Of a stretch of 64,000 nt of DNA, positions 1-64,000 are shown piece after piece. Origin of the DNA: Klebsiella phage KP182; sequence record OM337876.1, one strand, 5' to 3'. Both the position numbers and the translations under genes were made by a program. The notes under the pieces are model-generated. The model had not been told where the DNA came from and made no database searches. It saw nothing but the letters and a program-made list of their open reading frames with translations. Numbering within the stretch: the first letter of the stretch is position 1; every line of letters starts with the position of its first letter.

Positions 1-1
1 T

Positions 2-178
2 GTTGAAATGGTGCAGGGTTCTGTAGAGCAGTCTGTAACGGAATCTGCCGATATAAATACTATCGACAAAGAAGCAGACGGTTTAAACTTCACAACTGAA
101 GCAGTAGAAGAAACTCCTGCGACTAAAACCCCATCCGTTATGGATGCTTATGTGGCCCAAGCGGCTCGTCTTTCTTAA
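2..178 (+). CDS. 22: Prohead core scaffold protein gp22, C-terminal fragment (5' partial)
   Basis: Acidic open frame ending TAA at 176-178 directly upstream of gene 23; the position matches the T4 map. Confidence 0.5.
   Translation, partial: VEMVQGSVEQSVTESADINTIDKEADGLNFTTEAVEETPATKTPSVMDAYVAQAARLS
52..59 (+). promoter_or_regulatory. T4 late promoter TATAAATA inside the gene 22 3' end (for gene 23)
   Basis: Exact match 140 nt upstream of the gene 23 ATG. Confidence 0.45.
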
Positions 179-198
179 TTTAAAAGGTTATACAACAC

Positions 199-1758
199 AT
201 GAAAAAGAATAAACTTATCGAAAAATGGCAGCCGCTGCTTGAGAACGAAGCTCTGCCGGAAATTGTTGGCGCTAGCAAAAAAGCTCTGATCGCTAAGATT
301 TTTGAAAACCAGGAAGCTGATATTAATCAGGCTCCAGAATACCGCGATGAAAAAATCGCTGAAGCATTTGGTTCTTTCCTGTCTGAAGCAGAAATTGGCG
401 GTGACCACGGTTATGATGCACAGAACATCGCAGCTGGTCAGACCTCTGGTGCTGTAACCCAGATTGGCCCGGCAGTTATGGGTATGGTTCGTCGTGCTAT
501 CCCTAACCTGATTGCTTTCGATATCTGTGGTGTACAGCCGATGTCTAACCCAACCGGTCAGGTATTCGCTCTCCGCGCTGTTTACGGCAAAGACCCTCTG
601 GCTGCTGGTGCTAAAGAAGCTTTCCATCCGATGTACGCTCCGGATGCAATGTTCTCTGGTCAGGGTGCAACCGAGAAGTTTGAAGCAGTTAAAGCTGGTG
701 CTGCTCTGACTGTTGGTGATATCGTTGTTCACGATTTCGCACAGACCGGTCGTGCTCATCTGCAGGTTGTTGAAGATTTCACTGTAGACGCTGGTGCTAC
801 CGATGCTGCTAAACTGGACGCTGCAGTTACTGCTGCTCTGGAAGCTGGTAAAGTTGTAGAAATCGCCGAAGGTATGGCTACTTCCGTTGCTGAACTGCAA
901 GAAGCATTTAACGGTTCTAAAGATAACCCGTGGAATGAAATGGGCTTCCGTATCGATAAACAAACTATCGAAGCGAAATCTCGTCAGCTGAAAGCACAGT
1001 ATTCCATCGAACTGGCTCAGGACCTCCGTGCTGTTCACGGTATGGACGCTGATGCTGAATTGAGTTCAATCCTGGCTACCGAAATTATGCTGGAAATCAA
1101 CCGTGAAGTTGTTGACTGGATTAACTACTCCGCTCAGGTTGGTAAATCTGGTATGACCCAGACTGTTGGTTCTAAAGCCGGTGTATTCGACTTCCAAGAC
1201 CCGATTGATATCCGTGGTGCTCGTTGGGCAGGTGAAAGCTTTAAAGCTCTGCTGTTCCAGATTGACAAAGAATCCGCTGAAATCGCCCGTCAGACCGGTC
1301 GCGGTGAAGGTAACTTCATTATCGCTTCCCGTAACGTAGTTAACGTACTGGCAGCTGTTGATACCAACGTATCTCCGGCAGCTCAGGGTCTGGGTCGTGG
1401 TTATAATACCGACACCACTAAAGCAGTATTTGCTGGTGTTCTGGGTGGTCGCTACCGTGTATACATCGACCAGTATGCTCGTCAGGATTACTTCACCATC
1501 GGTTATAAAGGTGCTAACGAAATGGATGCTGGTATCTACTATGCTCCGTATGTTGCACTGACCCCGCTGCGTGGTTCCGATCCGAAGAACTTCCAACCGG
1601 TCATGGGGTTCAAAACCCGTTACGGTATCGGTATTAACCCGTTCGCCGATTCTGCTGCTCAACAGCCGAAAGGTCGTATTACCTCTGGTATGCCTTCTAT
1701 CGTCAACTCTGTTGGTAAGAATGCTTACTTCCGTCGTGTATGGGTTAAAGGTATCTAA
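199..1758 (+). CDS. 23: Major capsid protein gp23
   Basis: 519 aa with strong T4 gp23 signature; followed by hairpin terminator at 1768-1797. Confidence 0.97.
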   Translation: MKKNKLIEKWQPLLENEALPEIVGASKKALIAKIFENQEADINQAPEYRDEKIAEAFGSFLSEAEIGGDHGYDAQNIAAGQTSGAVTQIGPAVMGMVRRAIPNLIAFDICGVQPMSNPTGQVFALRAVYGKDPLAAGAKEAFHPMYAPDAMFSGQGATEKFEAVKAGAALTVGDIVVHDFAQTGRAHLQVVEDFTVDAGATDAAKLDAAVTAALEAGKVVEIAEGMATSVAELQEAFNGSKDNPWNEMGFRIDKQTIEAKSRQLKAQYSIELAQDLRAVHGMDADAELSSILATEIMLEINREVVDWINYSAQVGKSGMTQTVGSKAGVFDFQDPIDIRGARWAGESFKALLFQIDKESAEIARQTGRGEGNFIIASRNVVNVLAAVDTNVSPAAQGLGRGYNTDTTKAVFAGVLGGRYRVYIDQYARQDYFTIGYKGANEMDAGIYYAPYVALTPLRGSDPKNFQPVMGFKTRYGIGINPFADSAAQQPKGRITSGMPSIVNSVGKNAYFRRVWVKGI

Positions 1759-1767
1759 TACCAATAA

Positions 1768-1797
1768 GGGAGCCTTCGGGCTCCCTTTAGTTGTTTT
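1768..1797 (+). terminator. Rho-independent terminator GGGAGCC-UUCG-GGCUCCC + U-run after gene 23
   Basis: Hairpin followed by a T-run. Confidence 0.7.
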
Positions 1798-1803
1798 AAT
1801 GGA

Positions 1804-1811
1804 TATAAATA
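1804..1811 (+). promoter_or_regulatory. T4 late promoter TATAAATA for gene 24
   Basis: Exact match 29 nt upstream of the ATG. Confidence 0.65.
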
Positions 1812-1839
1812 AACTTATAAATCCACAGAGGAAAGCGCA

Positions 1840-3120
1840 ATGGCTAAAATCAACGAACTTCTGCGCGAGTCAACTACAACGAGTAGCAACTTAATTGGTC
1901 GCCCTAATCTCGTTGCATTAACGCGCGCAACTACTAAATTAATCTATACCGATCTTGTTGCTACACAGCGTACTAAACAGCCTGTAGCAGCACTGTATGG
2001 TATTAAATATCTTAACCCTAATGGTGACCTGACGTTTAATACAGGTGCAACTTATGCAGGTCAAATCGGGGCGCCAGAACGTGAGTCAATTGAAGAACTC
2101 ACTATGGCAAATAAAGACTCATTCAATAAAGACGATATGTTCAAATATCAGAATGTGGTCTTTAAAGTACTTAAAGATAGCCCGTTTACCGATACAGCAG
2201 AAACCGATGAATTTGGACTTGTATCTGAAGCGGTAGCAGCTAATAATATTCGTATGTTGTCAGATGCTGCAGTCACTGAAAAATTTGAAGGACCTGATTC
2301 AGACCCAATCACCGAAGCCAGTTTTAAAATTGATAAATGGCAGACCCAGGTTAAATCACGTAAGCTTAAAACAGATTTAACGGTAGAATTAGCTCAAGAT
2401 TTAGAAGCTAACGGGTTCGATGCTCCAGAGCTTATTGATGATTTACTTGCTACTGAAATGGCAGAAGACATTAATAAAGACATCTTACAATCATTGATTA
2501 CGGTTTCTTCTCGGTTTAAAGTAGCTGGTGTATCCGATAAGGGTGTATTAGATTTAACTAAACAAGATTCTGCTCCGGAACAAGGTCGTACTCTGTACCG
2601 TTTCATTTGTGAAATGAATTCAGCAGTTCAACGTAATACTTCTTATTCTGGTACTTATGCAGTAGCATCTACTCGTTGTGCTGCGGTGCTGGCAGCTTCC
2701 GGTTGGTTAACACAGAAGAATGATGGCACTATTCCGGACAACGCGTACGGTATGCTGAATAACGGTTTACCTCTTTATTGTGATACTAACAGCCCAGTTG
2801 ATTACGTTATTGTTGGTGTTAAGGCAGAATTTGGTGGGAAGGAAACTGTAGGTTCTTTATTTTATGCGCCATATACCGAAGGCTTGGATTTAGACGACCC
2901 TGAGCATGTTGGTGCATTTAAAGTTATTGTTGACCCAGCTAGCTTGCAGCCTTCTGTTGCTTTACTGGTACGATATGCGCTGTCAGTTAACCCATATACT
3001 GTAGGATTGGACGAGGACGAAGCTCGTGTGATTAATGCTGCGGATATGGATAAGATGGCAGGAAGAAGTAAGATGTCTGTACTGCTCGGTGTTAAGTTAC
3101 CTAAGCTTATTGCGGACTAA
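1840..3120 (+). CDS. 24: Head vertex protein gp24
   Basis: 426 aa gp23 paralogue; late promoter TATAAATA at 1804-1811; terminator at 3126-3148. Confidence 0.95.
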   Translation: MAKINELLRESTTTSSNLIGRPNLVALTRATTKLIYTDLVATQRTKQPVAALYGIKYLNPNGDLTFNTGATYAGQIGAPERESIEELTMANKDSFNKDDMFKYQNVVFKVLKDSPFTDTAETDEFGLVSEAVAANNIRMLSDAAVTEKFEGPDSDPITEASFKIDKWQTQVKSRKLKTDLTVELAQDLEANGFDAPELIDDLLATEMAEDINKDILQSLITVSSRFKVAGVSDKGVLDLTKQDSAPEQGRTLYRFICEMNSAVQRNTSYSGTYAVASTRCAAVLAASGWLTQKNDGTIPDNAYGMLNNGLPLYCDTNSPVDYVIVGVKAEFGGKETVGSLFYAPYTEGLDLDDPEHVGAFKVIVDPASLQPSVALLVRYALSVNPYTVGLDEDEARVINAADMDKMAGRSKMSVLLGVKLPKLIAD

Positions 3121-3125
3121 TTTAC

Positions 3126-3148
3126 GGGGAGCTTCGGCTCCCCTTTTG
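3126..3148 (+). terminator. Rho-independent terminator GGGGAGC-UUCG-GCUCCCC + U4 after gene 24
   Basis: Hairpin followed by a T-run. Confidence 0.65.
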
Positions 3149-3697
3149 CTATAAACTAAATATGTCAAACCTCGAGGAGTATTCCTCCTCGAGGGATTTA
3201 AACACGTTCTTATCATAGAGGTTGACGCATTCTATTCCATGTCTACGGGCTATATCAACAGCTACTCTCGTCCCTCCAGATACACTCCCACATCTTTTTT
3301 CAGGCGCCCAATATAATACCTTATCTACAGGCTCAGTGCATTCTAGGCCCAATACCTGCATAGAATTCCGTGCGAATAATGTCTGCACTATCTTCGAGCA
3401 TTCATCCCAGTACGACGTAACTTCTCTCGCCTTAATGATGCTTTTGATTTTGGCTTCGTTTGATAATTCAGACCATACAACAACACCTGTATCAGGAAAG
3501 TGGCCACAAAAGCCAGAGTAAGGAATAATCCTACAAGAATTTGACCTATCGTATTTTGCCAACCACGCTTCATCTGAACCCGGAGCTCCACCTGAATATG
3601 AAAAATGCCCCTCTTCCGAGAGGCGTTGACCTATTATAGTCATTAGACTCAGAACTCTGCGTGGCGCTTCTCTTGAACCAATCAGCGCCAGCCTCAT
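3149..3697 (-). CDS. SLOG-superfamily (DprA/Smf- or YpsA-like) Rossmann-fold protein; not a T4 core gene at this position
   Basis: 182 aa with 'ALIGSREAP' and 'SGGAPGSDEAWL' motifs resembling the DprA/LOG nucleotide-binding fold; the T4 24.2/24.3 slot normally holds much smaller ORFs. Confidence 0.45.
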   Translation of the reverse strand: MRLALIGSREAPRRVLSLMTIIGQRLSEEGHFSYSGGAPGSDEAWLAKYDRSNSCRIIPYSGFCGHFPDTGVVVWSELSNEAKIKSIIKAREVTSYWDECSKIVQTLFARNSMQVLGLECTEPVDKVLYWAPEKRCGSVSGGTRVAVDIARRHGIECVNLYDKNVFKSLEEEYSSRFDIFSL

Positions 3698-4704
3698 TAT
3701 TCTAAAACCTCATGCCATTTACTACGAATAGTGTTTTGAATTAAAATAGTCAGTTCTTTCTTAACTGCAGAAGGATTATCAGCGAATAACATATCGTGAC
3801 CTTCACGAGCTGCTTCGTTAATGATATCTTTCATAGTCAGTCCCATAACACGACCGAAATCTTTAGCAGTTACAGTACCAATATGAGACAGAACGTTACT
3901 TACACGGTTCCAGGTTACATACTCGGAAAAGATTTCCAGAACACGCTTATCAGTATCAGTGAGTTCAACCTTAGCTTTAATAGGCTTATCAGATTTAGCT
4001 TTCTCGCTGAACTTAGAATTCTTGCACTTAATAGCTACACGGGTACCGTTATTAAAGAATTTAGGATTAACCGGTTTAAGAACATAGCCTTCAGCTACAC
4101 CGGTTTCAGAAGAAGCCTGTGGACCGAACACATGTTTATTTGCATGTTCAAGGTCAGTCGTGTCAACAAGTTCATTGTAGTAATTGACAATAGATTTAAA
4201 GTCATTTACATACTGAGATAATTCAGCGAATGAACCACGACCAAGCAGTGGAGCTAATTTAAGACCAAGACCAGTAGCAAACGATTCTACTACATAATCG
4301 TCCCAATAAACTTTTTCATTACCGGAGTCCGACAGGATATCAAACACGTAGAAATCTTTCACACCATAATCTACGCCTTTCTGAATACCGCCGCCAGCAA
4401 ATTCGCCAAAGATTTGAACAGATACTAAATCCATGGCATTTAGCATGTTCTGCATCTTAACGAAAGAATCCTTGTACTTCTTCATGATAATCTCATGACC
4501 AAAGAAGCTTTCACCTTCTAAAATAGGACCAGTACGCTTAGCCGGAACAATTTCGGTAGGGGTAATAATCACACTGAAGTTAGTGCCATGAATCTTCTCA
4601 CGAGCTACCCACTCAACAGTATGCATATCAAAACCAGCACCACGAATTTTCTCGATGAACTTATTGTTGTAATGGTTCTCGAGACTAGAATATTTTGCAA
4701 ACAT
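3697..4704 (-). CDS. rnlB: RNA ligase 2 (Rnl2)
   Basis: 335 aa with KIHGTN adenylation motif; colinear with T4 Rnl2 ('MF.KYSSLENHYN.KFIEK...WVAREKIHGTNFS'). Confidence 0.93.
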   Translation of the reverse strand: MFAKYSSLENHYNNKFIEKIRGAGFDMHTVEWVAREKIHGTNFSVIITPTEIVPAKRTGPILEGESFFGHEIIMKKYKDSFVKMQNMLNAMDLVSVQIFGEFAGGGIQKGVDYGVKDFYVFDILSDSGNEKVYWDDYVVESFATGLGLKLAPLLGRGSFAELSQYVNDFKSIVNYYNELVDTTDLEHANKHVFGPQASSETGVAEGYVLKPVNPKFFNNGTRVAIKCKNSKFSEKAKSDKPIKAKVELTDTDKRVLEIFSEYVTWNRVSNVLSHIGTVTAKDFGRVMGLTMKDIINEAAREGHDMLFADNPSAVKKELTILIQNTIRSKWHEVLE

Positions 4705-4713
4705 TATATTTCC

Positions 4714-4971
4714 TTAGAATGTGATTTTCATAAAGTCAGTATCACCATTACGCTGGGCACTGGTATAATTTGTAACAAATCCTTCATCATGCAAATAATT
4801 AAGAACACTTGTAATATGTTTCTTAACTAGACTGCTAGGATACATAATTAGCTCACGCTTACCCGCTAAAGCGGTTTTCTCAATTTGAGTTAATACTTCT
4901 TCTTTTGCTGCACTCAATTCTTCTGTAGCAACATTAATAGCTGTATTAGCCATTCTATCGGCAAGGTTCAT
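4714..4971 (-). CDS. Hypothetical protein (85 aa)
   Basis: ORF co-oriented and tightly packed with rnlB. Confidence 0.55.
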   Translation of the reverse strand: MNLADRMANTAINVATEELSAAKEEVLTQIEKTALAGKRELIMYPSSLVKKHITSVLNYLHDEGFVTNYTSAQRNGDTDFMKITF

Positions 4972-5084
4972 AATTTTTCTCTCAATAAATAATATAAAAC
5001 CAGGAGTCTATCTATCCTGGGCAAGGGTAATGGTATTAGAGAATTTCCCCTGAGCCCATTATACCACGTCCAAACTTAAAGCAA

Positions 5085-5414
5085 TTAATATCCGCTCGGC
5101 ACGAAGCGGTACACCAGATGGCCGTGTTTATTTCGCATGATTTCAAATTGACTTTTGCTTCCAACTTCCAATACTAATGGAATATCTTTATCCATCAGCA
5201 TCCAATCAATTTTTCCATACCGTTCATTAATCAAATCCGTTATTTTACGTGCACCACTTTTATAGTAGTAAGAACTCTGAACAGCCATCATTTTACTAAC
5301 AAATTTAGATGCAAACAACCAGACATTTACCCCATTAGCAGCTGGCGTAAATTTCTTAGAAAGCATTTCTTCAAATCGTTCTACTACAATTGGGTCTGCT
5401 TTAGGCATTTTCAT
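5085..5414 (-). CDS. Hypothetical protein (109 aa)
   Basis: ORF whose start overlaps the stop of the upstream HTH gene (TTATGA). Confidence 0.55.
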   Translation of the reverse strand: MKMPKADPIVVERFEEMLSKKFTPAANGVNVWLFASKFVSKMMAVQSSYYYKSGARKITDLINERYGKIDWMLMDKDIPLVLEVGSKSQFEIMRNKHGHLVYRFVPSGY

Positions 5415-5638
5415 AATAACCTCATATGTTTAACAAGTTTCTTATGACGAGATTTTATACCAACGTTTGTTAAGCGTTTCCGATATACGACTTTTTCTTT
5501 TTGCTTAAACCGTTCGTGTGCTTTCTCAACTGAGACCCACAATTTAGCAGCTTCCGCTGGAGTGATATCTAATGCTCTCGCAATTTCTTGAAAATCTTTA
5601 CCGCTTTCATGCATTAAGTGAGCTTGTAGTGCTTTCAT
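5414..5638 (-). CDS. Small helix-turn-helix DNA-binding protein (74 aa)
   Basis: RBS GAGG precedes ATG at 5638; 'DFQEIARALDITPAEAAKLW' is a classical HTH. The longer tracked ORF (to 5806) runs into the hoc 3' end and hoc terminator, so the internal start is preferred. Confidence 0.5.
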
Positions 5639-5687
5639 AATAACCTCATCTATGTGACGAGGACATAATAAACCAATCCGTGAATAG

Positions 5688-5712
5688 CAAAAAAGGGAGC
5701 CCGAAGGCTCCC
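5688..5712 (-). terminator. Rho-independent terminator GGGAGCC-UUCG-GGCUCCC + U6 after hoc
   Basis: Hairpin followed by a U-run on the minus strand. Confidence 0.65.
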
Positions 5713-5717
5713 GAATA

Positions 5718-6842
5718 TTAAGGATAGATAATACCTGCTTCCAGCGCAGTACGATGAACAATGTATCCATTTCTAGATTCTTGTACATCGACTTCTGGAT
5801 AATCATCTAGCATTTTAGCCAGAGTATACCGGTGCAGGTAATAATCGCTGTCAGGGTCGTCGAGTTTCCAATCTTTGCCCTCAACAGTCATTCGCTGGAT
5901 TTCATCCATTACCCACCAACCACACCAGATATAAGCTGTTCCACGGAATGGTAAAGGATGAATATATGGAAGTTCTCCGTCTGGCTCAGGGGCTACTCTT
6001 TTGGTAATAGTTACATTACCAGTTTTAGTGACTGTAACCGGAGTGTAATCTTCTGCGGAAACATCAACAGAAACACCAATCACTTGAGACCCTATATCAG
6101 ACGTGTCAATCACTAAAGTGCTAGTAGAACCTTCTACAGGAGAACCGTCTTTAGTCCAAGAATAAACCCCAGTTGCACCTTCCGGAGCACCGATAACGTT
6201 GGCTTTAAAAGATGCCTCAGAACCCTGTTCGGTCGTAATAGACTCAGGAGTCAAAGTAACTGAAACACCACTCATAGTCTTTTTGGTAAAAGCAACAGCA
6301 ATACCTTTAGTTGCAGTTCCATTATTATAGTCTGGAGCAGAAACCGTTACTTCACAATTCAACGTGTAGCTAGTTTCTGCTGATTCAGTTAAGGTAATTG
6401 TTTTACCAGTTTGACCGGAAATAACAGCAGAGCCACGCTTCCAAACATAAGCAATACTTGCTCCTGACGGCGCTCCAGTAACATTAGCTGTTACTACTTG
6501 AGATTGTCCAATTTCTTTAGAAACAGAGGTCGGGCTCAAAGCTAAAGTAATCGCAGGCATAGTTTTGTTCTTAACTGTCAGGGTAGTTTCTGCTTCAGCC
6601 GTTTCAGGCGCGCCTTCAGCCGGAGTAACAGTAGCAACTACTTTAACAGTCTTACTGCCGGCAGGTCCTGCAGCAACATAATTCATAGCTGCGGTGACAG
6701 AAGATTGTTTTACGCCATTTACTGTCCATACAAACGTTTCTGTGCCTTCAGCTGCGGCTCCAGAAGTTGTTGCAGTAAAATTGGTTGTTGCTCCAATGAC
6801 TGCCGAAGCAGCCAAAGGAGCAATAGATACACTATAAGCCAT
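5718..6842 (-). CDS. hoc: Highly immunogenic outer capsid protein Hoc (Ig-like repeats)
   Basis: 374 aa; the N-terminus is colinear with T4 Hoc (recalled from memory: 'F(T/S)ATPSG...VKVVAT.T'); terminator hairpin at 5688-5712. Confidence 0.9.
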   Translation of the reverse strand: MAYSVSIAPLAASAVIGATTNFTATTSGAAAEGTETFVWTVNGVKQSSVTAAMNYVAAGPAGSKTVKVVATVTPAEGAPETAEAETTLTVKNKTMPAITLALSPTSVSKEIGQSQVVTANVTGAPSGASIAYVWKRGSAVISGQTGKTITLTESAETSYTLNCEVTVSAPDYNNGTATKGIAVAFTKKTMSGVSVTLTPESITTEQGSEASFKANVIGAPEGATGVYSWTKDGSPVEGSTSTLVIDTSDIGSQVIGVSVDVSAEDYTPVTVTKTGNVTITKRVAPEPDGELPYIHPLPFRGTAYIWCGWWVMDEIQRMTVEGKDWKLDDPDSDYYLHRYTLAKMLDDYPEVDVQESRNGYIVHRTALEAGIIYP

Positions 6843-6851
6843 AGGTGTTCC

Positions 6852-7646
6852 TTATTTTAAAGTTACAAATGAAGAATTACGTGTTTCACGAATCATAACA
6901 GACCCGTTTCTTTTGATGTAATAGATTAAACTAAACAGTGTCTGGTGTGCTGATGGGTGTTCAAACGACGTTGGCCGAGATTTCCAATCTGGGTTATCTT
7001 TAATCCATTGGTAAATCCACCATGGAAGAGTAATATATCCTGGGTTCTTACCTAGCAATTGCATATTTGGACTAAAGTTTTCAGGAAGCTCAATGATTTC
7101 GTCTGTTTTAATAATTTTAACTACTTTGTCCATTGCTTTGGAGAATTCTTCAGGGTCCGTGATACTAACCGGAATATTGGTAACTTGTCCTTCATCATCT
7201 ATATGAATAACGCTGTCTCCAATAGGAGCTTCAGCATAAAATCCTTTATCATTGATAGAAGGTGTTTTTACTTCAAACCCTGGGTCATTTACCTTAGGGG
7301 TTTCTTTATAGAAACCTGGGTCAATATCATGAATTTTAATACCAACATTAACTGGAGCGTCAAACAGTAGTTTTGCCTCATCAGACGCTTCATCTTTAAA
7401 TACTGCTTTACCCTCAATTTCATCATCTGCTTGAATTAAATCAGCAATTGACAGCCCATCATTATCTTCTGGCATAGGCTCATCAGCCAATTTAGCCAGT
7501 TCTTTTTCTAAGTCAGCAACCATATTGTCAAATGAACGGGTCTTTTTCAGTTTAATACCGAAAGTTTGGGCATACCCGTCGAGCTTGTCTTTAGCTTCTT
7601 TTTTATCGAGTGCCTGAATTTCTTTGATATAGTCTTTATCTAGCAT
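6852..7646 (-). CDS. inh: Prohead protease inhibitor Inh (inner capsid protein)
   Basis: T4 map position. Start taken at 'MLDKDYIKEI' (ATG 7646) because the tracked N-terminal extension would cross the divergent late promoters and the uvsW start. Confidence 0.75.
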   Translation of the reverse strand: MLDKDYIKEIQALDKKEAKDKLDGYAQTFGIKLKKTRSFDNMVADLEKELAKLADEPMPEDNDGLSIADLIQADDEIEGKAVFKDEASDEAKLLFDAPVNVGIKIHDIDPGFYKETPKVNDPGFEVKTPSINDKGFYAEAPIGDSVIHIDDEGQVTNIPVSITDPEEFSKAMDKVVKIIKTDEIIELPENFSPNMQLLGKNPGYITLPWWIYQWIKDNPDWKSRPTSFEHPSAHQTLFSLIYYIKRNGSVMIRETRNSSFVTLK

Positions 7647-7666
7647 TAGTTGTGCCTCGTGTGATG

Positions 7667-7674
7667 TATAAATA
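7667..7674 (+). promoter_or_regulatory. T4 late promoter TATAAATA for uvsW
   Basis: Exact TATAAATA 30 nt upstream of the uvsW start. Confidence 0.7.
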
Positions 7675-7680
7675 TGTTTG

Positions 7681-7688
7681 TATTTATA
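7681..7688 (-). promoter_or_regulatory. T4 late promoter (TATAAATA on minus strand) for inh-hoc
   Basis: + strand TATTTATA is the reverse complement of TATAAATA, about 35 nt upstream of the inh ATG; divergent from the uvsW promoter 7 bp away. Confidence 0.65.
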
Positions 7689-7703
7689 ACTGAGGATAGT
7701 ACA

Positions 7704-9206
7704 GTGCACGACATCCAAGTCAAATTTAAAGATTTTAGTCATGTTCATATTGAGTGTGATGACTCGATTTTCTATGAACTCAGAGACTATTTTAGCTTCG
7801 AAGCCGATGGATACAGATTCAACCCGAAATATCGCTATGGACATTGGGATGGACGAATTCGTCTGCTAGATTATAATCGTCTCTTACCGTTTGGTCTTGT
7901 TGGCCAAATCAGAAAATTCGCTGACCAATTCGGATATAAGGTTTATTTCGATCCAGCTATATTCGAGCAAGAAACTCTTTCGCGGGAGGATTTTGATAAT
8001 TGGTTGTCAACTAAAGAAATTTATTCAGGATTAACTAAGATTGAACCTCACTGGTATCAGAAAGATGCTGTATATGAAGGTCTAGTTAATCGACGTAGAA
8101 TTCTTAATCTTCCAACATCTGCTGGTAAGTCTCTTATCCAGGCATTACTTGCTCGATATTATGTAGAAAATTACGAAGGCAAGGTTCTTATCATCGTTCC
8201 TACCACAGCGTTAGTTGACCAGATGATTGATGATTTTTGTGATTATCGTTTATTTCCTCGCAATGCTATGCTGGGTATTCGAGGTGGTACTGCTCGTGAT
8301 TCGAATGCATTAGTTTATGTATCTACCTGGCAGACCGCTGTTAAGCAGCCTAAAGAATGGTTTTCTCAATTCGGCATGATGATGAATGATGAATGTCATC
8401 TTGCAACAGGAAAGTCAATTTCAACAATCATTGCAGGTCTCACCAATTGCATGTTTAAGTACGGACTGTCTGGTTCTCTTAAAGACGGCAAAGCTAATAT
8501 CATGCAATATGTTGGTATGTTTGGTGAAATCTTCCGTCCAGTATCAACTTCTAAGTTAATGGAAGATGGACAAGTAACTGAGCTTAAAATTAATACAATC
8601 TTCTTAAGATACCCAGATGCAGCCGCAAACGCTTTAAAAGGCAAAACGTATCAAGAAGAAATTAAATTCATCACCAATGTTAAGAAAAGAAATCGTTGGA
8701 TTGCTAATCTTGCTACTAAACTTGCAGCGCGTGACGAAAATGCCTTTGTGATGTTTAAACATGTAGCTCATGGTAAAGAGCTGTTCGAGATGATTAAAGC
8801 TGCGGGTCATGAGCATGTATATTATGTGTCAGGCGAAGTTAATACCGAAACACGTAATGCTTTAAAGGCTATGGCAGAAAACGGAAAGGGAATTATTATC
8901 GTCGCAAGCTACGGTGTATTTTCTACAGGTATTTCTGTTAAAAACCTGCATCATGTAATTTTAGCCCATCCAGTTAAATCGAAGATTATCGTACTCCAAA
9001 CTATTGGTCGTGTTCTTCGTAAGCATAAAGATAAATCTTTGGCTACAGTGTGGGATATCATTGATGACCTGGGCGTAAAGCCGAAGTCAGCCAATGCTAA
9101 AAAGAAATACACACATTTAAACTATTGCTTAAAACATGCATTAGAGCGTATTCAACGATATGCTGATGAAAAATTTAACTACGTAATGAAAACGGTAAAT
9201 CTATGA
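7704..9206 (+). CDS. uvsW: UvsW RNA-DNA/DNA helicase (SF2)
   Basis: Colinear with T4 UvsW (T4 sequence recalled from memory: 'DI.V.F.DFSHV.I.C..S.F.ELRD.FSFEADGYRFNP..RYG.WDGRIRLLDYNRLLPFGLVGQI.KF'). Start preferred at GTG 7704 (RBS GAGGA 7692-7696, matches the T4 N-terminus) rather than ATG 7674. Confidence 0.9.
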   Translation: MHDIQVKFKDFSHVHIECDDSIFYELRDYFSFEADGYRFNPKYRYGHWDGRIRLLDYNRLLPFGLVGQIRKFADQFGYKVYFDPAIFEQETLSREDFDNWLSTKEIYSGLTKIEPHWYQKDAVYEGLVNRRRILNLPTSAGKSLIQALLARYYVENYEGKVLIIVPTTALVDQMIDDFCDYRLFPRNAMLGIRGGTARDSNALVYVSTWQTAVKQPKEWFSQFGMMMNDECHLATGKSISTIIAGLTNCMFKYGLSGSLKDGKANIMQYVGMFGEIFRPVSTSKLMEDGQVTELKINTIFLRYPDAAANALKGKTYQEEIKFITNVKKRNRWIANLATKLAARDENAFVMFKHVAHGKELFEMIKAAGHEHVYYVSGEVNTETRNALKAMAENGKGIIIVASYGVFSTGISVKNLHHVILAHPVKSKIIVLQTIGRVLRKHKDKSLATVWDIIDDLGVKPKSANAKKKYTHLNYCLKHALERIQRYADEKFNYVMKTVNL

Positions 9207-9445
9207 TTAAATTTGAAGATATTTACGAAGCCACAATTCGTGAGGCTACTATCGATAACTTCATGAGTAAAATTAATGCTTGCCAAACCTTAGATGGTCT
9301 GAAAGAACTCGAGAAGTATTACGATAAGCGCTCTAAAGAAACTACTCTTGCTGATTCTGATGACATCATTGTGCGGGATGCTTTGGCGGGGCGTAGACAG
9401 GCTCTTGAAGCTGATTCTGAAGATGACGAAGACGAAGACTTCTGA
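9203..9445 (+). CDS. uvsW.1: UvsW.1 (80 aa), in a different frame from uvsW with ATGA overlap
   Basis: Position and size match T4 uvsW.1; acidic C-terminus. Confidence 0.75.
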   Translation: MIKFEDIYEATIREATIDNFMSKINACQTLDGLKELEKYYDKRSKETTLADSDDIIVRDALAGRRQALEADSEDDEDEDF

Positions 9446-9475
9446 TATAAAAAAGCCCCAACCGAAAGGAAGGGG
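9446..9475 (-). terminator. Rho-independent terminator (minus strand) after uvsY.-2
   Basis: GCCCC-N12-GGGGC stem followed by a U-run on the minus strand only. Confidence 0.6.
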
Positions 9476-9504
9476 CAAAGCCAATTGGCTACATCAACAC
9501 TAGA

Positions 9505-9672
9505 CTAAATTAAAAGCTGCGTTTCTTGTAATTGCTCTTCTGTGTCTTCAGTGACAGGCAATTCAATCGCATAATTATAGCAAGCTCCGGGATGAACCGG
9601 GCCTTTGTCTGTTTGGACAACCAATGCTTCATCGATTGGTCCTTTACAGACGACACATACCGTATTCGACAT
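9505..9672 (-). CDS. uvsY.-2: uvsY.-2 homologue (55 aa, Cys-rich)
   Basis: Hand translation gives MSNTVCVVCKGPIDEALVVQTDKGPVHPGACYNYAIELPVTEDTEEQLQETQLLI; RBS AAGGAGA; T4 map position. Missed by the >=60 aa ORF track. Confidence 0.65.
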   Translation of the reverse strand: MSNTVCVVCKGPIDEALVVQTDKGPVHPGACYNYAIELPVTEDTEEQLQETQLLI

Positions 9673-9702
9673 GATTGTCTCCTTAGTTTACAAGTTTATT
9701 TA

Positions 9703-10119
9703 TTACGCGCCAGCTTCAAACTGACGAAGGTCAATAATGTGCTTAATGCTAAAACCTCGTGACTTGATAGCATCCATTGCATCGCTACAGAACTCCAAAA
9801 GAATTCCCCAATATTGCAATTTAGTATCTACACCCAAGATTTCTTTATCAGCGCTTAAAACAGTTTTCATTTCTGATTTTTCATATACATCCATGCATAC
9901 TTCACCACCAACCTCTCCACGGCCAGTGTAATAATCCAATCGTGCTTTAAGATTTTGCTTTTTGAGGGCATCTAATCTTAACATTTCTTTTCGGCAAGTC
10001 GAGTGCTTACGCACCCATTTCCCATACAGAACAGGGTTATTAGCCGCTTCATACTGTAACTTGGTCTGGTCGATAATCAAATCATTATCTAATTCATCTT
10101 GTAATTCTTCTAATCTCAT
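9703..10119 (-). CDS. uvsY: Recombination mediator UvsY
   Basis: 138 aa, close match to T4 UvsY over its whole length. Confidence 0.95.
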   Translation of the reverse strand: MRLEELQDELDNDLIIDQTKLQYEAANNPVLYGKWVRKHSTCRKEMLRLDALKKQNLKARLDYYTGRGEVGGEVCMDVYEKSEMKTVLSADKEILGVDTKLQYWGILLEFCSDAMDAIKSRGFSIKHIIDLRQFEAGA

Positions 10120-10200
10120 TCTATCTCCACTCTACTGTTTCTTGGGAAGGACTAGTCCCATTATACTCTACTGCTAGAGTTAGCATTACTACGCATCTGT
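10120..10200 (-). promoter_or_regulatory. Putative MotA-dependent middle promoter for uvsY (TGCTAA box + TATAAT) with GGACTAGTCC palindrome in the leader
   Basis: On the minus strand: ...aaTGCTAActctagcagtagagTATAATgggactagtcc...ATG. T4 uvsY is a middle gene and hosts oriF. Confidence 0.4.
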
Positions 10201-10571
10201 ATGCGTATACGTTCTAGCGTATCAGGGTCGTCTACTATAGAAAACTGCACAGTGACAATTATAGCATTATCGTCATATAACGGAAGTACATCAACCGATA
10301 GACGATTAATCCTAGGCTCATAATTACGCACAGCAGAGACTATATTACGCTTTATCGTATCACCAGTTAATGGAGTCATGTTTTCAAATAATTCGTTTGT
10401 GATATCACAACCAAACGCTGGGTCAAATGGCCGAGACCCCTTTCTTGTGGTTATTATTCCAAGAAGGCTATTTTTAACCGATCGTGCTCCTACCGTTTTT
10501 GATACATCAGTATCCCAAGCAAGTCGCATTTCTGGGTCAAGGTCAGAATATAGTTTATCAATATTGCTCAT
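10161..10571 (-). CDS. 25: Baseplate wedge protein gp25
   Basis: 136 aa, T4 gp25-like. Confidence 0.92.
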   Translation of the reverse strand: MSNIDKLYSDLDPEMRLAWDTDVSKTVGARSVKNSLLGIITTRKGSRPFDPAFGCDITNELFENMTPLTGDTIKRNIVSAVRNYEPRINRLSVDVLPLYDDNAIIVTVQFSIVDDPDTLERIRIQMRSNANSSSRV

Positions 10572-11203
10572 GACATAATCTTAAAGAATTCTTTAAGCCC
10601 CTTAATTACATGAATGTGAGAAATTCCGCATTCACAAGTAATGGGAACTGCTAATTGAACCTGCGGCTTCAATAGCATATTTTTGATGTTAACTACATCT
10701 TCGGTTGTAATAGCAGAATATAAATCATCGATTTCTGCATCGTTTAAATCATTAAAGTAAATCTGCTCATTTCCAACCACGATATAATCTATGCATTTTG
10801 ATATCATCATTGGAATGTCTGAATCGTCAAAAAGACTCGGATACTTGAACTTTATTTTAAATCCCTTTAAGTCATACCAGAGGTCTTCTGGAGGATCGAT
10901 TTGTGCGTGTGTATAATTTAATGGCACAGGAATTTTACGCCCACAGGTGCAATTCCAGGTCACCTCATGATTAACCTCGCCTATACTATGCGCCCAAAGT
11001 ATAACTATAAGTAATTCCGATTCCTGTTTGTTTAATTCAGTGGCATTAGTGCATTCTCTGAGCAATGCTTTAATGCATTCATCGATTGTGCCGTTTTTCT
11101 TCGCTGCAATTAAATTAGCGTATTCTTCTAGTGTAAAAGCTCGGCACTGGATATTCTTGCCATTTATTCTTGTTTCAAATTTATATGTGATGTTCATATC
11201 CAC
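10568..11203 (-). CDS. 26: Baseplate hub protein gp26
   Basis: 211 aa at the T4 position. The tracked start is GTG at 11203; ATG at 11197 is an alternative. Confidence 0.85.
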   Translation of the reverse strand: MDMNITYKFETRINGKNIQCRAFTLEEYANLIAAKKNGTIDECIKALLRECTNATELNKQESELLIVILWAHSIGEVNHEVTWNCTCGRKIPVPLNYTHAQIDPPEDLWYDLKGFKIKFKYPSLFDDSDIPMMISKCIDYIVVGNEQIYFNDLNDAEIDDLYSAITTEDVVNIKNMLLKPQVQLAVPITCECGISHIHVIKGLKEFFKIMS

Positions 11204-11217
11204 TCCTCTTATTCAAT

Positions 11218-11229
11218 TATTTATAAATA
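11218..11229. promoter_or_regulatory. Overlapping divergent late promoters (TATTTATAAATA): minus for 26-25, plus for 51-27-28-29-48-54
   Basis: TATAAATA on + at 11222-11229 and on minus (as + TATTTATA) at 11218-11225. Confidence 0.7.
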
Positions 11230-11248
11230 GTATAAAGAGGATTACCTT

Positions 11249-12007
11249 ATGGCCAACATAGTTAGATGCGAATTACCAGATGGTGTCCAACGTTTTAAGC
11301 CATTTACCGTAGAAGATTATAGAGACCTTTTATTGGTTAGAAACGACATGAACACCAAGTCTGAAGAAGAACAAAAACAACTTATAGCAGAATTAATGGA
11401 TGATTATTTTCATGACCATCCTGCCGAGTATCGTCCTTATATATTTCTTAAGGTATTTCTTTCAAGTATTGGTAAAACCAAAATACCTGTCAGAATGAAG
11501 TGCCCAAAATGCGGAAAATATAAGCAGTATCTTTTTAATCTTAACCAACCTCCATTGGTAAATCCAAAAGTAGAGGTTGCTGGATTAACGCTCAAGTTCA
11601 AAAAACCCATAGAAATAATTGACGATACAGGTAAAATGATTTTAGACAACATTATATCTGTGAAGGATTCATCTGGGGAATACGCGTGGAATGAATTGAG
11701 CGATAGCAATAAATTGACCGTTATCGATGCTATAGATGTTGAAACTTTGGAAAAGATTTTATCGCAGATGAAGCCCTTTAATTTTGAATTAAAAACATCA
11801 TGCTGTGATACCACGACAATATTAAAATATGATAACATTGTCGATATTTTTAAGCTATTGCTACATCCTGACGAGATTTTCACATTTTATCAGATTAACC
11901 ATAGATTGGTTTCTCAAGGTAAATACGATTTGAATTCTATAATGAAAATGCTGCCTATAGAACGTGGCATAACCTTATCGCTTATTGAAAAGGACCTTAA
12001 ATCATGA
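11249..12007 (+). CDS. 51: Baseplate hub assembly catalyst gp51
   Basis: 252 aa; T4 order and size. Confidence 0.88.
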
Positions 12008-13146
12008 CAGCACAAAGATTAGGATATCCTAATATAAGCATAAAATTATATTCTGGATATGATGCGTGGCTAGCTAATAGATTCGTTGAATTAGCAGCTA
12101 CATTTATTACATTAACAATGAGAGATTCATTACGCGGGACTAATGAAGGTCTACTTCAGTTTTATGATTCGAAAAATATGCACACGCGTATGAACGGTGA
12201 TGAACTGGTTCAAATATCTGTTGCAAATAGCAACACATCAAGAACGCAAACTCGAATTTACGGAATTAAACACTTTACAGTTGGTGTTGATGATAAAGGT
12301 GATAGCATTATCACCCTTCAGCTTGGAACGCTGCATGACATAATGAATCTCAAGTTCAGTAGAGCGTTTTTTAGTTCTGCATATGAAACTATAAAAGAAA
12401 TGATAGGCGCGATGTATGTTGACCAACCATTGATTGCTCCTCCTATCAACGGAATTAACGCTTACGTCCCACGAGTTCCATGGACTAGTACTCTCAAAGA
12501 TTACTTACGATATGTTAGAAACGTAGGCATTTCTACTGATAACGACCAATTTATTTTTGCCTGGGAAGATATCACTGGGATTAACATGATGGATTATGAA
12601 TCAATGATATCCCAGAACCCAAATGTATTCATGTTTGGAGCTCCTCAAACAATAGGTCAGTTTGCAGCAGGATTAAAATATCCATTGGCATGGGATTTTG
12701 AATGGCTTGTTAAGTCAAATAGATATAATAGAAATCCCATGAAAAACGCAACATTTTATGCACACTCGTTTGTGGACAAAGATGTTACCCGAATTATTAA
12801 TGGAGAAGGCCAAAACAGCGTATTCATTAATAGGTCAGGCGGATATTCTGACATGATTTTTAGAAATGGCTATGAAGAAGCACTACGCATTTCTACGATG
12901 GCTCAATATGACGGGTATGCTCAAACTAAATGTTACGGTAATTTTGAACTAACTCCTGGAATGAAAATCAATTTTGTTGATTTAAAGGACCAGTTCAGAA
13001 CTGACTTTTATATAGATGAAGTTATCCATGAAATATCAAATAACACATCTATAACTAACTTATATATGTTCACAAATGGCTCTGCCCTTGAACCTGTAGA
13101 TTTGATTAAGGTGAAAAATGAACTTAAACGTGATTCTTCCTATTAA
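12004..13146 (+). CDS. 27: Baseplate hub protein gp27
   Basis: 380 aa; T4 order and size. Confidence 0.9.
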
Positions 13147-13645
13147 GAAAATAGTAATAAACGAAAAGACGATATCAATTCCAAAACTTGGATTAAAGCA
13201 CCATAATCTGATGAAAGATGTTAAGGGACCAGACGAAAACATGAATCTTCTTTTAGATTCAATTTGTCCAGGATTAACTGCAGCCGAATCCGATATCGTT
13301 GTACTACATTTATTAGCATTTAACAACCGAATAAAAGAAACCGTTGTTAAAGATGATTTTACCTACGATTTGAATAAAGTTTACATTTGCCAACGATTAA
13401 CTCAGCGGTTAGATGGTAAAGAATTCAAATTCAGAGCTCCTCCTCGTTATTCCAAACTAGGTTCAGTAGATTCAATTTTGAGCGAATTTCTTGAATCAGT
13501 AGATGGAAAACCAATGGATATAAACTTTATGAAGCTTCCAGCTTTTGTAACAAAGTGGGCTGATGACTTAGTAAACACTATAGCCATTGATGGACCTGAA
13601 GGACCAATCAAAGGCATGCTTAACGTAATGGAAATATTTGAATGA
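13118..13645 (+). CDS. 28: Baseplate hub distal protein gp28
   Basis: 175 aa; T4 order and size. Confidence 0.88.
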
Positions 13646-15375
13646 CTAAGAAATCAGAAATGAATTCAATGCGTAGAAGAGTTATTGCTGACTCGGCTCC
13701 ACAGAAAAAGGCTGAGTCTCAAGCTGATGCTCAGATTAATACGCTAGAAGATATTGGTCGTCGCTTAGACGACCAACAAGCGTCTACTGATTTGATTTCG
13801 GATGTAATAGAAACTAAATCAAACGAAATTATCAAATCAGTAGAAGATGTTTCAGCTGGTGTTGAATTAACTGCTGAAGCTTCAGAACGCACAACAGATG
13901 CTGTCTCGAAACTAAATGATACAGCATCGTTAATTAATGATAAGCTCACGAAACTTGCCGACTTGTTATCTAAAAAGCATGATGTTCAGCAAGATGTCCA
14001 AAAGACTGGTACTGGAACATCGTTAGAAACAATAACGGAACAAGTACCTGATGCTCCGGTTCAGCAGCCGCTAGAGGAATTACTCGAAAGGCTTATTCCT
14101 CCACAGGATGATAGACGTCCTGACGCGGATTTCTTTCCTAACACAGAAGAGCAAGAGGAAAGAAAAGAACCTAACAAAGAAACTGAAGATAAGAATAAAA
14201 AGTTTCTTGACCTAAAATTTGGAGAATTAATTAAAAGCGTTAAATCTGGTTTTGGAAAAACTATTTCATTAACAGATAAGATTAGCAGCATGCTATTTAG
14301 CTATACTGTTAGCGCTTTGGCTCAAATGGCGAAAACTGCCGCCATGGTTTTGGGCGTGATAATGCTTATAGATTTAATTAAAGTTCATTTTAATTATTGG
14401 ACTAAACTGTTCGAAAAGAACTTTGTTGAATTTAACAAGCAAGCCAAAGAATGGGGTCCGCTATTAACAGCAATAAGCGAGATGTCGAATGAAATAGTAA
14501 AATCATTCGTCAAAGGGGATTGGGGCGGATTAGCTAAAGCCATAGGTTCTGGATTGGTTGATGTAATTGACAAGCTCGGAGAAACTATTATGCTCGGAAT
14601 GAGTAAGCTTCTTGCTGGAATGTTACGCGCATTAGGATTTAACGATTCGGCAGATAACATTGAAGGCGCTGCTTTAGACAGATTTCAAACTGTTACTGGG
14701 GCAGAACTAGATGAAGAAGATGCTAAAATGAGAGCAAAATATGTTGACCGTCAAGAAAGAGAATATGACGAACAACCTGAATGGAAAAGAAAGCTTTCTG
14801 CTAAATTCCAAAAATTCACCGGTCAGATTGATGACGATGAATATAATAAACTGCTGAGCGGAGAGAAAAAGCAGTCAGCGTATGCAGACTTGCCAGAAGA
14901 CGAACGCCTCAAAATCATCACAGCTCGTAATAATGCTGAGGCAGAACTCAAGCGTACAAAAGCATATGTTGAAAAAACTGACGCATCTGATTCCACTCGA
15001 TTAGACTCTGCTAAGGATGCAGTACAAAGCACAACCACCAGATATAAAGAATTGGAGAAATTATCTCCAGAGGTTGCAAAAGATTTAAAAGTTGAATTAG
15101 ACCAATTGCAAAAACTCCTTGATTCTAAAATATCAGAACCTGCTCCAACTGCCGAAGCTATACCTGCAACAGAACAACCTGAGGTTAAACAGTCTGCTTC
15201 TATTAAAGCCGCTGCGGATAGTCGTGAAGCTGCTCGTACACGTGAATTTAGTACACAGCCGCAACCTATTCAGGTTAATACTGCTGTAAATAAGAATAGC
15301 ACATACGTTTATAGAACGCCTCCACAGACTTCAACAGCTGCTCCTGGAATGCAAGGCGCTATGAAAACCTCTTAA
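13642..15375 (+). CDS. 29: Baseplate hub / tail length determinator gp29
   Basis: 577 aa, coiled-coil and acidic; T4 order. Confidence 0.88.
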   Translation: MTKKSEMNSMRRRVIADSAPQKKAESQADAQINTLEDIGRRLDDQQASTDLISDVIETKSNEIIKSVEDVSAGVELTAEASERTTDAVSKLNDTASLINDKLTKLADLLSKKHDVQQDVQKTGTGTSLETITEQVPDAPVQQPLEELLERLIPPQDDRRPDADFFPNTEEQEERKEPNKETEDKNKKFLDLKFGELIKSVKSGFGKTISLTDKISSMLFSYTVSALAQMAKTAAMVLGVIMLIDLIKVHFNYWTKLFEKNFVEFNKQAKEWGPLLTAISEMSNEIVKSFVKGDWGGLAKAIGSGLVDVIDKLGETIMLGMSKLLAGMLRALGFNDSADNIEGAALDRFQTVTGAELDEEDAKMRAKYVDRQEREYDEQPEWKRKLSAKFQKFTGQIDDDEYNKLLSGEKKQSAYADLPEDERLKIITARNNAEAELKRTKAYVEKTDASDSTRLDSAKDAVQSTTTRYKELEKLSPEVAKDLKVELDQLQKLLDSKISEPAPTAEAIPATEQPEVKQSASIKAAADSREAARTREFSTQPQPIQVNTAVNKNSTYVYRTPPQTSTAAPGMQGAMKTS

Positions 15376-15384
15376 GGAAAAACA

Positions 15385-16437
15385 ATGATTTTTGAAGAAC
15401 TGGCCGATGGCCTTGAAAACATCAAAAAATCAGGAACCCGAATTTCCTCAGGTAAATCTAAACTGACGAATGCGCCTACCACTAAGGTGGCGCAGTTTCC
15501 GGCTGAGCGTTCGGCCGGAAACGATTCCGCGCAAGATATGAGAGTACATGACTTGTATCGTAACGGATTATTATTCACAGCGTATGATTTTAAAGGAAGA
15601 ACTACTCCTGATTTGCGTTCATTTAGACGAGATGTAATGTTATCGTCTGTATTCGATTCACCAATGTCAGCACTGGCTAATTCATCAAGTTCTACTACAA
15701 GTACTGCGCCGGTAGCTAATATTCTATTACCACGGTCTAAGTCAGACGTTGATTCGGTTAGCCATAAATTTAATGATGTTGGTGATTCTCTTGTTACTCG
15801 CGGCAGCGGTACTGCTACCGGTGTATTAAGCAACGTCGCTTCTACTGCTGTGTTTGGGTCGATAGAGTCTTTAACGCAGGGATTAATGGCTGATAATGGT
15901 GAACAGATTTATAACACAGCTCGTAGTATGTATGCCGGGCCTGACAACAGAACGAAAGTGTTTACTTGGGATTTAACTCCTAGGTCTGCTGATGACCTTA
16001 TACAAATTATTCGCATCTATGAAATTTTTAATTACTATTCTTACGGTGTGACGGGGAATTCATCATATGCAAAAGAAGTTAAAGCTGCTATTGATGAATG
16101 GTATAAAGGAACACTTAAATCGGCAGCACCAGAAGGAGCTAAAGTAGAAAACACTGTGTTTGAGCAAATAACATCGTTTTTAAGCAATGTTATTGTAGTT
16201 TCTAACCCAACGATTTGGACTGTTCGTAATTTTGGGTATTCTACATCAATGGATGGTAGAGAGGATATATTTGGTCCATGCCAAATTCAGAGTATCCGTT
16301 TTGATAAAACGCCTAACGGCCATTTTAATGGGTTAGCAATCGCTCCTAATCTTCCAAGCACATTTACGCTTGAAATTACTATGCGTGAAATACTTACTCT
16401 TAATAGAGGTAACGTTTATATCGGAGGTATTGAATAA
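15385..16437 (+). CDS. 48: Baseplate tail-tube junction protein gp48
   Basis: 350 aa; T4 order. Confidence 0.88.
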   Translation: MIFEELADGLENIKKSGTRISSGKSKLTNAPTTKVAQFPAERSAGNDSAQDMRVHDLYRNGLLFTAYDFKGRTTPDLRSFRRDVMLSSVFDSPMSALANSSSSTTSTAPVANILLPRSKSDVDSVSHKFNDVGDSLVTRGSGTATGVLSNVASTAVFGSIESLTQGLMADNGEQIYNTARSMYAGPDNRTKVFTWDLTPRSADDLIQIIRIYEIFNYYSYGVTGNSSYAKEVKAAIDEWYKGTLKSAAPEGAKVENTVFEQITSFLSNVIVVSNPTIWTVRNFGYSTSMDGREDIFGPCQIQSIRFDKTPNGHFNGLAIAPNLPSTFTLEITMREILTLNRGNVYIGGIE

Positions 16438-17363
16438 TGTTTACTCTCGAAGAATTTAAGAGTCAAGCGGCTGATATCGATTTCCAGAGAACTAATATGT
16501 TCTCTGTTGTATTCGCTACTGTACCCTCTAGTAAAACCCAGGCTCTTCTAAACGACTTTGGCGGAGAGCTGTATAATAATATGGGTTTAGATGGAAATTG
16601 GCTTGGATTGACCCCAGGTGAATTCAATCAGGGTATAACAACCATAGTGACACAAGGAACTCGACAAGTTGTTCGCAAATCAGGTGTGAATACATTCATG
16701 ATTGGCGCAATGACTCAACGCGTTGTACAGTCGTTGTTAGGTGAATTTACAGTAGGTACTTATCTGCTTGATTTCTTTAACATGGCATTTCCGACAGCAG
16801 GCTTGATGGTGTATTCTGCTAAAATACCAGAGAATAGACTGTCATATGAAATGGATAAGTTCCATAACGCTCCTAACATAAAAATCACTGGAAGAGATAT
16901 GGAGCCGTTGGTTCTTTCATTTAGGATGGACCCAGAAGCAAGCAACTATAGAGCAATGCAAGATTGGGTAAATGCAGTTGAAGACCCGGTGACTGGTCTG
17001 CGAGGATTGCCACAAGACGTAGAATGTGATATCCAAGTTAACCTTCATGCTAGAAATGGATTACCACATACTGTATGCCTGTTCTCAGGGGCTATGCCTG
17101 TAGCATGTGGAGCTCCTGAATTTACATATGATGGAGAAAATACTATAGCAGTGTTTGATGTCACGTTTGCTTATCGCAGCATGCAAACAGGTTCAGTCGG
17201 AAAACAAGCCGCAATGGACTGGTTAGAAGATAAAACTATTCAGAAAATTGAGACGATTAATCCAAATCAGGGCTTGAGCGCGTCTGCTTCAAGATTGTCT
17301 CGTTTAGGCGGGGCTGGTGGTGGAATTTCTAATATCACTACTTCAACAAGCAGAATAATTTAG
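16437..17363 (+). CDS. 54: Baseplate tail-tube initiator gp54
   Basis: 308 aa; T4 order. Confidence 0.88.
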   Translation: MFTLEEFKSQAADIDFQRTNMFSVVFATVPSSKTQALLNDFGGELYNNMGLDGNWLGLTPGEFNQGITTIVTQGTRQVVRKSGVNTFMIGAMTQRVVQSLLGEFTVGTYLLDFFNMAFPTAGLMVYSAKIPENRLSYEMDKFHNAPNIKITGRDMEPLVLSFRMDPEASNYRAMQDWVNAVEDPVTGLRGLPQDVECDIQVNLHARNGLPHTVCLFSGAMPVACGAPEFTYDGENTIAVFDVTFAYRSMQTGSVGKQAAMDWLEDKTIQKIETINPNQGLSASASRLSRLGGAGGGISNITTSTSRII

Positions 17364-17387
17364 GGGCCGTAAGGCCCCTTTGTTTTA
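17364..17387. terminator. Hairpin terminator GGGGCC-GUAA-GGCCCC between convergent gp54 and the 92-aa gene
   Basis: 6-bp GC stem with GUAA tetraloop followed by a T-run on + and an A/T-rich run on minus. Confidence 0.6.
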
Positions 17388-17663
17388 TGCAATGCAGCCA
17401 ATAAACCCTGGCTCAGTACGAAGAAGTTTCATTTCTTCAGTAGTCCAAACTACCTTAACAGGAATAATACCTTCTGCTTTACCGTTAAGAACCGCTTCAA
17501 CAAACGATGGTTCAGTTGGCTTACGGAATATATCTTGAATAAGAACCGTCGGAGTACCTTCGTTAAACCCTTCAAGCATGATAAGAACTTCTTCATTGAA
17601 CTTCTCTGCATCTTTAACATCAGCAGACCATTCAATACCGTTAAAGCGGAATACATGTTTCAT
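17385..17663 (-). CDS. Hypothetical protein (92 aa), alt-adjacent
   Basis: ORF located between an early promoter and the bidirectional terminator. Confidence 0.55.
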   Translation of the reverse strand: MKHVFRFNGIEWSADVKDAEKFNEEVLIMLEGFNEGTPTVLIQDIFRKPTEPSFVEAVLNGKAEGIIPVKVVWTTEEMKLLRTEPGFIGCIA

Positions 17664-17692
17664 ATCAATTTCCTCATTGGTTTGTGTAAGTC

Positions 17693-17722
17693 TATAGTAT
17701 CACGTCCTTGTGATAAGTAAAC
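17693..17722 (-). promoter_or_regulatory. T4 early-type sigma70 promoter (GTTTAC-17-TACTAT with TG extension)
   Basis: + strand tatagtatcac ... gtaaac; immediately downstream of alt. Confidence 0.55.
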
Positions 17723-17726
17723 AACT

Positions 17727-19853
17727 TTATGCAAGTTTTTCTGGGATACCATCCAGGTTGATAGCACCAGCCAGTAGCTCCATGGTGCGTGTGTAGCTAA
17801 CCTTATCTGTGGAACGGTCTGGCGAAAAGTAAATCTCATTTAAAAAGCCTTTGAACTTGCTTTCTTCAAGAGGTTCCACTTTTCCTTGTTCCATCAAGAT
17901 GTCACCATCATAGAGATGAACGGATTCATCGATTTGCTCTGGAGGAACTACCGTCATTTCTACCATGAATGTCTTGTTATTCGCTACACCAACTCCATTT
18001 CTAAAAGGAGTTCCCCATACTTTGTTGACTTTCATTGCCAACCCGCGAGGAAGAATAACTTCAGCCTCATCGCTAAAGCTTGACAAGACACCCGGGATAA
18101 CTACCTTAACTTTATCGGCCCCATGAATAACGAATCCAAACTTAAACTCATCGCCATAGGCAACTTCCTCGCCTCTATCAACTCTTTCCAAGTTGTCTGT
18201 TCCAATAACGGAAGATACTGCATCAATAGTTGTTTCTTTGTTTTCTAAATCAGAGCTAGGAGCATCTGGCATTAATGAATCACCAGCATTTGAATAAGCA
18301 CCAAAGATAATTGGACTTAACGAAGTAGAAACATAGTTCTGGAAATAAAACATTTTAGACTCAATGTTATCTTTAAAGTCTTCATATTTTCCGCGCTGAC
18401 CACGATACAAAAGAGTGCCCGATTCAAGACGCAAACCTTTTTCAAAGGCAGAATCGAGCGGACGAATTTTCTTGTCAATAATTGGATCGCCTAAGCTTTC
18501 CATACCAATAAGATAATTATTAACAAATGAATAACCAGAACCGCAGTAATGGTGTATTGCATCTCTTTCTTCTTCGCTTAAACGAGATTGCATTTCACGG
18601 TTATATTCAATTGCTTTGGATATAGAATCGCCAACAATTGACACATAAGCTGATATCATATAATTGACAAGATTTTGGTATTGACGTAAAGCTCCGAAAT
18701 CGTCAGCTGGAGGCATATCAAATCCACGAGTAGCTACTTCAACGATTTTACGCAACGTTTCCATAGATGCAGGATTTTTAGCCTGTTCAATAACATCAGC
18801 AACGTCTGAAATTCGCTGTTCAGCGATTTTCATTTTGTCTGAGCCAGCAGGAATGAAAACTTTCCAGTCGTCATGCATTCTAGACATTTGGCCTATGAAT
18901 AATCTTTCAACTGCATCGCCAAAATTACTTCCATACCCACCACGAACTCGATAGTGCTTAATATCATCAACATAAAAAGGAATTGATTTTTCTAATCCGG
19001 CTTTGATATCTTTTTGGAGGTCTACCGTATCGCCTTCTGCGTTTAGTACTGGAGTGTTAGTAGTTAATTCGTACCAACGTTCGCGTTTATTTTCTGGCCA
19101 ATCCTCATCAACATATGAAACGAATTTGCCGTATTGTGCTCGGATTAAATCCTTTCGAGACACTTTCATTTTACTCATTACAGCGAGTTCAGATTTCTTG
19201 TCTTCTTTTTCGCCAATGGAGTTTGCCAATGCTTCGGCTTTGGTAACGCTTTCGCCGGTTTCTTTAGACACATAAATTTCACCTACTTTGGATTCAACCT
19301 TTGTGTATAACTCATCTGAAATTTCAGGAATTCCTTCAATCTCTTCAAGCTTCTTACCCTTGCGAACCATAATGGAATAAGCATACTTACCTTTATAGTA
19401 AGCCATGTCTTTCATTAGATTGAACCGACCACCGGTGCGAGTAGTAATCAACCGAGCAAGAATGCGTTGAATAGCTTTATCCTGTCCTTGCATTTTCTTC
19501 GGATTAAAGCGGAACATCACTGCATCAGCTTTAATTTGTTTAACTACTTTGTTGACAGTTTCAAAAATGGTATTGATAGCACCAATCGGGTCATGACCTA
19601 AGCCACCCTTAAGAGCACCAATGTTACCTTTCTCTGATACAGAGAACACATAAACCTGAATGAATTTATCACCCATTTTGATGTTCTTAACTGCATCACC
19701 TTGACCTGACCCGTGTACTAAGCGAATCATTAAATTGTTATTGCCTGGTACCTTAATCAGAAATACCTGAGGCACCTTTAGTTTTGGTTTAACGTTCTCG
19801 ACAGGATAGATTTTGCTATTCTCTTCATCGAAAACTTCATTTAAAAGTTCCAT
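17727..19853 (-). CDS. alt: ADP-ribosyltransferase Alt (packaged, modifies host RNAP)
   Basis: 708 aa at the T4 position, similar to T4 Alt. Confidence 0.88.
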   Translation of the reverse strand: MELLNEVFDEENSKIYPVENVKPKLKVPQVFLIKVPGNNNLMIRLVHGSGQGDAVKNIKMGDKFIQVYVFSVSEKGNIGALKGGLGHDPIGAINTIFETVNKVVKQIKADAVMFRFNPKKMQGQDKAIQRILARLITTRTGGRFNLMKDMAYYKGKYAYSIMVRKGKKLEEIEGIPEISDELYTKVESKVGEIYVSKETGESVTKAEALANSIGEKEDKKSELAVMSKMKVSRKDLIRAQYGKFVSYVDEDWPENKRERWYELTTNTPVLNAEGDTVDLQKDIKAGLEKSIPFYVDDIKHYRVRGGYGSNFGDAVERLFIGQMSRMHDDWKVFIPAGSDKMKIAEQRISDVADVIEQAKNPASMETLRKIVEVATRGFDMPPADDFGALRQYQNLVNYMISAYVSIVGDSISKAIEYNREMQSRLSEEERDAIHHYCGSGYSFVNNYLIGMESLGDPIIDKKIRPLDSAFEKGLRLESGTLLYRGQRGKYEDFKDNIESKMFYFQNYVSTSLSPIIFGAYSNAGDSLMPDAPSSDLENKETTIDAVSSVIGTDNLERVDRGEEVAYGDEFKFGFVIHGADKVKVVIPGVLSSFSDEAEVILPRGLAMKVNKVWGTPFRNGVGVANNKTFMVEMTVVPPEQIDESVHLYDGDILMEQGKVEPLEESKFKGFLNEIYFSPDRSTDKVSYTRTMELLAGAINLDGIPEKLA

Positions 19854-19876
19854 GACATATCCTCGTTTGTTTATTC

Positions 19877-19884
19877 TATTTATA
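19877..19884 (-). promoter_or_regulatory. T4 late promoter for alt
   Basis: + strand TATTTATA immediately downstream (minus sense) of the terminator hairpin and upstream of the alt RBS GAGGA. Confidence 0.65.
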
Positions 19885-19885
19885 C

Positions 19886-19908
19886 GAAAAAAGGCCCGAA
19901 GGCCTTTA
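19886..19908 (-). terminator. Rho-independent terminator GGCC-UUCG-GGCC + U6
   Basis: Follows the 59-aa ORF on the minus strand. Confidence 0.65.
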
Positions 19909-20085
19909 ATTAATTATTGTGGCAGTACGCCAAACCTGTAATCCATTTACAGACTCATACTCTTCAATGTTTTCTTTGAAGTTTTTGAATACATCGATAT
20001 TATCAAAATCAAGAACTTCGGTATGGACGGAAATACCTCCTCGCCCATCATCGGTTTTAGCAATTACTTCATATAGAACTTTCAT
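19906..20085 (-). CDS. Small protein (59 aa) between gene 30 and alt
   Basis: Hand translation gives MKVLYEVIAKTDDGRGGISVHTEVLDFDNIDVFKNFKENIEEYESVNGLQVWRTATIIN; RBS AGGAA; ATGA overlap with the gene 30 stop. Confidence 0.5.
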   Translation of the reverse strand: MKVLYEVIAKTDDGRGGISVHTEVLDFDNIDVFKNFKENIEEYESVNGLQVWRTATIIN

Positions 20086-21554
20086 TTTATTCCTGTTGCC
20101 TCTGTAAAGTCAACACCAAATGCAGCTTCAAATGTATTAGCAACTTCTTTATCATATCTGCGTTGTTTAATGATAGGTAAGAATAATCCTACTGTACCAT
20201 CATCACGGCCTTCAGCAGTTACCCAACCATTACATTCAAGTTCCCAGATAGTTCCTGGAAGAGAATCTCTAATTTTCCATAGATGAGTACGGTCAAGCTC
20301 GTGCAGTTCTTCGGGCTTATCTTTAAGACCTGACCCAGCGTTAACACGAATACGACCACATTCTGATACGAACATTAAGCCGCCCATTTTACCAGGTTGT
20401 TTCCTATGCTCGTATGAACCGACACATTTCAAATCTACGGTGATAACCTCTTTAAATTTGACAAGGTTCTTAGAACGCTTATCTTCCCAATAAGCACCGA
20501 TATTCTTAAGGATAATACCTTCGAGACCTTGGTCTACATATGTCTTATAGATAGCACGAGCTTCATGGATGTCGTGTACGACATGATTTTCAATTAGAAT
20601 AATCTTGTCATAGCCTTTGCTCATCATTTCCAGTGCACGGAAGCGTACATCATAAGCAAATCCAGGAACTTTACCTTCGGAGTATACTACATCAAGCGGA
20701 ACATAATCCCAAACTTGGAATCTCATACCTTCTGCTTCTTCGGCAGAGATTGTTCCTTTAATGGCCTTATTAGCTAAGCCGTTTGATTCTGTACGAGCCG
20801 TCTGTTGGAATTCCTTAGCTTTACTTAGCTCAGGAAGCTCAGGCTCTTTAAACATATCAAACAGGTCGTTTTCTTCTTCTTTCACTTCGACATGATATAC
20901 CAACTCGCCATCAATCATCACACCATTAGGATGGCGTTCTCGGGCTTCTTTGGTCATCTCGATAAGTTGACGCTTAAGTTTATCTAGACCCAGGTATTCA
21001 TTACCGGAACGAGTAAGAAGAGTTACATCATCTAATTCATCTCCGCGGATTTCGGCGAAGCATCGAGCTCCATCAGCTTTAAGCTGAGCAAACGCAGGGA
21101 ACTTAATATACGATAGCGCTTTCTCAGAATAAGCTGATGCTAACATCTGTGGCATCTCAGGAATTAACTTCTTCCATACCTTATTAGCAATAGAACCTGA
21201 AGCGCCGCAACGCATATCCTTAAGAAGTACACGGACCAGTACACTAGCATCACCCTCGTTCATCTTAGAGAGCAAATCTACTAGCCCCTGGATTGCCATA
21301 TTACCAGTAAGTACTCGTGCTGCCAGAATGTCTTGGAGGTAATCTAGACCATCAGAAAACGTCTTTGAAGGAACATTTGGATATTTAACGGGAGTATATT
21401 CTGGAACTTTCTTAATAAAGAATTTAAATCGCCCGGAATACGCCAGCAGATAAGCTCGTTTTAAATCAACGTTATCTTTATTGTCAATGAGAATTTGGGT
21501 TTTAGCTTTAGAACCCTTAGCATCTTCAATTGCTTTGATGATATCAAAAATCAT
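20082..21554 (-). CDS. 30: ATP-dependent DNA ligase gp30
   Basis: 490 aa, colinear with T4 DNA ligase including 'FAQLKADGARCFAEVRGDE'. Confidence 0.96.
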   Translation of the reverse strand: MIFDIIKAIEDAKGSKAKTQILIDNKDNVDLKRAYLLAYSGRFKFFIKKVPEYTPVKYPNVPSKTFSDGLDYLQDILAARVLTGNMAIQGLVDLLSKMNEGDASVLVRVLLKDMRCGASGSIANKVWKKLIPEMPQMLASAYSEKALSYIKFPAFAQLKADGARCFAEIRGDELDDVTLLTRSGNEYLGLDKLKRQLIEMTKEARERHPNGVMIDGELVYHVEVKEEENDLFDMFKEPELPELSKAKEFQQTARTESNGLANKAIKGTISAEEAEGMRFQVWDYVPLDVVYSEGKVPGFAYDVRFRALEMMSKGYDKIILIENHVVHDIHEARAIYKTYVDQGLEGIILKNIGAYWEDKRSKNLVKFKEVITVDLKCVGSYEHRKQPGKMGGLMFVSECGRIRVNAGSGLKDKPEELHELDRTHLWKIRDSLPGTIWELECNGWVTAEGRDDGTVGLFLPIIKQRRYDKEVANTFEAAFGVDFTEATGIK

Positions 21555-21808
21555 TATTCACCTAATTCTTTTGAAAGTTCGCTTACGCTACGATGATAAG
21601 TTAATCCATCGATATAAACAAACCCGTTATTGATGCATTCATTCCAAATCGGACACGACTTTGCTTCACGCCAAATTGGATTCCAACGATAAAACTGATT
21701 AACATGGCAATAATCACATGATAACCAGCGTTTACCAACCTTAGTATGAACTACAAACATATTTCCTCCTAGGGTATGGCTATTATACCATACCCAGTGT
21801 GTTAGCAA
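21554..21808 (-). CDS. Cys-rich small protein (possible zinc ribbon), 30.1 position
   Basis: 'CDYCHV...CPIWNEC' cysteine spacing. Confidence 0.45.
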   Translation of the reverse strand: MLTHWVWYNSHTLGGNMFVVHTKVGKRWLSCDYCHVNQFYRWNPIWREAKSCPIWNECINNGFVYIDGLTYHRSVSELSKELGE

Positions 21809-22644
21809 TTAATTTGGTGGTTATCACATGTAATACGACCGTTATTCCACCAGTCGTTTCCAGGAGGAACATGTGGACCAGGACTAAACGGAATGATAGG
21901 TTGTTTCCACCAATCTCCTGGAACTTGTCGTGGAGGCCAATTAAAAGGATGTTGCTCTTTACGAATTTGGTCTTTGATAGCTTCTTCCCACAATCCAGAA
22001 AGAGACTTCTGCGGTTTCTTAACAGATTCCAGAGATTCCAGGCAAGTTACGATTTGATGCCAATCTTCTACCAAAATTCCAGGAGCAGTGACAGAACCTT
22101 CACGCTCGCCACGAGGCATATAAAACACACGAGTTTCAGTGTCTTCAAATACTTTGCTGGCTGCAGCAATATGTTTAGGCAAATCATCTACATAACAGAC
22201 GATGCGATCGCCGTATTTTACTTTAGCCTTTTCCAGTAAAGCATCTTTAGATTCATCATAATCGCAGACCATGATTTCTGTAAATGCATCAGGGAACAAA
22301 GCATTCAGATTGAAACGACGATTAAGGTTAGCATCTACTGAATTACCAAGAGCCGTGATAGCGACAAAATCGTATTTTTCTTTGAGCTTATTAACTGTAG
22401 CTAAAGCATCGGCATACGGAGCAAGATAACGAATAAAATCACTGTTGTTATATTTCAGAAGAAGCTTAACAGCCAGGTCTTCTTCACAATCAAACAGCTC
22501 AGCGGGTTTAATGAATTTTTCAGTAGTCATCATATCAAGGATATGCTCTACCGGAAGGTTATATTTTTGGGCAAAGTAAGGCAGACCACTTTGCCACTTA
22601 ACGATGATTCCATCAACATCGGTTGCGATTACTGGTTTTGACAT
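21802..22644 (-). CDS. HAD-superfamily phosphatase/5'-nucleotidase-like protein with W/P-rich C-terminal tail (30.2 position)
   Basis: 'IATDVDGII' is HAD motif I (DxDG) and 'VDDLPKH' a motif IV-like element; the C-terminal 45 aa are Pro/Trp-rich. Confidence 0.6.
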   Translation of the reverse strand: MSKPVIATDVDGIIVKWQSGLPYFAQKYNLPVEHILDMMTTEKFIKPAELFDCEEDLAVKLLLKYNNSDFIRYLAPYADALATVNKLKEKYDFVAITALGNSVDANLNRRFNLNALFPDAFTEIMVCDYDESKDALLEKAKVKYGDRIVCYVDDLPKHIAAASKVFEDTETRVFYMPRGEREGSVTAPGILVEDWHQIVTCLESLESVKKPQKSLSGLWEEAIKDQIRKEQHPFNWPPRQVPGDWWKQPIIPFSPGPHVPPGNDWWNNGRITCDNHQINC

Positions 22645-22838
22645 TCGGGGAAATTCCTCAATGCTTGTTTAAATTTGACGACGCTATTTGCGGCACCGGT
22701 GAAATTGAACCAGATTAACCCTGGAGCGTCCGAGGGTTCTATATCAATTAATTCTATATTATAATACTCAGCAGTCTTTAGCATTTCCCTGGTGATACGT
22801 CGGGCAACCATATGACCGAAGTGAGGATTAATAGACAT
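22629..22838 (-). CDS. Hypothetical protein (69 aa)
   Basis: ORF in the 30.x array. Confidence 0.45.
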   Translation of the reverse strand: MSINPHFGHMVARRITREMLKTAEYYNIELIDIEPSDAPGLIWFNFTGAANSVVKFKQALRNFPECQNQ

Positions 22839-23028
22839 CGTCGTTAGCAGCCCTTAATTGAGTAATTGGATAAAGCTCGGATTCTGCATGGATTGAACGA
22901 TTGCCATCAACCCAATTAACTTCATACCACGGTTCAACTGAGTAGGCTTTAATGGCTGAAGCCGTATCACATACAACTCCAGGAATTCCATTTGCTAATC
23001 TTACTGTACTGAAGATATGATATTTCAT
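22828..23028 (-). CDS. Hypothetical protein (66 aa)
   Basis: ORF in the 30.x array. Confidence 0.45.
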   Translation of the reverse strand: MKYHIFSTVRLANGIPGVVCDTASAIKAYSVEPWYEVNWVDGNRSIHAESELYPITQLRAANDDVY

Positions 23029-23195
23029 GCATCAAGTCTCACTGCCCATTCAGGCAATTCAAAGAAATCCGGAGCATCAATTTCATACTCAACGGTGTGT
23101 TGTTTAACGTTAGCTGACATGATATCAACCATTGGGTGGTTTTTCAAACTGCAAGAAAAAATACCAGCTTTAGGTTTAGGCACGGATACAATCAT
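23026..23195 (-). CDS. Hypothetical protein (56 aa)
   Basis: Hand translation gives MIVSVPKPKAGIFSCSLKNHPMVDIMSANVKQHTVEYEIDAPDFFELPEWAVRLDA; RBS GAGGAA; ATGA overlap with the downstream gene. Confidence 0.4.
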
Positions 23196-23205
23196 GTTGA
23201 TTTCC

Positions 23206-23484
23206 TCAAAATTTAGTTATGAATTTTTCTTTCGGCATTTTAGCATTTGAGCCATCACCGTCAGAATACCCAATTGGCACAGTTTCATTAATAAATTCAA
23301 TTTTAGCATTTATAATGTTAATGCTCAGAGAATCTACGCCATCAACCATACGAAATTCAGGAGGGCAATACTTATCAATGTATGCTTTCACACCATTTTT
23401 ATTGGCAGGTGTACCATCGAGAGTATCGCTGATAATGGTTTCAACCTTTTTCTTTCGTGAATCATAGAAAGCTGATACAATCAT
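23206..23484 (-). CDS. Hypothetical protein (92 aa)
   Basis: ORF in the 30.x array. Confidence 0.5.
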   Translation of the reverse strand: MIVSAFYDSRKKKVETIISDTLDGTPANKNGVKAYIDKYCPPEFRMVDGVDSLSINIINAKIEFINETVPIGYSDGDGSNAKMPKEKFITKF

Positions 23485-23496
23485 TTCAATTTCCTC

Positions 23497-23985
23497 TTAA
23501 AACGGACGAATATTAACGTGAACCACAGGGACAGCAAAAGGTTGCATGATTACAACTTTTGTGTCTTTAGTTGCATTCAGGCGTTGTACTTTTGCAAGAT
23601 TAACAGCTTCTTCCTTTGTCAATCCACCCTTGTAGGTATCATTTCCTTTATTTGAGGTCCAAACGCCCCAATCATTGCTTCCATCATCGGTCTTCGGTTC
23701 AGGTTCTTTGTTGGTGGTTTCTTCAAAATAATGTTGAAATTCTTGATTAGTAAGAATACACCACATGTGAGAAAAGCGAACTTCATCTACACTAACGCGT
23801 TTGTATTCTCCATCTGGCTTAATGATTTCAAATTCAACTAATCCGGTATTTTCCGCATATTTAAAGGTTCTGGTAATTTTAATCGGATTATTACCGATTT
23901 GCTCAAAAACACCTTTGATAAGAGCGCCTGGAGACAAGATTGGAGTCTTTTTAAGCTTATAGAATTTACCTTTTTCCATTATCAT
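23497..23985 (-). CDS. Hypothetical protein (162 aa)
   Basis: ORF with RBS GAGGAA; preceded by the GGGGC-CGAA-GCCCC hairpin at 23999-24014. Confidence 0.55.
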   Translation of the reverse strand: MIMEKGKFYKLKKTPILSPGALIKGVFEQIGNNPIKITRTFKYAENTGLVEFEIIKPDGEYKRVSVDEVRFSHMWCILTNQEFQHYFEETTNKEPEPKTDDGSNDWGVWTSNKGNDTYKGGLTKEEAVNLAKVQRLNATKDTKVVIMQPFAVPVVHVNIRPF

Positions 23986-24019
23986 TTCCTCAATAGTGGG
24001 GCCGAAGCCCCAGTCAAGA

Positions 24020-24388
24020 TTACTGTTTAGTCCAATTATCCATGTTTAATTTACCTACCTTTTTCATTTGCTCAATTAAAGCATCGGCACGATTACGACC
24101 ATTTTCATACCAAGTTACATCTTCTGAGTAACCGTCTTCTTCATCTTCATAAGTTTCAGAACGAATACGACCAACAACCGGAGTGTTAAGAACATATACT
24201 GAACCTGTGAACCAGTTTGTTAAAGTGATATGCCAGCAGAAATCATCTGACGGTCCGTCCGGTGTCATGCATGGAACGATATCACCTTGAACTTTAGACA
24301 AAATCCACATTTTCTCATGGACAGTCTGAGCTTTGTAACCGTCATGGTCTTTAGTCTTGATAGTTGCGTTCAGGTTGATGGTATTCAT
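24020..24388 (-). CDS. Hypothetical protein (122 aa)
   Basis: ORF in the 30.x array. Confidence 0.55.
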   Translation of the reverse strand: MNTINLNATIKTKDHDGYKAQTVHEKMWILSKVQGDIVPCMTPDGPSDDFCWHITLTNWFTGSVYVLNTPVVGRIRSETYEDEEDGYSEDVTWYENGRNRADALIEQMKKVGKLNMDNWTKQ

Positions 24389-24473
24389 TTTATTCTCCGT
24401 TGTCCGTTTGGGTGGTACAGGTCTATAGTAACCTTGTTGAGCCTAGAAGTAAACAACTTTTTTCATTCTGCGG

Positions 24474-24504
24474 AAAATAAAAAAGGGACTCCCGAAGGAG
24501 TCCC
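24474..24504 (-). terminator. Rho-independent terminator GGGACUCC-UUCG-GGAGUCCC + U-run
   Basis: 8-bp stem with UUCG loop followed by UUUUUUAUUUU on the minus strand. Confidence 0.65.
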
Positions 24505-24509
24505 TGAAC

Positions 24510-24716
24510 TTATGCTTTCGGCTTACCAAAACGAGAAGCATCATCGCGAAGAACCGCACGAGCTCGACGCATGATTTTCTCAACCGTCTGATTGATACGC
24601 TTGTTCGACCCACGCTTGTAGCCAGCGCGTTTAGAGGTACCAACAACTTCTTTTACTGCAGTTTTTGCTTTAGCCTGTTTAGCCATTTTATCATCTTCCA
24701 TTTTGGAGAAATACAT
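24510..24716 (-). CDS. Very basic small protein (58-68 aa; K/R-rich) downstream of a long structured leader
   Basis: ORF starting MYFSKMEDDKMAKQAKAK...; only the third ATG (MAKQ...) has a Shine-Dalgarno (GGAAGA). Confidence 0.35.
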   Translation of the reverse strand: MYFSKMEDDKMAKQAKAKTAVKEVVGTSKRAGYKRGSNKRINQTVEKIMRRARAVLRDDASRFGKPKA

Positions 24717-25054
24717 GGGAGCACGTTCTTCCGAGGTTCAACTTCTTTCGACAGTTCTTTCGGTTGTAGCTCCCGCAAGCCCTCAAGGGGTACGTTTAAA
24801 CTCTTATCTGTTGCACACCGTTAGCTTAAAGGTTCCGGGTCCGATTTATCGGGGATAAGATATACACCGATGGATGTATAGGCCTTGAGGCGTACTCCCG
24901 ATTGGCCATCGCCTCGGGGTAGCATGCACTTGCCGTTTATTTTCTAGCTGCACTTTGGTAGCAAATCACCGTTGGTTTCGGATGTTTTACGTGGGGATAA
25001 CCAACAACGTCCACATCATACGTTACCCATGCGTACACATGGTGGGCGTACAAA
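24717..25054 (-). ncRNA. Candidate structured non-coding RNA / long structured leader (GC-rich, 338 nt, no ORF over 34 codons)
   Basis: About 50% GC island in an AT-rich genome; multiple nested stems (GGGAGC...GCUCCC closing a CAAC...GUUG stem with repeated CGAAAGAA, GAGGCG/CGCCUC, CCAUG/CAUGG). No tRNA T-loop seen. Confidence 0.35.
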
Positions 25055-25318
25055 TTACTTCAGCGTTACCACAAAGTGGCGAACAGCTTTGCGAGCAGCA
25101 GAACCAAGATGCTTAGCATACTTCAGTTCGTCCATCGCTTCTAAAGTATCACGAAATTCAGCTTGTGCTGGGTTCAGGTGTTTAAACCCTTTCAGAACTT
25201 CCAGTGCTTCTGCATAGATATCGATTGAAGCACCGTAGTTTTCGTGACCGGAATTCCATGCATTACGTTGGAGTTCCAGAGCTTTAGTAAGTTGTTTGTT
25301 CATTGAATCGTTCCTCAA
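25055..25318 (-). CDS. rIII: rIII lysis-inhibition accessory protein
   Basis: 87 aa immediately downstream of gene 31, as in T4. Confidence 0.6.
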   Translation of the reverse strand: MRNDSMNKQLTKALELQRNAWNSGHENYGASIDIYAEALEVLKGFKHLNPAQAEFRDTLEAMDELKYAKHLGSAARKAVRHFVVTLK

Positions 25319-25418
25319 ATGAGGTTAAAATTTGGTGGACGGTAACCGAGGTTTAGCTCGGGCATCCACCGCATAGAATTGCTCGGGTAACTAATTGTCC
25401 GACGCCCAATTCATATTA

Positions 25419-25742
25419 TTATTTATATACGCATGCAAGGGACTTATAATGACAAGTCACAAACTTCTGCCGAATTTCTTTGGGTTTCTTCACACCTGCT
25501 GCTACTAACGGATGAGGTACGTTTCTGATATTACCAACAGGCAGTGGAGTCAAATCACCGACTTCAACAAATCCTTTCGGTACATCATCACCGATAGAAT
25601 AGATTTCACACATATCCGGCAGTTGTCCTTGTTCTTCTTTACCAAGAATAATACCGGAAGGAGAAACAATTTCATCACCTTGTTGTGCAGGTTCAGATAC
25701 GAGAATTACATACTCGCCTAGAGCTTTAATTGGAAGTTCCAT
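25419..25742 (-). CDS. 31: Co-chaperonin gp31 (GroES analogue)
   Basis: 107 aa, colinear with T4 gp31 ('[15 protein letters not shown]...[33 protein letters not shown]'). Confidence 0.93.
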
Positions 25743-25799
25743 GTGTTACCTTTATTGTTTGACCATGTAGTTATATTAACATGGTCAGTTTAAAGCAAA

Positions 25800-26108
25800 T
25801 TACTTACCGATCATCTGCAGCAGATGCTCAACTTTCATACCATTTACCGAGATCAGTTTATCAAAGGCAAATGAGCGCCAACCTTCTTTCTCGGTATCAT
25901 ATACCGGAAGTGAAGTAGTGCTTTCTGCTCGGGCAGATTTAGTAGTACTTTCTACCAAATCAGATGGAATAATGTCTTTATCACGAGTACAGCGCAGAGT
26001 ACGAATAGTGCCATCAGCTTTTTCAAACACAATCTGGGATTCACCCATACTCAGCACAGCTTTAAGTGTTTCACGGATATGGATGTTTTGTTCAGTAGTC
26101 AGTTTCAT
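25800..26108 (-). CDS. Hypothetical protein (102 aa), 31.x position
   Basis: ORF. Confidence 0.55.
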   Translation of the reverse strand: MKLTTEQNIHIRETLKAVLSMGESQIVFEKADGTIRTLRCTRDKDIIPSDLVESTTKSARAESTTSLPVYDTEKEGWRSFAFDKLISVNGMKVEHLLQMIGK

Positions 26109-26117
26109 AGTTTTCTC

Positions 26118-26687
26118 TTATTCAATTCCACAGAATTCTTTAATGTTATACCAATTCAACTTATCCAAATTACGTTTTGGAACATTGAACACCTCGATTC
26201 CAGCAGAACGAAGAATATCGTCCCAACCGGGTTCGTTCTTGTCGTATGTTTCACAGTATACTAATTTTTTAATACCAGACTGAGCGATGGCTTTTGCACA
26301 ATCTGGACATGGAGACAGTGTGACATACATTGTTGCTCCATCAATACTACTGCCGTTCCGGGCAGCAAAAAGAATAGCATTAAGCTCAGCATGGATTTCA
26401 TTGACTTTAGACCATGCAGAGTGGGCTGCTCGATGTTCTTTGAGCAATCCGACTTTTTTGACTTGGAATCCGTCTTGACGCAATCCCGTAGATTTGTAAG
26501 GAATTTCACCAATCCAACCTTGTTCTGCTGCATGGTCACAACAGTTCACACCACCAGAAGGTGAACCGTTATAGCCAGTAGAAATAATTCGTCCGTTCTT
26601 TTCAATTACTGCGCCGACTTTCCACGAGCAGCATTTTGACTCTTGAGATACGAGATACGCAATTTGTAGTACCGTCGACGCTTTCAT
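26118..26687 (-). CDS. cd: dCMP deaminase
   Basis: 189 aa with HAELNAI and PCxxC zinc motifs; T4 Cd-like. Confidence 0.95.
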   Translation of the reverse strand: MKASTVLQIAYLVSQESKCCSWKVGAVIEKNGRIISTGYNGSPSGGVNCCDHAAEQGWIGEIPYKSTGLRQDGFQVKKVGLLKEHRAAHSAWSKVNEIHAELNAILFAARNGSSIDGATMYVTLSPCPDCAKAIAQSGIKKLVYCETYDKNEPGWDDILRSAGIEVFNVPKRNLDKLNWYNIKEFCGIE

Positions 26688-27032
26688 TTAAATCACCAGA
26701 TAAGTTGTGTTATTTGTTTTAACCAATTTTAACTCGTCAGTAGGAGAAGCAAAACTCTCTACTCGAGAAGTACGAATGCCTGTACCATCTGGAAACGGAT
26801 GATTTCCTCGTTCAAGAACATCGGAAAAGACATAACCATAAAGAGGTTGGCCTTCCTTAACATCAACGTTACTGTACAAAATAGCATCATATTCTTCGCG
26901 TGGAATTGACCAAACACCTTGGTCAGAACCAATAACAGCACTGATCAGCCGAATACCATTTGGGCTGATTTCTGCTTTAATGCCACGAGCATGTTCAATT
27001 AAAAGAGCTTCTACCGCTTCACGTAAAGTCAT
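26688..27032 (-). CDS. Hypothetical protein (114 aa), cd.x position
   Basis: ORF. Confidence 0.55.
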   Translation of the reverse strand: MTLREAVEALLIEHARGIKAEISPNGIRLISAVIGSDQGVWSIPREEYDAILYSNVDVKEGQPLYGYVFSDVLERGNHPFPDGTGIRTSRVESFASPTDELKLVKTNNTTYLVI

Positions 27033-27268
27033 TAGATATGTCCTAAAATGTTAGTCATTTCAACTTGGCCTGTTCCAGTTAAAGCCAATTGAGTATGTTG
27101 ATTGCTCTTTCCATTATTAACTGTAATGATATAAGCATCGACATAGTTAAAGGGTGACTCTCGTCGGAGAGTCACTTTACTTCCAGGAACCCGGTTTGCT
27201 ACTTCCTGTGCGAAGATTTTAACCTTCGAAATAAATTCATCATGCGAAAATTTAGCGTCAGACAACAT
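27032..27268 (-). CDS. Hypothetical protein (about 78 aa; start at MLSDAKF)
   Basis: The tracked 128-aa ORF overlaps the upstream 94-aa gene in another frame; the internal start gives an 11-nt overlap. Confidence 0.4.
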   Translation of the reverse strand: MLSDAKFSHDEFISKVKIFAQEVANRVPGSKVTLRRESPFNYVDAYIITVNNGKSNQHTQLALTGTGQVEMTNILGHI

Positions 27269-27542
27269 AAGTCTCAACCTGTTGGGTTTCAAAATTAGCA
27301 ATAATTCCAACGATAAACCAGTCATGTTCACCTTCGCCGCATGAAATTTTAATTTCAGACGAACCGCCTGACCGGTCAATTGAAAATTTAACAACTTCGC
27401 CATTTGGAATAAGCGCATTCATTGCAGATAAAAACTCTGCGTGCATTTTGGCTACTTCAGCCGGAGTAAACTCATCTGTTAAATGATTAGCAACAACTTG
27501 CGTAAATGATACTTTTACTACTTCAGAATACTTTGGAAACAT
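27258..27542 (-). CDS. Hypothetical protein (94 aa)
   Basis: ORF. Confidence 0.5.
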   Translation of the reverse strand: MFPKYSEVVKVSFTQVVANHLTDEFTPAEVAKMHAEFLSAMNALIPNGEVVKFSIDRSGGSSEIKISCGEGEHDWFIVGIIANFETQQVETYVV

Positions 27543-27553
27543 TATACTTTCCT

Positions 27554-28447
27554 CTAAAAATCACCGTGGGCTACTTGCCAGCATTCAACACCGATACGAC
27601 GCCACATTTCAACTACCTGCGCCCTGTCATCTACTGCAAGTTTTACATTATAACGATCAGCAATTCGGTCCCAGAAGATTTCTTCTTTTACCACATCGTC
27701 TTTGCGTGAATCGCCTTGCTTACGTTGGAAGTGTTCGCCTGTTTCGCCAACATGGTCCAACAACCATTTCTTCGTAATACGCTGATAAACAGTAGGGTCT
27801 TCTTTAGTTCCAGACTCTCTACCAGAAACAGTAAGAATTTTATATCCTTTGTTACGAAGCATTTTAAGAAATTCAATTACCATTTCCTTTGGATGGTCTT
27901 TACCACATTTGGCCAAGTCATAAGGAGAACGATGATTATTATCTGCTAACGTGCCGTCAAGGTCAAAGATAACTGCTTTTGGCAATGATTCGTCTGGAAT
28001 GTACAAATCATATGGGTGCATCTTAGAATAGAAGCTACGAAGCACTTCAATAGGAACTGCATTCGCGCCACGATAGAGGTTACGATTAAGCAATTCAGTC
28101 CAAGGAACGTCAAAGCGTTTAATTTCCCACTTGACGCCATCAATTTCGTATGCCAGCTCTTGCCACTTCTTGATAGTTGTTGGATTAAGGTTAGTATCAG
28201 CAATGATGACACCTTTAGTGGTTTCCATCTCAAGCAGAGTCTTCGCCATAGAAAACTGGCATACAGATACAGACTTCTCACGAAGCTTAGAATATTTGTA
28301 ATCATTACGTTTATCAAGGCCAAAGATGCCTTCACGCAAATCATCACGAGACAAAACATACCAACCTGGATTAGCTGCTACATATTCGTTAGCCCAGGTT
28401 GTTTTACCAGAGCCTGGAGCCCCTTGTGTCAAAACCAATTTTTTCAT
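27554..28447 (-). CDS. pseT: Polynucleotide 5'-kinase/3'-phosphatase
   Basis: 297 aa with GAPGSGKTT P-loop and DxDGT phosphatase motif; colinear with T4 Pnk. Confidence 0.95.
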   Translation of the reverse strand: MKKLVLTQGAPGSGKTTWANEYVAANPGWYVLSRDDLREGIFGLDKRNDYKYSKLREKSVSVCQFSMAKTLLEMETTKGVIIADTNLNPTTIKKWQELAYEIDGVKWEIKRFDVPWTELLNRNLYRGANAVPIEVLRSFYSKMHPYDLYIPDESLPKAVIFDLDGTLADNNHRSPYDLAKCGKDHPKEMVIEFLKMLRNKGYKILTVSGRESGTKEDPTVYQRITKKWLLDHVGETGEHFQRKQGDSRKDDVVKEEIFWDRIADRYNVKLAVDDRAQVVEMWRRIGVECWQVAHGDF

Positions 28448-28659
28448 TATACATCCTTAAGAGTGTCAATAAAATCATGAAGAGCCTTAGACTTTTCACC
28501 CCAATTTGCACGATATTTTTCTTTAATTGCTCGCAATGGCTTATTCATTGACAGTATATCATTTTTGTCATAATTTTCAGCTGCGCGTCCAAACACGATG
28601 CACGCCAATTCATTTTCAGCAATTAATCCTTTAAGTGTTTCATACTGTTCTTGATTCAC
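28447..28659 (-). CDS. Hypothetical protein (70 aa, GTG start)
   Basis: ORF. Confidence 0.4.
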   Translation of the reverse strand: MNQEQYETLKGLIAENELACIVFGRAAENYDKNDILSMNKPLRAIKEKYRANWGEKSKALHDFIDTLKDV

Positions 28660-29144
28660 TACATCACCATTTTAGAAAGATTGCGATGCGCCAATGAGCG
28701 ACGCTTTCCATGTTTCTTCAAAAAATTGTTAACTTCATCTTGCTCTACACCGCCACTTTCTACAAATTGGAGTGCCTTACCAAATTCAATTGAGGCATCT
28801 TCCAATTCAGAAATTGCTTCCTTCAATGATTCTTTACGCTGAACAAACTTCAGGAAATCAGGATACATGAATTCTACCATGAATAGTTTAAACCACACAT
28901 CAAAAGAAATTCGTGTTTGGTCATTAAGCTCAAACAATCTTTCTTTTAAAGCGCCAGGTACACTAACACGGACTGTATAAACATATCCATTAGAAATATT
29001 TTCTGGTATAACAGTAGCTTTCTTATCAAGAGGAGTTAACTGACACGACCCAACAGCTAGCATATTTCTGAGCTGTGTATTTTTAATCGATAAAAGATGC
29101 GATGCGTCTTTTACAAAGTAAGAATAAAAATGTGACGGTTCCAT
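28659..29144 (-). CDS. Hypothetical protein (161 aa), pseT.1 position
   Basis: ORF. Confidence 0.55.
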   Translation of the reverse strand: MEPSHFYSYFVKDASHLLSIKNTQLRNMLAVGSCQLTPLDKKATVIPENISNGYVYTVRVSVPGALKERLFELNDQTRISFDVWFKLFMVEFMYPDFLKFVQRKESLKEAISELEDASIEFGKALQFVESGGVEQDEVNNFLKKHGKRRSLAHRNLSKMVM

Positions 29145-29166
29145 AATATTTTCCTCTTGTTTAGTT

Positions 29167-29454
29167 TTACTTGATGCAACGTGGTTCTTTAAGTTCAGAA
29201 CGATAATAACATATCATTCCATTAGCATCTTTAGTATATCGTAAAATGTCATTCATCCAGATACGATATTCTTGCGACTCTTCAAACGGCATACCAACCC
29301 AGGCTTTACCGTCAATTACTTTTACTTCCCAGTGTCCTTCCCATTTTTGAATTGGGTCTGGCCACTCAGGATGTAAAACCGGGACATCTGGTGCACTAGA
29401 AGAGCATCCAGCAAGTAAGCTGATAATACCCATGGCTAATAGACTTCGTTTCAT
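29167..29454 (-). CDS. Outer-membrane spanin lipoprotein (o-spanin; T4 PseT.2 equivalent)
   Basis: Signal peptide with lipobox 'LLAGC'; 95 aa; follows an i-spanin-like gene, as T4 pseT.3/pseT.2. Confidence 0.7.
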   Translation of the reverse strand: MKRSLLAMGIISLLAGCSSSAPDVPVLHPEWPDPIQKWEGHWEVKVIDGKAWVGMPFEESQEYRIWMNDILRYTKDANGMICYYRSELKEPRCIK

Positions 29455-29804
29455 CTGGTAGCCTCCTGGATATCTTCTGCAAACTTATTGAAGCTTGCAT
29501 TAATCTGTTTTTCAACTAATCCAGGTTTGGCTGCAACTACGTTTCCACGCTTAGAATCTTTATTCATCTTAGCGTTAGAAGTATCACGAGCTGCTCGGTT
29601 TTCCTGATAGCCTTTATATGTTGTCTGCAGATTTTTTATAGAAACACCGATATTTTCTATTTCTTTTGCTTGTCGATCAGATTCATCTTGGACGACTTTG
29701 AGGTCAGCTTTAAGATTTTCTACCCGCCAGGAAAGATATTTCAATCCTCCTGCGGATAATGCTAACACCCCAATCAATAACCAAGTTGTGTTTATTTTGA
29801 GCAT
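29451..29804 (-). CDS. Inner-membrane spanin (i-spanin; T4 PseT.3 equivalent)
   Basis: N-terminal TM helix followed by a coiled-coil periplasmic domain; 117 aa. Confidence 0.7.
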   Translation of the reverse strand: MLKINTTWLLIGVLALSAGGLKYLSWRVENLKADLKVVQDESDRQAKEIENIGVSIKNLQTTYKGYQENRAARDTSNAKMNKDSKRGNVVAAKPGLVEKQINASFNKFAEDIQEATR

Positions 29805-30301
29805 AGTTTAAGGATAACCTCTACGATATCATCACGGGATAATCCCGAAATGAGGATGTGACGATCAGAACTTTCTGAAGGAGAACACTTGAAGCAAGCT
29901 TCTACATATTCTGCCATCTCAGAATAATTAAGCTCGCGATGCATAATGCCAAGACGATGCTTGCCATAAATCGGGTCAACGATTACATAGCATTTGCATC
30001 CGTTAGCATGAACGTTTGGCTGGGTGATGTTCTTGAACACCTCTGCACCATACTTCGCGAGATGATTATCTAGGAAATCAATCATTTCATCTACGGCTTC
30101 AGGAAGGGCTTCGGCACGCTGCTCGTTCACACGATTAGTGTACTCTTTTTGCTTCTTACGAGCAGCTTCCTTGCGCGCCATGTGCGTCCGTAGGTCAGTG
30201 ACGAACCCCACCTTCTTGGTGCCATTCCACACAAAAATCCCATCAGAATGAGTACCATATTTGTTAACAACCATATCTAAAGTAATTGCTTGCATGTCCA
30301 T
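29792..30301 (-). CDS. alc: Alc, inhibitor of host (cytosine-DNA) transcription
   Basis: 169 aa (T4 Alc is 167 aa), N-terminus 'M...AITL.M.VNK.GTHSDGIFVWNG.KKVGFVTD'; T4 map position. Confidence 0.75.
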   Translation of the reverse strand: MDMQAITLDMVVNKYGTHSDGIFVWNGTKKVGFVTDLRTHMARKEAARKKQKEYTNRVNEQRAEALPEAVDEMIDFLDNHLAKYGAEVFKNITQPNVHANGCKCYVIVDPIYGKHRLGIMHRELNYSEMAEYVEACFKCSPSESSDRHILISGLSRDDIVEVILKLCSK

Positions 30302-30330
30302 TTCAATATCCTCATCAGTTGATATAAGTC

Positions 30331-30361
30331 TATAGTATCACACTCTGATGAGGATGTAAAC
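30331..30361 (-). promoter_or_regulatory. T4 early-type promoter for alc, embedded in an 11-bp perfect inverted repeat (30308-30318 / 30345-30355)
   Basis: + strand tatagtatcac ... gtaaac. The 30308-30318 arm contains the alc RBS GAGGA. Confidence 0.55.
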
Positions 30362-30363
30362 AA

Positions 30364-31515
30364 CTATTCTTCAGAAATTTCAATTTCCTTTTCGTACTCT
30401 TTTGGAACATATCCTGCCCAGTACTTCAAGAACACCCTTTCGAGGTCTTTAAGCAGTTTATCTACATCTACAGTTCCTTCGTACATGTTCATGATAACAC
30501 CAAAAAGATGGCGCTGATTAACCGTTGCTTTCTGAGCAGCAATAGCGTAGTCTTTACGAGCACGACCTCTGTATTCATCATAGAATGACTGACACAGCTC
30601 AAGTGACTTTCCGAGGTAATCTAGATAAGCTTGCTCAAACGCAGAAATTTTATTAATTGCGTATTCGTCTCCAGCAAAAAGAGAACGCAAGTCATCGGAA
30701 TTTGCAGATACGACAGACGCAAACAGTCTTTCATTTGACGTTATTGAGTCTTTAGTGTGATGAAGAGCAGAATACCATTCGGTTTTAACCTTAAATCTCT
30801 GCCCAGTGTTTAGAACTGCAATGTACCCTTCTACGCCTTCAAGTTCACGAACACCTTCAACCCAAGTAGTGGGGTCAGAAATTCCGTAAGCATTAATTAA
30901 ATAAGGACGAATCTTAGCATTAGCGTACAAATCATCATATTTAATATACTCGCCAGTTGCGTTATTACGGACGTTTAACACAAACAGCTGTGGCTCCTGA
31001 TACGCTAAAACAACGCGATTATTAGGTGAAACAAATTCCATGTTTACCGTATAACCATCTAGCGCTAGCTCAAGAATAACCTGATGAAGCGAAGAATATT
31101 CTTCACTGTTAAGCAAAGCTGAAGCTTGTCTTGCCTGGTCACTGTAGAGCGATGTTTTTGACTTAAGGTATAGATACCCATCATCGACATAAGATGATAC
31201 TAGAGAGCCATCAGCCTTATCCATAATGTATTCTACATCGCTAATATCAATTCCCATCGTTAATGGGTTTTCATTCAAATTAAAGAACTTTTCCATCGGC
31301 CGCGAAGCAATTCGAATTGGGGCATCGCCATCCATCTCAAACATGATACCGCGGCATTCGAGAGCATCGGGTTTTAACCACTCGCTGTAGCTTGCATAGT
31401 GATATGAAAACACTCTGAACTTACCATCCATAGGACCGGTAAAATCTTTATAAAAGAATTTTGCAACTTCTGAGCTTTCACATAGATTCATTAAATTTTT
31501 ATATAGCTCTAACAT
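30364..31515 (-). CDS. rnlA: RNA ligase 1 (gp63)
   Basis: 383 aa, colinear with T4 Rnl1 ('PDALECRGIMFEMDG...RIASRPMEKFFNLNENP'). Confidence 0.93.
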   Translation of the reverse strand: MLELYKNLMNLCESSEVAKFFYKDFTGPMDGKFRVFSYHYASYSEWLKPDALECRGIMFEMDGDAPIRIASRPMEKFFNLNENPLTMGIDISDVEYIMDKADGSLVSSYVDDGYLYLKSKTSLYSDQARQASALLNSEEYSSLHQVILELALDGYTVNMEFVSPNNRVVLAYQEPQLFVLNVRNNATGEYIKYDDLYANAKIRPYLINAYGISDPTTWVEGVRELEGVEGYIAVLNTGQRFKVKTEWYSALHHTKDSITSNERLFASVVSANSDDLRSLFAGDEYAINKISAFEQAYLDYLGKSLELCQSFYDEYRGRARKDYAIAAQKATVNQRHLFGVIMNMYEGTVDVDKLLKDLERVFLKYWAGYVPKEYEKEIEISEE

Positions 31516-31925
31516 TTCTTTACCTTATGTTGTGTGTTCCATGGAGGATTGAACTTCTTAATCAGAAGTGGTTCTTCCAAGTCCATAGTGGATATTGACA
31601 TCTCGCCAAGTTCATTATTAATCAAAAGATTAAAACACTGACGAGCATAGAACTCTACTTTTTTGCCAGCCATTAGTGCTTCAAAAATCTTGGCAGATTT
31701 AGCTGAATCAGAGGTTTGGTCTTTCCGATTAATAGCAGTTCTATAATAATTTATACGTTTACGAAGATTTTTAGTCTTACCAATGTAAACTAGTTCATCA
31801 TCAACTGCGATGGCATAAACTACATTCAACTTGTTTGCTATCAGAATTGGTTTGATGGTAAAATCTGGTTCTAACTCAAGTTGAACATATTTTATAAAAG
31901 AAAACTCGTTAGCAATATCATTCAT
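31509..31925 (-). CDS. denA: Endonuclease II (GIY-YIG family)
   Basis: 138 aa; 'VYAIA..DELVYIGKTKNLRKRINYYR' is nearly identical to T4 DenA. Confidence 0.9.
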   Translation of the reverse strand: MNDIANEFSFIKYVQLELEPDFTIKPILIANKLNVVYAIAVDDELVYIGKTKNLRKRINYYRTAINRKDQTSDSAKSAKIFEALMAGKKVEFYARQCFNLLINNELGEMSISTMDLEEPLLIKKFNPPWNTQHKVKKC

Positions 31926-31952
31926 AATAAAGAGGGGCCGAAGCCCCTTTCC

Positions 31953-33095
31953 TTATAAGTACTTTTTAAATCCAATTAGAACATCATCAGTGACATCATT
32001 GTCAATCTGAGCTACCAGATAAGAACTTATCTCAACTTCCTGAGGAGCAGATTGGACTGCGTCAGAGTTAAGATATTCACGAATCCAAGGAATAGGATGT
32101 CGAGTTGGTGCATCAGTAATCGGACAAGGAAGACCACAACTACGCATACGAGATACAGTCAGATAGTCAATGAAGTCATGAAGAATTTTAACGTTCAGTC
32201 CCGGAAGACCACCGTTGCGGAAAAGATGGATAGCCCAATCTTTTTCTTGGCGGTTAACTTCCATGAAGATTTTAATTGCTTCTTGTTCACACTCTTTAGC
32301 AATCTCAACCCATTCTTCGCCATCAGTGCCAGTTTGAAGTTGACGCAGAATGTACTGTGTGCCCTTCAAATGAAGTTGTTCATCACGAGCAATGAACTTC
32401 ATGATTTTAGCATTACCTTCCATGATTTCCATATTTTTATGGAAGTTGAAGGTACATGCAAAACTAACATAGAAACGAATAGCTTCTAATGCGTTAATAA
32501 CATGTAAGCAAAGATAAAGAGATTTCATTAAATCACGTTTAGCTTCTTTAATTTCGATATTATCTTGATTAAAGCAGCGATTTTTGGCATTTTCCCATGC
32601 GCGAGTCTTCGCTATAACATCATCATAGTAAACACCAATTGACTCAGCGCGTTTCATGATTGCTTCGTCAAGAACGATTTCATCAAAGATTTTAGCTGGG
32701 TCTACATATAGGTTACGCATGATATGCGTGTACGAACGGCTGTGAATAGTTTCACTGAACGTCCAAGTCTGGTTCCAAGTATCTAGGCTTGGGTCAGAAA
32801 TAAGTGCAGATAAAACTGCTGCTGGAGCTCGTCCTTGAATTGAATCAAGAAGAGATTGGTACTTCAAGTTATCAGTGAAGATATTACGCTGATGTTCTGG
32901 GAGTTTTTCAAACTGACCACGGTCCATCATAACGTTAACTTCTTCAGGACGCCAGAAGAAACTCAACTGCTTCTCAATGAGTTCCTCGAATACTTTATGA
33001 CGCTGAATATCATAACGCGCAATTCCTAGACCAGAACCAAAGAACATCGGTTCGGTCATGATATCTACTTGCTTGGTATTAAAAACTGTACTCAT
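31953..33095 (-). CDS. nrdB: Ribonucleotide reductase small subunit (intronless)
   Basis: 380 aa continuous ORF; no intron or HEG interruption, unlike T4. Confidence 0.95.
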   Translation of the reverse strand: MSTVFNTKQVDIMTEPMFFGSGLGIARYDIQRHKVFEELIEKQLSFFWRPEEVNVMMDRGQFEKLPEHQRNIFTDNLKYQSLLDSIQGRAPAAVLSALISDPSLDTWNQTWTFSETIHSRSYTHIMRNLYVDPAKIFDEIVLDEAIMKRAESIGVYYDDVIAKTRAWENAKNRCFNQDNIEIKEAKRDLMKSLYLCLHVINALEAIRFYVSFACTFNFHKNMEIMEGNAKIMKFIARDEQLHLKGTQYILRQLQTGTDGEEWVEIAKECEQEAIKIFMEVNRQEKDWAIHLFRNGGLPGLNVKILHDFIDYLTVSRMRSCGLPCPITDAPTRHPIPWIREYLNSDAVQSAPQEVEISSYLVAQIDNDVTDDVLIGFKKYL

Positions 33096-33151
33096 TCTAT
33101 TTCCTATTCTGTGGTGTTAACCATCCGTGGTCTAATTATAATTCCTTTTTA

Positions 33152-35398
33152 TTAAAGCTTACAGGCCGCGCAGTCAGCAGAATCTTGAATCATATCATCG
33201 TTACCAGAACCATCACGGGTGTTATGATAGTAAAGAGTCTTACCGCCAAAGTACCAGAAATAAAGCAAGTCGTCCATCATTACCGACATTTCAACTTTGC
33301 CTTTAGGGAAATTCGCCGGGTCGTAATAAGTATTAGCAGAGATGCTTTGGTCAACAAATTTCTGCATAATCAGAACTTGGTTCAGATAAGGCTTATTACC
33401 CTGTTTCGCGAGCTGCCAGGCATAATCATAAAGGGAAGCATTGTGTTCAACGTTTGGAACGACTTGGTTGAAACTTCCTTCTTTTGATTCTTTAACTGAC
33501 ACTGGTCCACGTGGTGGTTCAATACCGTTGGTAGAGTTTGATACCTGGCTTGACGATTCGCATGGCATAAGCGCAGATAGCGTTGAATTTCGGATACCGT
33601 ATCGCTTGAGGTCTTCTCGCAGGAGTTCCCAATCACAGACATAGTTTGGGGCTGCGAGTTGGTCAATCCTTTCATTGTACCAATCAATAGGCAGTTCACC
33701 ACGTCCGTATCGTGTTTCTTTGTAAAGCGTGCACGGACCTTTTTCGCTAGCAAGTTTAACCGAGGCTTTGATGAGTGCATATTGAATACGTTCCATCATT
33801 TCGTGAGTAATATCATTAGCATCTGCGTATGAAGCAAAGTTGCTTGCTAACCAAGCTGCATAGTTAGTAATACCAACACCTAGTGCTCGACGGTCTTTAG
33901 CTTTTAATGCTTTGTTTACAGGATAGTCTTGGTAATCCAAAAGGTTATCCAAAGCCCTTACCATTACTTCTGCGATTTCGTTAACTTCTTCTTGGTCTTG
34001 CCAGTTAAAGTTGTCGAGTACGAATGCTGCGAGTGTACATAGCGCGATTTCGCCATCTTCTTGGCCAACATCCGAAGTTGGTAACGCAATTTCGAGGCAG
34101 AGGTTTGATTGCTTAACCGTAGCCACATCACGAATAAAAGGACCATATTCACCAACGTTATCTACCATGTACGGGTAAATTCGAGCAGTACCAGCACGTT
34201 CAGTAAGGAACAACTCAAACAGTTCACGAGCTTTAATACGTTTCTTTCTTATATCTGGGTTCTTTTCCAGTTCTTCATATAATGTACGGAACGCTTGAGC
34301 ATCACGGAAATATTCGGTGTACAAAGTCCCCAAGCATACATCGGGACTAAACAGAGTGATGTAATCATTCTTAATCAAACGTTCAATCATCAGGTTATTA
34401 ATCTGAACGCCATAATCTAAATGACGAATACGGTTTTCATCTACACCTTTGTTGTTCTTAAGTACGAGGAGGTTTTCAACTTCCAAGTGCCAGATTGGAT
34501 AGTACAGTGTCGCCGCCCCGCCGCGGACTCCACCTTGGGAGCAGGACTTAACTGCGGTTTGGAAGTGTTTCCAGAAAGGAATAACACCAGTATGCTTGAC
34601 TTCACCGAATCCAATTTTTGATCCTTCTGCACGAATCATCCCCGCATTAATACCAATACCAGCACGCTTACTAATGTATTTCGTAATTGATGCAGCGGCT
34701 TCGTTAATTGAATTAAGACTATCACCACCTTCAATAACCACACATGAACTGAACTGGCGTGTCGGAGTACGAACACCAGACATAATTGGCGTTGGCAATG
34801 AAATCTTTTTAGTAGAAACTGCATCATAGAAACGAATAACGTTTGCTAAACGATTTTCGCCATCATCTTGGTGCAAGCACATGCCGATCAGCATAAAAGC
34901 AAATTGTGGAGTTTCATACAATTCACCAGTGTGACGGTCTTTTACGAGATACTTCTCAATAAGCTGCATTGTTCCAGCATAAGTCATAGTGAAATCACGC
35001 TCATGCTTAATATAAGAATCAAGCAAAGTAATTTCTTCCGCAGACCACTTACTTAGAATTTCTTTATCGTACTTGTTTGCGTTAACGCATCGGGAAATGT
35101 GGTCAATAAATGCAGGCGGTTCAAACTGTCCATAAACACGTTTACGGATTTCAAACATGGCTGCATTGGATGCTACATATTGATAATCTGGCTCATCAAT
35201 AGAAATGCTATTCGCTGCTACCTTAACGATAGTCTTCTGGATATCTGCAGTGCTCATGCCATCACGCAGATGGGATTTAATAATTTCATACAACTCGTAT
35301 GGGTCTACTTTAGTTCCTTCGCATGCCCATTCGAGGACTTTAATGATTTTCTGCATGTCAAATTCTTGACTAACACCTGAGCTCTTAATTACTTGCAT
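33152..35398 (-). CDS. nrdA: Ribonucleotide reductase large subunit
   Basis: 748 aa class Ia NrdA. Confidence 0.96.
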   Translation of the reverse strand: MQVIKSSGVSQEFDMQKIIKVLEWACEGTKVDPYELYEIIKSHLRDGMSTADIQKTIVKVAANSISIDEPDYQYVASNAAMFEIRKRVYGQFEPPAFIDHISRCVNANKYDKEILSKWSAEEITLLDSYIKHERDFTMTYAGTMQLIEKYLVKDRHTGELYETPQFAFMLIGMCLHQDDGENRLANVIRFYDAVSTKKISLPTPIMSGVRTPTRQFSSCVVIEGGDSLNSINEAAASITKYISKRAGIGINAGMIRAEGSKIGFGEVKHTGVIPFWKHFQTAVKSCSQGGVRGGAATLYYPIWHLEVENLLVLKNNKGVDENRIRHLDYGVQINNLMIERLIKNDYITLFSPDVCLGTLYTEYFRDAQAFRTLYEELEKNPDIRKKRIKARELFELFLTERAGTARIYPYMVDNVGEYGPFIRDVATVKQSNLCLEIALPTSDVGQEDGEIALCTLAAFVLDNFNWQDQEEVNEIAEVMVRALDNLLDYQDYPVNKALKAKDRRALGVGITNYAAWLASNFASYADANDITHEMMERIQYALIKASVKLASEKGPCTLYKETRYGRGELPIDWYNERIDQLAAPNYVCDWELLREDLKRYGIRNSTLSALMPCESSSQVSNSTNGIEPPRGPVSVKESKEGSFNQVVPNVEHNASLYDYAWQLAKQGNKPYLNQVLIMQKFVDQSISANTYYDPANFPKGKVEMSVMMDDLLYFWYFGGKTLYYHNTRDGSGNDDMIQDSADCAACKL

Positions 35399-35423
35399 AA
35401 GTCCTCTGTAGTAAGTTACCCCA

Positions 35424-35431
35424 TATAAATA
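35424..35431 (+). promoter_or_regulatory. T4 late promoter TATAAATA for the HEG
   Basis: Exact match 20 nt upstream of RBS AGGAGA and ATG 35452; I-TevI in T4 is also late-expressed. Confidence 0.6.
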
Positions 35432-35451
35432 TAATTATATAGGAGAATATA

Positions 35452-36183
35452 ATGGAATCTGGAATATATGTTATTATAAACACTAAAACTAATAAGCACT
35501 ATATAGGAAGTGCAATTAATTTTGAAGAACGATGGAAACGACACTTTAAAGATTTAGATAATGGAAATCACCATTCAATAAAGTTGCAACGCTCTTATAA
35601 TAAGCATGGGAAAGATGCTTTCGTATGTAAAATCATAGAAGAACTTCCATACGAAAAGTCTATCATCATTGAACGCGAAAACTATTGGATGCGTGAATAT
35701 GACTCAAAGGAAAATGGATATAACATAGCAGACGCATCGTTTGGAGATACCTTATCTAATCATCCAAGAAAGCAAGAAATCCTCAATAAGATTTCAAACG
35801 CGATAAAAGATAATAATTCAAAATTATCGTCAGAAGAACTCAAGCGCAAGCATGGTAGGCCAAGCAGTATTAAAGGCAAAACTATAGAAGAGCAATACGG
35901 CTTAGAACGTGCAATAGAAATAAGCAAAAAGTTCCAAGAAAGAAATACCACGCTTAATATGAAAGGCAATAATAATCCATATTATGGGAAGACACATACC
36001 GATGAAGCCAGAAAACGAATTTCTGACTCACAAAGAGGTAAAAAGAAACCCCATCTAAGAGTAAGTATAGATGGGGTAGAATATCCAACAATTGCTGAAG
36101 CGGTTAGGCTTACTGGAATAAGCAGAAAGCTTATAACTAAAAGGTGCTCACTTGATTGCTGGGAAACATATTTATACTGCTAA
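35452..36183 (+). CDS. GIY-YIG homing endonuclease, full-length I-TevI homologue (free-standing, opposite strand to neighbours)
   Basis: 243 aa; 'SGIY.I.NT.NK.Y.GSA..FE.RWKRHFKDL..G.H.SIKLQRS.NKHG', 'IIERENFW/YW', 'NGYNIADA.FGDT' match I-TevI; C-terminal NUMOD3-like repeats and HTH ('AEAVRLTGISRKL'). Confidence 0.88.
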   Translation: MESGIYVIINTKTNKHYIGSAINFEERWKRHFKDLDNGNHHSIKLQRSYNKHGKDAFVCKIIEELPYEKSIIIERENYWMREYDSKENGYNIADASFGDTLSNHPRKQEILNKISNAIKDNNSKLSSEELKRKHGRPSSIKGKTIEEQYGLERAIEISKKFQERNTTLNMKGNNNPYYGKTHTDEARKRISDSQRGKKKPHLRVSIDGVEYPTIAEAVRLTGISRKLITKRCSLDCWETYLYC

Positions 36184-37055
36184 ACTGCCATTTTCCCCTT
36201 AATTGTTGGGTGAGATTTATATCCTTTAAGAACAAAGTCAGATGGTTTCATCATTCCTGTAACCCAAGCTAATTGTTCTTCTGTTGTTAATTCATGAAAT
36301 TCTTTATCTTTTACTGGAGGCCAATAATTAATTTCAAGTTCACAAAGTTCTTTCGGTTCTCGACGCAAGATTTCTTTACACTGCTCAATATGGTTCAGAT
36401 AAATGTGAGTGTTACCACCAGTGAATACCAAATGCCCAGGTTTAAGATTTGTCATTTTAGCAATGATATGAACTAGTGCTGCATATGACGCAATATTGAA
36501 GGGGAGGCCAAGGAATACATCTACAGAACGCTGATACCATTGGAGGTCAAGATGCCCCTGACGAACGTTAAATTGATACAGCAAATGACATGGTGGCAAT
36601 GCCATCTTATCCAAATCAACCGGGTTCCATGCAGTCACAATCTGACGACGGTCATACGGAAGTTGCTTGATACGGTCAATGATCAATTTCAGTTGGTCAA
36701 CACCCATGAAATCTCGCCATTGCTTACCATACACAGGACCTAACTCACCGCCAGAATATCCCATGTCTTTAGCTTGATTTTCATAATTGTCGTCCCATAC
36801 AGTTTTGCCTTCGAGCAATGAACCATGCTGAATAAGACGCAATTCATGGACATTAGTAGACCCTTGCAAGAACCAAAGCATCTCTGCAATACACGCTTTC
36901 CACGCAAGACGCTTGGTAGTTACTGCCGGAAATCCCTCTTGTAAATCAAACCGATGTTGAGTACCAAACTTTGCAATAGTACCGGTACCAGTACGGTCAT
37001 CCGTCTCATAGCCGTTTTCAAAAATGTCTTTAATTAATTCTTGGTATTCACGCAT
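36180..37055 (-). CDS. td: Thymidylate synthase (intronless)
   Basis: Colinear with T4 Td from 'MREYQELIKDIFENGYETDDRTGTGT'; single continuous ORF, so the tracked 311-aa N-terminal extension is likely not translated. Confidence 0.93.
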   Translation of the reverse strand: MREYQELIKDIFENGYETDDRTGTGTIAKFGTQHRFDLQEGFPAVTTKRLAWKACIAEMLWFLQGSTNVHELRLIQHGSLLEGKTVWDDNYENQAKDMGYSGGELGPVYGKQWRDFMGVDQLKLIIDRIKQLPYDRRQIVTAWNPVDLDKMALPPCHLLYQFNVRQGHLDLQWYQRSVDVFLGLPFNIASYAALVHIIAKMTNLKPGHLVFTGGNTHIYLNHIEQCKEILRREPKELCELEINYWPPVKDKEFHELTTEEQLAWVTGMMKPSDFVLKGYKSHPTIKGKMAV

Positions 37056-37365
37056 TAAATTTTTCCTGAAGAGGTGTAAAGAAAAGCTGATTCCCACGCT
37101 TTTCAAATCGCCCAATAATAGACACTACATCATCTTTGACCATCACATTGCCATGTGACATTCCGATGAACATCTTCTTATAATCACGTTCAATTTCAAT
37201 AGGTATATTTCCATTTCGGTTATATACTGTAGTTGAACCGTTATAAGTGCTAAGACCATTATAACTGAAAACTAGAAGATGAATACCATGCTTAAATGGA
37301 AATCTTTTCCACTTCTTTTGGACTTTGTCTTCTGATAGCTGAGTGATATCATAGTTTGCGCTCAT
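37048..37365 (-). CDS. Hypothetical protein (105 aa) inserted between frd and td
   Basis: ORF; in T4, frd and td overlap directly. Confidence 0.5.
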   Translation of the reverse strand: MSANYDITQLSEDKVQKKWKRFPFKHGIHLLVFSYNGLSTYNGSTTVYNRNGNIPIEIERDYKKMFIGMSHGNVMVKDDVVSIIGRFEKRGNQLFFTPLQEKFNA

Positions 37366-37948
37366 AGACCACCTCTGAAATGTTAGTCACTTCATCAATA
37401 TGATACCAATGATTTTCAATAACTTTAAACCCAGAGTTTTCATAGGTTGGAGCCACTACAAACGCAATAGGCAGAGTGACATCAGAATTCACTCTATGAC
37501 TTTTTCTGATGATTGTTTGGATAACCTTATCTGCGTATGGATATGCCTTCTGGATGATTCCGGCACCGCCTATCACTGAATATTTTTCATTACGATTAAA
37601 GATAATAGTCAGGTTATACGATGTATGAGCGGCAAGGTGTTCACCACCTAAAAATTCCATAAATTCTTCTTCACTAGCATACGCGTCAGCAAAAAATCCG
37701 TTTTTAGCTGTTGCCAGGTCTCGATTCATATCCTGGATAACGATTGTCTTACGCCCAGGAAGAGGTTCAGGAAAACTCATAAAAGTCTTTGCTCCGCAAA
37801 TCAAGATAGTATCTCGAGTACGATTAGCAAAGTTTTTCATGTCCTGGGAAATATGTTTCCATGGAAGACCATCGCCTAAGCCGAAAGCATTTTCATTTTT
37901 GCCGTCTACAGTTTTTGTAGGAGCAAAGGCATAAACTATTTGAATCAT
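37349..37948 (-). CDS. frd: Dihydrofolate reductase
   Basis: 199 aa; 'PTKTVDG.NE.AFGLGDGLPW' matches T4 Frd. Confidence 0.92.
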   Translation of the reverse strand: MIQIVYAFAPTKTVDGKNENAFGLGDGLPWKHISQDMKNFANRTRDTILICGAKTFMSFPEPLPGRKTIVIQDMNRDLATAKNGFFADAYASEEEFMEFLGGEHLAAHTSYNLTIIFNRNEKYSVIGGAGIIQKAYPYADKVIQTIIRKSHRVNSDVTLPIAFVVAPTYENSGFKVIENHWYHIDEVTNISEVVYERKL

Positions 37949-38051
37949 TTAGACCTCAGCAAAATTTAGACATATAAAAATAATCCTAATATAACGCCGC
38001 TAATAAAAGCGGCAGTAACAGAAATTAACAAAACTACTAATTCAGCCTCAA

Positions 38052-38330
38052 TCATTTCTTGGCCTTAGCAAGTTTAAATGCTTTTTTGAATTCTTCAACA
38101 TCTTCAACAGGAATCCAGAAGCCTGAGCCATACCCATCTTCATAGCATGGGCAGTTATCACAGTAATCATTCCAATAGACAGTTTCACCACCCATAGTGA
38201 ATGGAGCTTCCATTTGGCATAATACTTCTTCAACACGCTCTAATTCTTCTGGGTTTTTATCGCAAATGCAGAAATTCCATTTACCACGATATTCAGAACC
38301 AAGTTTGATGCTTTGACGTTGAAGTTTCAT
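38052..38330 (-). CDS. Cys-rich hypothetical protein (92 aa), frd.x position
   Basis: 'CICDK...CDNCPCYEDG' motif. Confidence 0.5.
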   Translation of the reverse strand: MKLQRQSIKLGSEYRGKWNFCICDKNPEELERVEEVLCQMEAPFTMGGETVYWNDYCDNCPCYEDGYGSGFWIPVEDVEEFKKAFKLAKAKK

Positions 38331-38358
38331 TTTTTTATTCTCCAGTAGATTATGGAGC

Positions 38359-38389
38359 TATACTATCACAAGCATAGCTCCGTGTAAAC
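38359..38389 (-). promoter_or_regulatory. T4 early-type promoter flanked by 8-bp inverted repeat GGAGCTAT/ATAGCTCC
   Basis: + strand tatactatcac ... gtaaac. Confidence 0.5.
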
Positions 38390-38391
38390 AG

Positions 38392-38649
38392 TTATTCTTC
38401 AAAATCTTCCATAAAGTAATCAATATCTTCCCAATCGTTTGCTTCTAACCAAGCACGAACTGCTTCTTTAGAACCACGGAGGTCAATATTTGGCCAACCG
38501 CCACCAGGGCCTTCTTTAATAACTAAATCAAAATCAATACCATGGTCAGTGTCATAAAAACGTGAACCATCTTCAAAAATCAAATCAGTACAAAATCCTG
38601 ATTTATTGATGTAAGGTTCTGCCACGATATCAATGTTTAATTTACCCAT
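38392..38649 (-). CDS. Acidic hypothetical protein (85 aa)
   Basis: ORF. Confidence 0.5.
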   Translation of the reverse strand: MGKLNIDIVAEPYINKSGFCTDLIFEDGSRFYDTDHGIDFDLVIKEGPGGGWPNIDLRGSKEAVRAWLEANDWEDIDYFMEDFEE

Positions 38650-38684
38650 GATGTTTTCCTCTACTCGTTTTGTTTCGATGTAGA

Positions 38685-38715
38685 TATAGTATCACTCATC
38701 AACTGGCTTGTAAAC
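38685..38715 (-). promoter_or_regulatory. T4 early-type promoter
   Basis: + strand tatagtatcac ... gtaaac, with a conserved upstream extension shared with the promoter at 56991-57050. Confidence 0.5.
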
Positions 38716-38743
38716 AATTTTGTGAAAATATTTTTGGAGGGAT

Positions 38744-38768
38744 AAAGAAAAAGGGACCCGAAGGTCCC
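38744..38768 (-). terminator. Rho-independent terminator GGGACC-CGAA-GGUCCC + U5 after gene 32
   Basis: Hairpin followed by a U-run on the minus strand. Confidence 0.65.
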
Positions 38769-38773
38769 TTATA

Positions 38774-39691
38774 TTAGAGGTCGTTCAAAATATCATTCAG
38801 ATCGTCATCGCCAACACTGTCACCAGCATCGCCCATGATATCGTCTGCGGAACGAGAAGAGGTCGGTTTGGATTCAAAATCAGACAGGTCTTTGTCAAAG
38901 GAATCCAGGTCATCGCCAATTTTATCGGCTTGAGCTGCTGCTTTGGCCGCGGCACCACCAAGAGCTGCTGTACCCATAATCTGTTTAAATTTGGCTTCGT
39001 TAACTTCAAACGATTTAAACTGAGATGGAGCCACAATTTCGCTGAGGTCAGCCATATTTTCGGTCAGGAATTTCTGAGTTTCTTCATCATTGATGTTTGC
39101 AATCTCGGACTGACCAAGGAATTTACATTCATCATAGTTCTGGAAACCACCGACTTTCTTAACTTTCATGACGAAGTTTGCACCTTCATACACGCAAGTT
39201 ACATCAACCGGAGTTTCACCCATATCAACATCGACTTCAACCATCGCGTTGATTTTGTCCATAATTTTCTGACCGAAACGGAATTTGAATACTTTGCCTT
39301 CGTTTTCTGGGTTAGCCGGGTCTTTAATAACCAGGATGTTAGACCAGAAAGAAGTTTTACGTTTCAGAAGCTTATATTCAGCTGGGTTGCTGTTATAAGA
39401 ATCATTTTTACTCAGATGAGCACAAACCGGGCAAGAATCAAAATCACCGTGAGTAGAAGTACAATTTTCGATGTACCATTTACCGCCATGTTTGAAACCG
39501 TGATTGATCAGTTTTACAAACGGTAGAGAGTTTTCATCTTTACCAGGCAGGAAGCGAATTACTGCTTGACCATTACCAGCATTATCGGTCTTCAGTTTCC
39601 ATTCGTTTTTATCTTCATTAGAGAAAGAAGAACCACCTTTCAGACCAGCCAGTTGTTGTTGAAGTTGAGCAGGATTTTTACGCTTGAACAT
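38774..39691 (-). CDS. 32: ssDNA-binding protein gp32
   Basis: 305 aa with zinc-binding CxxC region; T4 gp32-like. Confidence 0.96.
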
Positions 39692-39750
39692 ATGATTACC
39701 TTTTTAATTTAACAGTTGTTGTTGCAACATGGGTCCTTGCAACTGGACGA
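39692..39750 (-). promoter_or_regulatory. Gene 32 translational operator-like leader (palindromic UUGCAA stems / possible pseudoknot + UUAAAUUAAAAA tract)
   Basis: Minus strand: cagUUGCAAggacccaugUUGCAAcaacaaCUGuuaaauuaaaaagguaaucauAUG. T4 gp32 autoregulates via a 5' pseudoknot followed by an unstructured AU-rich tract. Confidence 0.4.
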
Positions 39751-39758
39751 TAGATTAA

Positions 39759-40421
39759 TTATATACTAATTTCTTTACAAGATTTGATTATGCTAATAAA
39801 GAGTTTCTTAGCTTCAGCACCGTCAACGTTTAAAAGTTTTTTATAAGCTTTTAATTTAGTGGAGTAATTGCTCCAAACTAAGTTATCCGTTGCAGTATCA
39901 TGTGTATTTATTATATCTAAAAACGAGTCAAGCATGATGAATGTCTCGAAAGATATAACGTTTGACTGAAGAAGTTTGAACACATAAGATGTTCCGACTT
40001 TCTCATTATATTCAAAAATATCATGAAGCTTATCTACATTAACTTTCTTAGCAAAGTAGTAAATATTCTTTACATCTTCCGAGAACGTTGTTTTGATTTG
40101 CTTCAACTTACCGATATATTCACGATAGAATATCAACGCGTCAGCGTCACTGATATCACCAATCCAAGCGTCTTGATTAGCTACAAGATTGCTCATGAAT
40201 ATCAGAGTCAATTCCTTTAGCGTATACTTCTCGGCAAGTTTCTCAAAAAAATACTTGTCTCTGCGCTTTTGATAAGCTTTATCAGAGACACGCATGACCC
40301 AATTATACTTAACAACATCATAACGACCAGCGAAGTGTTGTTTGAGCATTAAATATAAAAGATAAACGCTCTTACCGTTAACGTATCTATTATTGTTTTG
40401 GGGCATGCGTAGACGAATCAT
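39759..40421 (-). CDS. 59: Helicase loader gp59
   Basis: 220 aa, colinear with T4 gp59. Confidence 0.93.
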   Translation of the reverse strand: MIRLRMPQNNNRYVNGKSVYLLYLMLKQHFAGRYDVVKYNWVMRVSDKAYQKRRDKYFFEKLAEKYTLKELTLIFMSNLVANQDAWIGDISDADALIFYREYIGKLKQIKTTFSEDVKNIYYFAKKVNVDKLHDIFEYNEKVGTSYVFKLLQSNVISFETFIMLDSFLDIINTHDTATDNLVWSNYSTKLKAYKKLLNVDGAEAKKLFISIIKSCKEISI

Positions 40422-40717
40422 AATAAAAAATCCAGACTATTCGTTTTATGTGTTTGACTAAATGATGGTCGAAGCATATTTTCTTCTAATGCTTCTGACA
40501 TAATTTTTTCTATGATTGCAGGTGGAATATATCTACTGAAGTTTCCCTCAGGAATAGAATTTTCTTCTAGCCATTGTGTCGTTGCCTCGAGATACCCCAT
40601 TCCAAGTTCTGTTACCATAGATTCGATAGCAAATCCATTAGCTTGCTTATCTAGCAGCTGGTTAATGGATTCGGAGGGGGATGTGTCCCCCTCGTCTTTA
40701 AGCGAAAATAGAGTCAT
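40418..40717 (-). CDS. 33: Late transcription co-activator gp33
   Basis: 99 aa acidic protein at the T4 position. Confidence 0.75.
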   Translation of the reverse strand: MTLFSLKDEGDTSPSESINQLLDKQANGFAIESMVTELGMGYLEATTQWLEENSIPEGNFSRYIPPAIIEKIMSEALEENMLRPSFSQTHKTNSLDFLL

Positions 40718-40979
40718 AAGCTTCTACCACTTCATCTTTTTCAGTTTCGTAACGATCGCGTGTACCTTTATGGAACAGAGCAAGCAGTTGATTAAACAGT
40801 TTTCCTTCTACGCCAAGTTCTTTCTTGGCGCGGTCTTTAATGTCTTTGTTAAGCTCAAGATAGCTTTCTGCTTTTAGCTTATTACCTGAGGCTTCCTTAA
40901 TCATATCTCGCAGAGCCTGTCCGTGTACTGCTTCATCAAATACTACTTGCTCTTTTTCTTTCTTAGCCATTATATTCAC
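40698..40979 (-). CDS. dsbA: dsDNA-binding protein DsbA
   Basis: 93 aa at the T4 position. Confidence 0.65.
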   Translation of the reverse strand: MNIMAKKEKEQVVFDEAVHGQALRDMIKEASGNKLKAESYLELNKDIKDRAKKELGVEGKLFNQLLALFHKGTRDRYETEKDEVVEAYDSIFA

Positions 40980-40980
40980 C

Positions 40981-41922
40981 TTAAAAGTTGTTTATTTCTT
41001 TCATTAATTTAGACAGACCGGATTTAACAAAGTAGCTATAAATTTTACCACGACCCGGTAGTTGATAGTTATTATAACAATCTAAAATGTTAGCAACAAT
41101 GTCTTCACGGATGTAATCAAAATCGATTAACACTCGGTTTTCTAAGAAACGCTTATACTGTTCTTCAGTAAGCAAATCTTTGATGTTTTCGCCAGCATCA
41201 AGACATTCTTCAACAAACGTCATTTTCGTTGAAGGAGTGCGCTCGCCATCAACATGGGTGTACCAAAAATCTGAACGAACTTTAATAGAAGCTACGTTAT
41301 CTTTCTTATCACCCTTAATAATTTTAACCATGCAATCTAAAGCAGGAGAGCCGGTTTTAGATTTCACTAATTTCTTCTGCATTGGTGACCATTGCTTAAC
41401 ATTAGGATACTTATGCAATTGAGTAAAGTCACCATCCGAAGAAACAATCATAACCGGATGGCCTTCGAGACTGAACTTTTTGGTTAATACCGCAATGCTG
41501 TCATCAGCTTCAGCTTTATCAATATCAATGACATAATAAGGCATATACTGCTTAAATTCATCGATTACAGTACGAAGACCTTCAAAGTAACCTTCCCAGT
41601 CCCAATTGGATTCTTCGCGGGCTTTAGCACGGTTCTTTTTATAGTAATATGCTACGTCCCGACGCCAATACCCATTAACTGCGTTATCAACGCAGATGAC
41701 AATTTTAGTGTATCCATCTTTCTTCCACTTAAAAGCATTAAATTTTAAAGTAGAAAGAATAAGATGACGAACCATAGGAGTGGTTAGTTTGTCACCTTCT
41801 TTATACGTATGAAGAATTGTCGCCATTGCAATTTGTGACAAGTCAATTAAAATGACGCCCTCTTTTACCTGGTCTTCTTCGGCGAATAAGCAATTTAAAT
41901 CAGACATTTGAACCTCGTTCAA
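40981..41922 (-). CDS. rnh: RNase H (5'-3' exonuclease/FEN)
   Basis: 313 aa, colinear with T4 RNase H ('KIVICVDNA..GYWRRD.AYYYKKNR'). Confidence 0.93.
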   Translation of the reverse strand: MNEVQMSDLNCLFAEEDQVKEGVILIDLSQIAMATILHTYKEGDKLTTPMVRHLILSTLKFNAFKWKKDGYTKIVICVDNAVNGYWRRDVAYYYKKNRAKAREESNWDWEGYFEGLRTVIDEFKQYMPYYVIDIDKAEADDSIAVLTKKFSLEGHPVMIVSSDGDFTQLHKYPNVKQWSPMQKKLVKSKTGSPALDCMVKIIKGDKKDNVASIKVRSDFWYTHVDGERTPSTKMTFVEECLDAGENIKDLLTEEQYKRFLENRVLIDFDYIREDIVANILDCYNNYQLPGRGKIYSYFVKSGLSKLMKEINNF

Positions 41923-41939
41923 TTAGTTAGTACAGCCAT

Positions 41940-41947
41940 TATAAATA
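41940..41947 (+). promoter_or_regulatory. T4 late promoter TATAAATA for gene 34
   Basis: Exact match about 35 nt upstream of ATG 41983. Confidence 0.65.
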
Positions 41948-41982
41948 CTTCTATAATGAAGCATAACCCCATAGGAGACTCT

Positions 41983-44900
41983 ATGAGCGATTTACTGAAA
42001 CAACATTTCCGTGCAACGAACGGTTTGGATGCCGGCGGAAATAAAGTTATAAATGTGGCACTCGCTGACCGCAACGTTAAAACCGACGGCGTCTCTGTCG
42101 AGTACGTTATTCAAGAAAATACTATCCAAAAATATGACCCGACGCGTGGGTATCTCACCGATTTTGCTGTGACTTATGGACGTCGTATCTGGATTGCAAA
42201 TAAAGATATTCCAAAGCCTGCTGGAGATTTTAACCAGGCGAATTGGACTTCTTTACGTGTTGACCCGAACTGGATTTATACTGTCCGTAAAGGAGAGTTT
42301 GAAATTCAATCTGGCCAGTTCATCAACGTTGACTCAAACGCTGCAGGTAATGCTACACTACTTCTTCCGTTAGCACCAGACGAAGGCGATACCATTGTAG
42401 TTCGTGATATCGGTGGACGCCCTGGATATAACGGAATTCTTATTAAAGCGCAAGATACTGGTGCATCTATTGTCTTCGGCGAATCACGCTTACGTGAAGT
42501 AAGACTTACACGTCCGTATTCACAAATTATGCTTACGTTTAGTAATGGTGCATGGCGTGCAAGTTTAACCGATTTTGGCGATACTGCTAAAATGGTAGTT
42601 CCGAACGGGATTGTTCCAACCCAGGTTCAGTCAGGTGATAACGTAGTTCGTCGTTATACTTCCAACTCAGAGATTTTTATTACTCTGCCGTTGTTCGCTA
42701 ATTCAAACGATATCATCAATTTTACTGACCTTGATGGTACATCGCCGATTAACCATATGACTGTGCGTACGTTTGACCCAACTATCTCAATTGGGACTCC
42801 TGGACAAACGGAAATTCAAGTACGTACTTCAGGTAGTGGATTTTTGGTGTATGACGCTATTGACAAAATATGGCGCGTCTTTGAAAATGATTTACGTACA
42901 CGTGTAAGAATAATTACTTCTGACGTTACTTTAATGCCTAATGAGCATATTTCTGTATTTGGCGCAGATAATAGTACAGTTAAAACAATTAACATTACTT
43001 TACCTGCTGACGTAGCTGTTGGGGATACTGTCAAAATCGCAATGAATTATATGCGTAAAGGACAGACTGTAGTAATTAAAGCTTCTGATGGTGATACTAT
43101 CGCTAGCAATTTGAATTTACTGCAATTTCCAAAACGCTCAGAGTATCCACCTGATGCAGCATGGGTTCAATCAAGCTCGATTACCTTTAATGGAACTACG
43201 TCATATGTTCCTGTTCTTGAGCTTGCATATATTGAAGATAAAGCATCCGGAAAAAGCTATTGGATTGTAACTGAATCTGACCCTACTGTAGAACGTGTTG
43301 ATGCTAAAGACAATACAACCAGAGCCCGATTAGGTGTTATTGCTCTTGCTACACAGGCTCAAGCTAACGCGGAGTCAAGTCCAGAAAAAGAATTAGCAAT
43401 TACTCCAGAAACTTTAAACGGACGTCGTTCTACTGAAACTCAGACTGGTATAGCAAGAATTGCAACTTCTGGCGAAGTTAATCAGGCAACAACTGCTTCT
43501 TACTTGGATAACGTAATCGTTACTCCTAAAAAGCTTAACGAAAGAGCTGCTACTGAAACTCGTAGAGGTTTAGCTGAAATTGCGTCTAATGCTAAAATGG
43601 ATGCAGGAACAGACGATTTTACAATTGTTACTCCTAAGAAGTTGCTTTATCGCACTACATCGGATTCACGATTAGGTGTTATTCAATTAGTAAAAACTGG
43701 TGGTGCTCCTAACACAACTAATGATCGTTCTTCTGCTGGCACCGGTATATTCGATCATTCTGATTACAAAAATGCAGTTACTCCAAAAACTCTTCGTGAG
43801 TATAAAGCTACTGTAAATCAGTCAGGAATAGTTTGGTTAGCAAGTGATAGCGAAGTTAGAAATGGAACTCCTGCTTCTGCAAATGTTCCTACAGTTGTTA
43901 CACCGGAAGCTTTACATAAAAAAGTTGCTACTGATGGAGCAATTGGTTTAATCCAAATAGCTACACAGACAGAAGTTAATGCTGGCGGCGTGACTAATAA
44001 AGCAGTTACACCTAAAACATTAAATGACCGTACAGCAACTAACGATCGTACCGGTATTGCTCGCTTCGCGACACCTGGTGCCCAGGGTGAATTTGAAGCT
44101 GGTACTTCGAGTACATTAATGGTAAACCCTAAATTACTGTTCGATAAATTTGCTAATACTGATCGTATCCAAGTTAATACTAGTTCTGGCTTAACTATTA
44201 CTGGGAACCTCTGGGACCATTATACCATCAACATACAGGAAGCAAGTACTTCTCAAAGAGGTACAACTACTCTTGCCACTGCTGCTGAGGTTAGAACCGG
44301 CACCGACGCCAAGAAAATAGTTACTGCTGCCACGCTACATGCTAAAACAGCAACCGAAGGAGCTATCGGTCTTGCTCAGTATGCTACGCAGGCACAAGTT
44401 GATGCAGGCACACTAAGTAATAGAATTGTTCCTCCTGCTTATCTGAAACAAACTATTCAGGTAACAGAGTCATGGCAAGCTACAGACAGCGTTAGAGGGA
44501 CCGTCAGGCTATCCACAGGCGATGGAACGTGGAAAGGTAATGATACCAATGGCTCAACTCTTCCGGATAACGGGTATGCCTCTAAGGGCGTCGCAGTGTC
44601 TCCGTATGAATTGAACCTCACGTTGAAACATTACTTACCTCGTCTTGGTAAAGCGTATGACACCGGAATGCTTGGTGGTCAAACCCCAGACAAATATGCT
44701 CGTCGCGATATAGCGCAGACTATTTCAGGAGCCTGGACATTTAGTCAGGATACTGCATTTAATAATAATGTTTCTATACAGAATGTTTTGTATGCAAATG
44801 GTGGCGAAGTAAAAATTTCTCCAACTGCTGACACTGGAAATGCGCATGTTCGTTTTCAAAATAGAGATGGAACTGAACGTGGTATAATTTATGCTGAGCC

Positions 44901-45828
44901 TCAAACAGCTTCAGCAGGAAACTTAAAAGTTCGTGTCAAAAATGGAACAGGAACTACTGCTACAAGCCAGACCTACACATTTGGTGGAAACGGTACATTA
45001 AACGTTCCTAATGAAGTATCAACTAAAACTTTGAGGTCTTCTGGAAATGCAGTAGTTGGCGGAACTGTAATGGTTAAGGACGTTCAGATGCTTGCTGTCG
45101 AGGGATTGAATTCAATATTCGGTGCCCAATCACAGTCCGCATTTATTCGTTCCCGTGACGCTGATACACAAATTTTTGCACAGGATTCAACTGGATCATA
45201 TCCAATTTTAACTACCAAAAACTACGCAAGATTAGCTGACGGCCGTTATGTTAAGAAAGCTGGTGATACCATGACCGGAAATCTTAACTTAAGCGGTTCT
45301 GCTATCGTTATCACAGGTTCTGAATCGTGGTATGTACCAACGAATGAAACTGTAATAAGACAAGGTTCTTGGACTGCTGAAATCAAAGACGCTACTAAAT
45401 TGAAAGGTCTTCGTGGTTATATGGTTCCGATCAGAACACCGATTGACCCTGCTAATCCAAGCACATTAGTAGTGACTGGGTATGAAGAAAAAACTGCAGC
45501 TGGTGGTGTTTTAACTCAGGTTGGTGTAACTACAAACAATACTTATCAACTTTGGACTCCTTACCCGCCATCAACTGAAACTGCTGATAAGCGTTTTGCG
45601 CATACTGTGTGGATGAGGATTTATAATCCAAACCTTAATAAGTTTGATGATTGGATGCGAGTGTTCACGTCTGCTACTCCTCCAACTGCAGCTGATATCG
45701 GAGCTCCAAGCTCAGTATCAACTCAGGTTAAAACCCTCGAAGTTTTGGAATGGATTAAACTTGGCCCAGTTAAAATCTGGCCAGATCGTCCAAACCAAAC
45801 TCTCAAATTTGAATGGGTAGGTGATTAA
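41983..45828 (+). CDS. 34: Long tail fibre proximal subunit gp34
   Basis: Colinear with T4 gp34 from 'MSDLLKQHFRATNGLDAGGNKVINVALADR'; RBS AGGAGA; the tracked upstream extension is unlikely to be translated. Confidence 0.94.
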   Translation: MSDLLKQHFRATNGLDAGGNKVINVALADRNVKTDGVSVEYVIQENTIQKYDPTRGYLTDFAVTYGRRIWIANKDIPKPAGDFNQANWTSLRVDPNWIYTVRKGEFEIQSGQFINVDSNAAGNATLLLPLAPDEGDTIVVRDIGGRPGYNGILIKAQDTGASIVFGESRLREVRLTRPYSQIMLTFSNGAWRASLTDFGDTAKMVVPNGIVPTQVQSGDNVVRRYTSNSEIFITLPLFANSNDIINFTDLDGTSPINHMTVRTFDPTISIGTPGQTEIQVRTSGSGFLVYDAIDKIWRVFENDLRTRVRIITSDVTLMPNEHISVFGADNSTVKTINITLPADVAVGDTVKIAMNYMRKGQTVVIKASDGDTIASNLNLLQFPKRSEYPPDAAWVQSSSITFNGTTSYVPVLELAYIEDKASGKSYWIVTESDPTVERVDAKDNTTRARLGVIALATQAQANAESSPEKELAITPETLNGRRSTETQTGIARIATSGEVNQATTASYLDNVIVTPKKLNERAATETRRGLAEIASNAKMDAGTDDFTIVTPKKLLYRTTSDSRLGVIQLVKTGGAPNTTNDRSSAGTGIFDHSDYKNAVTPKTLREYKATVNQSGIVWLASDSEVRNGTPASANVPTVVTPEALHKKVATDGAIGLIQIATQTEVNAGGVTNKAVTPKTLNDRTATNDRTGIARFATPGAQGEFEAGTSSTLMVNPKLLFDKFANTDRIQVNTSSGLTITGNLWDHYTINIQEASTSQRGTTTLATAAEVRTGTDAKKIVTAATLHAKTATEGAIGLAQYATQAQVDAGTLSNRIVPPAYLKQTIQVTESWQATDSVRGTVRLSTGDGTWKGNDTNGSTLPDNGYASKGVAVSPYELNLTLKHYLPRLGKAYDTGMLGGQTPDKYARRDIAQTISGAWTFSQDTAFNNNVSIQNVLYANGGEVKISPTADTGNAHVRFQNRDGTERGIIYAEPQTASAGNLKVRVKNGTGTTATSQTYTFGGNGTLNVPNEVSTKTLRSSGNAVVGGTVMVKDVQMLAVEGLNSIFGAQSQSAFIRSRDADTQIFAQDSTGSYPILTTKNYARLADGRYVKKAGDTMTGNLNLSGSAIVITGSESWYVPTNETVIRQGSWTAEIKDATKLKGLRGYMVPIRTPIDPANPSTLVVTGYEEKTAAGGVLTQVGVTTNNTYQLWTPYPPSTETADKRFAHTVWMRIYNPNLNKFDDWMRVFTSATPPTAADIGAPSSVSTQVKTLEVLEWIKLGPVKIWPDRPNQTLKFEWVGD

Positions 45829-46964
45829 TGGCTGATCCAATTTTAATGGCAGCCTTTGGTGAGGATTTCGTGGAAACACGAATCCTCTCTGAGGCAAATT
45901 CTGTGAAGTATTGGCTAAAAGCTTATGCTACACATTCTAATGCTGTTCCGAACAAGCCAGAATTGAATATTAACGGTGCTTTTGATATGACCTCCTCCTT
46001 ACGGAGGGGGATTAATGTTGTTCAAGTTAATGGTGACAGATTTATTAATTTTAAAACATTTGACGTTACCACTGATGATAACAACACTAATAACAAAGCA
46101 TTTATAGAATATGCAAACGGATTAAGTTCAGGATTGTATGTTATAATGACCCATGAACGATTTCAATCCAGTCCGTTAATAGACAGATGGTTTAAAAATA
46201 AGTGGTCTGCTTCTTGGCCAGGTTCTGATTTTTCTAAATCATTTCCAAATTCTGCCTATGTAGGAGTGCTCGGAGCAGCAAAAGGACGTATATTAATTGA
46301 ATCATTCTATGGCAATGATGGAAAGGTTAAAGAAGATTCCAGGGCTAAAGTAGATACGGTATATGATAATGTGGGCGATGTAGGATATACTGGATGTCCT
46401 TATCGTTCTATTGAAGATACCAATGAATACTCGGATTCCACTGGATATGAATATAAACGATATCCAGTACAAAATGAAGCTATAAGCAAAATAGCTGATT
46501 ATGGATTATCTCCTGGGGATTCAGTATTTTTAGTATGTGATATGTATGCATCTAAAAGCCTTCTTGATGCTGGTTCTACTACTAGAGCTAGCCTGCGATG
46601 GTTCAAGGGTACATCTTTATTATCTTCAAACGTATCATTAGAAATTCCAAAAAATGGAGCTGATAGATGGTTAAGATTTGAAAGATTTACTGCTGTTCCC
46701 ACGGATGCTGATGGATTTACTATTGTGGTATCAAGATATCCAAAAACGTCTGTAGTTGGTGACTCTAAAATTAAAAATCTTGTATTTGTTCAAACTTCTC
46801 ATGGCGAACAATTGAATAGCGTTATTCAGGAGTTTGGTGTGAATGGTATAAGAATGAATAAAGGTGTTGAAGGAGGAACCACAGTGATTATGGAACTTCC
46901 AAATTCAAAAGTCGATCCGAGCGGTGTTATTCCAGTTCAATCGTTCAGAGAAACATCAGACTAA
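45828..46964 (+). CDS. 35: Long tail fibre hinge protein gp35
   Basis: 378 aa; T4 order. Confidence 0.88.
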   Translation: MADPILMAAFGEDFVETRILSEANSVKYWLKAYATHSNAVPNKPELNINGAFDMTSSLRRGINVVQVNGDRFINFKTFDVTTDDNNTNNKAFIEYANGLSSGLYVIMTHERFQSSPLIDRWFKNKWSASWPGSDFSKSFPNSAYVGVLGAAKGRILIESFYGNDGKVKEDSRAKVDTVYDNVGDVGYTGCPYRSIEDTNEYSDSTGYEYKRYPVQNEAISKIADYGLSPGDSVFLVCDMYASKSLLDAGSTTRASLRWFKGTSLLSSNVSLEIPKNGADRWLRFERFTAVPTDADGFTIVVSRYPKTSVVGDSKIKNLVFVQTSHGEQLNSVIQEFGVNGIRMNKGVEGGTTVIMELPNSKVDPSGVIPVQSFRETSD

Positions 46965-46989
46965 GGAAGCCTTCGGGCTTCCTTTTTTC
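46965..46989 (+). terminator. Rho-independent terminator GGAAGCC-UUCG-GGCUUCC + U6
   Basis: Hairpin followed by a T-run on the + strand. Confidence 0.65.
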
Positions 46990-46990
46990 G

Positions 46991-46998
46991 TATAAATA
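46991..46998 (+). promoter_or_regulatory. T4 late promoter TATAAATA for 36-37-(38)
   Basis: Exact match upstream of RBS GAGGA and ATG 47022. Confidence 0.65.
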
Positions 46999-47021
46999 GA
47001 AAATATATAAGAGGATAAACT

Positions 47022-47672
47022 ATGGCCGATTTAAAAGCAGGTTCAACAGTTGGCGGAAATCCTATTTGGCACGCGGGTACTTTTCCTCTTGTGCCGGCAG
47101 GAAACTCCCTAACTTATAGAGGTAAGAAGGTTTATACTGAAATAGATAAACCACAAGCCGCAGATAACGACTTCGTGTCAAAATCCCGCGGCGGTACATA
47201 TGCGGGTGAGTTAAAAATAGTTTACGGCTCTTCTGGTAAACTGAGCATGGGTCCGTTAGCAAACGTTGGCATTAGAGCTGGTGGCAGTAATGGTGAAGTT
47301 CTTATTATCGGAGGAAATTCATCAATCCAATTGCGTGGCGGCGGAACAGAAGATTCCAGCGGCATAATTGAAATTGCCAAAAACGGTAACTTAACTGCGC
47401 AAACGGGTAGAATTACCGCTAACGTATTTACTTCTAAACAACAACCATCTGGCGTAGACGATTTAACTCGTAAAGATTATGTTGATGGGCTAATAAATAC
47501 TGTTAGCAACGTAGCTAACGCAGCAGTCAAGAAAGCTGGTGATACAATGACCGGTGTACTTAGAGCTAACGCTGGCGTAGTTATAGTAAACAAAGCAACA
47601 TCCGGTGAATACGCTCCTAGATTAGATCAGGTTATTTCACGCGGGGTAACAATAGATTTTGGCACATACTAA
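47022..47672 (+). CDS. 36: Long tail fibre distal connector gp36
   Basis: 216 aa, colinear with T4 gp36 N-terminus. Confidence 0.9.
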   Translation: MADLKAGSTVGGNPIWHAGTFPLVPAGNSLTYRGKKVYTEIDKPQAADNDFVSKSRGGTYAGELKIVYGSSGKLSMGPLANVGIRAGGSNGEVLIIGGNSSIQLRGGGTEDSSGIIEIAKNGNLTAQTGRITANVFTSKQQPSGVDDLTRKDYVDGLINTVSNVANAAVKKAGDTMTGVLRANAGVVIVNKATSGEYAPRLDQVISRGVTIDFGTY

Positions 47673-47681
47673 GAGGTAGCC

Positions 47682-50600
47682 ATGGCCGATCAAAACTTAA
47701 AACAAATACAATTTAAAAGAACTAGCACAGAGAATAAAGCACCAGGTGCAGATATCGTAGCCCGTGGCGAAATTGTGTTAAATACGCATGGACGTACTCT
47801 CGCTATCTACACCAAAGATGAAGATGATAATGTTGTTCAGCTTGCCGGTAAAGGTGTTCCTTTCTTAGATACTTCCGGCACTCTTACCGTTAATGGAATT
47901 ACTACATTAAAAGACAACGTTACTATTTCTCCGAATAAAGCTATCAATTTTGAAGCCACTGATTTAAGCGGAGCAATAGTGCGTCATATCGTCGGCAAAT
48001 GCGCTACTAACGATGGCTGGTACATCGGCGCCGGTGGTACAAGCAATAGCGGTATTCTTGAAATCGGTACTATTGACGATGGTGCTGAAACCATCCAATT
48101 TGTGCAACGTGGCGCAGGTAATGTTGAAGCCCGAAAATTAGTCTTGCTTGATGGTTCAGGTAATACTACTCTTCCAGGTGATTTAAGATTATCCACTAAT
48201 AAAACTGTTAAAATTAACAGTGGAAGCACTCTTGTTCTTGAAATGGGTGTAGGCTCTAACGACGTCTATATTAAAAACCAACGAGGTGTAGGTGTTCTTC
48301 AATTAACCAATGACAGTAATCTGACATTCAGAAATTCACAGGTTTATTACGCCATGAACGGAAGAGGTCCTGGTAAATCTGGTACTCTTCTGACGAATGT
48401 AGAAAATAATCGCCAGGCGTGGCAATACCCAATTTCAGCTGCAACTGCTGGAACTCCACGTTGGGTTAAAGTAGCTACAATTAAACACCCAGGAGATGCA
48501 TCTTCACAGTTAGATTTAATGATTAGCGGTGGTATTGATTCTGGGCAGGGTAAGCATTATGTTGATTTTATTACATTATCTGGTCGCAATTTAACATCTT
48601 GGAGCACTAGCAATTTAGATAACTGGGTTGAATGGCGTCGTCTTGGCTCTCCTGATAAAGGAAAGGTTCCAGAGTATTATGTTGTTAAAAATGATGCTGC
48701 TACTGATGCAGATGCTTCATTTGATTTTTATGCTAAGCTTCCTCGATACGGAAATGGACTTTATGTTACAGTGCTAAACACTGCCGGATACAACGGTCAA
48801 GATAGCGGTAAAGTAATTATCTATGAAACCAACCAAGATACTGGTGCTACTGGACCGTCTGGAAGTATTCTTGTTTCAATGAAACAGATTTTTGACAGTT
48901 CAGCAAAACCAGATTTCGGCGATACTACGGGTACTCTTCCGGTTAACCGTGGTGGTACAGGTGCTACTAACGTAGGAGCCGCTCGAAATAACTTAGGTCT
49001 TAGAACTGCGGCTGTTCGCGATGTTGGTGAATCTAGCGGAAACGTGATGGAAGTTGGTGCCTTTGGTATTGGCGGTAAAGGAAAATCACTGGTAGATATT
49101 ACTTCTGACGTTGATTTAATGACTCGCCTTAAGGCTCTTGGTGGTACAGTGTTCAGAGCCAACACAGCGAGTGGTTATACCGGGGCTCCTTATTACTCCC
49201 ATGGCACCGGGTTTTACGGAAGAGCTTCTGACACAATGGCTGCACTTAATATAGATTATGCAACTGGTAACGTCAGAGTATTTGCTATAAACGATAGTGG
49301 TTTAGCAAGTGGAAGAGTAAATTCTAATGTTCTCTACGGCACAGCAAATAAGCCATCTAAGGCTGATGTCGGACTTGGTAATCTGACAAACGATACTCAA
49401 GTTAAGAAAGCCGGCGATACCATGACTGGTGATTTAACTGTTCCTAATTTACATGCTTCCGGCACTGGTACTGCATCGGTATATGTTAACGCAGGAAGCG
49501 GAAACGCTCATGTATGGTTTAGAACAAACGGTAACGAACGTGGTGTAATTTGGGCAACTCCGAATACTGCTGACTTAGGTCAGATTAATATTCGTGCAAA
49601 AACTACTGGAGGCACTTCTGCTGGTGATTTTAGCTTCCGTTCTGATGGGCGCCTTGATGTTCCTGTAGCAGTTAAAGTTGGTGGAGCAGCAATGCTAACC
49701 AAAGACGGAAACATTACCTCAGGTTCAATGTTTGGCGGTAACCTTAACAACTATTTGAATACCATTAAAAACGACATCGTTGCTGGCGATAATAAGCAAG
49801 TAAGTAAGACTGGTGACACCATGACCGGTAACTTGACTATTAACGCTAACTTAAAAGTCGAAAACCCTAATGGATCAATGGTTGATTTAGGTTCAGAGAA
49901 CTCAGATAAGTATAGCAGATTGACACTTGCACGTAAAGTTGGCTCTGGCGCTGCCGTAGCAATGCTTAAAATTACTCCTGAAGGATACGTGCAATTTGGT
50001 TATCAAACTGCAGTTTCTACTCCGTCTCCCAGCAAGTACATCCGGGTTAAACCTGACGGTCTTGATGTAGAAGGTGATTTGGTGTTTAATCAGACCTATC
50101 GCGGCACTGAAGAGGCAGTTGATATTTCTGATAAGACCATTGACCTTAATAATCTTGTCATTAAAAGAACCGATCCAGGTACTCGTCAGCTGTATAAATG
50201 TGTATCATCTGGTGGCGGTTCTAAGATAGCAAACAAACCTACCTCTGATGGCAACTTTGTTCTTGAAGTTCTGTCTTTACGCAAGGTTTCTGATACCGAT
50301 TGGTCATGTAAGCAGACCTTTACTACAAAGAATAACACCACTGTTGGCACATATGTTCGCTATGCCCAAAACGGCTCATGGTCTGCATGGAAAGAGGTTG
50401 TTGCTGGTGTTCAACCAATCAATTTAGGCGGTACTGGAGCAACATCTGTAGCTGCTGCTCGTAATAACCTCGGTGTTGGTGAAGGACAAACAGTATCATT
50501 CGGTAATTTAGTTACCAACGACTTAACTGCAAACGGAAACGCTAGATTGGTTGGAAGACTTAACCTTGGTTCTACTTCTGCGACTGGCGTATTACGAGCT

Positions 50601-52103
50601 AATGAAACTGGCGCTGTTGTCTTGGGTTCTGCTAGTGGTCAAAACATCCACGTTAGAGCAGGAAGCCCCGATACTTCTACTGGTGAAACCCGCTTTGAGC
50701 CAAACGGAAATGTTGTGGTTGGTGGTGCTATTACGGCTTCCGGAAGCCTGCAAGTAAATGGCGAAGCCGCGATGAGCAGAAGCTTGATCGTTTCTCAAAA
50801 CATAAAGAATACTAACGATAACAGTTTTATTCTGATGGGAAAAGATTCGGATTTAGGTTTCGTTAAAAAATCTAAATCAGGCGCTAAACTGGTATTTGCT
50901 TCAGGAAAATCGTTTACTGTCGCTAAATCGTCAGCAACTACCATAGCTAACCCAGCGACGGAAACTTATACTGATGTGTTTAAAATTGATGCTGATGGAA
51001 ACCAAACCGTTTACGGAAATGCCCAAGTTAACAGACAATTAACTGTTTCTAGTTCAGCAACTGTTAACGGTATTATTAATGCAAACGGCGGTATTATTGT
51101 TCCTACTACCAAGTATGTGCAAATTGCCGATGCTCCTACGCAGAATAACCAAGCCACCAACAAGAAATATGTTGATGACAAGGTTGCTTCTGCTATTAGT
51201 AATGCTGGCGATACTTATCTTCCATTAGCGGGTGGTACTGTAACTGGTAGCTTAGATGTTACAGGAACTCGACTCAAAACGTGGCGCTTAGAAGTAGATG
51301 GTGGCGGAACTGTACTTGGCGGAACTATTGATGTTGCCGGTAAGGCAGTGTTTTCTAAAGATATTTTAGTTGAAAAGCAATTAGATGTTCGAGGTGCTGG
51401 AGCTTGTCACTTACGCTTTAGTAAAGCTGATGGTTCTGAAAAAGGACTAATTTATGCTGACGATGATAAAAATGTTAGTATTAGAAGTGGCGGCGACAAC
51501 GGTCCGTCATGGAATTTCTGGTCTAGCGGTTCTTGCCAATTCCCAGGAGCCATTTCTAACTATAACGGAATTAGCAGCACTACTAATTATCCTGCAGGAC
51601 AACCAATTGGCACATATAACAATACCTCAGGATTAGTAACTAGATTTAGTAATGGTGCTTATGCTTCATTATATTTCCAAGAGTATGTAGGAAATTATCA
51701 CCAAGCTATTCTTAATGTTAATGGATTTGGTCGAGATGACAATTTCTATTTCAGAGCTGGAGGTGACTTCTTCTGTACTCGTAATGGTTCATTTGATAAC
51801 GTTGAGATTCGTTCTGACCGTAGAGCCAAATCGGATATCAAAGTTATTGAAAATGCTTTGGAAAAAGTAGAAAAACTAACCGGTAATACTTATGAGCTTC
51901 ACAACACATCCGGTGGTACTACTCGTTCTGCGGGTTTAATCGCGCAGGAAGTTCAAGAAGTTCTTCCGGAAGCAGTTACTCAGGATATTGAAGCAGACGG
52001 GGGTTTATTGCGTCTGAATTACAACTCAGTAATTGCACTTCTCGTTGAATCTGTTAAAGAGCTTTCTGCTGAGGTTAAAGAGCTTAAATCTCAACTGAAA
52101 TAA
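47682..52103 (+). CDS. 37: Long tail fibre distal subunit gp37 with C-terminal intramolecular chaperone (peptidase S74-like) domain
   Basis: The N-terminus matches T4 gp37. The C-terminal 95 aa begin 'S|DRRAKSDIKVIENALEKVE...', the Ser-Lys autoproteolytic chaperone signature of endosialidase/T5 pb1-type fibres. Confidence 0.9.
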   Translation: MADQNLKQIQFKRTSTENKAPGADIVARGEIVLNTHGRTLAIYTKDEDDNVVQLAGKGVPFLDTSGTLTVNGITTLKDNVTISPNKAINFEATDLSGAIVRHIVGKCATNDGWYIGAGGTSNSGILEIGTIDDGAETIQFVQRGAGNVEARKLVLLDGSGNTTLPGDLRLSTNKTVKINSGSTLVLEMGVGSNDVYIKNQRGVGVLQLTNDSNLTFRNSQVYYAMNGRGPGKSGTLLTNVENNRQAWQYPISAATAGTPRWVKVATIKHPGDASSQLDLMISGGIDSGQGKHYVDFITLSGRNLTSWSTSNLDNWVEWRRLGSPDKGKVPEYYVVKNDAATDADASFDFYAKLPRYGNGLYVTVLNTAGYNGQDSGKVIIYETNQDTGATGPSGSILVSMKQIFDSSAKPDFGDTTGTLPVNRGGTGATNVGAARNNLGLRTAAVRDVGESSGNVMEVGAFGIGGKGKSLVDITSDVDLMTRLKALGGTVFRANTASGYTGAPYYSHGTGFYGRASDTMAALNIDYATGNVRVFAINDSGLASGRVNSNVLYGTANKPSKADVGLGNLTNDTQVKKAGDTMTGDLTVPNLHASGTGTASVYVNAGSGNAHVWFRTNGNERGVIWATPNTADLGQINIRAKTTGGTSAGDFSFRSDGRLDVPVAVKVGGAAMLTKDGNITSGSMFGGNLNNYLNTIKNDIVAGDNKQVSKTGDTMTGNLTINANLKVENPNGSMVDLGSENSDKYSRLTLARKVGSGAAVAMLKITPEGYVQFGYQTAVSTPSPSKYIRVKPDGLDVEGDLVFNQTYRGTEEAVDISDKTIDLNNLVIKRTDPGTRQLYKCVSSGGGSKIANKPTSDGNFVLEVLSLRKVSDTDWSCKQTFTTKNNTTVGTYVRYAQNGSWSAWKEVVAGVQPINLGGTGATSVAAARNNLGVGEGQTVSFGNLVTNDLTANGNARLVGRLNLGSTSATGVLRANETGAVVLGSASGQNIHVRAGSPDTSTGETRFEPNGNVVVGGAITASGSLQVNGEAAMSRSLIVSQNIKNTNDNSFILMGKDSDLGFVKKSKSGAKLVFASGKSFTVAKSSATTIANPATETYTDVFKIDADGNQTVYGNAQVNRQLTVSSSATVNGIINANGGIIVPTTKYVQIADAPTQNNQATNKKYVDDKVASAISNAGDTYLPLAGGTVTGSLDVTGTRLKTWRLEVDGGGTVLGGTIDVAGKAVFSKDILVEKQLDVRGAGACHLRFSKADGSEKGLIYADDDKNVSIRSGGDNGPSWNFWSSGSCQFPGAISNYNGISSTTNYPAGQPIGTYNNTSGLVTRFSNGAYASLYFQEYVGNYHQAILNVNGFGRDDNFYFRAGGDFFCTRNGSFDNVEIRSDRRAKSDIKVIENALEKVEKLTGNTYELHNTSGGTTRSAGLIAQEVQEVLPEAVTQDIEADGGLLRLNYNSVIALLVESVKELSAEVKELKSQLK
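51816..52100 (+). other. Predicted self-cleaved C-terminal intramolecular chaperone domain of gp37 (cleavage after Ser1378)
   Basis: 'EIRS^DRRAKSDIK' motif; the Ser codon is at 51813-51815. Confidence 0.55.
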
Positions 52104-52106
52104 TGT

Positions 52107-52127
52107 AAGGGGCTTCGGCCCCTTTAG
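52107..52127 (+). terminator. Hairpin terminator GGGGC-UUCG-GCCCC + UUU
   Basis: Immediately after the gene 37 stop. Confidence 0.55.
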
Positions 52128-52138
52128 GAGAAATAATT

Positions 52139-52666
52139 ATGGCAGTAACAGGACCATGGGTAGGAAGTTCGGCAAAGGCCGTTACCGGTGAAACTTGGAT
52201 GGCCCAGGCTGGAGCTAAATTAAGGTTAGGAACACCATTTTGGATGTCCAACATGATAGGAAGAAACGTTTGGAATGCTAGTATAACTATTTCAGGTAAT
52301 AACCCCGCTACTGGTGCTAGAGTGCGTGGTGCTTGGAAAACTAAAAACAGCACTGCATGGAACGTATTATTAGATGGGCGCGGGTCTTTATCAGGAATTT
52401 GGGAAACTGGGTTTAATTTGGTTGTCTTTGGATTAGCAGAGCCTAGTAGATGGGATGGATATAATGATGCCCTTGTTCTAGAAGGCAGTGGAAACTTTAA
52501 CGTTAACTGGAGAGTTGATACCGAAGACGGTAGACAATGGCATTTTGTTAGTTCTAGGGATTATATGGGCCGCCGTTGTTATAACTGTACTGACAATAAT
52601 GGATTTTGGGATTGGCTTTATGGTAATGATGGGCGAACTTTCCAATTGTCATTTACAGCATATTAA
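52139..52666 (+). CDS. Trp/Gly/Asn-rich protein at the gene 38 position (175 aa); not recognisable as T4-type chaperone gp38 or T2-type adhesin gp38
   Basis: ORF with RBS GGAG; no glycine-rich GXHXH motifs and no similarity to T4 gp38 by eye. Confidence 0.55.
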   Translation: MAVTGPWVGSSAKAVTGETWMAQAGAKLRLGTPFWMSNMIGRNVWNASITISGNNPATGARVRGAWKTKNSTAWNVLLDGRGSLSGIWETGFNLVVFGLAEPSRWDGYNDALVLEGSGNFNVNWRVDTEDGRQWHFVSSRDYMGRRCYNCTDNNGFWDWLYGNDGRTFQLSFTAY

Positions 52667-52680
52667 GCATATGTTAGAGC

Positions 52681-52688
52681 AATAAATA
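52681..52688 (+). promoter_or_regulatory. Possible late promoter variant (AATAAATA) for t
   Basis: One mismatch to TATAAATA, about 20 nt upstream of the ATG. Confidence 0.3.
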
Positions 52689-52707
52689 GCTCTGTAAGGA
52701 GAGCAAT

Positions 52708-53364
52708 ATGCCAAGCAAACAATCAATACCAATTTTTGATATGTTTCTTGGGTTGCTCGAGCTATTATTCAAAGATGGAGCCACGGGAAGAGTTCTCTTT
52801 TCCCGTGTTTTTGTTGTCATACTTTTAGCATTGTTGGCGTTTGCTGGTTATAAGTCAGATAGTCTTATTACTGCTTACGTCGATAGTACATATGACAAGT
52901 ATGATAAACTGGTTCAAAAGGATAGGGATGCCCGATTTGATAACACAGCACTCGAACAACTCCAGATAGTACATATCTCAAGTGGTGCAGATTTTTCTGC
53001 GGTCTTTACGTTCAGACCTAAAAACTTGAACTACTTCGTAGACTTAATTGCTTATGAGGGGACTTTACCTAGCACGGTAGATTCTAAAAACTTGGGAGGA
53101 TATCCAATCGACAAAACAACTGCTGAATATAGCACGCATTTATCGGGTAGATATTTTTGGACGGATAAGGAATTTGTTTTCTTACCAACAAAAAGAAAAC
53201 CGCCTGAGATATCGTATATGTTTAGCTGTCCATATTTCAATTTAGATAATGTTTATGCTGGAACTGTTGAAATGTACTGGTACAATTCCAAACCTGCATT
53301 ATCTAACGAAAGACTAACATCGATATGTGGTCAGGCGGTTAGAGCTCTCGGAAGAGCTAAGTGA
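52708..53364 (+). CDS. t: Holin T
   Basis: 218 aa, colinear with T4 T ('ALEQLQIVHISS.ADFSAV..FRPKNLNYFVD.IAYEG.LPST'). Confidence 0.93.
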   Translation: MPSKQSIPIFDMFLGLLELLFKDGATGRVLFSRVFVVILLALLAFAGYKSDSLITAYVDSTYDKYDKLVQKDRDARFDNTALEQLQIVHISSGADFSAVFTFRPKNLNYFVDLIAYEGTLPSTVDSKNLGGYPIDKTTAEYSTHLSGRYFWTDKEFVFLPTKRKPPEISYMFSCPYFNLDNVYAGTVEMYWYNSKPALSNERLTSICGQAVRALGRAK

Positions 53365-53637
53365 TTACTTATTACTATGCATAGCCATTGTTCGATAGAT
53401 AGACTCAAATCCCTCGTTGTATTCTTCAACGAGAATTCTCTTCTCTTCGTCAGTTAACTCAGAAACCATTTTACGGAAGTTGCTCTGATTTAACTGACGC
53501 CCCTGCTCGTTCTTGATTCCAATTTCGTTCAAGAACGCAATAAATTCATCTCGCTTCTCCATGATATGTTCAGCATTGAACTTAGTCAGAATAGAAGCAA
53601 CAGTAACGATTTCTTGGACAATTTCAAACTTAGTCAT
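53365..53637 (-). CDS. asiA: Anti-sigma70 factor AsiA
   Basis: 90 aa, strong match to T4 AsiA. Confidence 0.93.
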   Translation of the reverse strand: MTKFEIVQEIVTVASILTKFNAEHIMEKRDEFIAFLNEIGIKNEQGRQLNQSNFRKMVSELTDEEKRILVEEYNEGFESIYRTMAMHSNK

Positions 53638-53669
53638 TATTTTTCCTACAACATAATGGATTATGTGAT

Positions 53670-53700
53670 TATAGTATCATCTTGATACCGCGTTGTAAAC
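53670..53700 (-). promoter_or_regulatory. T4 early-type promoter for asiA
   Basis: + strand tatagtatcat ... gtaaac. Confidence 0.55.
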
Positions 53701-53704
53701 CAGT

Positions 53705-53971
53705 TTATGCCAGTTCCCAACGAGAATTCAAATCTTCCTTGGTAGTGACATACTCAGAGCCAGAGGACATCCAGAGCCCGTAGCGACCATCTTTTACTTT
53801 AGCCGTTAAATACCATTCCTTTCCAATTGGACGAACCCTACGATTCATCCAGTGACATACGTCCATTGCCTCCTGGAAAGACAAGTCGATCAGATTTCCA
53901 AGCGCGATTTTATTCATTAACGCTTCGAGATGACGCTGGGTTTTGATAACGTTTTCAATGTTATGACTCAT
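53705..53971 (-). CDS. Hypothetical protein (88 aa), arn position
   Basis: ORF. Confidence 0.5.
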   Translation of the reverse strand: MSHNIENVIKTQRHLEALMNKIALGNLIDLSFQEAMDVCHWMNRRVRPIGKEWYLTAKVKDGRYGLWMSSGSEYVTTKEDLNSRWELA

Positions 53972-54294
53972 GCTAAAACTACCTCTCCGCGATTACCTAA
54001 AATGCTTTCGATATACTCAACTCCACTTATAATGTCACCTCTATCCTTTGCTTTAATAGTAATAATTCCATACGTGTGGAAATCTGCTGATAGACTAAAT
54101 GGTTTAGAAGCTTCCTGAGTAAACGTAAACATTACTGCTTGCTCTAAATGTTTTACTTCTAAGTCATTAGCCCAAGAGTTAAGAACCTTAAGCCTAACTT
54201 GTAAAGTATATTCTACTTTAATTGCTGAAAGTAATTCAGCACGTTTATGATATGCCTTGGCTTCATCTTCTCTGCGTAAAGTTTCAGTATTCAT
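53968..54294 (-). CDS. Hypothetical protein (108 aa)
   Basis: ORF. Confidence 0.5.
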   Translation of the reverse strand: MNTETLRREDEAKAYHKRAELLSAIKVEYTLQVRLKVLNSWANDLEVKHLEQAVMFTFTQEASKPFSLSADFHTYGIITIKAKDRGDIISGVEYIESILGNRGEVVLA

Positions 54295-54656
54295 AGATAA
54301 TCTCCAATATCATAAGCATCAACACATTTCTGAAATTGTTCAAGAACTTCTTCAGGTTCAACATTAGCGATAATAGCTACAGTAAAGGTACCATTATTCC
54401 AATCATGTACCATCCAGTCCCCATATCCGGCATTCTGAAGGTCTTCCATTAGTTCAGAATGGATATCTGCTACTAATCCAGAATGTTCCCCTAATTTCTT
54501 ATGGAGAGCTTCTAGGTCATCACAAATAATGGTTAAAGTAGTACATTTAGAATTATTCAGAATGCGCATTGTCTTTACCTTTATGTTTTTGCTTACGTTT
54601 TGATTCTTTGGCAGCACGCTTTTTATCTTTATGCGCGCCTCCTTTGTTAAAGTCAT
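54291..54656 (-). CDS. Hypothetical protein (121 aa), basic N-terminus
   Basis: ORF. Confidence 0.5.
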   Translation of the reverse strand: MTLTKEARIKIKSVLPKNQNVSKNIKVKTMRILNNSKCTTLTIICDDLEALHKKLGEHSGLVADIHSELMEDLQNAGYGDWMVHDWNNGTFTVAIIANVEPEEVLEQFQKCVDAYDIGDYL

Positions 54657-54865
54657 TCTTCGCTACTGGGTTGTACATGTGCAATTACCTCATTTAAGCA
54701 GTTGCGTGTAATATCAAAACGCTTAGCAATACCACATTCTTGGATATGTGCTTTTAAATCTCCGGCATGCACATATCCCAATTCCAAGATAAACCGTTTA
54801 ATTTGAGCCTTTTCTGAACGATTTAAGCTATTGAAGTAATCTGCCTTGGCGCTTATTGCTCTCAC
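54653..54865 (-). CDS. Small HTH-like protein (70 aa)
   Basis: ORF with a helix-turn-helix-like segment. Confidence 0.45.
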   Translation of the reverse strand: MRAISAKADYFNSLNRSEKAQIKRFILELGYVHAGDLKAHIQECGIAKRFDITRNCLNEVIAHVQPSSEE

Positions 54866-55164
54866 ACTTTATCTTCCTTGCATTCAAGTTCCTTGATGTA
54901 ATAGTCAATATCTTTAATCATTTCTTCTGTCATTATTTTGTACATTTCAGCAAGAAATGGCTTAGCACCGCCATTAAATGGATGGCTAAACGGGCAGATG
55001 TATTCCTTATCCATGAGAGTTTTCATGAATTTGCTATCTGCCATTTTAAACCCGGCTTCATTGGTATATGTACCCCAATTATCGTCCATCATTTCTAATG
55101 AGCGCTGAAGCGATTTACGTTGAATTTTTAAAAGCGTAATGTTATTCTTTAATGTACTAATCAT
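54862..55164 (-). CDS. Hypothetical protein (100 aa)
   Basis: ORF. Confidence 0.5.
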   Translation of the reverse strand: MISTLKNNITLLKIQRKSLQRSLEMMDDNWGTYTNEAGFKMADSKFMKTLMDKEYICPFSHPFNGGAKPFLAEMYKIMTEEMIKDIDYYIKELECKEDKV

Positions 55165-55589
55165 TAGTATAAATCCTCTGAGAATAATTCATTGGCGGGT
55201 CCTGATTTAGGACGAACGGTATTAACTTGACCTGCATGTGTAGCGATGATTAATGCTTCTTCGCGTGTGAAGTACTCACCCCACTGGTCGACAAATCCTT
55301 GATTGTCTCCATGGACATGGTCAGAAACCAGTTTGTCACGGAACATATCTAGAACGTTCGCCATATCAACAGAATAATGGCGAGTGCCTGGAACCACAAT
55401 TGTTCCACCAGATTTCAATTCAAAACGATTTGCTGCACAAACGATACGGCGTTGAAGTAATCGTCCATCCCACCAATCAGCTACTTTAAAGCAAATTTCA
55501 GGAATACTAACTTCTTCTGGTTCATTAATTAGAGCACCGTGACGAGAAGCATCAACAAATTTATTCATTTGTTCGGAAAACTTGCTCAT
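55164..55589 (-). CDS. Hypothetical protein (141 aa), possible nucleotide-binding fold
   Basis: 'RIVCAANRFELKSGGTIVVPGTRHY' segment faintly macro-domain-like; unverified. Confidence 0.5.
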   Translation of the reverse strand: MSKFSEQMNKFVDASRHGALINEPEEVSIPEICFKVADWWDGRLLQRRIVCAANRFELKSGGTIVVPGTRHYSVDMANVLDMFRDKLVSDHVHGDNQGFVDQWGEYFTREEALIIATHAGQVNTVRPKSGPANELFSEDLY

Positions 55590-55927
55590 TTAAAGAATCC
55601 TTTAATTTTCTGCCACAAACTTTTCTTTTCACGAATACCGATTTGCCGAATAACAGGTTCACCCTGCATTTTCTCTAACCATTCCATTGAGTTAACAGCT
55701 TCCGCCATTGGAACAAATTTAGCAAGGGCCTTTTGGTAATTATCTACATCCATGATATGTTTACCATCTGCATTGTAGATAGCATAGCATTTTGTGAATT
55801 TCTTATCAATGTATCCGATAAAGTGCCCACGGAACCATACATCCCAACAATCAGTTGGGATATTAGCATTCAAGTTAACTTTTTCTACACAACGCTGAAG
55901 TTCATTCAATACTTTAAACTTGTTCAT
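55586..55927 (-). CDS. Hypothetical protein (113 aa)
   Basis: ORF. Confidence 0.5.
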   Translation of the reverse strand: MNKFKVLNELQRCVEKVNLNANIPTDCWDVWFRGHFIGYIDKKFTKCYAIYNADGKHIMDVDNYQKALAKFVPMAEAVNSMEWLEKMQGEPVIRQIGIREKKSLWQKIKGFFK

Positions 55928-56571
55928 TACAGTTCCTTAATAGAGCGGATGATGGTTTCAATGTTTTCAGCAGTACGGGCGATATCTAAGTAAGTATTGC
56001 CTGTTGCAGCTACACGGCAAGACATTCCGAGGTCAGTGAAGTGTTTCTGATGCTCTTCGGAAATTTTGTAACCAAAGATGCGGAAAGTGCCTTTGTTGTT
56101 AACTTCAAGACTACGAATACCAAAGGTACGTTTTTCCAGAACTGCGATATAGTTACTACGGTAAACAGTAAGTTCTTTCAGAGGTAAGATATCTTCCATC
56201 TCACCGAGAAGTTTCATCATCAGGTCTTTGTGCTCATTCATATCTTCAGTCAGAGGACGAGCTTTACGAGTATTGCGTTTCTTCAGAAGTTCAGGCTTGT
56301 TCTCTTCTGCATAGATAACTGCCGCTTTAGAGATGATGTCCTGTGCTTCACCAGTGATGATTAAACCGTCACCAGATTTCTCGATGAGACCTTTCTTAAT
56401 CAGAACACCAATGTTTGAGTTGACAGAACCTGCGTTCATGGTTTCTTCAAGGATTTCACGCAGTTCAGCAGAAGTGATGAAATCTTTTTTAGCTACCTGA
56501 ACCAGGATAGCAGCAGTTTTTTCGTTCAGAGCATCTTCGGAAGCTTTGATGATGTAAGTTACTTTAGACAT
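55927..56571 (-). CDS. motA: Middle transcription activator MotA
   Basis: Colinear with T4 MotA from 'MSKVTYIIKAS.D.LNEKTA.IL...AKKDFIT.AE.RE'; RBS GGAGA; the tracked extension is unlikely. Confidence 0.92.
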   Translation of the reverse strand: MSKVTYIIKASEDALNEKTAAILVQVAKKDFITSAELREILEETMNAGSVNSNIGVLIKKGLIEKSGDGLIITGEAQDIISKAAVIYAEENKPELLKKRNTRKARPLTEDMNEHKDLMMKLLGEMEDILPLKELTVYRSNYIAVLEKRTFGIRSLEVNNKGTFRIFGYKISEEHQKHFTDLGMSCRVAATGNTYLDIARTAENIETIIRSIKEL

Positions 56572-56615
56572 TGTGATTCTCCATGATGTTTTATTCAATT
56601 TGTTTGGTATGAGAC

Positions 56616-56646
56616 TATAATATCATCTGCTAACCAGCTTGTAAAC
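56616..56646 (-). promoter_or_regulatory. T4 early-type promoter for motA
   Basis: + strand tataatatcat ... gtaaac. Confidence 0.55.
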
Positions 56647-56695
56647 CATTTTATTCTGCTCTCTGAAAAATTTTCTTCAAAGAGCAGTAAAAATG

Positions 56696-56959
56696 TTATA
56701 CGTTAAAGATCAAGAACTTATCACCATTCTCAAGTTTAAGCACCCAGAAATCATCATATACACAAAGAACGACTTGATACTCTTCACCGTCTTCATAGTT
56801 ACTCGCTTGAATTACCTGGCGCATAGGATACTCGCGATTAACTTCGAACACATCAAGCACCACAATGTTACCTTTGACATAGTGGCTCAGTCGAGTGCCA
56901 TCGGCTTGAGTGGAAATATAAAGAATGTTTTTGATATCAGATTTTAATGATGTAATCAT
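56696..56959 (-). CDS. Hypothetical protein (87 aa)
   Basis: ORF. Confidence 0.5.
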   Translation of the reverse strand: MITSLKSDIKNILYISTQADGTRLSHYVKGNIVVLDVFEVNREYPMRQVIQASNYEDGEEYQVVLCVYDDFWVLKLENGDKFLIFNV

Positions 56960-56990
56960 TTTGTTTTACTCCGTGTTGTTTTGATATTGC

Positions 56991-57021
56991 TATAATACCA
57001 CAGCTATGTAAGCATGTAAAC
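56991..57021 (-). promoter_or_regulatory. Middle-type promoter with MotA box (aTGCTTAca, 12-bp spacer, TATTAT -10) overlapping a GTTTAC element
   Basis: + strand tataat(56991-96)...taagca(57009-14)...gtaaac(57016-21). Confidence 0.45.
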
Positions 57022-57087
57022 AACTTTGTGAAAATAATTTGGGGCATTCTAAGGAAGGATTTTGGAGGGATATAGATTTATATGGAA

Positions 57088-57112
57088 GGACCTGGAGATG
57101 ACCTCCAGGTCC
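57088..57112. terminator. 10-bp perfect hairpin GGACCUGGAG-AUGAC-CUCCAGGUCC downstream of gene 52
   Basis: Stem-loop present; the U-run is weak on both strands. Confidence 0.4.
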
Positions 57113-57186
57113 CCTAGATTAACTGAGGAGCAACAAAATTAGACCTAATACGGCAATTACAGAACCTATAATTAAATAAAATTCTA

Positions 57187-58575
57187 TCATAGTTCTTCCA
57201 GGTCTTTCAGATACTCGGCTTCAGGAGTTGTCTTTTCCCAGTACTTAACCTCTTGTGCTAGGCGTTTTGCTTCCTGAGCAAGTTTCTTCGCTTCATCATC
57301 AGTGATGTGATAGATGTTCATTGAAACGAGTTTTTCAGAATGGTCTTTGAATAGTTCATTTTGTTCAATTTCTTTAGTCAGTTGCTTGCGAGTTTTACCT
57401 TGGATAACGATGTTACCTGCGATAACCTCTTTGATAAATTGAGCTTTTGCCTGAGCAAGATTAAACGCCTGCTTAGTTTCAGCGATTTTATGCTCGATTC
57501 GTTTGGCAGTGAATGTCTTACGGACTTCTACGAAATGACGAATTAACTCACCTGAAGTTTTGAACTTATCGTTCAGCTTACCATTCTCATCGATGACTAC
57601 TATGTACTGACTCATTTTCTCAATGAGTTTAAAATCCTTCATGATTTTAGCATGACGCTGCTCAGGGTCATCGCTTAAAGCATAGTCTTTACGGAATTTA
57701 ACCTTAAAGCCAAAGCCAGTCTTAGAACAGTCATCATCATATGTGATGTATCCTGCATCTTCCAACGGGTCAAGTACTTTTTCAACGTAAGAAGCTCGTT
57801 CAAACTTGTACGGAATTTCACTGATATAGATTGAGTTCCGTGAAGTTTCTTTATACACGCCGTGCAGCTCAACAGAACCGTCTTCTGTTTGAACGATTTT
57901 TCCGTTAAATTTAGGAAACTGTACTTCAGGTTCCATCATTTCGCCACGAAGTGCTGCTTTAGTGCATTCCAAAACAGATTCAAAACTATGCGGAAGAATA
58001 GAAGTTGAATAACCTGTTGCAATACCGCGAACGCCATTCAGAAGAACAGTCGGAATTACCGGAAGATAATACGCAGGTGGAACATGTTCTTTGTCTTTAT
58101 GCACCGGAGCGATTTCTGTGTCTTTGTAGATTTTACGGAAGTTGTCAGAAATCCGGCAGAAAATATAACGACTTGCCGCAGCAGATTGAACCAGACGCGA
58201 ACCGAAGTTACCTTGTCCATCTAATAGAGGATAGTTGTTATTCCATGTGTTTGCCATCAATGCGCCAGCATCTTGGGCAGACGTTTCACCATGATGATAT
58301 CCTAAATCAGCTACACCACCGGCGACAGACGCAAGCTTATGGAATTTTTCTTTATTACCACGAGCTAAATCAAGAGCCCGAGCAATAACAAAACGCTGTA
58401 CAGGTTTAAACCCATCAATCAAGTTCGGAATAGCGCGGTTTTCTACAGTGTAAATCGCATACTCTTTTGCTTCATTATCAATGATAGATTTCAAATCGCG
58501 ATGACGAAGATTTGACGCTTTAGCCAAATCATCGATAGAACCTGCTTGTTTTAATAGAGTGTCAAAAATATCCAT
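57187..58575 (-). CDS. 52: DNA topoisomerase II medium subunit gp52
   Basis: 462 aa GyrA-like N-terminal domain at the T4 position. Confidence 0.93.
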   Translation of the reverse strand: MDIFDTLLKQAGSIDDLAKASNLRHRDLKSIIDNEAKEYAIYTVENRAIPNLIDGFKPVQRFVIARALDLARGNKEKFHKLASVAGGVADLGYHHGETSAQDAGALMANTWNNNYPLLDGQGNFGSRLVQSAAASRYIFCRISDNFRKIYKDTEIAPVHKDKEHVPPAYYLPVIPTVLLNGVRGIATGYSTSILPHSFESVLECTKAALRGEMMEPEVQFPKFNGKIVQTEDGSVELHGVYKETSRNSIYISEIPYKFERASYVEKVLDPLEDAGYITYDDDCSKTGFGFKVKFRKDYALSDDPEQRHAKIMKDFKLIEKMSQYIVVIDENGKLNDKFKTSGELIRHFVEVRKTFTAKRIEHKIAETKQAFNLAQAKAQFIKEVIAGNIVIQGKTRKQLTKEIEQNELFKDHSEKLVSMNIYHITDDEAKKLAQEAKRLAQEVKYWEKTTPEAEYLKDLEEL

Positions 58576-58580
58576 TGTAC

Positions 58581-58721
58581 CTACCAGATTAGTGAGCCGA
58601 TTTGTACTATAACATCGGAAATGAAAAGCACAATATAAATCATTCCGTAAATCATTCCATAGTACAAAACCAAAAGAATGATGGAAATAACTGCGACAGA
58701 AACTAGGAGTTTCTTAATCAT
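58581..58721 (-). CDS. Tiny membrane peptide (46 aa)
   Basis: Hand translation gives MIKKLLVSVAVISIILLVLYYGMIYGMIYIVLFISDVIVQIGSLIW; ATGA overlap with the upstream gene. Confidence 0.35.
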   Translation of the reverse strand: MIKKLLVSVAVISIILLVLYYGMIYGMIYIVLFISDVIVQIGSLIW

Positions 58722-58891
58722 TTGTAAACTCCTACAATTTTACAAATGCGCTCAAACATAATAAATGCTGCAGTGAACGCAATGCTTCCAATTACTTTAG
58801 TGGTAGGCACAAGGCCATACCACATGAATGTTCCTGAGCAAATCATTAGGGCCATCAGAAACACATAGCCCATCACGAAGAAGGTTCTCAT
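58718..58891 (-). CDS. ac: Ac-like small membrane protein (57 aa)
   Basis: Hand translation gives MRTFFVMGYVFLMALMICSGTFMWYGLVPTTKVIGSIAFTAAFIMFERICKIVGVYK; TAATG overlap with the ndd stop; the T4 ndd-ac arrangement. Confidence 0.45.
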   Translation of the reverse strand: MRTFFVMGYVFLMALMICSGTFMWYGLVPTTKVIGSIAFTAAFIMFERICKIVGVYK

Positions 58892-59346
58892 TAGTATTTC
58901 TGCAAAGTAAAGATGAAGTTATCATTCAGAATACGATTCAGCTCAGAGTAGGTCTGCGCGTCACTTGAATGCTGACGAGTAAACGCCAATGCAAGCTGAC
59001 CTTTGCCATAACCAGTGGTGAGTGGTTTCATTTTATTAGCAGGAATCCAGAACACACCGTAGGTCATGCAATTCGAGCGCAGGGTACGACCCAACTGAGA
59101 ACGCCCCGAACGGATATGAGAAAGAACACTCTCAAACCCTGCTTTTGAACGTTGTTTAGCTACAAAGAAACGAGCAGATGCACCGATATAACCTGCTTTG
59201 CCATCATTGAACATCAAAAAATAAAATCCTTCGCGCTCAGTAATTTCACGAGATGGAGCACCAGCTGCCCAATCACCGTTACGAATAGAACCGATCAGTT
59301 CTGCACCAGCTTTATCGAGATCAGCAAAAGTCATAATATTACGCAT
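58891..59346 (-). CDS. ndd: Nucleoid disruption protein Ndd
   Basis: 151 aa (the T4 Ndd length); 'GFYFL...SARF.V..QRSK.GF..VLSHIR..RSQL.RT...FLPA.KMKPLTTG.GKGQLALAFTR.H' matches T4 Ndd. Confidence 0.88.
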   Translation of the reverse strand: MRNIMTFADLDKAGAELIGSIRNGDWAAGAPSREITEREGFYFLMFNDGKAGYIGASARFFVAKQRSKAGFESVLSHIRSGRSQLGRTLRSNCMTYGVFWIPANKMKPLTTGYGKGQLALAFTRQHSSDAQTYSELNRILNDNFIFTLQKY

Positions 59347-59490
59347 GTTAATTTCCTCAGTTAATTAAAGTTTATTCTCCGATGAGGGGCCGAAGCCCCT
59401 TCTACTACCAAAAATATACTACTGCCGTTACACCACCAACCCAAAATACAAGAAGACCTGAAGCCAACAGACGATACACAATGTGTCGTT

Positions 59491-59706
59491 TCATTTTTGA
59501 CCTTCCCATACGGTTTCTACTAAAGATTTAAGGCCATCAGTCTGAATAATATCTACAGCATGAATGGCAAAATAAATTCCGAACCCGAATATAGCAACAA
59601 TTCCCAGCGCTACCGCAACGATAAAAGACAGAACAACAGTTCTCATTAAGTTAAAGCGACGATCAAAACTACTACGAATCATTATATTTTCCTCAGATGA
59701 AAGCAT
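59491..59706 (-). CDS. Small membrane protein (71 aa)
   Basis: Hydrophobic core 'VVLSFIVAVALGIVAIFGFGIYFAI'. Confidence 0.45.
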   Translation of the reverse strand: MLSSEENIMIRSSFDRRFNLMRTVVLSFIVAVALGIVAIFGFGIYFAIHAVDIIQTDGLKSLVETVWEGQK

Positions 59707-59827
59707 TAATCCAGACGTTAACTAAATCCCATGCGAAAACACCAATGAAAGTAACGATAAGGCAGAATACTACAAAGGTGTTCTTCAAAATCGTAAGTAA
59801 CTTTTTCATTTTTGTTCTCCAGTTTAG

Positions 59828-60665
<838 letters not shown>

Positions 60666-60715
60666 TTAATAACCTCTTAAATATCCAGATGATTAGCGTC
60701 ATCTGAAATTAGATA

Positions 60716-61552
60716 TTAATGATTAAACATATTTTCTAAATCTTGAGGATCATCTAACTCATAGTTGCGGATATACAGGTGCTTTACTTTACTGCCTTCG
60801 TTGCTTCTTCCTTTAAAATTTTGGCTATACATAAAATCCATATCAGTTATAATATAATCCTTGTATAACTCGCGATATAATTCGCAATCTGAGTGTATTA
60901 ACAGCCATTTTGCTGGTGTGTCTTTTAGACATTTAGCAAGCTGCCGGTGAAGAAGCTCACTTTCCCCATCGTTGTTACCGTTGCCGTAATCTGAATTGCG
61001 TTCAAAGTACGGAGGGTCCAAAAAGATAAAATCATCTTTATTGGTCATTGATATAGTTTTATCAAATCCTTGCAAATATATTTCCGAGTTCTTTAAAAAG
61101 TTGTGATGGGCCTCAGACAAATTGCACGTGAATGATTTATACCATCCAAAAGGCGCATTTAATTTACCGGTTTTAGCATTAATGCGGTCCATGCCAGAAA
61201 ACACTTGCTGCCTAATAAAAATCCATCTCAGTGTTTTAACTACAGGATCTGTATTTGTAAATTCGTCATCTCTGAATTTATAAAATAGCTTTTCGCGTTC
61301 TTCAATATCCATCGATTTCCAAATTTCAATGTTTTTCATTACTATATTAAACGAGGTTTCATCTGCCAGCGTTTTATAGCAATTTATAACATTTTCTCGT
61401 ATGTCCGATATAAGAGCAGGTTTTTCTAAGGCAAATGAAACCGCTGCACCTCCGGCAAACGGTTCTACTAAGCGTTTAAAACTAGGGAGAACCTTTTTTA
61501 TATGTTTTAATTCTTTACTTTTACCGCCTGAATATTTAAATATCGGTTTCAT
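60716..61552 (-). CDS. Second alpha-class N6-adenine DNA methyltransferase (Dam/DpnA family), distinct from T4 Dam
   Basis: 278 aa; N-terminal 'FKYSGGKSKELKHIKKVLPSFKRLVEPFAGGAAV' (Dam family motif X/I) and 'IFLDPPYF' (motif IV). Confidence 0.85.
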   Translation of the reverse strand: MKPIFKYSGGKSKELKHIKKVLPSFKRLVEPFAGGAAVSFALEKPALISDIRENVINCYKTLADETSFNIVMKNIEIWKSMDIEEREKLFYKFRDDEFTNTDPVVKTLRWIFIRQQVFSGMDRINAKTGKLNAPFGWYKSFTCNLSEAHHNFLKNSEIYLQGFDKTISMTNKDDFIFLDPPYFERNSDYGNGNNDGESELLHRQLAKCLKDTPAKWLLIHSDCELYRELYKDYIITDMDFMYSQNFKGRSNEGSKVKHLYIRNYELDDPQDLENMFNH

Positions 61553-62168
61553 TTAAGCTCTCTTTTATATCTTCAATTGTTATTCCAAACACTTTCATAA
61601 TATGAATAATTATGTCTACGGGTTTTATTCCATACCACGATGATTTAACATCATATATCTTTTTAATTAAAGCATTATTGAAAATACTAGAAGTTTTACT
61701 TGCATTTAATTTATTGATGTCTACACCAAAATATGTATGAGCATTAACTTCTTCTATTCCAATATTTTTCATTACGTGGTAATCTGCATAATCAACAGAC
61801 GGAATGGAATTTACATCGTTAGTAATTCTCATCCACATCATTTTAACATCTTTTCCAAATTGTAAACGACAAGCGTCTACAAATTGTGTAGCAAACGCTA
61901 CTGGAGCACCATGAGTATTTGAATTTCCGCTAGATTTTACATCTATAACGAGGGTTTCACCGTTTTTGCTAGCTACGATATCCACCTTATGCCCAGATTT
62001 TTTTCTTCCTGCTAACTTCATGCTAGATAGTACTACTTGGCGTTTAACCGTCCATCCGCGCTGTTGGAGTAAAGACACAATTGTGTCTTCATTCAGTTTC
62101 ATCCCTCTGGAAATTTTGGTTCCTTGCGTAACAGAACCTAAGTAATCCATTATTTTAATGTCTTTCAT
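61536..62168 (-). CDS. PD-(D/E)xK nuclease-like protein (candidate restriction-type endonuclease), first gene of the MTase operon
   Basis: 210 aa; 'HKVDIVASKNGETLVIDVK' gives D-x12-D-V-K spacing typical of the PD-(D/E)xK core; RBS GAGGAG; overlaps the MTase gene by 17 nt. Confidence 0.4.
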   Translation of the reverse strand: MKDIKIMDYLGSVTQGTKISRGMKLNEDTIVSLLQQRGWTVKRQVVLSSMKLAGRKKSGHKVDIVASKNGETLVIDVKSSGNSNTHGAPVAFATQFVDACRLQFGKDVKMMWMRITNDVNSIPSVDYADYHVMKNIGIEEVNAHTYFGVDINKLNASKTSSIFNNALIKKIYDVKSSWYGIKPVDIIIHIMKVFGITIEDIKESLNETDI

Positions 62169-62194
62169 ACTACACTCCTCATAACTAATAAGAA

Positions 62195-62225
62195 TATAGT
62201 ATCACATCCTTGCGGCAAAGTAAAC
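62195..62225 (-). promoter_or_regulatory. T4 early-type promoter for the nuclease-MTase-dam operon; right copy of the direct repeat (62195-62253)
   Basis: + strand tatagtatcac ... aaagtaaacaactttttaaaatttgtgcatgatatac. Confidence 0.5.
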
Positions 62226-62253
62226 AACTTTTTAAAATTTGTGCATGATATAC
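62195..62253. repeat. Direct repeat copy B
   Basis: See copy A. Confidence 0.5.
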
Positions 62254-62819
62254 CCGCCAGCACCAACTCGTGAAGGTTTTACTACTTCCATGAGGTGTTC
62301 GATACCGCCGGCAAACATTGGTGTGTACCGTATGACATTCTGGGACACTTCTTCTGCAACGAATATAATTATACAGTCTGCGACTTTATGTTTAAACATG
62401 GGCCCTAGATTTATTCCACTTCCATCTGGGAATGGACCATCTTTACCAGTCGTAACATTAATCCATGGCTTATGATTTGCTCGGTCATGAACAAAGTGTG
62501 TTTTAACTTCAACTCTAACACCTTGGTAGTGTGGATGAGCTAATACGTCCCAGGCCCATTCATATGGGTCGTTGTTATTATGGTCAACAACTTGATCGTT
62601 CACGTATCCATCGAGAAAATCTGCTACCACATACTCTGCCGGTATAGCAATTCTACATCTTTTAAGAACATCAATTCTATCTTGAGATGGATCGATATCT
62701 AAACTATATCTTGCAGTATCAATGATTTTTACTTTTGCTTCACCCCTTAGCTTATTCAAATCTAGGGTAAATGTCCGGAGTTGGTTCAATCTCTGCAGGG
62801 CTTTGTTCATCAATGCCAT
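62232..62819 (-). CDS. Hypothetical protein (195 aa from MALMNKAL; RBS GAGGAA), possible DenB (endonuclease IV) by position
   Basis: Adjacent to the rIIB-like gene as denB is in T4; sequence identity not verifiable from memory. Confidence 0.45.
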   Translation of the reverse strand: MALMNKALQRLNQLRTFTLDLNKLRGEAKVKIIDTARYSLDIDPSQDRIDVLKRCRIAIPAEYVVADFLDGYVNDQVVDHNNNDPYEWAWDVLAHPHYQGVRVEVKTHFVHDRANHKPWINVTTGKDGPFPDGSGINLGPMFKHKVADCIIIFVAEEVSQNVIRYTPMFAGGIEHLMEVVKPSRVGAGGYIMHKF

Positions 62820-63048
62820 AAATTCCTCTGATATGTAATTCACCAAAATAAACACGATCGTCGTGGTTACATGTGTCTGGTTCCACAACAAAATCATCAC
62901 CAAGTTCTACAAGTTCATCACAATGCAACCAAGCATAGTGAACATCACCTTCATGTTTAACTACATGATGACAAAATACCGTAGCAGCATGATGAGTACC
63001 ACGAAGATTAACAACTTTAGAATGAGATACGTTAAATGGATTAATCAT
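62752..63048 (-). CDS. Hypothetical His/Cys-rich protein (98 aa), overlapping the downstream gene by 68 nt in another frame
   Basis: ORF with GGGTGA upstream of the ATG. Confidence 0.4.
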   Translation of the reverse strand: MINPFNVSHSKVVNLRGTHHAATVFCHHVVKHEGDVHYAWLHCDELVELGDDFVVEPDTCNHDDRVYFGELHIRGIYGIDEQSPAEIEPTPDIYPRFE

Positions 63049-63060
63049 GTTTCACCCATA

Positions 63061-63086
63061 ATAAAAGAGGAGCCCGAAGGCTCCTT
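63061..63086 (-). terminator. Rho-independent terminator AGGAGCC-UUCG-GGCUCCU + U-run
   Basis: Follows the rIIB-like stop on the minus strand. Confidence 0.6.
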
Positions 63087-63090
63087 ATAA

Positions 63091-64000
63091 TTAGCGAAGT
63101 TCTGAACCCCAACGATCAGTTACATCTTCTAATACTACATAACCACATGTACGCATTTTAGCGTCATTGTAATCAACCGGGATAGATACTACATCACGCG
63201 GATGAACTTTAACTGAAACAATACGGTCAGAACCACTACCAAAGTGACCGATGTAAGATTTAGAGCAGACATGCAGACCTGCGGAACAAGTACGCTGATC
63301 ATCTTCATCTACCTGGTTACGCGGCATTGTAACAGTTTTACCCGGAGAGTTATCAAATGTGTTTGAAGCACAATCCATATAAGTGGAACGAACTACTTTC
63401 CAACCAATGAAGTGACCATCATCGGTGATATCGATATCGTTTGCATTCAGGAAATCAAACAGACGATAAACTGCACGACGAGACGGGTTCAGCATCAGGT
63501 TTTCCAGGAAAGGCAGATAACGTTTAAAGTCTTCGCCATCTTCCATAGCTCGAACGATACGCTCAGTCAGACCAGATTTCAGCTCGATATCTTTATAGAA
63601 CAAAGTACCATCTTCAATTCGGACGTTACCCTGAACGAATTTCTTGATGCCTTGTTCCAGGTTAATGTGGTCAATAGCACCAGCGATATCACCATCTACA
63701 AGTTTCTGCAGTGCAGATTTAAACCCGGGATGTTGGCTATCAGCGTTATAAGTAGTACGGCCTTCAGTAATTGAAATGAATTTGGAACTTGCTGCCCATT
63801 TAAATTCACGCTCAACTGGAGCTTCTACTTTAGCAGGAACAGCTGCCGCCGCAGCTCGAGCTTCACGCTCTTTAAACACACGCCGAATGGTGTCACGAGA
63901 AACACCATAATTCTCGGCGAGCTCTTTCTTAGTGTACAGACCGTTTTTGAAGTTTTTAACGATTGCATCTTTTTGGATTTCAGACAGACAGGTAACAGCC
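63091..64000 (-). CDS. rIIB: rIIB-like protein (3' part; N-terminus lies beyond the window end)
   Basis: The frame stays open past 64000 (a further 40 aa readable, ...ELAENYGVSRDTIRRVFKERE...). Position after the denB region matches T4; the resemblance to T4 rIIB is from memory only. Confidence 0.55.
   Translation of the reverse strand, partial: AVTCLSEIQKDAIVKNFKNGLYTKKELAENYGVSRDTIRRVFKEREARAAAAAVPAKVEAPVEREFKWAASSKFISITEGRTTYNADSQHPGFKSALQKLVDGDIAGAIDHINLEQGIKKFVQGNVRIEDGTLFYKDIELKSGLTERIVRAMEDGEDFKRYLPFLENLMLNPSRRAVYRLFDFLNANDIDITDDGHFIGWKVVRSTYMDCASNTFDNSPGKTVTMPRNQVDEDDQRTCSAGLHVCSKSYIGHFGSGSDRIVSVKVHPRDVVSIPVDYNDAKMRTCGYVVLEDVTDRWGSELR

Follow-up and report, generated by a model that had tools for sequence, protein, structure and literature searches.

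The intergenic spacer between genes rIII and 30.9 of a Jiaodavirus (25054-24687, minus strand, 368 nt) is, as judged by comparison with related phage genomes, a mosaic of structured-RNA modules that evolve independently and are reshuffled from one T4-like genus to another. These modules include a core RNA (module A), a predicted autonomous domain of 143 nt that is new and previously undescribed, and what sequence identity and covariation mark as one unit of ToxI, the antitoxin RNA of the ToxIN type III toxin-antitoxin (abortive infection) systems (module E). The window referred to below is the whole 64-kb stretch of Klebsiella phage KP182 DNA that was analyzed.

The spacer and its modules

Upstream of the spacer lies rIII (25055..25303, minus strand; phrog_1457, E = 1.6e-40), which encodes the lysis inhibition accessory protein and is also annotated under this name in KpV477 and its relatives. 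Downstream, gene 30.9 (24510..24686, minus strand; phrog_1427, E = 2.2e-33) encodes a very basic protein of 58 aa that matched no Pfam family and whose N-terminus, MAKQAKAK, is common to T4 and all relatives. The initial annotation correctly placed the block between rIII and the 30.x genes, the small basic gene being T4 gene 30.9, and the strong terminator that it reported behind this gene is indeed present at 24505-24484 on the minus strand (a 9-bp stem containing 6 G-C pairs, with UUUUUUAUUUU behind it). The start of the open reading frame (ORF) was, however, misplaced: 30.9 begins not at 24716 but 30 nt further downstream, at 24686 (AUG, 24686-24684), so that the non-coding spacer measures the 368 nt given above, and this AUG, rather than lacking a Shine-Dalgarno (SD) sequence, is preceded by an SD-like GGAAGA. 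On the minus strand of the spacer, the scan called neither terminator-like nor sigma-70-like sites, and it is solely for this reason that we infer co-transcription; the block would be the untranslated spacer of one transcription unit consisting of rIII, the spacer, 30.9 and the terminator.

The 338-nt block originally singled out (24717-25054) has a G+C content of 49.4% compared with 39.5% for the window, in keeping with the ~50% in AT-rich surroundings noted at the time, and belongs to the top 1% of 338-nt windows by this measure, the remainder of which is accounted for by capsid gene 23. The statement that it contains no ORF longer than 34 codons is incorrect: the plus strand carries an ATG ORF of 47 codons (51 from TTG) at 24715-24858 that is annotated as a CDS (hypothetical protein) in KpV477 and likewise in several records. 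The probability that the block encodes this or another missed small protein is nevertheless negligible. Among 31 variants, every frame on both strands is broken in several, with the longest stop-free run down to 11-29 codons in several of them; furthermore, the core alignment contains one-base indels, and the substitutions are compensatory within RNA stems. Because no frame stays open across homologs, the plus-strand ORF appears not to be coding; the original view of the block as non-coding is thus upheld, and several GenBank records carry spurious CDSs over the core RNA.

The structure first claimed for the block is borne out by compensatory changes but not by the folding energy of the single sequence, which is ordinary (z = -1.29, with 11 of 100 shuffles folding equally well), so that the evidence for structure comes from comparison and not from thermodynamics. 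Each of the stems listed initially is present at its place; CCGA-UAAA-UCGG covaries, and the CCAUG-UGUACG-CAUGG stem recurs elsewhere with altered stems (by eye). Folding on the transcribed minus strand agrees with the many G-U pairs, ~60 cells in the core alignment, that suit the rIII-sense strand alone. What did not survive is the notion of one 338-nt element, in place of which there are at least 7 independent modules, not all of which occur in every phage or in a constant order.

Right after the rIII stop codon, module D (25026..25046, minus strand) is a hairpin with a UNCG-type loop, CCAUG-UG(UACG)CA-UGG, present in one copy in the window; its GUGUACGC hairpin occurs just upstream of 30.9 in loci L041, L051 and L052, where the stems differ (CUUUG/CAAAG, ACGUG/CGU). 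Module B (24971..25021, minus strand), which is present in T4 too, is an H-type pseudoknot, UAUGAUG-GUGG..UUGGUU-AUCC-CCAC-GUAAAACAUCCGAA-AACCAA, with an A-rich third loop. Across 18 variants, 81.9% of its cells are paired vs 39-55% in slid controls, and 31 cells are changed on both sides vs 4-8 in these controls. This module precedes the core in Jiaodavirus and Muldoonvirus, and follows it in Tequatrovirus and Karamvirus. As an H-type pseudoknot of ~50 nt with an A-rich loop, it resembles, in architecture only, the TenpI/CptI RNAs, TenpI units generally being pseudoknots of ~50 nt with such a loop (PMC12283969), but differs from them in that it matches no plasmid or E. coli genome, is unrepeated and has no toxin gene nearby.

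On the 30.9 side of the core, module F (24776..24793, minus strand), a short hairpin with conserved flanks, GUACCCC-UUGA-GGGCUUG, is an invariant alignment block that is also found in T4. Its stem variants are CCC/GGG, CCUC/GAGG and UCC/GGA, it is shifted to directly behind the rIII stop codon in L036, L058 and L059, and it was not called by the terminator scan because it has no U-tract. Module G (24717..24774, minus strand) is a long stem, GGGAGC...GCUCCC, around CAAC...GUUG and two CGAAAGAA motifs. At its site, other phages have unrelated stems (GCAGG..CCUGC in T4, GAACUGG..CCAGUUC in L028, GAGAGGU..ACCUCUC in L036, and GGGAG..CUCCC with a 9-nt loop in L042), that is, the structure is kept but the sequence is not. 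Module H, read from the sequence at 24684..24710 on the minus strand, includes the 30.9 start and is a hairpin, UUCUCC-AAAAU-GGAAGA, that appears to sequester the SD-like GGAAGA by putative pairing; its AUGUAUUUCUCCnAAAUGGAAGA is conserved across several genera, and T4 has an analog, UUUUC..GAGAA.

This organization invites comparison with the PeSL (promoter-early stem-loop) shuffling cassettes of T4-type phages, reportedly described by Arbiol et al. in 2010, in which a terminator-like hairpin is combined with an early promoter and which are repeated many times per genome. Both involve short non-coding modules that vary in order within T4-type hyperplastic regions and were probably moved by recombination; the spacer modules differ in being single-copy in the 64-kb window, in having no promoter calls and in their complex folds that are apparently under selection as RNA.

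Fold and mobility of the core RNA

The core (24797..24939, minus strand) was defined by running RNAalifold and counting pairs in a MAFFT alignment that was blind to structure and comprised 31 distinct variants. Its fold consists of seven helices, with the closing stem on a perfect four-way junction and a three-way junction within one arm that carries a GNRA-type hairpin and invariant junction nucleotides. On the minus strand, the closing stem P1 (24939-24935/24801-24797), which is hypervariable among the variants, is followed by P2 (24934-24932/24883-24881), enclosing the internal loop AAGUGCAU / CUCAAG and the hairpin P2a (24923-24890); by P3 (24880-24874/24867-24861), with the loop nYCAUYRR; and by P4 (24860-24854/24808-24802), enclosing P5 (24852-24841, with a GNRA/UAAA loop), P6 (24840-24836/24820-24815) and the invariant GCAACA (24814-24809). 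In the P2a region, two mutually exclusive pairings are both well kept: the GAGGCG/CGCCUC helix of the initial annotation is conserved in 92.9% of cells, but it excludes P2a, which is the better supported of the two (96.5%).

Across the 31 variants, the 44 pairs of the core are kept in 98.4% of cells, and the compensatory changes proposed as a check on homologs are abundant: 24 of the 44 pairs show changes on both sides, compared with 9.4 +/- 1.8 in shuffles (0 of 500) and 3-8 in slid controls. In addition, ~50 unpaired or junction nucleotides are invariant. The core covariance model R1 scores 187.9 bits on the window copy, the only one in the 64 kb, and lower on divergent variants, namely 143 bits in phage PKM.Lu.22.1, 125 bits in L016 and L059, and 122 bits in L041. 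The divergent cores differ at many stem positions and nevertheless keep 98.4% of the pairs, which argues for selection on the fold.

The distribution of the core indicates that it is transferred between phages as a unit, across phage families too. The core is ~95% identical between Jiaodavirus and Tequatrovirus, whereas the neighboring gp31 proteins are only ~70% identical; a comparison of slur03 with T4, where it is absent, shows it as a clean indel; and it occurs in 16 of 35 gp31-linked IMG/VR loci, while T4 and 19 of the 35 relatives sampled lack it but retain 30.9 and the remainder of the leader. Where the core lies with respect to modules B, E and F differs among phages, and a third allele at its site is the alternative module C of ~45 nt; no bacterial counterpart was found for module B, module C or the T4 spacer. 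The Grimontviridae phage PKM.Lu.22.1 (76 kb) has a complete core as well, scoring 143 bits and closed by a covarying P1 of its own; this copy is flanked by an unrelated gene on one side and by a gene for an ECF sigma factor on the other, and exactly these ~150 nt are absent from a 98%-identical sister of this phage and from phage 7-11. In PKM.Lu.22.1, the core precedes an intrinsic terminator; the sister of PKM.Lu.22.1 shares module E and the terminator but has no core. In both PKM.Lu.22.1 and the window, the core directly adjoins module E. The core carriers, about 400 sequenced, are phages of Klebsiella, E. coli, Enterobacter, Yersinia and Serratia. Starting blastn from the most divergent core (L041) yielded approximately the same record count with the same host-genus breakdown, that is, the family did not grow, and relaxed core patterns added only two chance matches in IMG/VR, inside ORFs. 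Thus, the horizontal acquisition suggested initially holds for at least part of the block, the core being a clean indel among close relatives that is also found in an unrelated phage family.

The clean indels and alternative alleles at a fixed site, along with transfer into an unrelated phage, could also be expected of a functionless passenger, a mobile-element remnant or recombination cassette spread through homologous exchange during co-infection and conserved only through recent transfer, and shuffling regulatory cassettes, the PeSL elements, are reportedly known in T4-type hyperplastic regions. We consider this explanation quite improbable, given that the divergent variants (122, 125 and 143 bits) keep their pairs via compensatory changes and that no endonuclease, transposase or terminal repeats accompany the core.

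Rfam 15 gave no gathering-level match on the whole 64 kb and, at E <= 10, only chance matches for the spacer, the core alone (155 nt) and module E alone (snoZ242, Atu_C8 on the terminator, and HIV-1_SD), and ARAGORN detected 0 tRNA or tmRNA genes in the window, in agreement with the earlier failure to fit a tRNA, a group I intron, 6S RNA or RNase P RNA. A blastn search with the core against 5,426 E. coli genomes and 72,556 plasmids (PLSDB) produced no match; a 21-mer degenerate core pattern had 0 matches in 185,579 species genomes, and a split core pattern had at least 120, with none among the matches listed fitting the core model. Homology to T4 rnaC and rnaD was rejected: model R1, run with filters off, scored <=6.8 bits in the T4 tRNA region, with nothing at rnaC or rnaD. 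A likeness of the core's AAGUGCA-UGCUACC to the toxI repeat junction was dismissed as chance; these positions vary or covary in P2a of other variants. The sequence strings of the core were not found in the literature searched, nor was any description of RNAs between rIII and 30.9.

With its closing P1, multi-helix junctions, invariant purine-rich junction nucleotides and length of ~140 nt, the core has the anatomy of an aptamer. It is reminiscent of multi-junction riboswitches of ~110-150 nt (SAM-I, yybP-ykoY and NiCo) in having P1 on a four-way junction with conserved junction nucleotides, and, by eye, its strings CUUAUC...ACCCGG...GGUG.CAA...AGAUAAG recall SAM-I. As a cis-acting, riboswitch-like sensor for a metabolite, an ion or a protein, located in the 30.9 leader or the rIII 3' UTR, it would alter downstream transcription, RNA decay or 30.9 translation upon binding; its location upstream of a gene with an apparently sequestered SD and, in PKM.Lu.22.1, ahead of an intrinsic terminator would fit such a role, and the exclusive pairings of the P2a region could be a conformational switch. 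We nonetheless regard this as unlikely. The 155-nt core matches no Rfam riboswitch at E <= 10, and it has no conserved expression platform: P1 and all 3' sequence (module F, B or E) are lineage-dependent, and no conserved sequence joins P1 to any downstream element, which argues against a cis-regulatory role. Between 0 and ~120 nt of other modules, B included, separate the core from the 30.9 start. The core changes position and is dispensable, as T4, the 19 relatives and the sister of PKM.Lu.22.1 demonstrate by its absence, and in the Grimontviridae phage it stands beside quite different genes. The leader controlling the basic protein, as initially envisaged, would therefore be confined to the last two modules, variable stem G and the SD-sequestering hairpin H, and would not include the core, whose distance from 30.9 and intervening modules vary among phages, with no conserved link.

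The ToxI-like unit

Module E (24939..24974, minus strand; CAAC-GGUGAUUUGCUACC-AAA-GUGCAGCUAGAAAAU) is the most readily identified part of the spacer and was overlooked in the initial annotation. The authentic toxI array of the E. coli plasmid pNMEC-O75B consists of 5.6 copies of AGGTGATTTGCTACCTTTAAGTGCAGCTAGAAATTC, followed by the ToxN/AbiQ toxin gene, and module E equals the array consensus in both pseudoknot-forming segments (26/26), GGUGAUUUGCUACC and GUGCAGCUAGAA being identical. The unit matches 67 plasmids, at 3-10 places in the records listed; ToxIN systems are carried on small enterobacterial plasmids. Like ToxI, module E has interleaved helices (G2-G3-U4/A13-C14-C15 and U9-G10-C11/G23-C24-A25) and keeps the U16-18 loop of variable length. 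Across 24 units, the pairs of the ToxI pseudoknot hold in 94.4% of cells, compared with 21-64% in slid controls, and pair 9-25 is represented by all four Watson-Crick types (CG, AU, UA and GC), consistent with the compensatory U9C/A25G pair reported in ToxI (PMC3475682). C27 and U28, which are critical in ToxI and lie at the main ToxN interface (PMC3475682), are kept as well (...GCAG-C-U-AGAA, the same as in ToxI), whereas the pseudo-ToxI of phage PhiTE departs from ToxI at these positions. With the PhiTE pseudo-ToxI, module E shares an extra 3' A and an intergenic site in a lytic phage.

In contrast to ToxI, with its 5.5 tandem repeats, module E is a single unit (one occurrence in regex and fuzzy searches of the 64-kb window), with no tandem repetition and no toxN gene. 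Its loop is 2 nt shorter, its 5' tail is unlike that of ToxI at all five positions, and its ends are GAAAAU on the 3' side and GAAACCAAC on the 5' side, the latter missing the AAAU cleavage motif (the ToxN motif is AA^AU). Given the single copy, the changed 5' tail and the missing 5' AAAU, and considering that, in PhiTE, 1.5 pseudo-ToxI repeats were insufficient and expansion to 4.5-5.5 repeats was needed (PMC3475682), module E may be inactive here. The 143-nt core bears no likeness to ToxI at all.

Elsewhere, ToxI-like units number 1 to 4 per phage and occur in unrelated lytic phages, including the PhiTE escape locus, spanning T4-type, 7-11-type, rV5-type and jumbo phages of enterobacteria; those of some other phages lie inside tRNA clusters, and the unit of phage 7-11 has AA^AU motifs at both ends. 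No bacterial counterpart was found for the ToxI-like stretch of T4. Because the authentic toxI array is not matched by Rfam either, Rfam seems to have no ToxI model. No mention of ToxI-like units in T4-type phages was found in the pseudo-ToxI/ToxIN literature.

Possible functions of the modules

All modules lie between two cistrons of one apparent unit and, the core among them, might be mRNA processing or stability elements that set separate half-lives for rIII and 30.9, as structured punctuation for RNase P, E or III or as exonuclease blocks, with no role in trans. The four helices of the core follow the cloverleaf order of tRNA, P1 and P4 stack into 12 bp resembling an acceptor/T minihelix (by reading), and ToxI-like units reside inside tRNA clusters elsewhere. 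Moreover, T4 makes the stable RNAs rnaC and rnaD (species 1 and 2) from a tRNA precursor, and the core is similarly structured, stable-looking, ~120-140 nt long and encoded by T4-type phages. Such a function, too, seems improbable to us: the core has no T-loop or D-loop motifs, no tRNA-like gene was found by ARAGORN, and the core model matches neither rnaC nor rnaD, which occupy a different genomic place. Mere punctuation would not require ~50 invariant unpaired or junction nucleotides, and the 95% identity across genera, combined with absence in half of the relatives, would be unexpected.

The complex conserved fold, with its invariant junction nucleotides and a GNRA hairpin apt for tertiary docking, could also suit a catalytic RNA, for instance a self-cleaving one, that severs the transcript either between rIII and 30.9 or beside the ToxI-like unit, which immediately adjoins the core and needs defined ends. 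However, the core resembles no Rfam ribozyme family, the sequence data give no pointer to a cleavage site, and the position of the core relative to module E is inconstant, making catalysis very unlikely.

The explanation that we prefer, to which we assign about an even chance, is that the spacer is an RNA counter-defense island, with modules acting in trans. The modules would be made within the rIII-30.9 transcript during infection, when host transcription is shut off and labile host antitoxin RNA would be lost with it. Module E would then occupy ToxN like ToxI, as the PhiTE pseudo-ToxI does, and the core, perhaps along with pseudoknot B, would bind and neutralize a host protein or sequester another host factor, the candidate targets being a defense nuclease or a toxin whose own RNA partner is imitated. 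The translation of 30.9 would be served by stem G and the SD-sequestering hairpin H alone. We favor counter-defense because module E matches toxI arrays beside ToxN genes and keeps C27 and U28; because the core adjoins module E in the window and in PKM.Lu.22.1, although association with a single ToxI-like unit is a weak argument; and because presence/absence, together with the third allele C at a fixed site, is typical of accessory anti-defense loci. For the core, the idea of a mimic, unlike that for module E, comes without an identified original, because no cellular RNA resembling the core turned up in the E. coli genomes and plasmids or among the listed matches of the pattern scans.

To our knowledge, phage counter-defenses are nearly all proteins, and we know of a single well-studied case of RNA counter-defense, the pseudo-ToxI of one Pectobacterium phage. 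It is a bolder and rather doubtful proposition, which we put forward tentatively, that the core founds a new class of phage-borne mobile RNAs that disarm a host immune protein, and that the spacer is an 'RNA anti-defense island'. The core would then imitate or replace a defense system's own regulatory RNA, or sponge a signal, and the ToxI mimics, pseudoknot B, module C and the core would be interchangeable cassettes.

In T4-type phages, the fixed intergenic site where ToxI-like units occur houses further structured RNAs that are apparently under strong selection, and the core represents a predicted new RNA family with very clear covariation, cross-family transfer and carriers among therapeutic phages. 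If the core blocks a host defense, it would bear on host range, which is relevant to phage therapy, would be usable as bait for its target system, and would widen the known uses of RNA mimicry in the phage-host arms race.

An RNA locus of several modules between rIII and 30.9

The phage is a T4-type member of the genus Jiaodavirus, with 99.5% identity to vB_KpnM_KpV477 over 24400-25400. All genes of this region lie on the minus strand, in the order cd, 31.1, 31 (encoding a GroES-like co-chaperonin), rIII (25303-25055), gap, 30.9 (24510-24686) and 30.8. The small basic gene 30.9 (phrog_1427, with no function assigned by match) is present in all T4-type phages examined and encodes a Lys/Arg-rich protein of 58 amino acids that matches no Pfam family. 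The initial annotation started this ORF at 24716. The true start codon is at 24686, giving the N-terminus MAKQAKAK that T4 and all relatives share, and an SD-like GGAAGA stands upstream, so that the spacer spans 368 nt (25054-24687, minus strand). Because 30.9 invariably adjoins the RNA modules, being located immediately 3' of them in every case, it is conceivable that its product binds RNA. The strong intrinsic terminator previously noticed 3' of 30.9 was confirmed. Within about 30 nt after it (24425-24505, minus strand), GTTTAC-18 nt-TACTAT looks by eye like a T4 early promoter for 30.8, with no call from a sigma-70 consensus scan; the terminator and this putative promoter together resemble, by eye, a PeSL-type terminator-plus-promoter cassette.

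The original description of a 338-nt block (24717-25054) was largely borne out, apart from the 30.9 start, the fold stability and the ORF limit. The block is indeed GC-rich (49.4% vs 39.5% window-wide, which ranks it in the top 1% of 338-nt windows; all others in that class lie in the capsid gene), and every stem listed is found in the sequence. Single-sequence folding gave z = -1.29, a stability that is not unusual. The supposed ceiling of 34 codons on ORF length is exceeded by a 47-codon ATG ORF on the plus strand (24715-24858), which overlies the core RNA described below and is annotated in KpV477 (1999-2142 of that locus) as the hypothetical protein kpv477_220. No frame is open throughout the homologues, which marks this ORF as non-coding. 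Other records carry up to three annotated CDSs under the block and up to six under the surrounding 1 kb; because no frame is conserved, the CDSs over the block look like misannotated non-coding RNA, and a hidden coding sequence is a negligible prospect.

Spacers between rIII and 30.9 were aligned from Jiaodavirus, Tequatrovirus (T4, slur03), Karamvirus and Muldoonvirus, and then from 24 more IMG/VR loci. They range from 120 to ~400 nt and consist of recurring modules whose order and combination differ among phages; the spacer is a structured-RNA locus composed of multiple modules. Here, on the minus strand, the 5'-most module is a UNCG hairpin (D, 25046-25026), followed by a pseudoknot (B, 25021-24971), a ToxI-like unit (E, 24974-24939), a four-way-junction RNA (A, the core, 24939-24797), a GUACCCCUUGAGGGCUUG hairpin (F, 24793-24776), a long variable stem (G, 24774-24717) and a hairpin containing the 30.9 SD (H, 24710-24694). 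The pseudoknot of module B is of the H type, one of its loops being A-rich, and is paired in 81.9% of cells vs 39-55% in slid controls. It has the same general architecture as type III antitoxins; a bacterial counterpart was sought and none was detected. The stem of module G is fixed in position, its sequence being wholly replaced from lineage to lineage, and UCUCC in module H is predicted to pair with the SD-like GGAAGA; plausibly, these two modules tune 30.9 translation.

The T4 spacer combines B, F, G and H with a stretch that weakly resembles ToxI and with its own long hairpin, and lacks the core. This ~95-nt long-range hairpin, CGAGGAGCCGUCGAACUGUC ... GACAGUUUUACGGUGUACCUCUUG (L005:~3625-3745, minus), lies between the ToxI-like stretch and module B and encloses an inner hairpin, AUGAUU-UGCG-AAUCAU; locus L028 has a shortened version. 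Within Tequatrovirus, a single site is found in three allelic states: empty (T4), occupied by the core (slur03, JS98-like, VR5-like) or occupied by the ~45-nt module C (L053, L055). Module C (L053:~3345-3390; also L055, L050, L037 and L059), which takes the core's insertion site in some Tequatrovirus-like phages, has a closing stem around UGCGUCAGCAAAAGGUUAGCUGUCUAAGACU, with a shorter CAGGGAAACCGUAAGU form in L059, and no match in plasmids or E. coli.

Structure and mobility of the core RNA

From GenBank phages, IMG/VR and metagenomes, 31 distinct core variants were aligned with MAFFT, blind to structure. RNAalifold yields seven helices with 44 pairs, and 98.4% of cells are paired. Changes on both sides affect 24 pairs, vs 9.4 +/- 1.8 in shuffles (0 of 500 reach 24) and 3-8 in slid controls, and ~60 G-U cells are compatible with the rIII-sense strand alone. 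The hypervariable 5-bp closing stem P1 (AAAC/GUUU, AUAGC/GCUAU, AUAC/GUAU, UUAC/GUAG, AAUC/GAUU, ACAGC/GCUGU) leads into a four-way junction with zero linker nucleotides. P2 (GGC/GCC) continues through an 8/6-nt internal loop (AAGUGCAU / CUCAAG) into P2a, which is a long hairpin; the P3 hairpin has 7 bp, with CAU kept in its loop; and P4 (UCUUAUC/GAUAAGA) surrounds a three-way junction of P5 (tetraloop GAAA, GUAA or UAAA), P6 (ACCCG/CGGUGU) and the invariant strand GCAACA. In support of P6, L041 has A-U in place of a G-C pair and L033 has U-A in place of an A-U pair. The GAGGCG/CGCCUC helix of the initial annotation is kept at 92.9% but competes with part of P2a, which is kept at 96.5%; it is a possible second conformation of the core. 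That the core is a ribozyme seems highly improbable.

The window contains one core copy (187.9 bits with the covariance model). The core was detected in 16 of 35 gp31-linked IMG/VR loci and in ~400 of 50,697 GenBank phage records, the hosts being Klebsiella, Escherichia, Shigella, Enterobacter, Yersinia, Salmonella, Serratia, Citrobacter, Kosakonia and Raoultella. All T4-type carriers examined have it 3' of rIII, and its identity between genera is ~95%, compared to ~70% for the gp31 proteins of the same genera. A complete core (143 bits) with its own P1, P3 and P4 variants is present in PKM.Lu.22.1, a 76-kb 7-11-like phage (Grimontviridae), with a phi32_40-like gene on one side and a gene for an ECF sigma factor on the other. 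Precisely those ~150 nt are absent from its 98%-identical sister PKM.Hi.22.6 and from phage 7-11, which, together with the spread across genera, shows that the core is an autonomous, horizontally moving unit. The core appears to have no functional tie to rIII or 30.9, and a role as a cis-acting sensor is unlikely.

No relative was found in Rfam with the whole window, the spacer or the core alone; there is no homology to T4 rnaC and rnaD, blastn gave zero matches in E. coli genomes and plasmids, and 185,579 species genomes scanned with two patterns gave no true match (for the second pattern, among the matches listed). By these searches, the core is a new RNA with a family of its own; it is horizontally mobile, and its fold is under strong selection. 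That it is a functionless passenger is quite improbable.

ToxI-like units in phages

BLAST of module E against plasmids matched 67 small enterobacterial plasmids, in multiple places each. One of these carries 5.6 copies of AGGTGATTTGCTACCTTTAAGTGCAGCTAGAAATTC, with a terminator and the gene for a ToxN/AbiQ toxin next in order, and the consensus of this array served as the reference. Both pseudoknot-forming segments are identical to plasmid toxI, and C27 and U28, each critical in ToxI (Blower et al.; PMC3475682), are retained. The loop is shorter by 2 nt, in a region where a change of length is tolerated (Blower et al.; PMC3475682); the 5' tail differs and lacks the 5' AAAU motif, and an extra 3' A is common to module E and pseudo-ToxI. 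Among 24 ToxI-like units, 94.4% of cells preserve the pairing of the two interleaved helices, and all four Watson-Crick combinations occur at pair 9-25. Judged by these shared features, module E is a ToxI mimic. Rfam is silent on it because no ToxI model exists there.

The motif recurs in many unrelated phage contigs, at times in tandem or within tRNA clusters, and is present at the published 'escape locus' of PhiTE (142,349-bp genome). A single, complete ToxI unit that has both GAAAU cleavage motifs is present in phage 7-11 (L082:~610-690, minus) and two other 7-11-like Grimontviridae (L081, L080); an intrinsic terminator comes after it, and it lies immediately 5' of the gene for the phage's ECF sigma factor. 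In PKM.Lu.22.1, the core insertion is directly beside this unit. Tandem units in unrelated viral contigs include four diverged copies in L094 (~1900-2060), at least three in the 341-kb contig of a jumbo phage (L085, ~1600-1900) and two in L083 (~1860-1940); units between tRNA genes are found in L104 (~9200) and PhiTE (L087, 2949-3010). Just past the rIII stop codon of T4 (L005:3745-3785, minus), the spacer opens with GGAGAUUCACUGCCUUAGUGUGAGCUAAAUCG, which aligns loosely to the ToxI unit, helix 2 changing from UGC/GCA to CAC/GUG. Because no plasmid array matching this stretch was found, it may represent either a unit that has degenerated or a mimic with other specificity. Phage-borne ToxI mimics appear to be far commoner than the single published case. 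Such units are already known as a kind; in the ToxIN and pseudo-ToxI literature examined, there is no report of one in T4-type or 7-11-type phages, and the T4-type member seems to be new.

A putative counter-defence locus

No promoter or terminator was called within the spacer, so the modules would be co-transcribed with rIII and 30.9. On such a transcript, they could serve as punctuation for processing or stability, which we consider rather unlikely. Under the counter-defence reading that we favor, the modules would act in trans. As host toxI decays following transcription shut-off, module E would take up ToxN, a logic established for ToxIN and pseudo-ToxI (PMC3475682; PMC10853763), and the core would bind a different host protein or signal. 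The chances of this overall picture are about even, and a counter-defence role for the core specifically is somewhat less likely than not. A fixed intergenic site that gathers structured RNAs as interchangeable parts, an antitoxin mimic among them, would be a new organization of putative phage counter-defence.

Follow-up and report, generated by a model that had tools for sequence, protein, structure and literature searches.

A homing endonuclease gene (HEG) of I-TevI type lying beside a td gene that has no intron raises the question of what kind of element it is, how it spreads and which sequence it might cleave. I-TevI and the td intron form the textbook model of intron homing, and T4-like phages are rich in free-standing endonuclease genes. 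The window analyzed here is a stretch of 64,000 nucleotides from Klebsiella phage KP182 (OM337876.1), and it shares 99.5% identity with Klebsiella phage KpV477 (Jiaodavirus). The KpV477 protein kpv477_238, annotated as a 'putative homing endonuclease', is 100% identical to the product of the HEG and occupies the same position and orientation. GenBank annotations of its orthologues are automatic or brief: PKO111_160 and KPN6_63 are named 'endonuclease I-Tevi', Kimel orf226 is named 'putative I-TevI-like homing endonuclease', and some labels are wrong ('intron-associated endonuclease 1'). Searches of the accessible literature for the locus turned up only general papers, one review and one genome announcement, and none of these analyzed it. 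The genes of the region are arranged as follows.

30.3 to 41.9 kb region, minus strand: rnlA-like and denA-like ORFs
31953-33095, minus strand: nrdB, one continuous 380-codon ORF
33152-35398, minus strand: nrdA
35452-36183, plus strand: the HEG, an intact ORF of 243 aa with an ATG start and a TAA stop
36180-37055, minus strand: td, a continuous, intronless 291-codon ORF, aligned across 14 Jiaodavirus genomes
37349-37948, minus strand: frd
38774-39691, minus strand: gene 32

Every other gene-sized ORF between 30.3 and 41.9 kb lies on the minus strand, such that the HEG, placed between nrdA and the intronless td, is oriented opposite to all of its neighbors. This ORF map agrees with the original prediction of a free-standing gene running antisense to its surroundings. 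The two genes meet tail-to-tail, with the HEG TAA (36181-36183) overlapping the td TAG (36180-36182, minus strand). The prediction had also described td as continuous and nrdB as intronless, and both proved to be single ORFs in a region (30-40 kb) where Rfam detected no group I intron even at E ≤ 1. A cryptic intron in td, which had been named as a possible refutation, was absent from the same search. No terminators were identified 3' of the HEG, where counts were no different from those in shuffled sequence.

We next consider the protein, which divides into three regions.

35452-35745, plus strand: GIY-YIG catalytic domain, residues 1-98 (PDB 1mk0, Pfam GIY-YIG)
35746-35961, plus strand: interdomain linker, residues 99-170 (alignment with I-TevI)
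35962-36180, plus strand: DNA-binding domain, with a NUMOD3 or minor-groove helix (residues 171-191) followed by a helix-turn-helix (HTH; residues about 201-243)

The fold is settled through sequence matches to solved domains of I-TevI. Residues 1-98 match PDB entry 1mk0 (E 1.7e-39), which, like 1ln0, is the I-TevI catalytic domain, and residues 154-240 match 1i3j (E 1.3e-8), which, like 1t2t, is the I-TevI DNA-binding domain. Pfam recovered GIY-YIG (PF01541) at 6.5e-15 (55.6 bits versus a cut-off of 22.6) and two stretches of NUMOD3 at 1.6e-9 (38 bits versus a cut-off of 20.4), the best of them at residues 171-191. The I-TevI_DNA-bd family (PF20987) matched residues 201-238 at 4.6e-4, with a score of 20.5 bits that is below its cut-off of 27. 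Every protein motif quoted in the prediction is present in the translation. Alignment with I-TevI showed that Y6, Y17, R27, H31, H40, E76 and N91 of the catalytic domain are invariant, and these include the Arg and Glu whose loss had been raised as grounds for rejecting an active enzyme.

The HEG product had been called a full-length I-TevI homologue. This description holds for the family and for the catalytic domain, which is 68% identical, but it is overstated for the protein as a whole, where identity is 46% overall, 16% in the zinc-finger region and 33% in the HTH region. The proximal linker (FGDTLSxHPxKxEI) is I-TevI-like and conserved. The Cys4 zinc finger, which sets the cleavage distance of I-TevI, is absent and a Cys-free NUMOD3-like segment stands in its place. 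The linker of free-standing copies contains no Cys, as compared to four in that of T4 I-TevI and four in that of the phiP4-3 intron copy; the zinc finger is present in both intron-encoded copies examined and missing from the free-standing ones. Comparison with I-TevI and the seg genes, as had been suggested, gave I-TevI as the only match in the T4 record at E ≤ 1e-5, with no matches to seg genes. Scanning IMG/VR for close relatives returned three distant matches only (31-38% identity). Judged by these alignments, the enzyme is of the I-TevI lineage and constitutes a distinct free-standing paralogue with a diverged NUMOD3 plus HTH DNA-binding domain.

Comparison of HEG-carrying with HEG-less genomes placed the borders of the inserted cassette at positions 35408 and 36184 of the window (~777 bp). 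The relevant features are listed here together with the signals upstream of the HEG.

35396-35407, minus strand: left flank, the nrdA start codon and Shine-Dalgarno sequence (coding strand GAGGACTTATG), with the breakpoint directly beyond
35408-35451, plus strand: cassette leader with a T4-type late-promoter motif and a Shine-Dalgarno sequence, as read from the sequence
35424-35431, plus strand: late-promoter motif TATAAATA, an exact match
35442-35446, plus strand: Shine-Dalgarno AGGAG, five nucleotides 5' of the HEG ATG
36169-36176, minus strand: second TATAAATA, inside the last HEG codons and directed towards nrdA
36180-36186, no strand assigned: right junction, the overlapping HEG and td stops, with homology resuming at GCCAT

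On the left, carriers and non-carriers part exactly after TTGCATAAGTCCTC(T). On the right, the cassette supplies the last td codon and stop, and the td product accordingly ends in ...KMAV* in carriers versus ...KMAI* in HEG-less genomes. The HEG-less Jiaodavirus allele is a 493-bp segment with sharp breakpoints that encodes nrdA.1 (DUF4326) and a 68-aa ORF (orf68). In the Tequatrovirus phages N2, Ozark and LH2, the breakpoint on the nrdA side, relative to T4, is identical to that of the window. Their right breakpoint falls 6-7 nt past the nrdA.1 ATG, and hence nrdA.1 alone is replaced in Tequatrovirus. Acinetobacter phages show the same kind of replacement by a homologue that is 49-51% identical; in Lazarusvirus, where identity is 49%, it displaces NrdA.1 and a small ORF and has the same orientation and promoter motif as the HEG of the window. 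Comparing the Acinetobacter phages Kimel and Lazarus places this break right at the start codon of nrdA. The nrdA.1 gene is absent from every HEG-carrying locus. The junction on the nrdA side is not universal, because an unrelated ORF of 76 aa in KP179 and 81 aa in PKO111 separates nrdA from the HEG by about 250 bp. This ORF was found only in KP179 and, in a diverged version, in PKO111. It did not occur in HEG-less genomes, and the KP179 version belongs to no Pfam or PHROG family.

The cassette is held by 26 phage records. About 136 Jiaodavirus-like records share its flanks, most of which cover only 84% of the query, and therefore the cassette is missing in most of them. About 12% of Jiaodavirus records have the cassette and the rest have nrdA.1 and the 68-aa ORF in that place. 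Nine Tequatrovirus records contain the same cassette with an identical breakpoint on the nrdA side. Between the window and Tequatrovirus, the cassette is 90% identical in nucleotides, as compared to 71-72% for nrdA and 73% for td, which shows that it reached this one site by horizontal transfer relatively recently. Within Jiaodavirus the pattern is reversed, with the cassette 85-93% identical and the flanks 91-97%, and the Tequatrovirus copies fall inside the allele diversity of Jiaodavirus. These comparisons show that the element has moved between phage genera. All 12 alleles checked are intact, and dN/dS was 0.05-0.11 overall and did not exceed 0.13 in any of the three protein regions tested, as expected for an ORF under purifying selection. 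Presence/absence polymorphism, sharp breakpoints and mobility independent of the flanks support the earlier view that the HEG behaves like a seg/mob-type free-standing gene. No co-conversion tracts were visible in the flanks of the cassette. A divergent td C-terminal allele (861 nt) common to PKO111, Nispero and Merci was considered as such a tract and rejected, as it is common in HEG-less genomes and unlinked to the HEG. The lack of flank polymorphism linked to the HEG could also arise if an old insertion had been reshuffled by ordinary homologous recombination and no active homing took place.

A late promoter at 35424-35431 and a ribosome-binding site had been predicted for the HEG, and both sequence motifs are present there. 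The TATAAATA octamer occurs 12 times in the window (5.9 ± 2.5 expected), such that a single copy is weak evidence. All 14 free-standing homologues examined keep it 19-27 nt 5' of the ATG, and the intron copy of phiP4-3 also keeps it upstream of its ATG. We infer promoter activity, and assign the motif to the late class, from these eight nucleotides. All 12 Jiaodavirus and Tequatrovirus alleles conserve the minus-strand copy at the end of the HEG, which the Acinetobacter homologues lack. RNA structure in the leader was not significant (z -0.21), and the leader contained no hairpin that would sequester the ribosome-binding site as in I-TevI.

Having outlined the element, we turn to its target, which the original prediction presumed to be td. 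On intronless td, I-TevI cuts at a CNNNG that precedes the insertion site by 23-25 bp. The equivalent of its homing site can be located in the window.

36477-36551, minus strand: td site corresponding to the I-TevI homing site, 56/75 matches to the T4 exon junction

Its CNNNG is kept as CAGCG, and the window differs from KP185 at one base of the site, a difference unlinked to the presence of the HEG. Scanning eight HEG-carrying against six HEG-less Jiaodaviruses for fixed differences revealed none in td (876 nt) or nrdA (2247 nt), and thus the search for a target by way of immunity substitutions yielded nothing. Across Tequatrovirus the HEG shows no association with the intron state of td, since it coexists with intronless td (Ozark and ECO07P5), with an ORF-less intron and with an intron that carries I-TevI. 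Escherichia phage N2 has a 91% identical copy of the HEG about 600 bp from a td intron of 254 nt, which is ORF-less and occupies the same position as in T4. No operator like that of I-TevI emerged from comparing the region upstream of the HEG with the HEG-less allele (best 16/22, no better than shuffled sequence), and the T4 I-TevI binding-site sequence matched the replaced segment at chance level (best 15/27). The presumption that td is the target is thus not supported, given the absence of a td difference linked to the HEG and its coexistence with all intron states of td. The same independence of intron state, along with the lack of an intron in the window, speaks against the collaborative homing configuration that had been proposed for this locus.

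We regard it as probable that the late promoter, Shine-Dalgarno sequence and GIY-YIG HEG form a self-contained mobile cassette that homes by cleavage in the nrdA.1 region. The target most likely lies inside nrdA.1 or across the nrdA.1/nrdA junction and not at the td intron-insertion site; the nrdA.1 segment or the nrdA junction is suggested as the homing site because every carrier is without nrdA.1. If the element works like the Seg and Mob endonucleases of T4 in their intronless homing, the HEG would be transcribed only late, from its own promoter and antisense to the early/middle nucleotide-metabolism operon. During mixed infection, the enzyme would cleave a related phage's HEG-less allele close to the locus, and recombinational repair would copy the cassette from the carrier genome. 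The cassette would thereby supplant nrdA.1 and, in Jiaodavirus, the neighboring 68-aa ORF. Carriers would be immune through loss of the target rather than through substitutions in td or nrdA. Enterobacterial and Acinetobacter homologues share only 26-33% identity in their HTH regions, so the different clades need not have nrdA.1 as a common target.

Several other explanations deserve weighing against this model. The enzyme may retain specificity for the td intron-insertion site, in which case it would home via td in an intronless or collaborative manner and could mobilize ORF-less introns in trans. Its DNA-binding domain and that of I-TevI are homologous, the HEG lies only about 320 bp from the equivalent of the homing site with its conserved CNNNG, and the pairing in N2 resembles the mobE/I-TevIII trans-homing and collaborative homing described previously (PMC2988022). 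However, the td site of Jiaodavirus does not depend on the presence of the HEG, which means that an enzyme cutting this site could not distinguish donor from recipient and would also cleave the genome of its carrier. Moreover, the HEG occurs with intronless td in Ozark and in ECO07P5, the latter with 66/75 matches to the T4 exon junction including CAACG, and phages lacking the cassette can likewise have ORF-less td introns. The HTH region shares only 33% identity with I-TevI, and the zinc finger that determines distance is missing. Retained td specificity is improbable on this evidence. A related reading concerns the free-standing I-TevI paralogues found beside td in Jiaodavirus, Tequatrovirus, Lazarusvirus and Hadassahvirus, which might represent a surviving 'pre-intron' stage or a partner of the td intron that cuts at or near the td insertion site. 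Were this true, the origin of the mobile td intron would be directly testable in natural isolates representing three intron states, and the enzyme could mobilize ORF-less td introns in trans, as in N2. We hold this possibility to be quite unlikely.

Alternatively, the cut site may be conserved in the 5' part of nrdA or nearby, with carriers protected by timing, by DNA-end protection or by repressor-like occupancy. The HEG 5' end abuts the nrdA start in four genera, and variation is unusually low over the first 100-200 nt of nrdA (3 and 7 variable sites per 100 nt versus 12-17 further in). I-TevI itself is also an autorepressor that binds without cleaving (PMC2988022). Yet the HEG of KP179 and PKO111 is about 250 bp away from nrdA, and there are ordinary reasons why the beginning of a gene may vary little. 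In addition, no phage homing system is known to operate without a sequence difference between donor and recipient. We consider a protected nrdA target improbable. It could also be that the HEG has ceased to be an active homing element and, as an old insertion, is retained for some other function, for example competitor exclusion or regulation, and that its patchiness stems from ordinary recombination and loss. The Jiaodavirus alleles are deeply diverged (dS up to 0.67) but under purifying selection, and their flanks are devoid of visible co-conversion tracts, both of which fit such a role. In contrast, the intact catalytic residues and the 90% identity of the cassette across genera, with flanks at 71-73%, argue against it, and we give this explanation little credence.

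The cassette is an element of an ordinary type for T4-like phages, yet it is evolutionarily informative. A sister lineage that is free-standing, devoid of the zinc finger and located near td, with all three td states occurring in nature, provides a natural comparison set for how GIY-YIG endonucleases switch targets by exchanging DNA-binding modules and for how endonuclease genes and introns unite or stay separate. For annotation, 'intron-associated endonuclease 1' or 'I-TevI' is the wrong label for this gene in Klebsiella and Escherichia phage genomes. For phage engineering, the interval between nrdA and td tolerates replacement, and nrdA.1 and orf68 are dispensable in Jiaodaviruses that are therapeutic candidates.

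The HEG resembles I-TevI in its GIY-YIG domain (68% identical, with all catalytic residues), its conserved proximal linker, the order of a NUMOD3 or minor-groove helix and a C-terminal HTH, its length (243 versus 245 aa), the late-promoter-type motif 5' of the ORF and its residence in the neighborhood of td. Unlike I-TevI, it lies outside any intron on the strand opposite to td, has none of the four zinc-finger Cys and is 16-33% identical in the DNA-binding region, and comparative data argue against the td insertion site as its discriminating target. Autorepression of I-TevI by binding without cleavage, as well as trans-homing and collaborative homing by mobE and I-TevIII, have been reviewed (PMC2988022). 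The N2 copy near an ORF-less td intron recalls a collaborative homing pair, but td of the window has no intron and the Tequatrovirus HEG is unassociated with intron state. SegA-G and MobE are free-standing GIY-YIG/HNH endonucleases of T-even phages with intronless and trans homing (PMC2988022, PMC2790892). The HEG differs from SegA-G in that its sequence groups with I-TevI rather than with Seg proteins, and from both SegA-G and MobE in being antisense to the surrounding operon. Like them, it is free-standing and lies between conserved genes of nucleotide metabolism, is present in some close relatives and absent from others, takes the place of small non-essential ORFs, has a late-type promoter motif of its own and has spread horizontally.

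Within the window, the homing endonuclease gene (HEG) stands between nrdA and td. Every gene-sized neighbouring ORF from ~30.3 to 41.9 kb lies on the minus strand, and the HEG alone lies on the plus strand.

Features around the HEG in the window (genes by ORF reading, motifs by sequence reading)
Between ~30.3 kb and the denA-like gene, minus strand: RNA-ligase-like gene
31509-31925, minus strand: denA-like gene
31953-33095, minus strand: nrdB
33152-35398, minus strand: nrdA
35424-35431, upstream of the HEG: T4-type late-promoter motif TATAAATA
35442-35446, upstream of the HEG: AGGAG (SD)
35452-36183, plus strand: HEG ORF, 243 codons
36180-37055, minus strand: td
Between td and frd, minus strand: 105-aa ORF
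37349-37948, minus strand: frd
38774-39691, minus strand: gene 32

Reading of ORFs and motifs confirmed the original prediction of an intact HEG, opposite in strand to its neighbours and preceded by a late-promoter motif and SD, beside an intronless td. The predicted lack of introns also held for nrdB: both genes are uninterrupted ORFs, and Rfam found no group I intron across 30-40 kb of the window, even at E ≤ 1. The stop codons of the HEG (36181-36183) and td (36180-36182) overlap tail to tail. The window contains 12 copies of the promoter octamer where 5.9 ± 2.5 would be expected, so one copy upstream of the HEG is weak evidence; the motif is nevertheless kept upstream of all free-standing homologues examined.

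A second copy of the octamer lies on the minus strand (36169-36176) within the last codons of the HEG, directed towards nrdA. All 12 Jiaodavirus and Tequatrovirus alleles compared retain it, although their dS reaches 0.67, and the Acinetobacter homologues lack it. This copy may drive late transcription of nrdA or of an antisense RNA, or its presence may be coincidental. The gap between nrdA and nrdB is only 56 bp. Between nrdB and the RNA-ligase-like gene, the 138-aa ORF at 31509-31925 (minus strand) has a GIY-YIG-like motif, VYIGKTKNLRKRINYY, and is annotated in phage KpV477 as putative endonuclease II (denA). This ORF encodes a phage housekeeping nuclease rather than a homing element.

The HEG protein matched the Pfam families GIY-YIG (6.5e-15) and, in two stretches, NUMOD3 (1.6e-9), with a sub-threshold match to I-TevI_DNA-bd. 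Among solved structures, the catalytic domain of I-TevI (1mk0, E 1.7e-39) matched residues 1-98 and its DNA-binding domain (1i3j, E 1.3e-8) matched residues 154-240. When the protein was aligned with T4 I-TevI and five further homologues, Y6, Y17, R27, H31, H40, E76, and N91 were invariant; these include the catalytic Arg and Glu (R27, E76) on which the original prediction depended. Overall identity to I-TevI was 46%, with the catalytic domain at 68%, the proximal linker at 41%, the zinc-finger stretch at 16%, and NUMOD3 and the helix-turn-helix both at 33%. Both intron-encoded proteins examined (T4 I-TevI and that of Proteus phage phiP4-3) have the four zinc-finger cysteines, which none of the free-standing homologues aligned possesses. 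In I-TevI, the zinc finger determines cleavage distance and blocks cutting at the I-TevI operator (PMC2988022), so a protein without one must measure distance another way. I-TevI was the sole match in the T4 genome at E ≤ 1e-5, a threshold at which no T4 seg gene matched. The HEG protein is a member of the I-TevI lineage, yet distinct from I-TevI itself.

Flanks of the HEG are common to ~136 records, most of which lack the HEG itself and so span only 84% of a 5-kb query. The cassette, comprising the HEG and its leader, is found in only 26 records (17 Klebsiella Jiaodavirus and 9 Escherichia/Shigella Tequatrovirus). Six Jiaodaviruses lacking the HEG have in its place two small minus-strand ORFs, namely NrdA.1 (72% identical to T4 NrdA.1; Pfam DUF4326) and a 68-aa ORF, such that ~777 bp substitutes for 493 bp. 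The left breakpoint falls directly after the nrdA start and SD, where TTGCATAAGTCCTC(T) meets GTAGTAAGTTACCCC. The right breakpoint falls at the very end of td, inside its final codon and stop; td ends in MAV-stop in carriers and MAI-stop in non-carriers. Between the window and Tequatrovirus, the cassette is 90% identical while nrdA and td reach only 71-73%; within Jiaodavirus, it is 85-93% identical versus 91-97% for the flanks. The HEG and its flanks have separate histories, which indicates that the HEG was transferred horizontally. Each of the 12 alleles examined is intact, with dN/dS of 0.05-0.11 over the whole gene and ≤ 0.13 in each of three protein regions tested; by this measure, selection is maintaining the protein.

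Two carriers, KP179 and PKO111, have an additional minus-strand ORF between nrdA and the HEG (76 aa, about 2617-2844 of locus L010, and 81 aa, about 2617-2859 of locus L012, respectively). The two, which are unrelated ORFs, are 49% identical to each other and without a Pfam or PHROG family. Their DNA was found only in these two genomes, and they may be cargo or a donor-genome remnant.

Other clades have the HEG or a homologue at the same position. For the Tequatrovirus phages N2, TB004, Ozark, ECO07P5, and LH2, the left breakpoint is the same nucleotide beside the nrdA SD and the right breakpoint is 6-7 nt past the nrdA.1 ATG. Only nrdA.1 is replaced there, and NrdA.2 is retained with an altered C-terminus. 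Acinetobacter phages (Lazarusvirus Kimel, Octan, Meroveus, and Apostate; Hadassahvirus AbTZA1) encode a 49-51% identical homologue between nrdA and td, on the opposite strand with TATAAATA upstream. Their relatives without it (e.g., Lazarus) have NrdA.1 (DUF4326) and a 70-aa ORF at this position, and the breakpoint is the nrdA start codon. None of the HEG-carrying loci examined contains nrdA.1. Taken together, comparison of these loci establishes an intact gene with complete catalytic residues under purifying selection, and a discrete cassette that horizontal transfer has brought to one and the same locus across several clades. Further free-standing endonuclease genes lie just past nrdA in Mexia (1-269 of locus L004, 'homing endonuclease') and N2 (1-1164 of locus L005, 'Hef-like homing endonuclease'), and the whole nrd-td region is an endonuclease-gene hotspot.

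The original prediction named td as the presumptive target and read the arrangement as collaborative or intronless homing. In td, the counterpart of the I-TevI homing site spans window 36477-36551; 56 of its 75 positions agree with the T4 exon junction, and a CNNNG is retained. Escherichia phage N2 (ON645936; positions as in locus L005) has a 254-nt ORF-less td intron at exactly the T4 insertion site (4850-5065, minus strand; Rfam Intron_gpI, 72.6 bits), with ends identical or nearly so to those of T4. Its HEG copy (3501-4232, plus strand), 91% identical to that of the window, is ~600 bp away, an arrangement formally the same as in collaborative or trans-homing systems. However, the HEG is not tied to the state of td, as intronless td, ORF-less introns, and introns with an I-TevI-like ORF all co-occur with it in Tequatrovirus. 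Full td introns with such an ORF are present beside the HEG in TB004 and LH2, the N2 intron has no ORF, and Ozark and ECO07P5 are intronless (in ECO07P5 td, 66 of 75 positions agree with the T4 junction, CAACG included).

I-TevI-family genes in the two-copy genomes (positions in locus L009 for TB004 and locus L022 for LH2)
Shigella phage TB004, 3501-4232, plus strand: free-standing
Shigella phage TB004, 4949-5692, minus strand: intron-encoded in td
Escherichia phage LH2, 3046-3777, plus strand: free-standing
Escherichia phage LH2, 4494-5231, minus strand: intron-encoded in td

Both genes lie within 1.5 kb in each genome, and such a pair of paralogues suggests different targets. ORF-less td introns are also found in phages without the cassette. 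In Jiaodavirus, we found no HEG-linked difference in the homing-site equivalent and no fixed difference between carriers and non-carriers anywhere in td or nrdA; the distinctive td C-terminal allele of three carriers is also common among non-carriers. Given that the td insertion site is alike in donor and recipient, a td-cutting enzyme could not discriminate between them in these phages and would attack its own genome. These results argue against td as the target and make collaborative homing improbable.

Jiaodavirus td exists as two alleles (genes of 876 and 861 nt) with unrelated C-terminal segments of ~35 aa, diverging at coding positions of about 627-735 (window about 36321-36429) in comparison with PKO111 and the genomes L013 and L014. 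Both are widespread and neither is HEG-linked. Across Jiaodavirus, td and nrdA are fine-scale mosaics. Among 14 Jiaodaviruses, the 5' end of nrdA (window 35199-35398, minus strand) varies little: per 100 nt, the first 100 and 200 nt show only 3 and 7 variable sites, against 12-17 in the 300 nt that follow.

The replaced segment is the sole consistent difference between carriers and non-carriers, and nrdA.1 is lost in every carrier. From this we infer a homing site within nrdA.1 or across its junction with nrdA. Candidate target blocks are those conserved in T4, Jiaodavirus, Lazarusvirus, and phiP4-3, such as the CHGD-coding block beginning CATGGTGAT; searches for operator-like or I-TevI-site-like sequences gave only chance-level matches. 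The HEG would be expressed late from its own promoter, presumably its only source of sense transcript because the surrounding operon runs the opposite way. No leader structure was found upstream of the gene and no terminator downstream. In a mixed infection, the enzyme would cut the HEG-less allele and recombinational repair would then copy the cassette, with carriers immune through target loss. Intronless homing by the T4 Seg and Mob enzymes provides the model for such spread (PMC2988022).

Over the 5 kb around the HEG, the window and Klebsiella phage vB_KpnM_KpV477 (Jiaodavirus) share 99.5% identity; the KpV477 counterpart of the HEG, kpv477_238, is annotated 'putative homing endonuclease' and encodes a 100% identical protein. 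Other records use the labels 'endonuclease I-Tevi' and 'intron-associated endonuclease 1', and we found no published analysis of the nrdA-td HEG locus in the open-access literature. T4-like phages commonly contain free-standing GIY-YIG HEGs, and existing annotation already recognises this one as a homing endonuclease. Aspects that appear undescribed in that literature are its identity as a free-standing sister of I-TevI without the zinc finger, its recurrence at the nrdA.1 position beside td in four genera, its movement between Klebsiella and Escherichia phage genera, and its co-occurrence with all three td intron states. The HEG offers a natural system for endonuclease target switching and the association of introns with endonucleases.
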